This document shows positions 1 to 32,650 of a DNA stretch of 32,650 bases, piece after piece. The notes under the pieces are model-generated. The model ran no database searches, was not told where the DNA came from, and was given only the letters and a program-made list of their open reading frames with translations. The DNA is taken from the IMG/VR virus record IMGVR_UViG_3300020442_000004; one strand, written 5' to 3'. Within the stretch, counting starts at the first letter, position 1. Each line of letters starts with the position of its first letter. This DNA is from a virus. Both the position numbers and the translations under genes were made by a program.

Positions 1-77
1 AAACACAAAGCACCGGAAAACGGGGAATACTCGCAAGAAGTAATCACAGAAGAGTTAGGGATTGATGAAGATGATCC
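1..77. repeat. Terminal direct repeat, copy 1. It is identical to 32574..32650, which indicates a circular/complete contig or a short terminal redundancy.
   Basis: Base-by-base comparison: aaacacaaagcaccggaaaacggggaatactcgcaagaagtaatcacagaagagttagggattgatgaagatgatcc occurs at both window ends. Confidence 0.95.
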
Positions 78-543
78 TATGCTTGAACCATATAATGAAT
101 GGGCAAACAAGCACGGGATATCTCAAGCTGCTTACGATGATCTGGCAAGAAGAATGATCGGTCAAGCAATGGATAATCAAGTTGATACTGCACAAACAGT
201 TGCAGATATGAAGGCAGAACTTGGAGCAGATGCCGATAATATTCTAAAATCAAATATCCAATGGGCAGATGGTCAAGTTGCCAAAGGTATCTTTTCAGAA
301 GAGGAAAGAGAAGAACTTGATATTATGGGTGGAACTCCAACGGCACAAAGAATACTTGTGAAGTTAAGGAATATGATAGGAGATATGGCACCTATACCAA
401 CTGCCTCTGCTCCAGAGGGTATGGAAAGTGAAGATGAGTTTAGAGCCAAAATGAAAGTGGCTATGGATGATCCTCGTTACGGCGTTGATACTAATTATAC
501 GAGAGATGTTGAAAATAACTTTGTTAGAAGATATAACAGATAA
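1..543 (+). CDS. Scaffolding-like acidic protein, 3' part. The ORF starts at 32271 and continues across the window junction (about 281 aa in total).
   Basis: Frame 1 is open from position 1 and is in frame with the listed 79..543 ORF. The same frame is open from ATG 32271 to the window end through the 77-nt overlap. The product is acidic and helical, and the gene sits between portal and major capsid as T7 gp9 does. Confidence 0.6.
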   Translation, partial: KHKAPENGEYSQEVITEELGIDEDDPMLEPYNEWANKHGISQAAYDDLARRMIGQAMDNQVDTAQTVADMKAELGADADNILKSNIQWADGQVAKGIFSEEEREELDIMGGTPTAQRILVKLRNMIGDMAPIPTASAPEGMESEDEFRAKMKVAMDDPRYGVDTNYTRDVENNFVRRYNR

Positions 544-648
544 GTCAGAGGATAATTCACAGAGAGAGCTTGTTAGTGAGACCTCTAGTATTACCTTCTC
601 TACCGACCTAGGGGATGTCGTAAAACTCCCCACCAACTAAGGAGAAAA

Positions 649-759
649 ATGACACTACCAGATATTATTGATAAGGCTAAAGATCTTTGGCAGAGAACTC
701 CTCCGAAGATCCAATTAGTTTTATTTGCAATTTATTCTATCATTCTAATAATCTTGTAA
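649..759 (+). CDS. Small hypothetical protein (36 aa) with a hydrophobic C-terminal segment.
   Basis: ATG is preceded by AAGGAG (639-644). Translation is MTLPDIIDKAKDLWQRTPPKIQLVLFAIYSIILIIL. It falls below the ORF-track length cutoff. Confidence 0.35.
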   Translation: MTLPDIIDKAKDLWQRTPPKIQLVLFAIYSIILIIL

Positions 760-958
760 TACAACATATTGTATTAATTATCTGTACAAGCCACACATTG
801 TATGATAAATATTATAAGTGAATGATAACAGTTGGATTACTGCCATTCTGTTGCAGATCAAATTCTGTCAATGCCTATAGAACTAGGTAGAGGACAGCCC
901 AAGGTGTTCTTGGATAACTAACCTCGCTTAATTTAATAATGAGTAAAGGAGTTTAGTT

Positions 959-1819
959 ATGACTACTCAAGCAAATCTATCTCCGGCTTTTGTTCAATTA
1001 TTTGATGCAGAAGTGCATCAAGCCTATCAGAGCTCGGCAGTTCTGAATGGTGCAGCGAGAACAAGAACGGGAGTAGTTGGCTCTACTGTAAATTTTCCTA
1101 AAGTAGGAAAAGGACAAGCTAGTGTGAGAACACCGGCTACTGATGTAGTGCCACTTAACACGGCCTTTAGTTCGGTATCCTGTAGCCTCACAGACTATGT
1201 GGCAGCAGAGTATAGCGACATCTTTTTGCAAACCAAGATTAATTTTGACGAGCGAAGAGAATTGGCACAAGTAGTGGGAAATGCCATTGGTAGGAGGCAA
1301 GATCAGGTGCTATTAGATGCACTTGGAACTGCATCTGCCGGTTCCACAGTAGCGAATACTGTTGTTACAACAGGATCTGCTACGGCATCAAACCTTAATG
1401 TAGGTAAGATTATTGAGGCGAAAAAGTTGTTGGATAAGAAAAATGTTCCGGCACAAAATCGTCATATGATTATTCACGCCAATAATCTTAGTGGATTGCT
1501 CTCAGATGAAAGAGCTATTAGTTCTGATTTCCAGACAATCCAAGCCTTAGTTCAAGGATCTATTAACCAGATGATGGGATTTACCTTTCATATTCTCGGA
1601 GACCGAGATGAAGGAGGCTTATCAATTGATGGAAGTAATGACAGGACTTGTTTTGCTTTTCATCAATCTGCCGTAGGCGTAGCCGTAGGTATAGCACCAT
1701 CCACAGAAATCAACTATATTGCAGAGAAGACGAGCTTCTTAGTTACCGGAAAATTGAGTATGGGAAGTGTCGTGATTGATACTGATGGTCTAGTTGATGT
1801 AACTTGTAGGGAGGCATAA
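959..1819 (+). CDS. Major capsid protein.
   Basis: Strong RBS (AAGGAG) upstream. It follows the scaffold-like gene. The N-terminal pattern (F..LFDAEV.QAYQ ... TVNFPKVGKG) resembles podovirus HK97-fold capsid proteins. A hairpin pair follows the next small gene. Confidence 0.8.
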   Translation: MTTQANLSPAFVQLFDAEVHQAYQSSAVLNGAARTRTGVVGSTVNFPKVGKGQASVRTPATDVVPLNTAFSSVSCSLTDYVAAEYSDIFLQTKINFDERRELAQVVGNAIGRRQDQVLLDALGTASAGSTVANTVVTTGSATASNLNVGKIIEAKKLLDKKNVPAQNRHMIIHANNLSGLLSDERAISSDFQTIQALVQGSINQMMGFTFHILGDRDEGGLSIDGSNDRTCFAFHQSAVGVAVGIAPSTEINYIAEKTSFLVTGKLSMGSVVIDTDGLVDVTCREA

Positions 1820-1821
1820 TT

Positions 1822-2103
1822 ATGGCTTTTGATCGTAAACAATGGAACCCTATTGGTGGGCAATCAAAAAAAGGTACTGCACCTCAAATGTTCAGTTACA
1901 CTACAACAGATAGCCAAGCTACTGTTAGAGCATCTGGATATATGAATGATGTGGCACAAGATGTTTCAGTAGGCGATATTATATTCGTCAATGCATCTAC
2001 AGGAGGTACACTAACTGCATCAATACACACAGTAGTTAGTAATGCATCTAATGTAGTTGACTTATCAGACGGCACGACTATTGCTCAAACTGATACTGAT
2101 TAA
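1822..2103 (+). CDS. Hypothetical 93-aa protein immediately after the capsid gene (possible head decoration or accessory protein).
   Basis: GGGAGG RBS, start 3 nt after the capsid stop. The functional call rests on position only. Confidence 0.5.
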   Translation: MAFDRKQWNPIGGQSKKGTAPQMFSYTTTDSQATVRASGYMNDVAQDVSVGDIIFVNASTGGTLTASIHTVVSNASNVVDLSDGTTIAQTDTD

Positions 2104-2110
2104 TTAACTT

Positions 2111-2157
2111 AGAGGAGGGGAGCAATCCCCTCTTCTTAAATGTTCCCTGTGGAACAT
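2111..2157 (+). terminator. Two tandem hairpins after the capsid module (candidate attenuating or intrinsic terminator).
   Basis: Hairpin 1 is agaggagggga-gcaa-tcccctcttct (2111-2136, one mismatch) followed by ttcttaaa. Hairpin 2 is atgttcc-ctgt-ggaacat (2140-2157). Confidence 0.5.
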
Positions 2158-2173
2158 ACAAGAAAGGAATGTT

Positions 2174-2803
2174 ATGGCAGTTGGAGATACCGATGTTGGA
2201 ATTGTAAATAAAGCTCTCTTGTTCCTAGGTTCCGATGTCATAACATCTTTTCAAGATGGAACACCACAAGCTACAATATCCAAGAATTTATATAACAATG
2301 TAAAACAATCTACATTAGGAATGTATAGATGGAGTTTTACTATAGCTAAAACAGAATTAGCTAGAGACACAGTTACACCAAAATCTGAATGGACATATCA
2401 GTATTTATTACCAAATGATATGATAACAGGAGTTCCCGAGGCAGTAAGAACTACCGGATCCCCGGGAGGAGCATTATTCACAGGATGGGAAATAAATCAA
2501 AGTTCTGGTGGTGGTGCAGTTCTAATGACAGAGGCTACCGAAATACACATAGATTATCAGAAAACAGTAAGTGAAGGTAATATGCCTGTTTACTTTGTTA
2601 CCTTACTTGCATATCAGATGGCTTGGCATATTGCCGAGGCTATAACAGATCAGACAACAAAAGCAGAGTATTGGAGAACAGTTGCCCTCGGAACGGCAGC
2701 AGAAGGATTGAGAGGTGGTTTTTTTAGACAAGCCTGTGCAATAGATAGTGGAGGGCAAACACCTCAAGTGATTGGGGATTATTTGCTTACAGATATTAGA
2801 TGA
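2174..2803 (+). CDS. Tail tubular protein A / adaptor (T7 gp11-like).
   Basis: The N-terminal pattern VNKALLFLGSDVITSFQDGTPQA...NLYNNVKQSTLGMYRWSF parallels T7 gp11 (VNDILASIGEPPVSTLEGD...ILNKINRQIQSRGWTF). Size is similar (209 aa) and it precedes a gp12-like gene. Confidence 0.6.
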   Translation: MAVGDTDVGIVNKALLFLGSDVITSFQDGTPQATISKNLYNNVKQSTLGMYRWSFTIAKTELARDTVTPKSEWTYQYLLPNDMITGVPEAVRTTGSPGGALFTGWEINQSSGGGAVLMTEATEIHIDYQKTVSEGNMPVYFVTLLAYQMAWHIAEAITDQTTKAEYWRTVALGTAAEGLRGGFFRQACAIDSGGQTPQVIGDYLLTDIR

Positions 2804-4863
2804 GCAGAATACAACAATACCAAGCCTCTTTTACAGTTGGAGAGATGGATCCTTTATTAAGAGGAAGGGTAGATCTACAACAATATTACAATTCTGTATC
2901 AGAGGCTACTAATGTAATCTTTGAGCCTCAAGGTGGTTTTAGTCGTAGACCGGGATTAAGATTTATACAAGACATAACAGGCGATAGTCCAGAGAATGGA
3001 CATATGCTTATCCCGTTTGAATTTAGTACATCATCAAACTTTATGGTAATTGCATCGGCTACTATAACTACTATGCCTAATGCAAAAATTAGATTTAGAA
3101 TATATAAAGATCAACAACTCATTACTAATATAAATGGATCTGGGGATGATTACTTAGAATATGGTGTCGGAACTTTATATGGAACAACAAGTTTTGATAT
3201 CAATCAAATGTACTATACACAAAGTGCAGATACTTTAATTTGTGTTCATCCTTCCTTTAGACCATTTAGTTTAGTAAGAGGTGCAACAGATAATGATTGG
3301 ACGGCTACAAGTCTTGCCGGATCACTAACAATTCCAAGACACGCTTTTACATTAGTTACTACCAGACCAACAACAACATTAACTCCTAATAAAGTAGACG
3401 GAACAGTTACCCTTACTGCCGGCTCAAGTATTTTTCAAAGCACAGATGTAGATCAGTTTGTTGAAGTAGATGACGGCTTTGGAAGATTAAGGATTACTCA
3501 GTTCATATCTGGTACTGAAGTAAAGGGAATAACAGAAGTTCCTTTTTTTGATACTACTGCTATAGCATCAAATACTTATATTATTGAAAGAGGTTATGAA
3601 GATAGTTGGTCAGATCAGAGAGGGTGGCCGAGGACGGCAACCTTTCACGAAGGCAGATTATATTTTGGTGGATCGGCATCTTTGCCTTCAACATTATTTG
3701 GATCTAAGGTAAATGATTTCTTTAACTTCAAAGCTGCAGAAGGTTTAGACGATGATGCACTAAAGGTTACTTTGGCTACAGACCAAGTTAACTCTATTAC
3801 GGCTCTTAGATCCGGGAGAGATCTCCAGATTTTCACAACCGGTTCCGAGTTCTTTGTACCACAGGGCGATCTAGATCCTATTACACCAAGCAATATTGTT
3901 ATTAAGTCTGCAACAAAAAGAGGAGCAAAGCCTAACATAAGACCACAAGCTGCCGAAGGTGGTACTTTATTTATTCAAAGACAGGGTAAAAGTATAAGAG
4001 AGTTATTGTTTTCTGATGTTGAATTATCTTATGTTGCAAATAACATTTCTCTTTTAGCGTCACATTTAATTGTAGATCCAAAAAGATTAGCACTTAGAAG
4101 AGCTACAGATACTACCGAAGGAGACTTGCTTATGGTCTTAAATGGTACTGATGCATCTGGTTATAGATCTGCAAGTCAAAGTGCTATTGGTGGTATTGCT
4201 GCCTATATGTTAAACAAAGGACAGAACATTGTAGCACCATCTTTATTGGTTACTGATGGTGTTTTTACAGATGTTAGCACAGATCTAGATGACATCTTTG
4301 TTGTTGTTAAAAGAAACATAGGTGGATCTGACAAGTATTTTGTAGAGGTATTTGATGACGACTTCACAACAGATAGTGGTGTTCAAGTTACGAGTGGGTT
4401 CTCCGGAACTACCTATGGAGGACTATCGCATTTGGATGGTAAGTCAGTAGATGTTATTAGAGATGATATAGTAGATCCTAGATCAACTGTATCCGGTGGT
4501 AACTTTACAACATCAATTGCACCAACCTCATATGTAGAAAGTGGTTTACCCTTTACTATAAATGTCGTTACACAATCTGTAGAAACAAGATTGCCTTCCG
4601 GCGTTATCCAAGGAATGAAGAAAAGAATATTAGAGATAACTCCTGTACTTTATAAAACACAAAATATTACAATTAATGGCAGACAAATACCTCTTAACAC
4701 TTACCCGGCAAGTGGGGTGGGAGGAGTATTCAGTTATACAGGAGTAACTAAAACTCCGGGATTTTTAGGTTATAACCAAGAGGCAAGAATAACAATATCA
4801 CAAGACCAACCGGTATTCTTAACTGTTTTGAGTTTAGATTATAAGGTTAGTGTTGGACAATAG
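2800..4863 (+). CDS. Tail tubular protein B / nozzle (T7 gp12-like).
   Basis: 687 aa, overlaps the gp11-like gene by 4 nt. The N-terminal G..DP..R.R.DL..Y...V....N....P.GG.SRRPG pattern resembles podovirus nozzle proteins. Confidence 0.55.
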   Translation: MSRIQQYQASFTVGEMDPLLRGRVDLQQYYNSVSEATNVIFEPQGGFSRRPGLRFIQDITGDSPENGHMLIPFEFSTSSNFMVIASATITTMPNAKIRFRIYKDQQLITNINGSGDDYLEYGVGTLYGTTSFDINQMYYTQSADTLICVHPSFRPFSLVRGATDNDWTATSLAGSLTIPRHAFTLVTTRPTTTLTPNKVDGTVTLTAGSSIFQSTDVDQFVEVDDGFGRLRITQFISGTEVKGITEVPFFDTTAIASNTYIIERGYEDSWSDQRGWPRTATFHEGRLYFGGSASLPSTLFGSKVNDFFNFKAAEGLDDDALKVTLATDQVNSITALRSGRDLQIFTTGSEFFVPQGDLDPITPSNIVIKSATKRGAKPNIRPQAAEGGTLFIQRQGKSIRELLFSDVELSYVANNISLLASHLIVDPKRLALRRATDTTEGDLLMVLNGTDASGYRSASQSAIGGIAAYMLNKGQNIVAPSLLVTDGVFTDVSTDLDDIFVVVKRNIGGSDKYFVEVFDDDFTTDSGVQVTSGFSGTTYGGLSHLDGKSVDVIRDDIVDPRSTVSGGNFTTSIAPTSYVESGLPFTINVVTQSVETRLPSGVIQGMKKRILEITPVLYKTQNITINGRQIPLNTYPASGVGGVFSYTGVTKTPGFLGYNQEARITISQDQPVFLTVLSLDYKVSVGQ

Positions 4864-4875
4864 AAGGAGAGTAAA

Positions 4876-5610
4876 ATGAGTGGATTAGAACCTGTACTTT
4901 TGGCAGCTGCAATCGGAGGAACTGCTTTACAATATATGGCAACTGTTGATGCCGGTAAGGCCGAGAAAGGATTGATGGAGGCTAGAGCTCGTGAGGCAGA
5001 GATCCAAGGTAGAAGAGAGGCAATTAACTATAAAGAAAAAGGAATAGAAGATTTAAAACAACTAAACAAAACTATGGCTACTCTTAATGCCCGTGCCGGA
5101 TCTGGAAATATGAACCCGTACTCTACAGGAGATACAACAGATATTCTTATGGGTTATTCACTTAGAGAGGCAGTAAACGATTTTACAGTAGCCAGAGACA
5201 ATGCAACCATATCAACTCAAATGGGTCAGTTCCAAGCAGCGAATTATAGAGTAGCCGGAGAGAATGCTCTTAGAACTGCTAAGAAAAGTGCAATGGCCGG
5301 AGTGTTTACAAATGTTGCTACTGTTGGATTAACTTATGGGCCTTCTGCTGCCCCAAGTTTATTTCCGAATATGAGTAAGACAACGACAACAAGTGATATA
5401 AGAGCAAAAGAAAACATTAAGAAAGTTGGAGTACATCACGAGACAGGATTGAATTTGTATATGTTTAATTACATTTGGGATAAAACTAAATACATAGGAG
5501 TAATTGCTCAAGAAGTATTAGAAAAATTTCCAAAAGCAGTTGATCATTCAGATCACTTCTTAGCCGTTGACTATAGTGTTCTTGGTCTTGAATTTAAAAA
5601 GGTAGTGTAA
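4876..5610 (+). CDS. Virion protein with a C-terminal peptidase-S74-like intramolecular chaperone domain (possible trimeric needle or plug).
   Basis: The C-terminus TTTTSDIRAKENIKKV...YIGVIAQEVLEKFPKAV...LAVDYSVLG matches the S74 autoproteolytic chaperone signature (S-D-x-R-x-K-x-N-I ... G-x-I-A-Q-E ... V-D-Y). The S74-like part is about 5392-5607. Confidence 0.7.
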   Translation: MSGLEPVLLAAAIGGTALQYMATVDAGKAEKGLMEARAREAEIQGRREAINYKEKGIEDLKQLNKTMATLNARAGSGNMNPYSTGDTTDILMGYSLREAVNDFTVARDNATISTQMGQFQAANYRVAGENALRTAKKSAMAGVFTNVATVGLTYGPSAAPSLFPNMSKTTTTSDIRAKENIKKVGVHHETGLNLYMFNYIWDKTKYIGVIAQEVLEKFPKAVDHSDHFLAVDYSVLGLEFKKVV

Positions 5611-5614
5611 GTCT

Positions 5615-7612
5615 ATGGCAGAGGCAAAGGTATATGAGAGAAGAAGGGTAGGACAACTAAACATACCCCGAATTGATTTCGCTGCAGAACGATCTCTAAT
5701 CCAATCACAAAAACAAATGGCAAATGATCTTGCTGCTATGAATAAATTTGTGTTTGGTCAATTAGAAGGCGTAGTCAAAGAACGAGCAAAAAGATATGGA
5801 GTAGAAAATGCTCCCGGCTTAGAACAACTAGAAGATATATATAACTACAATAGAGGCATTGAAGATGCCAGAGCTATACCGGAAGATCAAAGATCTGATG
5901 AACAACAAGAAATAGCAGAACGAGATCTAAAAAAATTAGAAGGTGTCGGCGATAGCTATAGCGTCTTTGGTAAAACTGCTAAAGCCTTTTATCTTGATAG
6001 TGCTAGTAAGACAATTGAAACTCTTGCTAAAAAAGAAATACTCTCACTTATAACTATAGCCGAGCAGAACGACACTCCATATGCAGATATCAAAGATCAA
6101 TTACAGGATGTTGTTGATGGCTACACAGAGACATTAGCAGATCAAGATCAGTTTGTAGGTAAACTGCTAAATTCAGAATTATCTTTGTTTGCATACTCAC
6201 AGGGCCAGGATTATGCAAGATCAGAATTAGCTAAACTAAGAGATAAAAGAAAAGCAGAATTTACAGTTACCACAGAAACTTTCTTTGAAGGATTGCCTAA
6301 TGAAATTCAATATTTAGTAAATGCAGAAATACTAAGTAAGGAAGGTATAAAAGATAAAGATGGCAAAGTTGTTAAAGATGAAATTGCAATTAGAAGTATA
6401 GTTGGCAACAAAAGAATAGATGACAAGTTTGCCTCTATAATTGCACAGATGCCCGGTCTTGGTTTTAAAAGTCCGGCTATAAGACAGATGCGAGATGATT
6501 TTAATAAAGCAGTTTTAAATGCTCAAATGGTAGTTATTAAAAAACATATGCTTGAGAATGAAAATCCAGAGGTACTTGTAAACAATATTAAGAAGGCTGC
6601 TAAGATTATATCTTCACTTACTAAGAAAGATGGAACTCTTAGAATACCAAGCGATGCACAAAAAAAACAACTAAGTGCAATTCCAAAAGAAGTTGTAAAC
6701 GCTTTAGTCATTGGAGATAGCAATGATACATTAGATATTTTAAAAGCTATAAGAGATGAGAAGAAAGCAGAAAATGAATACAACACTTCTAATCTTAATA
6801 TGGCAGATAAAATTAGAAAAGATAGATCTAGAATTAAAAACAATGATTTTTTTAATTTAAGTCAATCCATTACACCGGATAATGAAAATGATATATTTAA
6901 TCAAATGGAAGTTTTACTAGCTACATATAAATCAGAAGGTCTAGATACAGGCGTTGGAAGTGACTATCAAAAGAATGTACAGGCATTAGAGAACCTAAAA
7001 GCCGGTATACCTATTATAGAAACTGCTACTCAGTTAGATACAGAAATTGCTCTTGTTAATGATCTAAATAGAGAAAACCCAGAATATAACACGGCAGATA
7101 TAAATCTATTGTATAGTGCCGGAACGCTTACAAGAAAAGCATACCTAGAATATTCTAAATTATATCAAGCACAGGGAGATAAAAATTTTAAAGAGGCACA
7201 AGCAATAATCAGAGCTAGAATGGGTATACCTACTAACGCTATCTATGGAGCCGGCGATCTTAAAAAAGGTAAACTAGCAATATACAAAAGATTTGAAAGT
7301 CAACTTTTAAGAAAAAGAGATGAGTTTCAAGGAGAAGGAACCTTTGATGCCGTTGAGTGGGTTACTGCTAATATAGATAACTTTGTTTTTGATACCGATA
7401 AAGAGTTTTATGGAAAAGAATATGCAGAGTTAATGGATTGGGTAAATACAAAAGGGGGTACTAAAAAAGCTGCAGATCAAATGATTGAAAAATTTATTAG
7501 AGATGGCGATCAAGAACAAGCAGACGAATTTAAATCATTTAATAAAAGGATAGCAGATTATAATAAAGCTAATCCTAGAAATATGATACCGGGATGGGAG
7601 CCTAGTCCATAA
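5615..7612 (+). CDS. Internal virion / ejection protein candidate (665 aa, coiled-coil rich).
   Basis: Long ORF in the position of the T7 gp14-16 analogues. Charged, helical composition. No enzymatic motif recognised. Confidence 0.5.
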   Translation: MAEAKVYERRRVGQLNIPRIDFAAERSLIQSQKQMANDLAAMNKFVFGQLEGVVKERAKRYGVENAPGLEQLEDIYNYNRGIEDARAIPEDQRSDEQQEIAERDLKKLEGVGDSYSVFGKTAKAFYLDSASKTIETLAKKEILSLITIAEQNDTPYADIKDQLQDVVDGYTETLADQDQFVGKLLNSELSLFAYSQGQDYARSELAKLRDKRKAEFTVTTETFFEGLPNEIQYLVNAEILSKEGIKDKDGKVVKDEIAIRSIVGNKRIDDKFASIIAQMPGLGFKSPAIRQMRDDFNKAVLNAQMVVIKKHMLENENPEVLVNNIKKAAKIISSLTKKDGTLRIPSDAQKKQLSAIPKEVVNALVIGDSNDTLDILKAIRDEKKAENEYNTSNLNMADKIRKDRSRIKNNDFFNLSQSITPDNENDIFNQMEVLLATYKSEGLDTGVGSDYQKNVQALENLKAGIPIIETATQLDTEIALVNDLNRENPEYNTADINLLYSAGTLTRKAYLEYSKLYQAQGDKNFKEAQAIIRARMGIPTNAIYGAGDLKKGKLAIYKRFESQLLRKRDEFQGEGTFDAVEWVTANIDNFVFDTDKEFYGKEYAELMDWVNTKGGTKKAADQMIEKFIRDGDQEQADEFKSFNKRIADYNKANPRNMIPGWEPSP

Positions 7613-9546
7613 TGAGTGAATTAGAATTATTTAGTAAAATATATATGGAAGAGGCTAACGCCGAAGAGTTCGGAAATGGGAACCGATTTATTTACTTTGA
7701 TAAAAAGAAGAATACTCAAGTCATAGAAGATGGCGATGTTCCTATGGAACAAGGTTATCCCGGGATGATGGATGTAGATAGCGATGAGGCACAGACCTAC
7801 GATGCAAAAAGATTAAGAGTATTTGGTTTCCCGGATGCAGCACTAGATCCAGAAGAGATTGACAAAGTAAGGAAGATGAAAGAGGGATCTCAGATTACAG
7901 ACAAGAATTGGATTACTGCATCTAAAATTATGCATACATATCTTACTGATAATAAAATTGATCTCACTAAAAATTTAGTTGTTAATCAAGATCCGGACAT
8001 TAAAGGAGAAAAAATGTCTGATAATGATTATGCAGAATGGGGTAGAGATTGGATGAGTTCTGTTAATAACAATCTAAGTTACTTTGTTGCAGACTACACA
8101 AGGATGGGAGATCTCCCGAAGGAGGTTGCACAATCATTTTACTATCTTATGGAAACTTCAGATAGAGAAGGATTACTTTTTAAAAACTTCAAGACAGGAT
8201 TGTACTACACATTCCAAGATGCAGCGAACTACTTTGGATTAACTACATTAGGACTAGCACTTATACCAAAGTATTTAGGCAAAAGAGCAACAAAAGAGGC
8301 AATAAAAAAATCATTAATGAAAAAGATATTTGGTAAGCCTACTACAATGCAAGTGATTGTAGGTGCAGATGCCGGGGCATATACATTGCTAGACGATGCA
8401 GTAAGGCAGAATGTTAGTATAGATGCAGATGTCCAAGAAGAATATAGCAAACTTCAAGGTGGAGCAATGTTTACTGCCGGAGCCGTGTTAGGTAGTGGTA
8501 TAACAAGAGCAACAGAAGTAGGTGTTGATGTCGCTAAGAAAGGTATAGATAAGGTAAAACAGATTAGATCGGGAACTAATGTAGATAATACTGCGAACAA
8601 ACCAGAGCCTTTTCCTATTCCAGATAATCCATTTGAAAAGAATACTAAAACATTTTCTCTAGCTACATCTAAAGAAGAACTAATTGAAGGTGCGAAAATA
8701 TCCGAGGACGCTAGAACTTGGTATACTAGGCACAATGAAACAATAGAAGAATTGTTTGGAGAGGATGCACAATTATTTAAAGAACTTATTGGAGTGACAT
8801 CACAACAAGCCTCTGTAGATGAGAATATAGCTAGAGCTATGATGGCGTATGATTATCTTAAAACACACGGCACTTTTAAAAAATTACAAGCAAAAACTAA
8901 AAATGTAGTAAATCCAACAGAACATCATTTACCTCTATTATCTGGAGTAATAGGTAATCTTAGAAGGTTAGAAGGTGTAGATCCATCTGCTACCGGGAAA
9001 CTTGCTACTCAAAAAGGTATCCGGGAAAGAATGGGTTATGAGCCTACAGAAACTACCTTTGGTATAAAAACTTATTTAGGTGGTAATAAAGTTCCAGACT
9101 TTGTTGAGGCAATGTTTGAAGGAACTGATGAAGTTGTTACAATGGATAGGCATATGATCCAAATATTGTTTGGAGAAAAAGCACAAGTTAACAATAGTTC
9201 TATGGCAGAAGGTAAAAGAATAATAACAGAAATTGCTAATGAGTTGGGTTGGACACCTAAAGAAACTCAAGCAGCTGTTTGGAGCTTTAATCAAATCAAA
9301 GATAGTGATATAGTAAAAAGGAAAGGAGTAGATTTAACAGATGTCAGAGACTACAAAAAAGCAATTGAAGAACGAAGAGATGCAATCAACGAACTCGTCT
9401 CAAAGTTTCAGAACCCTCAAGGACAGAGCAAGAGCTCACGATCTGGGAGCAATGTTGTTACAGAAGATAATAGAAAGACAACAGGGGCAAAACAAGAAAC
9501 AGACCAATTAATAGATCCGGGAGGGGATAAAGATGGCGATCAATAG
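7612..9546 (+). CDS. Internal virion protein candidate (644 aa).
   Basis: ATGA-type overlap with the previous gene. The call rests on position. No domain recognised with certainty. Confidence 0.5.
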   Translation: MSELELFSKIYMEEANAEEFGNGNRFIYFDKKKNTQVIEDGDVPMEQGYPGMMDVDSDEAQTYDAKRLRVFGFPDAALDPEEIDKVRKMKEGSQITDKNWITASKIMHTYLTDNKIDLTKNLVVNQDPDIKGEKMSDNDYAEWGRDWMSSVNNNLSYFVADYTRMGDLPKEVAQSFYYLMETSDREGLLFKNFKTGLYYTFQDAANYFGLTTLGLALIPKYLGKRATKEAIKKSLMKKIFGKPTTMQVIVGADAGAYTLLDDAVRQNVSIDADVQEEYSKLQGGAMFTAGAVLGSGITRATEVGVDVAKKGIDKVKQIRSGTNVDNTANKPEPFPIPDNPFEKNTKTFSLATSKEELIEGAKISEDARTWYTRHNETIEELFGEDAQLFKELIGVTSQQASVDENIARAMMAYDYLKTHGTFKKLQAKTKNVVNPTEHHLPLLSGVIGNLRRLEGVDPSATGKLATQKGIRERMGYEPTETTFGIKTYLGGNKVPDFVEAMFEGTDEVVTMDRHMIQILFGEKAQVNNSSMAEGKRIITEIANELGWTPKETQAAVWSFNQIKDSDIVKRKGVDLTDVRDYKKAIEERRDAINELVSKFQNPQGQSKSSRSGSNVVTEDNRKTTGAKQETDQLIDPGGDKDGDQ

Positions 9547-12500
9547 AGATAATCCCTTTCCAGAAAATACTACTACTGACACTATTGGAGATGGTGCCAA
9601 TATTAGAAGGGATCTAATTGAAGAAGAAAAAACAGAATTAACTGATGAATATACTCAAGTAGCAATGCTTGGGCCAATAAAGAACTTAGCTAAAAAAGGT
9701 ACACAAGTTCTTTCCGATGTTGGCAAAAAGGTAGACGATTATCTACTATCAGATCCAGAACCAAAAAAAAATAAAGCCGGAGAAATCATAGAACCGGCAA
9801 AGCCAAATGTAAACAAGCCAAAAGTATTTAAAGAAAAAAAACCAGATGAGGGCGATCCTCCTTTGGAAGGCGATCCTTTAGGAAAAGTAGATGATGAAGG
9901 TAATGTTTTTGTTCGGCCTGCTAAAGCAGAAGAACTACAATTACTTTCAGAATTTGCATTTAAAAATCCAGATGACATCAAAGATGCAGACATCAAACTA
10001 CTTAATATGGGTAAGTTTGAAACAGGGTATAAAGAAAGTGGTAACTTAGATACTGCTTTAAAAACTATGATGGTAGAGGTTTATAAGCTCTACAAAGATG
10101 AAAAACTAGATGGCAAAAAAATTAGAATAGAGCCAAGAAAACTAACAAAAGTTATTGAAAACGAGGATGGCACTAAAACTTTTGTTAAAGAAGGTGGCGT
10201 AACATTTAAGGAAATGTTGAACGATGCACAGAAAATCGGATCAACAAAAGCCTTTATAAATTTACTACAAAGAAAACCGGGAGATAGACCTCTTAGTTAT
10301 GCAGAAAGCATTGCAGCAAGAAAAGTCTTAATGAGTTTTCAGTTAATGGCTCATAAACTTTTAAGAGATTATAAGAAAGACGGCAATGTTGTAACGCTTG
10401 CTAAACTACAACAAGCTATAGGCTTGATGGGTTATGCTAGTATTAGTCTAGCCGGTAATGAGGCCGACTTAGCAAGAGCCTTAGTAAGTCAAAGATTAAT
10501 AGTTGGTCAATCAAAAGCCGGTAAAAATCATATGAGAGATCTAATGAATGATCATCTTGTTGGTGTTGACGGCGATGGCAATCCAATAAAAACAATGATA
10601 CCACAGGATGGCACATTTATTATTAATGAAAAAAATGCAGTACAATTTTTAGAGCAAAATGGTGGTATTACAAATGCAAAGATACTAGCAGAGAAATTTA
10701 GTAGATTACCACAAGACGGATCACAAACTGCATTTACTAAAGGTTGGTTGATGCACGCCGGATCTGTAACTTCCAGAGCTCTAGTAGAACTTTATCAAAC
10801 AACTTTATTATCTTCTATATCAACTCACGCTTTTAATACTGCCGGTCAGTTAGGCTTTATGACCTTAATGCCGTTAGAAAGAATGATGGCCGGAAGGTTT
10901 GGCGAGGCTTTTGCTATGTATAGAGCAGTACCTCAATACTTTACACAAGCCGTAAAGGGTATGGCTTTTGCCCTTAAAAATGAAAAATCTATGGTAGACA
11001 ATGTTTCTAAATTAGATGTTGATCAGAGATCTATATCTGGATCTGCTTTTGGTTTGCACAAGAAAGGGTTTGGGGATCTAGGTAATAGTACAGAAACTGC
11101 TATGAGTTATGTGATTGATTACTTTGGTGTAACAATGCGAATGGCCGGCTATCGTCCTATGTTAGCTATAGATGAATTTTTTAAAGGTATGGCTAGAGGT
11201 ATGGAAATGGAGGCTATTGCCTTTAGAAAAAAAAGTGAGACCTTTAATGATCTTATGAACCAATATGATGCAGACCCAACTAAATATAAAAAGTCAGATG
11301 GCAAAGTAGCTACAGATTATTTTGATGCACTTGCAGACGCTAAACAACAAGCACTAACAAAATATTATACTACAAGAGGCGATAGAGAAACTTTTGAAGA
11401 GGCAAGTCAGTTTGCCAGAATGATAACTTTCCAAGATGATCTGCCGGAGAGTTTTTCTGCATTTGGTAAATTTTTAAACTTTCCGGTTATGAAAATATGG
11501 ATCCCATTTTATAAAACTCCAACACAGATTGTTAGAAGAATACTTGAAAGAAGTAGTATCTTAGCACCTTTTATGGTTAAGGAAGTAAGAGATAATCTTA
11601 GAAAAGGTGGTATTCACAGAAGGCAAGCTATCGCTACGGCATTAGGGCCATCTAGTATATTTGCCCTTGGAATGTATCACGCTGCCGGTGGTATGACCGG
11701 GGATGAAGAAAATAAACCAGATTATTATATTACAGGCTATGGCCCAAGTGATCCAAAACTAAGGCAAACTTGGTTAGAAAGTAATGTTCCTTATTCTATA
11801 GCAATAAAAAATGATGATGGTGGTTACACATTTGTATCATACGCTAGATATGATCCAATGTCTGGGGTATTGGCAATGATGGCCGATACTAAAGATGTTA
11901 TATATAACTCTGAAAATGAGGATGATATAATTGCATTGATCTTAGCCGGTGGAATGTCATCTTTTAAATATGTAGGTACGGCTCTTCCTATGACACAATT
12001 CATTGGAGAGTTAACAAGCGTGCTTGGTGGTAACTATGAAAGCACTCAACAAAAAATTGATAGAGTTATCAAGCTAGTTGGTGGTCAAGTTATAGAGGCC
12101 GGAACTATGGTAAGCGAACATATACAAGCCATAGGAGTTTACAATCCATACACAGGAAAAGCGACACCTCAGTTAGCCGGTAACTTTGAAAGAATGTATG
12201 AACCGGGGCAATCAAATACTACTCCACAAGATATGTATCCAGAAGGCAATATCTTTAAACAAGAAATGACTAGGAATTATTACAAAGCACTAAATCAAAT
12301 ATGTGCAAAAACTCCTAGCTGCTCTCCTACTTTGCCATCAAGAAAAAATAGATGGTATGAAGAAATGCCGAAAACTCCAACAAGAGGATGGGTAAATACT
12401 ATGCCTTTTAGAGTTGTCAAGCATCCGGCAAAGAAACTTATAAATGAAGAACTAGAAAAACTAGGCTATGGTTTGCCGTATATGTCTATGAACCCAGAGC

Positions 12501-12949
12501 CTATGATTAAGTTAAATAATGAACAACAAGATAGATATATAGAATTATATAACTATCCAGATAGATCTCCCAGAGCCAAAGAGGTTTTTGGATCTGATAT
12601 AATCCCGGGAGTAAATGAAATTCCTATGCCATTGTTAGACGCTATGCATCTAATGATTAAGTCAGATGAATACAATTATGAATTTTTAAGATCAACAGGA
12701 ACAAGAATACCGGCAAGTAAAAAGCATAAAGCAGATATGCTAGATGAATTACACTATGATTATAAGAAATATGCATTCAAATTATTACAATATGAATACC
12801 CAGATATAACTGCTCTTAAACAACAAAGAGATGTATTCATAGAAAACAATATTAAGAAACCTAGAGTTTTAAACTCTCCTACAGGATCAGAAACTCTAAA
12901 AGCTAACCAAGATAACCTTAGAGAGTTGTTTCCAGAAAGAAGGTTTTAA
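9533..12949 (+). CDS. Large internal virion / DNA-ejection protein candidate (1138 aa).
   Basis: Largest ORF. It overlaps the previous gene by 14 nt and lies just upstream of the fiber genes, as T7 gp16 does. No transglycosylase motif seen. Confidence 0.5.
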   Translation: MAINRDNPFPENTTTDTIGDGANIRRDLIEEEKTELTDEYTQVAMLGPIKNLAKKGTQVLSDVGKKVDDYLLSDPEPKKNKAGEIIEPAKPNVNKPKVFKEKKPDEGDPPLEGDPLGKVDDEGNVFVRPAKAEELQLLSEFAFKNPDDIKDADIKLLNMGKFETGYKESGNLDTALKTMMVEVYKLYKDEKLDGKKIRIEPRKLTKVIENEDGTKTFVKEGGVTFKEMLNDAQKIGSTKAFINLLQRKPGDRPLSYAESIAARKVLMSFQLMAHKLLRDYKKDGNVVTLAKLQQAIGLMGYASISLAGNEADLARALVSQRLIVGQSKAGKNHMRDLMNDHLVGVDGDGNPIKTMIPQDGTFIINEKNAVQFLEQNGGITNAKILAEKFSRLPQDGSQTAFTKGWLMHAGSVTSRALVELYQTTLLSSISTHAFNTAGQLGFMTLMPLERMMAGRFGEAFAMYRAVPQYFTQAVKGMAFALKNEKSMVDNVSKLDVDQRSISGSAFGLHKKGFGDLGNSTETAMSYVIDYFGVTMRMAGYRPMLAIDEFFKGMARGMEMEAIAFRKKSETFNDLMNQYDADPTKYKKSDGKVATDYFDALADAKQQALTKYYTTRGDRETFEEASQFARMITFQDDLPESFSAFGKFLNFPVMKIWIPFYKTPTQIVRRILERSSILAPFMVKEVRDNLRKGGIHRRQAIATALGPSSIFALGMYHAAGGMTGDEENKPDYYITGYGPSDPKLRQTWLESNVPYSIAIKNDDGGYTFVSYARYDPMSGVLAMMADTKDVIYNSENEDDIIALILAGGMSSFKYVGTALPMTQFIGELTSVLGGNYESTQQKIDRVIKLVGGQVIEAGTMVSEHIQAIGVYNPYTGKATPQLAGNFERMYEPGQSNTTPQDMYPEGNIFKQEMTRNYYKALNQICAKTPSCSPTLPSRKNRWYEEMPKTPTRGWVNTMPFRVVKHPAKKLINEELEKLGYGLPYMSMNPEPMIKLNNEQQDRYIELYNYPDRSPRAKEVFGSDIIPGVNEIPMPLLDAMHLMIKSDEYNYEFLRSTGTRIPASKKHKADMLDELHYDYKKYAFKLLQYEYPDITALKQQRDVFIENNIKKPRVLNSPTGSETLKANQDNLRELFPERRF

Positions 12950-13009
12950 TAATAAATAAGTGGAATATTAATCAAAATATGGTATATAATTAGAACAAAG
13001 AGGTAACAT

Positions 13010-13960
13010 ATGGCTACATTTAGTGTTAATGACCAAGTACGAAGAGTAACTGCACAGGGTAATGGAAATCTAGTAGATTTTAATTTTTCCTTCCAAGTTA
13101 ATAATACCTCTGACCTTAAAGTCTTTCTAGGCTCTACACAAAAACAAGAGACAAACGATTACTCTGTAGTTACTTCTACCGGATCTGCCGGTCTTAACGC
13201 CGATGGAACAGGAACAATTAGATTTGTTTCTGCACCTACTTCTTCAGACACAGTTGTTATATTATCAGATGTACCCGTTGCCAGATCTAGTGTTTATTCT
13301 TCTGGAGGTAATGTAACTGCACAAGCCTTAGAAGGAGACTTTGACACAATAACAATGCAAATAGGAGATCTAGAGGAAAAAAACAACAGATCTATAAAAG
13401 CTCCGGTTGATGAACCGGCAACAAGTGATTTCACAATACCAAGTAAAGCTGCAAGATTAGGTAAGTTATTATCATTTAATAATACAACGGGTAACCCAGA
13501 AGTATCAGATCCGGCAGTTTCATCTGCATCTATTGGATCAGTTACAACATTAGGAGCCGGAGTTAGTGCTACTGCAAGTGCTACTTATACGGCAAGTACA
13601 GGAGATATATCTTTTGATTTTGGTATACCTCAAGGATCACAAGGATCTGCCGGGGCAGATGGTGTTTTTTCTGCAATAGCATCACAATCAGAGGCACAAG
13701 CCGGCACAGATAATACCAAAGGTATGACACCACTAAGAGTATCAGAGGCAATAAGTACACAAGTATCTGCCTCAAGTGGATCTAGATTTTTTGGTATATA
13801 CAAAGATAGTGCAACAGGAACTCTCAAGGTAGATCAGACAACATCTGGTGGTAGTGAGGCTTTAGTATTGTCGGAGTATGATGATAACTACATTTTTGCA
13901 AGTGGTAGTGTAACATTTGCAATAGATACCAACGGACATTTGCAAGTAACATTACCATAA
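13010..13960 (+). CDS. Tail fiber protein with a T7 gp17-like N-terminal tail-attachment domain.
   Basis: The N-terminus (V..QGNGNLVDFNFSFQV...DLKVFL ... VVILSDVPVARSSVY..GG.VTAQALEGDFD.ITMQIGDLEE) parallels the T7 tail fiber N-domain. The C-terminal ASQSEAQAGTDNTKGMTPLRV motif is common in fibers. Confidence 0.7.
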   Translation: MATFSVNDQVRRVTAQGNGNLVDFNFSFQVNNTSDLKVFLGSTQKQETNDYSVVTSTGSAGLNADGTGTIRFVSAPTSSDTVVILSDVPVARSSVYSSGGNVTAQALEGDFDTITMQIGDLEEKNNRSIKAPVDEPATSDFTIPSKAARLGKLLSFNNTTGNPEVSDPAVSSASIGSVTTLGAGVSATASATYTASTGDISFDFGIPQGSQGSAGADGVFSAIASQSEAQAGTDNTKGMTPLRVSEAISTQVSASSGSRFFGIYKDSATGTLKVDQTTSGGSEALVLSEYDDNYIFASGSVTFAIDTNGHLQVTLP

Positions 13961-13971
13961 AGGAGGTATAG

Positions 13972-15990
13972 GTGGCCACAATTGACATAGGAAAATTAAA
14001 GTTTACATTTAAAGGAGCGTTTGCTACCGGAACGACATACGAAAGAGACGATGTAGTTTCTTTTGGTGGTAGTTCTTGGATATATGTAAACTCAACAAGT
14101 AAGACCGGCTCTGCTGCCGGCAACCCTTCATCATCAAACTCAACACATTGGCTAGTAATGGCAGAAGGATCAACAGTTCTTACTACTGCCGGAGATATTC
14201 TTACACACGATGGATCAAGTCAAGTAAGATTACCTAAAGGCAATGCCGGAGAAGTGTTATCTGCATCATCTTCTGGTTTAACCTTTGCTGCTCAAAGTGG
14301 ATATGAAGGTTATAAGATCCTAGGATCTAACATACCACACATTGCAGATATGGATAGTTCTAGTACATATGCTAGCGATGGTAAGTATCCTTGGTTAGCT
14401 AATTATACAAGTGGATCTGAATATATTCCTTATGACGGAATGCCTAATGGAGCCTGTGGCCCTGTGAAACGAGACAGGACGCTACCGACAACATCTGCTC
14501 CATTCTTTATGTACATCAATACAAACTATGAAATTGTTCACACCGGATACTCTCCGGGAGAAAGTGGATTTGGTGGTTCATATAGTGGAGCCGGATACAA
14601 CAATCATAGTCGTAGAGTTGTTATGTCCATCAATACTGAATTTGGTGGTATGGCAGCAGATGAGCATCCTGTAAGAATTTGGTATCAGTATAACACGGCA
14701 TTGTTTCTTACAAACAAAGGTAACATCTTTGTGAATGGTCAGAACAATGAAGGTGCATTAGGAATTAACTCTACTGTAGACAGACATCAATGGGTAAAAA
14801 ATCCTTATGTTGGTGTGGGTGCTACTTGGAATAGTTTACAATCTCGTATCATTGGTGTGGCTATGCCTAATGGAGGTGGTTATCAAAGTATGGGTGGAGG
14901 TCAGAGATGGTATCTGATTGATGAAAATAACAGATTGTTTGTTATGGGAGCCGGATTGAGTGGAGCTCTTGGTCAAGGATCCACATCCAATGTTACCAAA
15001 CCTCAACTAATATCTACTGTAGGATCTGTTCTTTCTATCTCTGCCGGTTATAGATCTTGTCATTTGATTGATACTAATGGTGCAGTACATAGCACAGGAA
15101 ATGATGATGGTGGTAACCAAGGTGGAGCAAATAAAACAACATTCTCTATAATTACCGGTGTATCTAATGTAGTACAAATTTTAAATCAAACTACCTATTA
15201 CTATAATGGTAATGTCAATGGGCCTGTGTATGCATTGCAACAAGATGGAGATTTATATGGCATAGGCTATAACGGAAACGGACAATTGGGAGATGGCACA
15301 ACAGGTAACAAATCTGCTTGGACAGACATTGGTGGGTCTCTAACATTCAGTTCTATAATGGTAACAGGATATGGGGCAACCTCATCTGTTCACGCCTTTG
15401 GTGGAACTCCCGGTAACCCGAACAATACTATTTATAATGCCGGATACAATGGTTTCGGAACATTAGGCAGAGGCAATACAACGGGTCAGACTTCTTGGGA
15501 TCAACCCGTCACAGATGTATTTGATACCAACAAATATAATACTATTAATAGTTCTACTGACGGATCTATATCTACAACAGAATTACAATTTCCAAGAACT
15601 GCAATAGCTAAGATGTATCCTAAGATGACATCTGGTTATCAAGCTCCGGCAGTTTATCTGATAGATACTAATGGTAGGCATTGGTACTTTGGATATGAGG
15701 CAAGGGGTATATTAAACAATCATACTGCAGCTACTTATACAAGTGCAGTTCCTTATCCTTCTCCTTGGTCACATCAAAATGCTAGTGGCACGGGTCAATA
15801 TGTAGGATTAACTGACACAACTGTTGAGGATATGTTCTGTTTTGGTCATCACTATTCTGGATATTATGTATCTATAATTAGAGATAGTGCCGGTAGTTTA
15901 TGGGCAATCGGATACGATAACAACTATGGTATCTTTAGTAACAATCACGCTAACGGATCTGCCCAATGGGTAAAGCTAACACCGGGTTAA
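13972..15990 (+). CDS. Distal tail fiber / receptor-binding protein with RCC1-like beta-propeller repeats.
   Basis: GTG start after AAGGAGG. Repeated G-x-N-x-x-G-x-L-G motifs: NGQNNEGALGIN, MGAGLSGALGQGST, IGYNGNGQLGDGTT, AGYNGFGTLGRGNT, each followed by a W/P-containing strand. Confidence 0.7.
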   Translation: MATIDIGKLKFTFKGAFATGTTYERDDVVSFGGSSWIYVNSTSKTGSAAGNPSSSNSTHWLVMAEGSTVLTTAGDILTHDGSSQVRLPKGNAGEVLSASSSGLTFAAQSGYEGYKILGSNIPHIADMDSSSTYASDGKYPWLANYTSGSEYIPYDGMPNGACGPVKRDRTLPTTSAPFFMYINTNYEIVHTGYSPGESGFGGSYSGAGYNNHSRRVVMSINTEFGGMAADEHPVRIWYQYNTALFLTNKGNIFVNGQNNEGALGINSTVDRHQWVKNPYVGVGATWNSLQSRIIGVAMPNGGGYQSMGGGQRWYLIDENNRLFVMGAGLSGALGQGSTSNVTKPQLISTVGSVLSISAGYRSCHLIDTNGAVHSTGNDDGGNQGGANKTTFSIITGVSNVVQILNQTTYYYNGNVNGPVYALQQDGDLYGIGYNGNGQLGDGTTGNKSAWTDIGGSLTFSSIMVTGYGATSSVHAFGGTPGNPNNTIYNAGYNGFGTLGRGNTTGQTSWDQPVTDVFDTNKYNTINSSTDGSISTTELQFPRTAIAKMYPKMTSGYQAPAVYLIDTNGRHWYFGYEARGILNNHTAATYTSAVPYPSPWSHQNASGTGQYVGLTDTTVEDMFCFGHHYSGYYVSIIRDSAGSLWAIGYDNNYGIFSNNHANGSAQWVKLTPG

Positions 15991-16003
15991 GGAGGAAAGG
16001 TAT

Positions 16004-16390
16004 ATGGCAAGAACATTATATAAAGCAAATTTAAATCCAGATATAATTAATCATCCTGTAGAAACTAAAGGGATCATTAAGTGGTATGTTGATTATGTTG
16101 TGATGGAACCAGATGACAGGACAAACTATTTGTCTCTTAATAAAGATCTAAGTTACACGCTAACAAAGGCTACCTCTAAACAGAAAACTGAATTGTTAGC
16201 TAGAGTAGATATCCTTGAAATAATCAATGGGCAAAAGACTAAAGATATTAGAGATAAGTATTCTATTGATGAAGAATTAAAAATGAATAGAACGCCAGAT
16301 AGTGATACATCAAAAGCTATGGCTAGTGATATTGCAGCTATGGTCAAAGCGATTGATGATTGGTGGGATGCAGAGTTTAACATTAGCTAG
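16004..16390 (+). CDS. Hypothetical protein (128 aa).
   Basis: AGGAGG RBS and a clean ORF. No motif recognised. Confidence 0.6.
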   Translation: MARTLYKANLNPDIINHPVETKGIIKWYVDYVVMEPDDRTNYLSLNKDLSYTLTKATSKQKTELLARVDILEIINGQKTKDIRDKYSIDEELKMNRTPDSDTSKAMASDIAAMVKAIDDWWDAEFNIS

Positions 16391-16398
16391 GAGTATTG

Positions 16399-16566
16399 AT
16401 GCCACATTTATATGATCTTAATCCACATCTCGCACCAAAGAATTGGAAAGGCAAAACTGCCAAAGTTGTTGCACAACCAAAGTCTGAGGAGGAGCAAGGG
16501 GAAAGCTCCAAGCCTCAGACTAAAAGAGGTAGACCAAGGAAAGTAGAGGTTACGGAAAATGCCTAA
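16399..16566 (+). CDS. Small basic protein (55 aa) with an AT-hook-like KRGRPRK motif.
   Basis: TAGGAG RBS, ATG at 16399, below the track cutoff. Translation is MPHLYDLNPHLAPKNWKGKTAKVVAQPKSEEEQGESSKPQTKRGRPRKVEVTENA. The RGRP core is at 16525-16536. Confidence 0.45.
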   Translation: MPHLYDLNPHLAPKNWKGKTAKVVAQPKSEEEQGESSKPQTKRGRPRKVEVTENA

Positions 16567-16735
16567 ACCAACAGTAACATCAGTTCAACAAAAGATTGAC
16601 AATCACGAGGAGATTTGTGCGATCCGGTGGACAGAGATATTAGGCAGAGTAAAAAGGTTGGAACTAATTATATTAGGAACTGCCGGAACTATTATAGTAA
16701 TGTTAGCAAATGTTCTCCTCAAGTCGGTGGGATGA
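16559..16735 (+). CDS. Small membrane protein (58 aa, C-terminal TM helix).
   Basis: ATG overlaps the previous stop. Translation is MPKPTVTSVQQKIDNHEEICAIRWTEILGRVKRLELIILGTAGTIIVMLANVLLKSVG. Confidence 0.45.
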   Translation: MPKPTVTSVQQKIDNHEEICAIRWTEILGRVKRLELIILGTAGTIIVMLANVLLKSVG

Positions 16736-16748
16736 TCCGGAGTTATGA

Positions 16749-17207
16749 TTGTTAGAATATATAGCCATTGCCAACGCTGCGTACAAGACGATCCGATCTG
16801 CGATACAGAACGGGAGGGAACTACATTCGGTAGGAAAACATATAGCTGCTTTTACAAATGCAACGGATGAAGTAAGAAAAGGAAAGGATAAGAAAAAGAA
16901 TAGTATATGGAGTAAGTTCACGGGAAAAGATGAGAGTGACCTAGAAGAGTTTATGGCTCTAGAAGATCTCAAGAAGAAAGAAGAAGAACTGAAACAACTT
17001 ATGATTTATTTGGGAAGACCGGGATTACATAGTGATTGGGTTAAGTTCCAAGTGGAGGCAAGAAAAAGAAGGCAACAAGATGAGAAAGAAAGAGAACTAA
17101 AAAAGAAAGAACTTATGGAAACATTAATGATGTTAGGTTGGATAATAGGAGGAGCAGTAGTAGGTGGTACTGCTTTAGTTATAGGTATAAAAGTTTATAT
17201 AGGTTAG
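16749..17207 (+). CDS. Tail-anchored membrane protein (152 aa) at the head of the lysis cassette. Function unknown (holin partner or spanin-like role not established).
   Basis: A TTG start is forced because a stop lies directly upstream in frame. GGAG lies 6 nt upstream. It has a charged coiled-coil middle and a single C-terminal TM (MMLGWIIGGAVVGGTALVIGIKVYIG). Confidence 0.55.
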   Translation: MLEYIAIANAAYKTIRSAIQNGRELHSVGKHIAAFTNATDEVRKGKDKKKNSIWSKFTGKDESDLEEFMALEDLKKKEEELKQLMIYLGRPGLHSDWVKFQVEARKRRQQDEKERELKKKELMETLMMLGWIIGGAVVGGTALVIGIKVYIG

Positions 17208-17209
17208 TT

Positions 17210-17617
17210 ATGGTATTAGGTTTAGCAGATAGTATTATTGGAATAAGTGGTAAGATCCTTGACAAGTTCGTGGAGGATAAAGATCTTAAAACCAAGATCA
17301 ACGCCGAACTAAAAAAAGAAATGATCGCTCTCAATATGGGGCAGATCCAAACTAACTTAGAACAAGCCAAGCACCCTAGCATATTTGTATCCGGAGCTCG
17401 TCCATCTATAATGTGGATCTGTGCCTTTGGGTTAGCGTGGTCTTATGTACTTGCACCATTTTTAAATTGGATACTTATAGTTTCTGGATCCGACATACCT
17501 ATGCCGGAACTAAACACCGAAGGACTTTTAACTTTAACCCTTTCGCTTTTGGGTCTCGGAGGAATGAGATCGTGGGAGAAGAGCAAAGGAATAGCTAGAG
17601 AGAATATGAAAAAATGA
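17210..17617 (+). CDS. Holin, GTA-type 3-TM family.
   Basis: ATG at 17210 lies just after the previous stop, so the track start at 17138 would overlap. The pattern Q...N..EA.H.S.F.SG.RP..MW.C..GL.W resembles the 'holin of 3 TMs for gene-transfer release' family. It is close to the endolysin. Confidence 0.6.
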   Translation: MVLGLADSIIGISGKILDKFVEDKDLKTKINAELKKEMIALNMGQIQTNLEQAKHPSIFVSGARPSIMWICAFGLAWSYVLAPFLNWILIVSGSDIPMPELNTEGLLTLTLSLLGLGGMRSWEKSKGIARENMKK

Positions 17618-17802
17618 GTAGATACAAACCGGTTCCAAAAGTTCCCGGCACTAAAGTTCCAAAGAAATATGTGTCCGGATCTAAGAACAAGAGGGCCAGG
17701 ATGAGGGAAATTATGGCAACACAAAAAGCATATAAAGAAGGTAAGTTAACAAAGGAACAAATGGATAAGATATCTAAAGCAAGATCCCGGGATAAGGCAT
17801 AG
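17614..17802 (+). CDS. Small lysine/arginine-rich protein (62 aa).
   Basis: ATGA overlap with the holin stop. Very basic composition. Confidence 0.5.
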   Translation: MSRYKPVPKVPGTKVPKKYVSGSKNKRARMREIMATQKAYKEGKLTKEQMDKISKARSRDKA

Positions 17803-17805
17803 CGT

Positions 17806-18012
17806 ATGGCAGCACCAGAGAAATATCAAAAGATGTTTGGGGCAGACCGAGCTAACAAGATCTACAAGAGAGGGTTAGGGGCATACTATTCCTCGGGCAG
17901 TAAGGCCGGAATGTCTGCACATCAATGGGCAGTAGCTAGACTTAAAGCACACGCTAAAGGAAAGGCAACTGTTAAAAAAGCAGACGGGGATTTATTTAAA
18001 AAGAAAGGATAA
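17806..18012 (+). CDS. Small conserved-looking basic protein (68 aa).
   Basis: The motif RGLGAYYSSGSKAGMSAHQWAVARL resembles a small family seen in phages and large DNA viruses. I cannot verify the family name. Confidence 0.5.
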   Translation: MAAPEKYQKMFGADRANKIYKRGLGAYYSSGSKAGMSAHQWAVARLKAHAKGKATVKKADGDLFKKKG

Positions 18013-18016
18013 CAAT

Positions 18017-18391
18017 ATGGCAGAAGAAAAACAACCAAGCACCTCTACCAATAAAGGAACTAAACTTCCTAAGAATACTACGGCAGAAGAACTTGCTACT
18101 CAGATTGCAAGAGACATATCTAAAGCCGGAACAGGCAAAGGCTTGGAGAAGGAACTTGTTGGTAAGATCGTAGGTAAATCTATTAACAAAGTAATAGTTA
18201 AAAAGAATAGAGTTGGTAAAACTGCAAGAGGTGTAGTCAGATATAAACCAGACAAAGGAACTACTGCTGCATCTGATCGTCCTCTTATGGCACAGGCTTT
18301 TGCAGATACTGATCTTACTCCCGGCGAAACAAACTTATCTGGGAAGAAGGTAGAGAAGACTAAGTCTGCTACCGAAAAACGAAGTGCCTAG
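18017..18391 (+). CDS. Basic hypothetical protein (124 aa).
   Basis: Clean ORF between the small basic genes and the endolysin. K-rich. Confidence 0.5.
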   Translation: MAEEKQPSTSTNKGTKLPKNTTAEELATQIARDISKAGTGKGLEKELVGKIVGKSINKVIVKKNRVGKTARGVVRYKPDKGTTAASDRPLMAQAFADTDLTPGETNLSGKKVEKTKSATEKRSA

Positions 18392-18815
18392 AGATATAGA
18401 TAAAATAATTATCCATTGCTCTGCTACACCGGAAGGCCGGGATGTTAAAACATCCGAGATCAGAAGGTGGCATACAGAGGAAAGGAAGTGGCGAGATATT
18501 GGTTATCATTTTGTAGTGGAACTTGATGGCTCAATACACAAGGGCAGATCTGTCGGAACAAGTGGAGCTCATTGTGTTGGAGAGAACCACAACATAGGTA
18601 TCTGTTATGTCGGTGGAGTTGATAAAGATATGAACCCGAAGGATACCAGAACTCCGCAGCAGAAAGAAAGTTTGATTGATTTGATACAAGATATTATGGA
18701 GGAGTATCCAGATATTAAAGTGTATGGTCATAGAGATTTCGCAGATAAACCTTGCCCATCCTACGATGCGAAAGAAGAGTACCGGGAAATCTCTAATCCC
18801 ATAGTTCATTTGTAA
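18384..18815 (+). CDS. N-acetylmuramoyl-L-alanine amidase endolysin (Amidase_2 / T7 lysozyme-like).
   Basis: IIIHCSATPEG...W......W.DIGYHFVV..DG....GR......GAHC.G.N...IGICYVGG...TP.Q...L......Y....V.GHRD....KPCPSYD matches the zinc amidase / PGRP signature. Confidence 0.9.
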   Translation: MPRDIDKIIIHCSATPEGRDVKTSEIRRWHTEERKWRDIGYHFVVELDGSIHKGRSVGTSGAHCVGENHNIGICYVGGVDKDMNPKDTRTPQQKESLIDLIQDIMEEYPDIKVYGHRDFADKPCPSYDAKEEYREISNPIVHL

Positions 18816-18834
18816 CCCAGAGCCTTATGGTTTT
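18816..18834. repeat. 19-bp exact direct repeat, copy A (cccagagccttatggtttt).
   Basis: Identical 19-mer at 20663..20681. This copy fills the convergent gap between the amidase stop and the stop of the LexA-like gene. Confidence 0.9.
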
Positions 18835-19072
18835 AGCTAACCTTTAGAGCTCTTGCATTACCGGGTACCTTTTCTATCCATCCTTTCTTTTGAAGTATAC
18901 CCATAATCCTATGAACAGTAGAAGGAGATCTCCTCATTGGAATGATCTGTTCTCCAGATATTTTACCTACTGCAATTTCTCTTTGAGTTGGATAGTATCC
19001 CATCTCGTTGTAGTACAATTTAAGGAATTTATAAACTGCACTTTGTTGTGGTGTAAGTCCTACTCTATTCAT
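18833..19072 (-). CDS. LexA N-terminal DNA-binding-domain-only protein (winged HTH, 79 aa, no S24 peptidase domain).
   Basis: LTPQQSAVYKFL....NEMGYYPTQREIA....SPSTVHRIMGILQKKGWIEKVPGNARALKV matches the LexA_DNA_bind pattern. ATG 19072 overlaps the RecT stop (AAATGAATAG). The ORF ends after the wHTH. Confidence 0.7.
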   Translation of the reverse strand: MNRVGLTPQQSAVYKFLKLYYNEMGYYPTQREIAVGKISGEQIIPMRRSPSTVHRIMGILQKKGWIEKVPGNARALKVS

Positions 19073-20018
19073 TTGGATCTCCCTCTGGATCCATCTCATC
19101 GGCTAAAGCAGAAAGCCTCTCGGTCTCTGCTATCTCCTCTGCCTCTTGCCATTGATAGAAGTTCTTTAACTTATCCATCATCTCTTGTTGCAGATCTTTA
19201 TCTTCCAAGTTCTCAAGAGTTTCTGCATTTGCTTTCTGGAAAGCCTCTACTTTCTCTCTCTTTGTAGCATTGCTCCAATGCTCTACTTGGTTTACTCTTA
19301 GTATTATATCGGCGAAGGCTTTACAAAAGTCTAACTCGTTGTCAAAGGTTTTGCTTTCCTTACCGGGTATAATGAGTTCTCTTGTTAAGTCTGGCGTTGT
19401 CTGATCCTCAATGCTCTCAACCTTGTCGGCAAGAGCATCAAGATTAGATGCATCCGATGGAAGAACTTTAATTTGTTTTTCTGCATCCTCCCCGTGTGCA
19501 TCATTGGGATAATCTCTCAACTCCTCGTAAGTGATTATCCCTTTGATTGCATCCGGAAAAGCATCTCGGATAGCAAAGCCTCTGGCTCTGTGCTGCAACA
19601 TTCTTTTAGGATAAGACTTCCAAACATTCCTATTCCACAGATTAGATTTTTCTGCATCCTCCTTACTGAATGTTCTTTCAGTTACCTCTATCTCTCCGGC
19701 TACATCTCTCTTAATAGTACAAGTGGCTACCATAGTTTTCTCATCTAGTTTCTCTTCACATCCTCGGAACGCCGGATGAGATTTAACTAAGCCTAACAAT
19801 TCATCGCCATAGATAGAAGGCTTACCTCCTATGATAGCAATAGATTGTAATGATCTCATTGGAGTAAGACCTATCTCCATACCCCATTGAATAGCAACCA
19901 AGACATTATTTGGTTTACCCTTGTATGCCTCTGGTACTAATCCAGATTTAGAAAGTTTATCGGCTAACTGCATATAGGTCTCTAATGAAGTAGACGATTG
20001 GTTTATTAATTTATTCAT
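19065..20018 (-). CDS. recT: RecT-family single-strand annealing protein.
   Basis: LVAIQWGMEIGL.PM.SLQ.I.II.GKP....D......VK ... W.SYPKRMLQHRARGFAIRDAFPD is a typical RecT signature. It is paired with an upstream exonuclease. Confidence 0.85.
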   Translation of the reverse strand: MNKLINQSSTSLETYMQLADKLSKSGLVPEAYKGKPNNVLVAIQWGMEIGLTPMRSLQSIAIIGGKPSIYGDELLGLVKSHPAFRGCEEKLDEKTMVATCTIKRDVAGEIEVTERTFSKEDAEKSNLWNRNVWKSYPKRMLQHRARGFAIRDAFPDAIKGIITYEELRDYPNDAHGEDAEKQIKVLPSDASNLDALADKVESIEDQTTPDLTRELIIPGKESKTFDNELDFCKAFADIILRVNQVEHWSNATKREKVEAFQKANAETLENLEDKDLQQEMMDKLKNFYQWQEAEEIAETERLSALADEMDPEGDPNE

Positions 20019-21003
20019 CCTTTATCTCCTTTATTGTAAATGAATGTCTCTCTGTCATCTGCCCGGTCTCCACCATTTTCTTTTTAGGAACCTCGGTAGT
20101 AACAGATTTTATTTGGTATTGATCTGGTATTGTAAGAACATCTATCTCAAGATTATCCAAGAGTTCAACTATATCTTGTTTAATACCATCCTTAGTTTTC
20201 TTCCACTTCCTCTCTTCAACCGAGGCAACCAGATAGTCCTCGGACATTTGAACCATATCTTGATTTGTTTTCTTTAGAATAGTTTCATCAAGAGTTTTAG
20301 TTCGCAGAGAAGTATCTTGGCTTTCAGATATTGGAGGATATCTTTTTCCATCCTCAATCATCTTCCAAAATTCTTTACACTTTTTCATAATAACTTTGCA
20401 GATCTTTTCATTGATCTCCATTGGATAGAGATGTAGATCTCCATCACTTGCAAAGCAAACAACGATGCCGTGCTTTAGTCCGGCACAGATCATCTGATGT
20501 TGTACTTGCAAACTCCATTCGGGTTTGAGTTTACCTCCCTTATAAAAATCTGTTTTGATTTCAATAATGTTTTTTCCCGGGAAGATCTTGATCGGCTGCC
20601 CCCGGACTTGGACTTCGTATTCTTTTGACGATTTAATTATGAAGTCTATACTTGAACCCATTCCCAGAGCCTTATGGTTTTTGTTGTAATATTCTGGAAC
20701 ATAGGCAAAGTCCGGTTGGAACCAAGACAGATCATCCAGATCCGGGAGTTCCCCGTAGGTACTTTCAATCTCCATCAATAGATTATTCCAGAACAATTTA
20801 AATGTCGGTAACTCTAACTCATTACCTCTTTGTATTGCCCAGAGCTTTTTTAGTTTATGATCTCTCATCGTAGAAACTTTATGCCTCGCATTAAAATGTC
20901 TCTCGTAGATCTCGTCTCTTGTGTGGAAACTATCCTTCTGTAAAACAAGGCAAGCAATGTCAGATGATCCAACTTGCTTGCCATCAATAGTTAACTTTGG
21001 CAT
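20011..21003 (-). CDS. YqaJ / lambda-Exo-like PD-(D/E)XK recombination exonuclease.
   Basis: IIEIKT ... QVQHQMICAGLKHGIVVCF motif. It overlaps recT by 8 nt, the classical exo-recT pair. Confidence 0.7.
   Translation of the reverse strand: MPKLTIDGKQVGSSDIACLVLQKDSFHTRDEIYERHFNARHKVSTMRDHKLKKLWAIQRGNELELPTFKLFWNNLLMEIESTYGELPDLDDLSWFQPDFAYVPEYYNKNHKALGMGSSIDFIIKSSKEYEVQVRGQPIKIFPGKNIIEIKTDFYKGGKLKPEWSLQVQHQMICAGLKHGIVVCFASDGDLHLYPMEINEKICKVIMKKCKEFWKMIEDGKRYPPISESQDTSLRTKTLDETILKKTNQDMVQMSEDYLVASVEERKWKKTKDGIKQDIVELLDNLEIDVLTIPDQYQIKSVTTEVPKKKMVETGQMTERHSFTIKEIKDE
20663..20681. repeat. 19-bp exact direct repeat, copy B (inside the exonuclease gene, encoding NHKALGM on the minus strand).
   Basis: Identical to 18816..18834. 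Confidence 0.9.
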
Positions 21004-21005
21004 TG

Positions 21006-21173
21006 TTACATTCCTCCTAGTTTAGTTGTAGTGTCAATCATTCCATAATAGTTTGCACATTTATCTGACAATGCACAAAGTAAAACAGAAAAAAAATAGA
21101 CGGCTACGAATATGCCTAACATCGCAACCATCTCTATTAATCCAATAAGGATTTCTTTAAATGTGATTTTCAT
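21006..21173 (-). CDS. Small membrane protein (55 aa).
   Basis: ATG 21173 has an AAAGGAG RBS and an ATGA overlap with the recombinase stop. Hydrophobic core LIGLIEMVAMLGIFVAVYFFSVLLCAL. Confidence 0.5.
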   Translation of the reverse strand: MKITFKEILIGLIEMVAMLGIFVAVYFFSVLLCALSDKCANYYGMIDTTTKLGGM

Positions 21174-21856
21174 ATTGCTCTCCTTTGTAACACATTTCTT
21201 ACTGATGAGGCATACCATTCTGCTTTTCTTCTGGTCTGGATCCCTCGGTTATTTAACTCAAGTGCTATCGCCTTGAGGCTCATTCCCCGATCCTGTAGTG
21301 ATTTGATCAGAGGATAAGTATTGTCTGCAAAGTTATCTGCATTCTCCTTGATCTTAGCGACACCAATGACCGATGCATCTTTGGTATCCTTCCTACCTAG
21401 GTGGGTAATTTCTATGCCCTCAGTAGTCGTATATGATCCTTCTGTGGCTATTATATGTTTGATCCTATCCATCGCCATCTTGGTTCTCTCGGAGATCATA
21501 ATCCTCTCCAGAGTATTTACCCAAGCAAGACCACCGATCATCTTCTGATCTAGGTTTGGCATATCAATAACATCAATTTCTATTTTACCTTTGGCTACTT
21601 CCTGTTCAAAGAATGTAGCTACCTCTGAAGTTCTCCCCAATCTTGACAGGGAATAAACTACCAGAGGAACTTTATTCTTTTTAGAATATCGGATCGCCTC
21701 GTGAAGGATCGGTCTCTGATCCCAAGACAATCCTCCGGACACGGCACACTCCCGGAAGATCTTTAGATCCTCCCCGGGATATTTCTTTTTGATAGGATGT
21801 AACTGATTATCCTCTTCCTGTTTATCAGTAGACACTCTCAATAAAACACACTTCAT
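21170..21856 (-). CDS. Small serine recombinase (resolvase/invertase family) with a C-terminal HTH.
   Basis: N-terminal LLRVSTDKQ (catalytic Ser), VVYSLSRLGR, ERTKMAMDRIK. C-terminal G.SLKAIALELNNRGIQTRRKAEWYASSVRNVLQR. Only 228 aa, so not a large serine integrase. Confidence 0.8.
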   Translation of the reverse strand: MKCVLLRVSTDKQEEDNQLHPIKKKYPGEDLKIFRECAVSGGLSWDQRPILHEAIRYSKKNKVPLVVYSLSRLGRTSEVATFFEQEVAKGKIEIDVIDMPNLDQKMIGGLAWVNTLERIMISERTKMAMDRIKHIIATEGSYTTTEGIEITHLGRKDTKDASVIGVAKIKENADNFADNTYPLIKSLQDRGMSLKAIALELNNRGIQTRRKAEWYASSVRNVLQRRAI

Positions 21857-22074
21857 TATTTATCCTCCATAAAATATTCTTCAGTTACTAAATTGTTAGG
21901 AAAGTTTTTATTACGACAACATCTTTTGATATGATCTTCCCAGAACCAAAAAGTATTCTTGACACCTAAGAAGGATCTGCCATCGTCTGGTAGGGTAAAC
22001 TGCAATTGCAACTTACCCTTGTTGTTTTTTATTGTTCTTGTGAAAACAATATTACCATCTACAAATTTAATCAT
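21856..22074 (-). CDS. Hypothetical protein (72 aa from ATG 22074).
   Basis: ATG 22074 has GAGAGG 7 nt upstream and overlaps the upstream stop (AATGATTAA). The track start at 22089 lacks an RBS. Confidence 0.5.
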   Translation of the reverse strand: MIKFVDGNIVFTRTIKNNKGKLQLQFTLPDDGRSFLGVKNTFWFWEDHIKRCCRNKNFPNNLVTEEYFMEDK

Positions 22075-22789
22075 TGATGTGCCTCTCATTAAAGTTAGTC
22101 ATCATTGAAAATTGTTTTAATGTAAGTTTATAATCCACATCAAACTTTGCCGGCTTGCTAGTTCCGGGAAAGCATCTTGCATTGAAAACTTTCTGGTCTC
22201 CATACATAAAGAAAAGCATTTGCTTTTGTGTACAGAAATCAAACTTAACAACTTCTTTATCCCAATCTTTTTTTATGATCTCTACTACCTCAAACATAGT
22301 GTCACAAACTTGAGAGAAATTACTCTCTGCAAATTCTCCATAGTCTGCACAATATCCAATGTGAAATCTGTTAGGTAATCCACTTTCTCTTTTACTCTGG
22401 TCTCTGTGATCAACAAAGATATGATACCTACCACATTGGAAAGATGGACAAGCGTCATTGCCATAAGAGATATCTACCCAATGATCCGGGATGTCTATAT
22501 CCTCAAGACAACTATCAAAGAAACTCTTGGTAGTTTCATTGTCGGTCTTTACATTACTCTTGCGATGATCTTTCTCATCTTGCTTTGCAAAGTATACGAA
22601 CTCATCCACTTGGTTTGCACTTTCCCAAGCCTCTTGAAATTTGACAACAAAGTCTGCTTGCTTTCTTGTAAGTTTATCTGTGTCTATTTCATCTGCACTT
22701 GGTAAAGGTTGCAGATCATTACGATCTCCCCAAGCATTGTATATTGAGACTAAAATATCTCCGGCATAATTATTATTTTTATTTGTCAT
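22067..22789 (-). CDS. Hypothetical early protein (240 aa from ATG 22789).
   Basis: GGAG lies 6 nt upstream of ATG 22789. Cys/His-containing middle (W.DISYGNDACPSFQCGRYHIFVDH). No family assigned. Confidence 0.6.
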   Translation of the reverse strand: MTNKNNNYAGDILVSIYNAWGDRNDLQPLPSADEIDTDKLTRKQADFVVKFQEAWESANQVDEFVYFAKQDEKDHRKSNVKTDNETTKSFFDSCLEDIDIPDHWVDISYGNDACPSFQCGRYHIFVDHRDQSKRESGLPNRFHIGYCADYGEFAESNFSQVCDTMFEVVEIIKKDWDKEVVKFDFCTQKQMLFFMYGDQKVFNARCFPGTSKPAKFDVDYKLTLKQFSMMTNFNERHIND

Positions 22790-22982
22790 TTGTTTCTCCA
22801 TCAAGTTTAATAAAAGCAATCGCAATCATTGTTATTGCCCATAAGCCATTAACAAAAATTCCAATTAGCACTCGTTCAATATCTGCATTGGGATCAATAA
22901 AGAATATGATCATCATTGCAAAGATACCTAGGATGCCGAAACACCCTAGGTTAAAAAAAGTAGAGGTAGATAATTTAGTCAT
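22779..22982 (-). CDS. Small two-TM membrane protein (67 aa).
   Basis: ATG 22982 overlaps the upstream stop. Translation is MTKLSTSTFFNLGCFGILGIFAMMIIFFIDP...GLWAITMIAIAFI. Confidence 0.5.
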   Translation of the reverse strand: MTKLSTSTFFNLGCFGILGIFAMMIIFFIDPNADIERVLIGIFVNGLWAITMIAIAFIKLDGETNDK

Positions 22983-23391
22983 CCCAAGTTCCCCCATTGT
23001 TATAATCATCAAAGTCAAAACCTAAGTCGTGTTGAACTTGCTCAACTTTTCTAATCTCTGCATCTAACTGATCTAAGATATCAGAACCAATGCCACTTTC
23101 TTTTGATCTGTCAACGGCATCAGTTTCTTTATTCAGAACATCCTTGAGTTCTGCCAAGCCTTTATCAAGAAACTTGTAAACACTATCCATCTTTGGTTGG
23201 TGTGTTGAAACTCTAAGGTATCTGATCTTGTGTAACTTCTGGGCAAGGGTATGCATATCATTCCACACATCCATCATTGCACAATGAATAAGGTTTAGAT
23301 CTTTACCTATTCTGTCTCTTACTTCTCCTGTTGGTTCATAAGAGTTTAGGAAATCTCTTTCCTTTGTATTTAGTTTAGTTACTTTTCCCAT
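22975..23391 (-). CDS. First gene of the leftward early operon, hypothetical (138 aa, acidic C-terminus).
   Basis: AGGAGAG RBS upstream of ATG 23391. No motif recognised. Confidence 0.6.
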   Translation of the reverse strand: MGKVTKLNTKERDFLNSYEPTGEVRDRIGKDLNLIHCAMMDVWNDMHTLAQKLHKIRYLRVSTHQPKMDSVYKFLDKGLAELKDVLNKETDAVDRSKESGIGSDILDQLDAEIRKVEQVQHDLGFDFDDYNNGGTWDD

Positions 23392-23421
23392 ATTTTGCTC
23401 TCCTGTTCTGGGTTTGTATTA

Positions 23422-23448
23422 TAGAACAAATAAACTCTACTTGTTCTA
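23422..23448. promoter_or_regulatory. Operator-like inverted repeat TAGAACAA-N11-TTGTTCTA, plus a third TGTTCT half-site at 23404-23409.
   Basis: Perfect 8-bp arms. It lies between the candidate -10 and the start of the leftward operon, in the divergent control region next to an RHH regulator gene. Confidence 0.45.
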
Positions 23449-23454
23449 CTATAC

Positions 23455-23482
23455 ATATTATATCTCTGTGATATCGTGTCAA
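23455..23482 (-). promoter_or_regulatory. Candidate sigma70-type leftward early promoter: -35 TTGACA (23482-23477), 16-nt spacer, -10 TAATAT (23460-23455).
   Basis: The reverse complement reads TTGACAcgatatcacagagataTAATAT. It sits about 65 nt upstream of the first minus-strand gene. A second perfect TATAAT (minus strand, 23423-23418) lies downstream. Confidence 0.5.
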
Positions 23483-23517
23483 TAGCAAATATATATTTTT
23501 TTTACAAGGAGTTAGAA

Positions 23518-23703
23518 GTGCAAGAAAACCAAGACTTAGTTCCATTATTTATTAGGATCCCAAAAGATCTGAAAGATAAATTGGATATCGTTTGCAAGAA
23601 GAAAAGGAGATCGCAAGCGTCATTAGTTCAAGAGATCTTGGAGGAAGATACGAGGATCAAGATCGCCGAGCAGCTACCCACTTCCAAGGTTAGCAATGAG
23701 TAA
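23518..23703 (+). CDS. Ribbon-helix-helix (CopG/Arc-like) transcriptional regulator (61 aa).
   Basis: GTG 23518 follows AAGGAG with a 6-nt spacer. LFIRIPKDLKDKLDIVCKKKRRSQASLVQEIL fits the beta-strand / helix / helix RHH pattern. Confidence 0.6.
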   Translation: MQENQDLVPLFIRIPKDLKDKLDIVCKKKRRSQASLVQEILEEDTRIKIAEQLPTSKVSNE

Positions 23704-24082
23704 ATACAAGAATATAAAATGCAAATATGACGGGGTAGTTTTTGATAGTAAAGCCGAGGCAAGTTATTACTTATCACATTTAAAACCAAGATTAGATCGG
23801 GGAGAAATTTCTAATCTAGAGTTCCACCCAAAAGTTAAATGCGAAATAGAAGGGAGGCACATATGTTATTACACGGCAGACTTCAGATACTTAGACAAGT
23901 TATCAGAAAGTCCACAAGGTGCAGTTGGTTGCCAAGTTTTGGTAGAAGTAAAAGGGTACAAGACAGATGTTTACAAATTAAAAATCAAACTCGTCAGAGC
24001 TCTTTATCCTCATATGAAAATCTTAGTGATCTCTGCAAAAGATTTAAAGTCCGAGATATCCTCATTGCCACTTCCAGAGTAA
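23696..24082 (+). CDS. DUF1064-like PD-(D/E)XK nuclease (putative structure-specific / Holliday-junction-type endonuclease).
   Basis: DGVVFDSKAEASYY..L ... YTADFRY ... VEVKGYKTDVYKLKIKL matches the DUF1064 pattern (FDS..E ... aDF ... E.KG). Confidence 0.6.
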   Translation: MSKYKNIKCKYDGVVFDSKAEASYYLSHLKPRLDRGEISNLEFHPKVKCEIEGRHICYYTADFRYLDKLSESPQGAVGCQVLVEVKGYKTDVYKLKIKLVRALYPHMKILVISAKDLKSEISSLPLPE

Positions 24083-24093
24083 CTAATGTTGGA

Positions 24094-24330
24094 ATGGATG
24101 AGGTACTATCGGATCGCAGATCTCCGGACTATGTTCTGGCGAGACATATAACTATGTATTTATCTTTTAAATATACAGGATATTCTTTTCCAAAGATCGG
24201 ACACATTTTATCCCGGGATCATTCCACAATAATTTATGGAGTGAAAAAAATTACTCGGCTTTTAAAAACAAATAAGAATTTACAAGAAACAATTTATAGA
24301 ATTGAAAAAGAACTAGATGGAAAAAAGTAA
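24094..24330 (+). CDS. DnaA domain IV (DnaA-box-binding HTH)-only protein (78 aa).
   Basis: RRSPDYVLARHITMYLSFKYTGYSFPKIGHILSRDHSTIIYGVKKI matches the Bac_DnaA_C signature (R...aRqiAMYL...t..S...IG...g.rDHsTV..a..ki). The first in-frame ATG after the upstream gene ends is 24094. Confidence 0.65.
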   Translation: MDEVLSDRRSPDYVLARHITMYLSFKYTGYSFPKIGHILSRDHSTIIYGVKKITRLLKTNKNLQETIYRIEKELDGKK

Positions 24331-25246
24331 AGTTACTCCGGATCCTGTAAGAGATCCACCGGTGGGAAAGTTTCAATGCCCGGGAGGTCATATGATAATG
24401 CCGGCAAGGGCATATGGAGATGAGAGATTTAATCAATTCCCAATGACATTTAGATGCCTAGCACTCTGCTGCTCACACGCTAATTCTTGGACGGGAGTAT
24501 TCTTTGTAAATCAATCTACGATCTCAAAGATAATGGGATCATCTCAACAAGCAATCTCACAACATATGCAGAGATTATTAAAGTATGGTTACTTGGAGAA
24601 ACTTCGCAATGCAGATATCCGGAGGAAGTATGGAAGGAAGGGTGCATTGTGGAGAGTGATCTACGATCCAAGAATGAGTTATAAAGATAGCCTAACTAAA
24701 CAACCTACCAAGGATAGAGATCCGGCAATGGAGAATGAGATAGCCGAGAATACAATGGCAATGGTTCACAACAATTATAAATCTAAAAGAAAGTCTGCAC
24801 ATCCTGTGGATAAGATAGAAGAGAACAAGCCGGGGATTGTACAAGGTGCAGATAGTAATAGTAATAATAACAAGTCTGATCTTGTACAAGAGAACAAGCC
24901 ACACCTAGTGAATAACTCCAATGATATAACTAATAATATATATATAGATAAAAATGAATGTAGAAGTATATGCTTATCATACAAGCAAATGGTCTACGAG
25001 TTATGGGGAACTGATTGGAGATACGATATGAGACAAGAGGCAATTGCAGAGGATCTACTCAAGTTAGGATATACCAAGGATAGTTTCTTGATTGACGCTA
25101 AGAAAATGCTCCAATGGAAGAGGAACCAGAACAAACCACCCATACAATCCTTGCAGTATTTCATATCCAGAAGGAAGAACAAGGATAAACCAAAGGATGT
25201 ACAGGGTATCATATCCCATATGGCTAACAGGATGAAACTCAAATGA
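24317..25246 (+). CDS. Putative replication initiator / replisome organiser with an N-terminal winged HTH.
   Basis: The pattern F..L.L..HANSWTGVFFVNQSTISKIMGSSQQAISQHMQRLLKYGYLEK resembles phage/plasmid wHTH Rep proteins. Alternative start ATG 24392 follows GGAGG. Internal repeats and an AT-rich tract lie within the gene. Confidence 0.55.
   Translation: MEKSKVTPDPVRDPPVGKFQCPGGHMIMPARAYGDERFNQFPMTFRCLALCCSHANSWTGVFFVNQSTISKIMGSSQQAISQHMQRLLKYGYLEKLRNADIRRKYGRKGALWRVIYDPRMSYKDSLTKQPTKDRDPAMENEIAENTMAMVHNNYKSKRKSAHPVDKIEENKPGIVQGADSNSNNNKSDLVQENKPHLVNNSNDITNNIYIDKNECRSICLSYKQMVYELWGTDWRYDMRQEAIAEDLLKLGYTKDSFLIDAKKMLQWKRNQNKPPIQSLQYFISRRKNKDKPKDVQGIISHMANRMKLK
24805..24960. promoter_or_regulatory. 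Candidate replication origin inside the rep gene.
   Basis: Perfect DnaA box TGTGGATAA (24805-24813). A 13-bp direct repeat AAGAGAACAAGCC (24819-24831 and 24888-24900). Palindrome TTGTACAA twice (24837-24844, 24882-24889). AT tract taataatatatatatagataaaaatgaatg (24931-24960). Confidence 0.4.
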
Positions 25247-25416
25247 TACAAAAACCAAAGGAACGATTGAATTTTGTACGCTACGACAATGTCTCAAGAC
25301 TTGTCAGAAAAAAAAAATTACGATCACCCCTTCTGCCCGGTGCATATCGTAGGGGGCATTGCTCCAAAATTTTTGGCAGAAAACATAGAAAACTTTTTGA
25401 AAGGAGAGAACAATGA
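25243..25416 (+). CDS. Hidden very basic 57-aa ORF bridging the apparent intergenic gap. It contains an A10 run.
   Basis: ATGA overlaps at both ends (rep stop and the next gene's start). Translation is MIQKPKERLNFVRYDNVSRLVRKKKLRSPLLPGAYRRGHCSKIFGRKHRKLFERREQ. Weak RBS. Below the track cutoff. Confidence 0.35.
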   Translation: MIQKPKERLNFVRYDNVSRLVRKKKLRSPLLPGAYRRGHCSKIFGRKHRKLFERREQ

Positions 25417-25628
25417 AAAAAGTTTATGATGTAGTACAAGCGAAGGAAATACCAGACCGAGAAAAGCCTAAATGGTTAAATATCGGTACTGCCTTTGAAA
25501 AGGAAGGGAATATCACAGGCATCAAGATTGATGTGCTGCCGATCCCGGACAATAAGGGCGAGATCTGGCTACGCTTGTTTGAGCAGAAGAAAAAGCAAGA
25601 CAACAATGACAATAGTGAACCTTTGTAG
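25413..25628 (+). CDS. Hypothetical protein (71 aa).
   Basis: AAGGAGAG RBS and a clean ORF. Confidence 0.6.
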   Translation: MKKVYDVVQAKEIPDREKPKWLNIGTAFEKEGNITGIKIDVLPIPDNKGEIWLRLFEQKKKQDNNDNSEPL

Positions 25629-25640
25629 TAAGTTGATATT

Positions 25641-26069
25641 ATGGGAAATAGAGTAATACCACCGGTAGGCAGATTTGGAGGGATAGGAGATCTACAGAAA
25701 AGATTACGAGGATCTCAGATCATCTACGAGAACAGGGATGACCTAGCGAGGGTTATGCTTGAAATTGCCTCTGCGAAGATCACAGATATCGTTTCTTGGG
25801 AAAATGGAGTATCTACCCTCAAAGATGTTAAACACATCAATGAGGGAGCTCTAAATGCGATTAAAAGGGTAAAAATTACCCCTACCAAGAACGGGGATGT
25901 CATTGATATAGAAATGGTGGATAAGGTAAGAGTTATGCAAATGCTTGCCAAGTCCTCCGGCTTACTTGATCAAGAGAAGGATGCCGATAAACCGGCAGTA
26001 GTTTCTATTGAGATGGTAATGCCAGAAGAAAAAAAGAAAGGGAAAGCAAATGATACAGAAAACGATTAA
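25641..26069 (+). CDS. terS: Terminase small subunit.
   Basis: The C-terminal half AIKRVKITPTKNGDVIDIEMVDKVRVMQMLAKSSGLL resembles the Terminase_2 (P27-type) small subunit pattern. It lies upstream of terL. Confidence 0.6.
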   Translation: MGNRVIPPVGRFGGIGDLQKRLRGSQIIYENRDDLARVMLEIASAKITDIVSWENGVSTLKDVKHINEGALNAIKRVKITPTKNGDVIDIEMVDKVRVMQMLAKSSGLLDQEKDADKPAVVSIEMVMPEEKKKGKANDTEND

Positions 26070-26301
26070 AACTGTTTGGAACAATTTGGCTCCTGTACAC
26101 GGCAAATATGTGAACAAAGCCAAGCAAAAGAAAACAGATCTCAAGATTGTATACCAAGGAAAGCATATGATTGTTGGGAATAGTAAATTAGATAAGCCTG
26201 TAAGAGTAACCCGGGTTCCGGACAAGTTTACCGGCCAGGATGCAGAACTTTATTACTTCCAATGGGATCCGGTAGATCCGAGGCAGCAGAGCTTGTTATG
26301 A
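26050..26301 (+). CDS. Hypothetical protein (83 aa).
   Basis: ORF that overlaps the terS end. No motif recognised. Confidence 0.45.
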   Translation: MIQKTIKTVWNNLAPVHGKYVNKAKQKKTDLKIVYQGKHMIVGNSKLDKPVRVTRVPDKFTGQDAELYYFQWDPVDPRQQSLL

Positions 26302-26450
26302 GAAAAAGGTTAATAAAAAAAATAAAAGAGAATAGGTATGAAGTTCTTTGGAATGCTTATCATACCTTAATAGTAATATTACTAGCCGGCATATTGTTGA
26401 TAGAGTTTATGGAGTATGTGAGATATCCGGCTCATTTTTTCGGAGTGTAA
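26298..26450 (+). CDS. Small membrane protein (50 aa).
   Basis: ATGA overlap at 26298. The hydrophobic segment HTLIVILLAGILLIEF is present. Confidence 0.4.
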   Translation: MRKRLIKKIKENRYEVLWNAYHTLIVILLAGILLIEFMEYVRYPAHFFGV

Positions 26451-26451
26451 T

Positions 26452-27489
26452 ATGCATAAACTAAAAATCTTAGATTTATTTTCTGGGATTGGAGGTTTTA
26501 GTTACGCTGCCGAAAGACTTGTAGGTGGGTACGAGACCATAGGGTTCTGTGAAAAAGATAATTTTTGTAAAAAAGTTCTCAGAAAACATTGGAAGGATGT
26601 ACCCATCTATGACGATATAAGGAGATTGGATGCAAGAAAAATTAAAGCAGATGTCGTTGTTGGAGGGTTCCCTTGTCAACCGGTGTCACAAAGTGGAAAA
26701 AGAGAGGGAGCAAAAGATGATCGTTGGCTCTGGGATGAGATGCTTAGAGTTATACAAGATTGTAAACCCAGATGGATCATTGGAGAAAATGTGCCGGGCA
26801 TTGTTAACATTGACGATGGGGATCTATTCCAGAAATTGTGCATTGACTTGGAAAACTACAACTACGAAGTACAATCGTTTATTGTTCCGGCTTGTTCCCA
26901 AGATGCACCACACCGAAGAGACAGAGTTTGGATTGTTGCCTACTCCGACAACCCAAGATACAGAACACCCCAATATGATTTTGAACGAGAAAGGCAGAAG
27001 GGAACCGACCAAGGGCAAGAGCAGTCACTCTTTGAATTTAGCAGACAGAGTGAAGATGATGTGGCCGACACCGAATGCTTGGGATGGACAGAGAGGCCCA
27101 AGATCCGAGAAACATCTACAGGAGAACAAGGGATCTCAAACAACTTTAGTAACGGCAGTAGCACACAATCAAAGAATGTTTCCTACTCCTACTCAAGACA
27201 TAGTAACAGACAGAACCAAGAAATACTCTCAAGGAGGTACGCCGTTAACACTAGCGATAAAAGACCCAACCCAGAAAGTAGAAGGGAACTTGAATTACGA
27301 ATGGGTAACTTGGTTAATGGGTTACCCCAAGAACTATCTGGACATTTCCGAGAAGAACCAGAAGGAGTTCCAAGAGTTGCCACAAACCAAAAAGAAAGAT
27401 CTCAAAAGTTGAAGGCGTTGGGAAATAGTATAGTACCTCAAGTCGCTGCAGAATTTTTTAAAGCAATAATAATACAGGAAAGATTATGA
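26452..27489 (+). CDS. DNA (cytosine-5)-methyltransferase, uninterrupted frame-1 ORF (345 aa). The middle third is low-complexity in this frame.
   Basis: Motif I LDLFSGIGGF, motif IV GGFPCQPVS, motif VI IIGENVPG, motif VIII QDAPHRRDRVWIVAY, motif X KALGNSIVPQVA. See the finding about the +1-frame TRD. Confidence 0.85.
   Translation: MHKLKILDLFSGIGGFSYAAERLVGGYETIGFCEKDNFCKKVLRKHWKDVPIYDDIRRLDARKIKADVVVGGFPCQPVSQSGKREGAKDDRWLWDEMLRVIQDCKPRWIIGENVPGIVNIDDGDLFQKLCIDLENYNYEVQSFIVPACSQDAPHRRDRVWIVAYSDNPRYRTPQYDFERERQKGTDQGQEQSLFEFSRQSEDDVADTECLGWTERPKIRETSTGEQGISNNFSNGSSTQSKNVSYSYSRHSNRQNQEILSRRYAVNTSDKRPNPESRRELELRMGNLVNGLPQELSGHFREEPEGVPRVATNQKERSQKLKALGNSIVPQVAAEFFKAIIIQERL
26903..27412 (+). 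CDS. +1-frame ORF inside the methyltransferase gene that encodes the recognisable target-recognition-domain motifs. This frame is open from 26621, with in-frame ATGs at 26630 (the ORF-track start) and 26903.
   Basis: The frame-2 translation contains FGLLPTPT (26927-26950), MWPTPNAWD (27059-), MFPTPTQD (27176-) and EWVTWLMGYPKNY (27302-27340). These are hallmarks of phage C5-MTase variable regions and the motif IX region. How it is expressed is unknown. Confidence 0.45.
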   Translation: MHHTEETEFGLLPTPTTQDTEHPNMILNEKGRREPTKGKSSHSLNLADRVKMMWPTPNAWDGQRGPRSEKHLQENKGSQTTLVTAVAHNQRMFPTPTQDIVTDRTKKYSQGGTPLTLAIKDPTQKVEGNLNYEWVTWLMGYPKNYLDISEKNQKEFQELPQTKKKDLKS

Positions 27490-29027
27490 CAGAAAAAAAT
27501 TTTAAAAACACGCCCTCTACATTAAAGTTTGATTTTAGTTCTGCTCCTACTATAGCAAAGTTTATGGGATCTAAATCCTTTATCCGAGGACTAATGGGGC
27601 CAGTTGGATCTGGAAAATCTTACGGGTGTTGTGCAGAAATTTTAAAGATGGCTTTATCCCAAAAGCCTAGTCCAAGAGATGGCATAAAGTATTCTAGATT
27701 TGCTATCGTAAGAAACACACATCCAATGTTAAGAACAACTACTTTAAAAACTTGGCTTGAATTACTACCAGAAAATTATTGGGGCAATGTTAAATACTCT
27801 CCTCCAATAACTCATCATATAAAATTACCGGCAAGAGATGGAGCAGCCGGCGTAGATATGGAAGTTATCTTTCTTGCATTAGATGACGCTAAAGATGTTA
27901 GAAAGCTCTTATCTTTAGAATTAACCGGTGCTTGGATCAACGAGGCGAGAGAACTCCCGGTTCAGATTATACAAGGTTTGTCTCATCGTGTGGGCAGATA
28001 CCCTACCAGATCTGATGGTGGCCCATCGCAATATGGGATTATACTTGATACGAATAGTATGGATGATGATCATTGGTACTACAGATATGCAGAAAAAGAA
28101 AAACCTAAAGGAAAATTTTCTTGGGAGTTTTTTAAACAACCAAGTGGCGTTTTAGAAATACCTCATTCAAAAGTTCCTCAAGATATGCCAGAGGCACAAG
28201 GATATTATTTTGCATCGGGTAGATGGTGGAAAACAAATCCTCAAGCAGAAAATTTAAAAAACCTTCCGGATGGATACTATGAACAATTACTTGGAGGAAA
28301 AAGTTTAGATTGGATCAGATGTTATGCAGAAGGTAAATATACTTTTGTAAAAGAAGGAAAGAGTGTATGGCACGAGTTTGATCCGGAAACTATGATTGGA
28401 GAAGAACTAGATCCAGATCCAAAGTATCCTGTTAATATAGGATTAGACTTTGGACTTACTCCGGCTGCCGTATTCGCCCAGAGAATGCCTAATGGTAGAT
28501 GGCACATACTTCACGAGTTAGTTACATTTGATATTGGATTAAATAGATTTGTATCTTTGTTAAAGTCAGAAATGGAATTGTACTTTCCAAAATTTAAATT
28601 CAATGTATGGGGAGATCCGGCAGGGAACCAGAGAGATCAGATCTACGAGACTACTGCATTCCAACATTTAAATGCAAATGGTATCTTAGCTCGTCCAACA
28701 AATACAAATGATTTTAGAACTAGAAGAGAGGCCGGAGCCATACCAATGACAAGATTGATAGAAGGCAAGCCGGGATTAATTGTTTCTAAAAAATGTACTC
28801 AATTAATTAAATCATTAAATGGTGGGTATCATTTCCAAAGAGTTATGAAGGGATCTGGCACCGAGGTCTACAAGGATCAACCCGTAAAAAATAATCACTC
28901 ACATATTGGAGATGCATTTGGTTATGCACTATTAGGAGGAGGAGAACATAAAAGGATGGTAAGCAGAGCCGGTCAATTTGGTAATCAACAACAAGCAAGG
29001 GTATTAGATTTTGATGTTTTCTCTTGA
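27486..29027 (+). CDS. terL: Terminase large subunit.
   Basis: Walker A GPVGSGKSYGC, FAIVRNTHPMLRTTTLKTW, and a nuclease-half pattern with conserved acidic residues (GLDFG, GDPAG, HIGDAFGY). Confidence 0.9.
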   Translation: MTEKNFKNTPSTLKFDFSSAPTIAKFMGSKSFIRGLMGPVGSGKSYGCCAEILKMALSQKPSPRDGIKYSRFAIVRNTHPMLRTTTLKTWLELLPENYWGNVKYSPPITHHIKLPARDGAAGVDMEVIFLALDDAKDVRKLLSLELTGAWINEARELPVQIIQGLSHRVGRYPTRSDGGPSQYGIILDTNSMDDDHWYYRYAEKEKPKGKFSWEFFKQPSGVLEIPHSKVPQDMPEAQGYYFASGRWWKTNPQAENLKNLPDGYYEQLLGGKSLDWIRCYAEGKYTFVKEGKSVWHEFDPETMIGEELDPDPKYPVNIGLDFGLTPAAVFAQRMPNGRWHILHELVTFDIGLNRFVSLLKSEMELYFPKFKFNVWGDPAGNQRDQIYETTAFQHLNANGILARPTNTNDFRTRREAGAIPMTRLIEGKPGLIVSKKCTQLIKSLNGGYHFQRVMKGSGTEVYKDQPVKNNHSHIGDAFGYALLGGGEHKRMVSRAGQFGNQQQARVLDFDVFS

Positions 29028-29526
29028 CACTTTTAAAAAAGACTACTGCCCGTTTTTGCGAGAGCCGGACAAGATAGTACCCTTCTCAGAGTTTCATTAT
29101 CATCTGATAGATCTAAATCCTTTTGATCAAGAATATGCAAGAGAGTTTCCAGACTATGCTCACTATCTGCAACAATACACCCGGCAAGGATTGTGTTACA
29201 CAGGATTATCTGAAGGAACTATCTATGCAATCTTTGGATTTTATCAGTTATGGAAAGGTAATGCAGAATTTTTTCTAATCCCAAGCAAGCATATAAATAA
29301 AAAAGCGATGGTATTTCACAAGGTAAGTTTGCAATTTTTTGACTATGTAGCGAACATAATGAAACTAAATCGTCTACAATTCTCTGTTTGTTCCCGAAAT
29401 ATTCGTGCAGTAAAATGGGCAAAATCGTGTAAGTTTATAGAAGAGGGTATTTTAAAGAATTATGGAATACTTTCTGATGATTACATAATGTTCGCAAGAT
29501 ATTATGAGAAAGGAAAAAAGGTATAA
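29014..29526 (+). CDS. GNAT-fold-like protein (putative acetyltransferase, 170 aa).
   Basis: The C-terminal pattern L.RLQFSVCSRNIRAVKWAKSCKFIEEGILKNYG...DDYIMFAR resembles GNAT beta4-alpha3-beta5. This is a weak, pattern-only call. Confidence 0.4.
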   Translation: MFSLDTFKKDYCPFLREPDKIVPFSEFHYHLIDLNPFDQEYAREFPDYAHYLQQYTRQGLCYTGLSEGTIYAIFGFYQLWKGNAEFFLIPSKHINKKAMVFHKVSLQFFDYVANIMKLNRLQFSVCSRNIRAVKWAKSCKFIEEGILKNYGILSDDYIMFARYYEKGKKV

Positions 29527-29528
29527 TT

Positions 29529-29789
29529 ATGGGTGGTATATTTAGTAGACCAAAACCTCCTCCTCCTCCTCCTCCTGTCGTAGACGAAACTTTATCTCGT
29601 AGAGAGAAAAAAGCTGCCGAGGACGAAAGAAGAGAAAGAAGAAGAGTTGCTGCAAAGAGAAAGTCTAGAGCCGGTGGTGGTGCTAGAATGCTTATGACGG
29701 CAGCGAGATTTGAAAATATGGGAGACACATCTAACCAAGGACAACAAACTAAGTTAGGTGCATCAAGGAACCCAAGAGACAATGCCTAG
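29529..29789 (+). CDS. Small basic protein with an N-terminal polyproline tract (86 aa).
   Basis: Translation begins MGGIFSRPKPPPPPPPVV followed by an R/K/E-rich helix. RBS AAAGG lies upstream. Confidence 0.55.
   Translation: MGGIFSRPKPPPPPPPVVDETLSRREKKAAEDERRERRRVAAKRKSRAGGGARMLMTAARFENMGDTSNQGQQTKLGASRNPRDNA
29556..29576 (+). repeat. Perfect (CCT)7 trinucleotide microsatellite encoding Pro7.
   Basis: cctcctcctcctcctcctcct was read directly. Confidence 0.95.
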
Positions 29790-29818
29790 GCAATGGATAA
29801 GAAACCCCAAGTGGAGAG

Positions 29819-29941
29819 ATGATGTACACAAAAAGCAAAACGATGAAGGAGATGAGCGAAAAGCAAAAGAACAAGAAAGCAACTCGCAAAGCTCTGAAAA
29901 AGAAGTACGGCAAAAAAAAGACTAAGACATATTCTGCATAA
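29819..29941 (+). CDS. Possible 40-aa lysine-rich peptide. A competing 47-aa ORF at 29782..29925 lies in another frame.
   Basis: GGAGAG lies just upstream of tandem ATGs. Translation is MMYTKSKTMKEMSEKQKNKKATRKALKKKYGKKKTKTYSA. The purine-rich region leaves several frames open, so the call is uncertain. Confidence 0.3.
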   Translation: MMYTKSKTMKEMSEKQKNKKATRKALKKKYGKKKTKTYSA

Positions 29942-29950
29942 GGTTGTGTT

Positions 29951-30244
29951 ATGGTTAAGAAAGCATTTCAGAACCCGGAAGGTGGTCTCAATCAAAAAGG
30001 TAGAGATCATTTTAAAAAGAAAGAAGGATCTAATCTTAAACCTCCTGTCAAAAAAACTCCACCCAAAGGATCGGCAGAGTTTAAAAGAAAGGTTAGTTTC
30101 GCTGCTCGGTTTGCCGGTATGAAAGGCCCAATGAAAGATGACAAGGGTAGACCTACCAGAAAGGCTCTGGCTCTAAGAGCTTGGGGATTTAGAAACGAGG
30201 AAAGTGCTAGAAACTTTGCCAACAAACATAAAGCAAAAGTATGA
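29951..30244 (+). CDS. Small basic conserved-looking protein (97 aa).
   Basis: NPEGGLNQKGRDHF ... VSFAARFAGMKGPMKDDKGRPTRKALALRAWGF resembles a recurrent small phage protein family. The family name is not verified. Confidence 0.55.
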   Translation: MVKKAFQNPEGGLNQKGRDHFKKKEGSNLKPPVKKTPPKGSAEFKRKVSFAARFAGMKGPMKDDKGRPTRKALALRAWGFRNEESARNFANKHKAKV

Positions 30245-30390
30245 GTATAAATAAAAAAGAAGAGAAAACTTTAAGTAAACATAAAAAGCATCACTCCAAA
30301 AAACATATGAGAAGGATGAGACTTTTAATGAAGGAAGGACTTTCTTTTAGCAGAGCTCATACTCAAGCTATGAAGAAAGTAGGTAAATAG
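30241..30390 (+). CDS. Small basic peptide (49 aa).
   Basis: ATGA overlap at its start, and its stop overlaps the portal GTG. Translation is MSINKKEEKTLSKHKKHHSKKHMRRMRLLMKEGLSFSRAHTQAMKKVGK. Below the track cutoff. Confidence 0.4.
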   Translation: MSINKKEEKTLSKHKKHHSKKHMRRMRLLMKEGLSFSRAHTQAMKKVGK

Positions 30391-31973
30391 TGTTATCTCC
30401 AAAAGAAATAAAAAAAAGATATAAAGTTGCTCAAACTAAAAAAGAGCAATGGAGAACTATATACGAAGAGGCATATGAATTTTGTTTGCCAATGAGAAAT
30501 CTCTACGATGGGTACTACGAGATGGATGGTACTCCCGGGCAAGACAAAATGAAAAGGGTATTTGATAGCACGGCTATTCATTCTACCTCTAGATTTGCTA
30601 ACAGAATACAATCATCATTATTTCCACCACAACAAAATTGGTGCAGACTTATGCCGGGGAACGATGTACCTCCGGATCAGAAAGTACAAGCACAAAGAAT
30701 TTTAGATATATATTCTGAAAGAATGTTCTCTGTAATGAGACAATCAAATTTTGATTTAGCTCTTTCTGAATACTTATTAGATCTTGCCGTGGGTACGGCA
30801 GCTATGCTTATTCAACCGGGATCTGGGGATATACCAATAAGATATACATCTATACCTTTATATCAAATTACTTTTGATGAAGGCCCAGATGGAGATGTTG
30901 GATATGTCTATAGAAAATATAAAAGACCATTTGAAGTTATTCTACAGGAATATAAAGATGGTACATTACCAGATGAACTGAAAAAGAAATATGCAGAAAA
31001 GCCTCAAGCTAATGTAGATCTGCTAGAGGTATCTTACAGAAAAGATAATCAAGTTTATTATTGTGTCCAGACAATGGAGGGCGATCACAAAATAGTTTCT
31101 AGAAAACTAAAGTCTATGCCTTTTGTTATCTCAAGATATATGGTTGTGTCCGGAGAAGTATTCGGAAGAGGGCCTTGCCTTTATGCATTACCAGATATTA
31201 AGACATTAAATAAAGTTATGGAACTAACTCTAAAGAATGCATCACTAAGTATTGGTGGAGTGTTTACGGCAGTAGACGATGGTGTTCTTAATCCTCAAAC
31301 TATTAAGATCCAACCGGGAGCGATCATAGGAGTATCATCTAATGGAGGTGGTAGAGGCCCAAGCCTAGCACCCCTTCCCAGATCCGGCGATCCAAATCTG
31401 TCTCAGATACAAGCACAAGAACTTAGGATAGCAATTAAGAAGGCTTTACTAGATGAAGGATTACCACCAGAAACAGGCAATCCTCGTACTGCTTTAGAGA
31501 TCTCACAAAGAATGAAAGATCTTTCACAGAACCTAGGAAGTGCCTTTGGAAGATTAATTAATGAAACAATGTTTCCAATTGTTAGAAGAACATTGCAGCT
31601 AATGGATGAGATGGGAATGATAGAACTCCCATTAAAGATTGATGGATTGCAAGTTACTATTCAACCGGTGTCAGAATTGGCTATGGCTAGTAATATGTCT
31701 AAACTACAACCTCTACTACAATATATGCAAATGGCTCAAGGTTTAGGGCCAAGTGGTATGATGGCGTTAAAGCAAGAGGCTATAGCAGATTACATTCTTG
31801 ATCAGATGGGGATAGACGCTAGATTAAGAAACACACCGGAAGAAGTAAAAGCAATGGTACAACAGGCTCAAGCACAGGCTCAACAAGTAGCACAGATGCA
31901 AGCAGAGATGCAAGGTCAAGGTGGTTCCCAAGCCTCTCCAGAGCAAAATCAACAGGAGCCACCACCAGAATAG
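30390..31973 (+). CDS. Portal (head-to-tail connector) protein, podovirus type.
   Basis: 527 aa. N-terminal K..Y......K..W...YEEAYEF..P. A Q/A-rich C-terminal tail. It lies between terL and the scaffold/capsid genes. Confidence 0.8.
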   Translation: MLSPKEIKKRYKVAQTKKEQWRTIYEEAYEFCLPMRNLYDGYYEMDGTPGQDKMKRVFDSTAIHSTSRFANRIQSSLFPPQQNWCRLMPGNDVPPDQKVQAQRILDIYSERMFSVMRQSNFDLALSEYLLDLAVGTAAMLIQPGSGDIPIRYTSIPLYQITFDEGPDGDVGYVYRKYKRPFEVILQEYKDGTLPDELKKKYAEKPQANVDLLEVSYRKDNQVYYCVQTMEGDHKIVSRKLKSMPFVISRYMVVSGEVFGRGPCLYALPDIKTLNKVMELTLKNASLSIGGVFTAVDDGVLNPQTIKIQPGAIIGVSSNGGGRGPSLAPLPRSGDPNLSQIQAQELRIAIKKALLDEGLPPETGNPRTALEISQRMKDLSQNLGSAFGRLINETMFPIVRRTLQLMDEMGMIELPLKIDGLQVTIQPVSELAMASNMSKLQPLLQYMQMAQGLGPSGMMALKQEAIADYILDQMGIDARLRNTPEEVKAMVQQAQAQAQQVAQMQAEMQGQGGSQASPEQNQQEPPPE

Positions 31974-31981
31974 GATAAACA

Positions 31982-32287
31982 ATGCGAGGAGTAGCCGACA
32001 AGCTAAGAGATATAAATTCAGTAGGATGGGATGGCGTTAACGCTAGTGCCGATCAACTGACCATTACCAATGAAGAAAACCAACTATCTTTAGATATTAT
32101 TTTTAAAAAGACATTTCAAACTGAAGATGGTAAAAAGGTATTGGAATATTTACGAAAAGTAACTATTGAGCAACCCTGTTGGACACCCGGGGCAGATGTT
32201 AGTTATGGCTATGCTAGGGAAGGACAGAACTCAATAGTTAGAGAAATTGAACAACGAATAAGGAGGGCAAATGAACCAAGTAGATAA
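31982..32287 (+). CDS. Hypothetical conserved head-module protein (101 aa).
   Basis: Clean ORF directly after the portal. The pattern F..T..GKKVLEYL ... AREGQNSIVREIEQRI resembles small proteins found after portals in related podoviruses. Confidence 0.55.
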   Translation: MRGVADKLRDINSVGWDGVNASADQLTITNEENQLSLDIIFKKTFQTEDGKKVLEYLRKVTIEQPCWTPGADVSYGYAREGQNSIVREIEQRIRRANEPSR

Positions 32288-32650
32288 TAACCAAGCTGCC
32301 ACACAAGAGGTAGAAAGTGATCAAAGTATTTCATCTCCTGTGGTAGGTAACCAAGGAGCAACTAATGAAGAAGTTGAAAACAAATCTATACCACATCTGG
32401 TTGATGATCAAGAAGGCGTTGATGACAATGAACCCCTTGAGGCACCGGAGTTCTTTGAGGGAGTTGAACACCATTGGGATGAGACCGAAGGCCCGGATCT
32501 TGAAGGTCTCGTCAAAGAACTCAAAGACACAAAACAAAGTTACTCAGAGGCGAGGAAACTCATCTCGCAAGGTAAACACAAAGCACCGGAAAACGGGGAA
32601 TACTCGCAAGAAGTAATCACAGAAGAGTTAGGGATTGATGAAGATGATCC
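32271..32650 (+). CDS. Scaffolding-like protein, 5' part (runs off the window end and continues at 1..543).
   Basis: ATG 32271 follows AGGAGGG. The frame is open to the window end, which is why it is absent from the ORF track, and it is in frame with 1..543 through the 77-nt overlap. The N-terminus is very acidic. Confidence 0.6.
   Translation, partial: MNQVDNNQAATQEVESDQSISSPVVGNQGATNEEVENKSIPHLVDDQEGVDDNEPLEAPEFFEGVEHHWDETEGPDLEGLVKELKDTKQSYSEARKLISQGKHKAPENGEYSQEVITEELGIDEDD
32574..32650. repeat. Terminal direct repeat, copy 2 (identical to 1..77).
   Basis: Direct comparison of the two window ends. Confidence 0.95.

Follow-up and report, generated by a model that had tools for sequence, protein, structure and literature searches.

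Two nested same-strand reading frames in a phage sequence very probably encode a two-polypeptide C5 cytosine methyltransferase

Two overlapping reading frames share the motifs of one methyltransferase

The IMG/VR virus record IMGVR_UViG_3300020442_000004, whose whole stretch of 32,650 nucleotides we refer to as the window, contains two long open reading frames on the same strand, the shorter of which (beta) lies entirely within the longer (alpha) in the +1 frame (Table 1). A GGAG sequence precedes the ATG of alpha at 26442-26445. As determined by an ORF scan, the +1 frame is open from a TAA at 26618-26620 to a TGA at 27410-27412, so that beta ends just before motif X, which is in the frame of alpha. 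A preliminary description of this locus had assigned motifs I to VIII and X of a C5 methyltransferase to frame 1, and a series of PTP boxes together with motif IX (WLMGYP at 27311-27328) to the +1 frame; all of these coordinates were confirmed. The +1 frame also holds an internal ATG at 26903 and an A-rich CAAAAAG at 27388-27394. A megablast search with the 6 kb around the gene returned no match among GenBank phages, indicating that this phage is not a known one. The relatives whose layout is compared below were 80 IMG/VR loci picked solely by the N-terminal 163 amino acids of alpha, and 75 complete loci, including the window, were counted.

Table 1. Features of the nested alpha and beta genes and the evidence on which each is based.
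Feature	Position	Strand	Basis
Alpha gene, 345 aa: motifs I-VIII, spacer and motif X; putative catalytic subunit	26452..27489	+	ORF; PF00145 (4.5e-50); TIGR00675 (3.8e-41); phrog_363 (1.4e-71)
Alpha N-terminal catalytic domain (FSGIGG, GFPCQ, ENV, PHRRDRVWIVA)	26452..26940	+	M.HhaI match; AF2 pLDDT; Foldseek
Beta-frame stop TAA (26618-26620) overlapping the Shine-Dalgarno sequence AAGGAG (26619-26624)	26618..26624	+	Sequence; start signal kept in relatives
Beta gene, 260 aa: N-domain, three PTP-box modules and motif IX; nested in alpha, +1 frame	26630..27412	+	ORF; phrog_1008 (1.3e-25); homologues; substitutions on beta third positions
Strongest double-constraint zone: alpha codons 121-163, beta residues ~62-104	26812..26940	+	Synonymous codon diversity; substitution rates
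Beta PTP-box modules, putative DNA-recognition part	26933..27286	+	LLPTPT (26933-26950), WPTPN (27062-27076), FPTPT (27179-27193); box number varies; PTP nearly invariant
Alpha spacer: S/N/Q/R/E-rich low-complexity read-through of the beta modules, stop-free	26941..27339	+	pLDDT 24-43; variable in relatives; 0 stops versus 7.6 expected
Beta motif IX region (NLNYEWVTWLMGYPKNYLDIS), as suggested by pattern	27287..27349	+	Family consensus; hhalign to M.HhaI peptide; best-predicted part of beta model
Alpha C-terminal segment (GHFREEPEGVPRVATNQKERSQKLKALGNSIVPQVAAEFF...) with motif X	27340..27486	+	Invariant columns; confident C-terminal helix

Alpha combines a catalytic domain with a disordered spacer

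In profile searches, alpha scored 171.4 bits against Pfam PF00145 (cut-off 22) and 141.8 bits against TIGR00675 (threshold 100.65). The sequences FSGIGG, GFPCQ, GENV, HRRDRVWIVA and LGNSIVPQV, corresponding to motifs I, IV, VI, VIII and X, all occur in frame 1 and are invariant in the family. Judged by these profile thresholds and this set of motifs, alpha is a C5 cytosine DNA methyltransferase. Its residues 4-171 match residues 12-178 of M.HhaI (E 5e-19), and its predicted N-domain superposes on the M.HhaI large domain over 163 columns (Foldseek, 8e-13). The AF2 model of alpha is confident for residues 1-165 (pLDDT ~85-92 in the N-domain) and for a C-terminal helix at residues 327-344, with residues 170-325 predicted to be disordered (pLDDT 24-43).

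The recognition domain and motif IX that lie between motifs VIII and X of a one-chain enzyme are absent from alpha, where residues 170-325 are of low complexity. This stretch varies in both length and sequence and is unconserved across relatives; alignment of the relatives places the invariant columns of the C-terminal part at H298, F299, E302, P303, P307-V309 and L323-V331. Since the middle of alpha is both unconserved and predicted to be disordered, alpha on its own would be without any small domain. The middle of alpha is a disordered spacer; its frame stays open merely to hold motif X on the chain.

Beta represents a large protein family with its own start signal

Searches with beta yielded 546 homologues, and the family comprises 41,737 cluster representatives at 50% identity (a lower bound), almost all of which match from residue 1. 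By this measure, beta is a real and very large protein family. Profile searches identified no Pfam or NCBIfam model for beta, and a comparison of the beta profile with PDB sequences gave a chance match only, with none significant to solved structures.

AlphaFold prediction of beta alone was of low confidence (pLDDT 53), the motif IX region being its best-predicted part. The family consensus of this region, GG.LNP.WVEWLMGYP.GYTD, together with a short hhalign match to the motif IX peptide of M.HhaI, KLHPRECARVMGYPDSYKV (E 6e-4, probability 28%), suggests its identity as motif IX. Individual beta proteins among the relatives contain from 1 to 4 or more PTP boxes, in which PTP is nearly invariant (alignment A4). 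The possibility that beta-like proteins also occur as free-standing genes was considered and rejected, as the candidate, P0214, sits within an uncalled alpha ORF.

In the window, the AAGGAG is followed after 5 nt by the beta ATG at 26630, directly after the upstream stop of the beta frame, and in most of the relatives' loci the beta ATG lies 0-4 codons past this stop. A Shine-Dalgarno core of at least 4 nt precedes the beta ATG in 50 of 72 loci, compared with 19% of control positions and 25% of other in-frame ATGs. Beta is therefore probably translated from 26630; in M.EcoHK31I, internal Met codons are also able to act as starts (PMC2836561). The preliminary description had raised the possibility of a separate second-frame polypeptide starting at the ATG at 26903. 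A separate polypeptide is the reading supported here, with the conserved ATG and Shine-Dalgarno sequence placing its start at 26630; a start at 26903 was rejected, since both the openness of the +1 frame and the constraint on it extend well upstream of that ATG.

The nested layout is common among relatives

In 72 of the 75 complete loci, motif X is in frame 0, the PTP boxes and motif IX are in frame +1, and frame +2 is closed within 0-36 codons. The frame of motif IX is constant across relatives as that of motif X plus one, and beta is nested in 70 of 72 loci, ending 8-137 nt ahead of the alpha stop. Nesting was also found in an Acinetobacter phage, a Bacillus plasmid, a P. polymyxa plasmid and a gut phage contig; there was no enterobacterial match among the plasmid matches. 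Both nested CDSs are annotated in the GenBank entry of Paenibacillus phage Leyra, as gp61 and gp62 (NC_048692), while RefSeq and gene callers usually annotate alpha only. Overall, the nested layout is common in phages and usually missed by annotation. Our literature search found no description of nested methyltransferase genes in phages.

A few relatives depart from this layout. The frames are fused differently in L063, L076, P0123, P0379 and P0392, which could be errors or real variants, and in AquI-like variants beta is fused in frame to motif X (P0171 in L083; P0269). A chimeric query consisting of the alpha N-domain, the beta modules with motif IX, and the alpha C-terminus found no one-chain relatives: every match scored lower with this query than with true alpha, except for a few frame-fused variants without motif X or VIII (P0379, P0392).

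Selection acts on both frames

The interval 26933-27409 contains 159 codons of the +1 frame, of which 29 end in T and 55 start with AA, AG or GA; none of these 55 follows a T-ending codon, exactly as counted by hand in the preliminary description. If the two kinds of codon were independent, about 10 frame-1 stops would be expected in this interval, and none is seen. When codons of the +1 frame were shuffled synonymously, frame 1 remained open in 1 of 2000 trials (0.05%; 7.6 stops expected), so its lack of stops is not expected from composition. When, conversely, frame 1 of the window was shuffled synonymously across the final 100 N-domain codons, none of 2000 trials kept the +1 frame open (4.3 stops expected). 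Among the relatives, alpha has 0 stops across the middle in 71 of 75 loci versus a mean of 6.5 expected, and beta is free of stops throughout the final 100 alpha N-domain codons in all 81 loci versus 3.4 expected; over the first ~54 alpha codons, the +1 frame of the relatives' loci contains a mean of 3.9 stops. Neither frame is open by chance, and the earlier proposal that selection holds both frames open is thus borne out.

Alignment of homologues, which had been suggested as a further check, agrees with this result: both frames are open, and the synonymous codon diversity of alpha falls to 0.23-0.25 at codons 121-150 versus 0.56 where alpha is encoded alone. Substitution rates by codon position, computed from close pairs, change along the gene. 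In the alpha-only N-terminal part, the rate is 0.156 at alpha position 3 and 0.028 at position 1. The position 3 rate is halved, to 0.084, in the first part of the overlap, and the two rates are similar over the last 43 N-domain codons (0.060 at position 1 and 0.072 at position 3). In the middle, alpha position 1, which is beta position 3, has a rate of 0.103 versus 0.034 at alpha position 3, while in the alpha-only C-terminal part the position 3 rate is 0.128. By beta codon position, the substitutions in the middle are distributed 13/14/87, that is, 87 of 114 fall on beta third positions. This pattern indicates that beta is under purifying selection and that the middle is dominated by the beta frame.

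A probable nested two-polypeptide enzyme and its alternatives

We conclude that this locus very probably encodes a nested, same-strand, two-polypeptide C5 methyltransferase like M.EcoHK31I, with the recognition modules in beta. In the enzyme we propose, alpha would be read straight through in frame 1 and would form the large catalytic domain, with the AdoMet-binding motif I, the catalytic Cys of GFPCQ, ENV, motif VIII and the motif X helix, its disordered spacer replacing the small domain of a one-chain enzyme. Beta, translated independently from its own Shine-Dalgarno sequence and ATG, would provide the small domain. Its N-terminal part, for which the structural model is of low confidence, probably docks onto alpha, and its three PTP-box modules probably read DNA. 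The alpha frame would be kept stop-free over the beta modules only to keep motif X covalently joined to the catalytic domain. In its active form the enzyme would be a complex of alpha and beta, and its methylation of phage DNA would presumably counter restriction by the host. We infer the association of the two chains, the recognition role of the PTP modules and this biological role from sequence.

The preliminary description had instead favored recoding, in which a +1 shift near 26930-26940 and a -1 shift after motif IX would produce one chain in the order I-VIII/TRD/IX/X, possibly beside an unshifted product, with isoforms or a frameshift-set specificity as the outcome. Such a double programmed frameshift would restore the motif order of a one-chain C5 methyltransferase, would fit the constant offset between the frames of motifs IX and X, and could draw on the CAAAAAG as an A-rich site. 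However, RVWIVAY (26921-26941) and LLPTPT (26933-26950) share 9 nt, so no single chain is able to hold both. Ahead of the supposed shift site, all 81 loci have at least 100 open codons in the +1 frame, which is under selection there and has its own start signal of ATG and Shine-Dalgarno sequence, as described above; none of this would be of use under this model. Frame 1 stays open past the supposed shift site with no termination. Of 63 loci, a single one has a canonical X_XXY_YYZ heptamer beyond motif IX; such a heptamer is absent from the window, and the CAAAAAG is not conserved. Frame-1 sequence is conserved already from ~27340, upstream of the CAAAAAG; the return to frame 1 would be needed by that point rather than at 27388-27411, since GHF..EEPEGVPRVA is conserved frame-1 sequence. 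We consider a double frameshift very unlikely.

Somewhat less probable still is that alpha alone is made, the +1 frame being the unexpressed, decaying remnant of a recognition domain left behind by two compensating indels. The usual annotation of alpha only, and the fact that alpha alone passes the Pfam and TIGRFAM thresholds, would be compatible with this, but a remnant would gain stops and lose its third-position bias, whereas the frame is open in all loci, its start with the Shine-Dalgarno sequence is conserved, and substitutions in the middle are concentrated on beta third positions. A lone alpha would also have to work without a small domain. That two compensating indels in an ordinary one-frame gene arose during assembly or sequencing is a formal possibility and nothing more: the same two-frame layout is present in the great majority of independently assembled relatives, which were picked regardless of layout, as well as in finished genomes of cultured phages and plasmids, and a 99% identical 345-aa alpha protein occurs on 3 other contigs (P0001). 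The sequence comparisons effectively refute such an artefact.

Comparison with known split methyltransferases

In M.HhaI, the large domain consists of the N-terminal part and the motif X helix, with the small domain lying between them. By analogy, the piece moved to beta here appears to be exactly this small-domain segment. M.HhaI and M.HaeIII resemble alpha in their catalytic large domain and differ from the locus in being one chain in one frame; a sequence search detected no similarity between their recognition domain and beta.

M.EcoHK31I of E. coli, which recognizes YGGCCR, is a C5 methyltransferase that acts as a heterodimer and whose beta gene is contained completely within that for alpha, in a different frame (PMC2836561). 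Both of its chains are required, as is the N-terminal part of its beta for association, and the literature places its recognition domain in alpha (PMC2836561, PMC3404938). Judged by layout and motifs, the locus in the window is similar, with the same nesting and the same division of motifs (I-VIII and X in alpha, IX in beta). It differs in that conserved PTP-box modules are present in beta, while the variable region of alpha is a disordered, unconserved spacer, and in that it is an orphan phage gene adjoining terminase genes rather than part of a restriction-modification pair. The precedent cited in the preliminary description, M.AquI, is indeed a C5 methyltransferase naturally split into two polypeptides (PMC3404938), but M.EcoHK31I is the closer one, since its beta gene is wholly nested. 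In M.AquI the small subunit has motifs IX and X, and the variable region forms the end of the large subunit; in the window, alpha has motif X and beta is fully nested.

The gp61/gp62 pair of Leyra, a P. larvae phage, closely parallels the window in having a 345-aa alpha and a 234-aa beta in the +1 frame. The two loci share the motifs EDTLANLS, TSGQK, LTWK, LLFRLVPS, the PTP boxes and LNPEWVECLMGFPIGWTD, although the beta proteins are only ~30% identical. The Paenibacillus larvae phage genome paper lists two methyltransferase genes and leaves their overlap undiscussed (PMC6070908). Genes with programmed frameshifts, such as dnaX and the phage tail chaperone G/GT, resemble the locus in that two frames feed its products; unlike them, the window has no conserved slippery site, the zero frame is open, and the second frame has its own start.

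Implications for annotation, evolution and engineering

One nested enzyme of this kind, M.EcoHK31I, was already known, but the layout proves to be common in phages. A broader proposal, to which we give about even chances, is that the C5 methyltransferases of phages and prophages include a very large class, for the most part unannotated and exemplified by the window, whose members are always nested as alpha plus beta with the recognition subunit in the +1 frame, in which gain and loss of PTP-box modules in beta can change specificity while alpha reads through as a stop-free spacer. If so, M.EcoHK31I would be nothing unusual within the class, and the assignment of its recognition domain to alpha would have to be revised. 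Many of the 'dcm' entries in databases would each describe only part of an enzyme, and few conserved same-strand gene overlaps in DNA phages would be longer or more widespread than this one. Because gene callers retain a single ORF of a nested pair, alpha is recorded as a complete 'dcm', and beta goes missing or is listed as hypothetical. Should alpha depend on beta, the methylation and anti-restriction capacity of phages would be wrongly predicted from alpha alone, and specificity would have to be read from beta.

For the study of evolution, the locus offers a clear and testable example of dual coding over a long stretch, with dominance passing from one frame to the other along the gene and one frame selected only for openness. 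Targeted methylation has already made use of M.EcoHK31I as a naturally split platform, and the nested phage family would supply many more split pairs for such engineering.

Nested reading frames at the methyltransferase locus

The preliminary description, which proposed a C5-methyltransferase split over two frames by recoding or dual coding, was confirmed in its two-frame observation and partly supported in its interpretation. Its motif coordinates were all exact, as was its hand count for the +1 frame between 26933 and 27409: of 159 codons, 29 end in T and 55 start with AA, AG or GA, and a T-ending codon precedes 0 of these 55 versus about 10 expected. The frame-1 ORF, alpha, matches PF00145 (4.5e-50), and its match to solved structures is confined to residues 4-171 (M.HhaI, E 5e-19). 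In the +1 frame, which is stop-free from a TAA at 26618-26620 up to the next TGA, lies the nested ORF, beta; the third frame meets a stop within a few codons. Beta has no match in Pfam or NCBIfam and no relative by sequence among solved structures, and it aligns over almost its full length with phrog_1008 "DNA methyltransferase" (1.3e-25). Within the 32.6-kb window this pair is the sole case of an ORF of at least 110 aa lying wholly inside another on the same strand. The window, of 32.65 kb and 37.9% G+C, probably represents a near-complete phage genome, because relatives occur on contigs of 32.8-33.5 kb.

Features of the methyltransferase locus and its flanks
Feature	Position	Strand	Basis
Terminase small subunit, weak match (upstream flank)	25641-26069		phrog_51, E 7e-4
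Alpha ORF, 345 aa	26452..27489	+	frame 1, ORF listing
Beta start signal, AAGGAG, 5 nt before ATG 26630	26619-26624	+	window sequence
Beta ORF, 260 aa	ATG 26630 to TGA 27410-27412	+	+1 frame, ORF listing
LLPTPT	26933-26950		motif
WPTPN	27062-27076		motif
FPTPT	27179-27193		motif
WLMGYP	27311-27328		motif
Alpha stop/terminase large subunit start overlap, ATGA	27486-27489		
Terminase large subunit (downstream flank)	27486-29027		phrog_2

The two-frame layout is a family trait. Searching with the 345-aa alpha returned thousands of relatives at least, and a scan with its N-terminal 163 aa confirmed at least 574. In an alignment of 21 relatives, conservation is strong over the first 165 residues and the final ~50, while the middle, where beta carries its modules, is in alpha low-complexity and of very variable length (alpha spans 267 to 545 aa among the relatives listed). 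We picked 80 IMG/VR loci on the N-terminal 163 aa alone, so that open frames were not selected for. Of the complete loci analysed, 75 with the window included, 72 share one layout: motif X is read in frame 0, and the LMGFP motif and every PTP box are read in frame +1. In these 72, frame +1 runs stop-free for at least 101 codons ahead of the motif VIII end, and frame +2 is closed within 0-36 codons. Beta is nested in the +1 frame in every further case as well: Paenibacillus phage Leyra (both CDSs, gp61 and gp62, are annotated in GenBank), a Bacillus plasmid 'dcm', a gene on a P. polymyxa plasmid, and the Acinetobacter phage and human-gut phage contig described below.

Both frames are held open beyond chance expectation

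Over the middle, frame 1 stayed open in 1 of 2000 synonymous-codon shuffles of the +1 frame (7.6 stops expected, 0 seen), so its openness is not expected from composition. Conversely, the +1 frame stayed open in 0 of 2000 shuffles of frame 1 over the last 100 N-domain codons of the window (4.3 stops expected). Across relatives, alpha is stop-free over the middle in 71/75 loci, with a mean of 6.5 stops expected, and the beta frame over the last 100 N-domain codons in 81/81 (3.4 expected); in contrast, the first ~54 alpha codons hold a mean of 3.9 +1-frame stops. Dual coding, with both frames selected to be open, is supported by these shuffles, by the open frames of relatives and by the substitution pattern.

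Substitution rates per alpha codon position in close-relative pairs (alpha position 1 is beta position 3)
Region	Position 1	Position 3
Alpha-only N-terminus	0.028	0.156
First overlap part	0.031	0.084
Last 43 N-domain codons	0.060	0.072
Middle	0.103	0.034
Alpha-only C-terminus	0.064	0.128

In the middle, substitutions at beta positions 1/2/3 number 13/14/87. Family-wide synonymous codon diversity of alpha is 0.56 where alpha stands alone, 0.23-0.25 at codons 121-150, 0.28 at codons 298-320, and 0.56 again past the beta stop. Together, the rates and diversity indicate that alpha coding predominates in the N-terminal part, where beta is kept open, that about 40 codons are truly double-constrained, that the middle is beta-coded with alpha just kept open, and that the end is again alpha-coded.

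Beta appears to be a gene of its own

A single chain made by a +1 and then a -1 shift was the recoding form of the original proposal, and an assembly artefact would be another way to divide one gene between frames. The latter is ruled out by the layout being a family trait, found in 72/75 loci and in cultured phages and plasmids. The former is not supported: the codons of RVWIVAY and LLPTPT overlap by 9 nt, so one chain cannot hold both. The suggested slippery CAAAAAG is unconserved, and just 1/63 loci have a canonical -1 heptamer behind motif IX. CAAAAAG also lies downstream of the point of return, since frame 1 is invariant from as early as GHF..EEP (~27340). A chimeric one-chain query found no one-chain relative, just rare frame-fused variants without motif VIII or X. 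The alternative in the preliminary description, a separate second-frame polypeptide, is instead supported by a start codon and Shine-Dalgarno sequence of beta's own, at 26630 and not at the ATG at 26903. In most relatives the beta ATG lies 0-4 codons past the upstream stop and ~101-117 codons before the motif VIII end. A Shine-Dalgarno core of 4 nt or more lies ahead of it in 50/72 loci, compared with 19% at control positions and 25% at the remaining in-frame ATGs. Judged from these sequence features, beta is a separate gene and not a frameshift product.

Predicted products and comparison with known systems

In the AlphaFold model of alpha, residues 1-165 and the C-terminal helix 327-344 are confident and superpose on the M.HhaI large domain (Foldseek 8e-13, 163 columns), while residues 170-325 have pLDDT 24-43. 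The M.HhaI large domain combines the N-terminal part with the motif X helix, and the small domain (recognition domain and motif IX) is placed between these two. Given this order, alpha is predicted to be a large domain with a spacer in place of the small domain.

Beta has a conserved N-terminal pattern (S..EDS.A..S...M..TSG.KC.E...GLL.KM..LL.S..AWYS..C.LTWK.K.TKS.RLLFQL), a variable count of ~40-aa modules that each open with a PTP box, and a C-terminus (GG.LNP.WVEWLMGYP.GYTD) for which hhalign gives an alignment to the motif IX peptide of M.HhaI at E 6e-4 and 28% probability. Predicted alone, its structure is poor (pLDDT 53). The beta family is huge, with 546 matches in a 90% clustered database and, at 50% identity and E up to 0.001, 41,737 representatives, nearly all matching from residue 1.

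We propose that one mRNA region would yield two polypeptides, alpha by straight read-through and beta from its own ribosome-binding site, which would assemble into an active methyltransferase. The alpha frame would have to stay open over the beta modules because motif X is needed in the catalytic domain. The PTP modules may be the DNA-recognition part, and the enzyme could serve in anti-restriction.

The closest known system is M.EcoHK31I, whose beta gene lies within the alpha gene in another frame. Its alpha carries motifs I-VIII, X and the TRD and its beta motif IX; neither chain can be dispensed with, and association is weakened when beta is deleted from its N-terminus (PMC2836561; PMC3404938). 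The window pair shares the nesting and the division of motifs but would differ in where the recognition part lies, the M.EcoHK31I TRD being in alpha. Some relatives (P0171 in locus L083; P0269) have the M.AquI arrangement, with motif X fused in frame to beta and alpha ending after motif VIII.

Distribution and variant loci

Nested methyltransferases of this kind occur very commonly among phages and among prophage-like elements from several bacterial groups, and annotation largely misses them. Genomes of P. larvae phages already have annotations for the two nested CDSs, and a genome paper lists the pair without remarking on the overlap (PMC6070908); our literature search on nested methyltransferase genes found no description of their wide distribution. 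Gene callers retain one ORF of the two, so beta appears in databases as an orphan hypothetical protein. On L081, a 163-kb phage contig from a human gut metagenome, beta (5001-6077; P0214, 358 aa, without Pfam match) was kept and the overlapping alpha (4859-6154, 431 aa) dropped; RefSeq made the reverse choice for Bacillus and Paenibacillus plasmids (L086, L087). For Acinetobacter phage vB_AbaM_ABMM1 (OQ471969; L088) the annotation has only alpha (954-1868, 304 codons). Here the entire gene is double-coded: a 298-aa +1 ORF (958-1854), starting 4 nt past the alpha start, covers 298/304 alpha codons.

In L083 (ENA contig k141_400148, 3202-4795) an HNH endonuclease ORF (3489-4001, PF01844) is embedded in the third frame where the alpha ORF (3433-4305) passes from motif III to motif IV, with the alpha frame open through 290 codons. 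A small ORF of its own (3202-3348) encodes motif I, alpha ends directly behind motif VIII, and beta (3998-4795) carries motif X as an in-frame fusion. L063, L076, P0123, P0379 and P0392 join the frames otherwise, as alpha N-terminus to beta or spacer into beta modules, which leaves motif X out of frame; they may be genuine variants, pseudogenes or the result of 1-nt assembly errors. L063 and L076 retain the motif IX frame as the motif X frame + 1.

Module count varies very widely in the family. The 660-aa beta P0269 has around a dozen LLPTP modules and an in-frame motif X segment, KAYGNAICPQV, and L044, L067, L069 and P0323 carry extra PTP-box modules ahead of the conserved beta N-domain. The N-terminal match to alpha spans ~590 nt in L044 and L067 versus the usual ~480, which suggests that PTP modules can also occur in an alpha insertion upstream of motif IV. 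In one IMG/VR subgroup (L012, L014, L016) two conserved motifs overlap directly, alpha motif X (..RVHRLKALGNSIVP..) being coded by the same nucleotides as the beta tail directly after motif IX (..GYPAEYTDLKHWG..).
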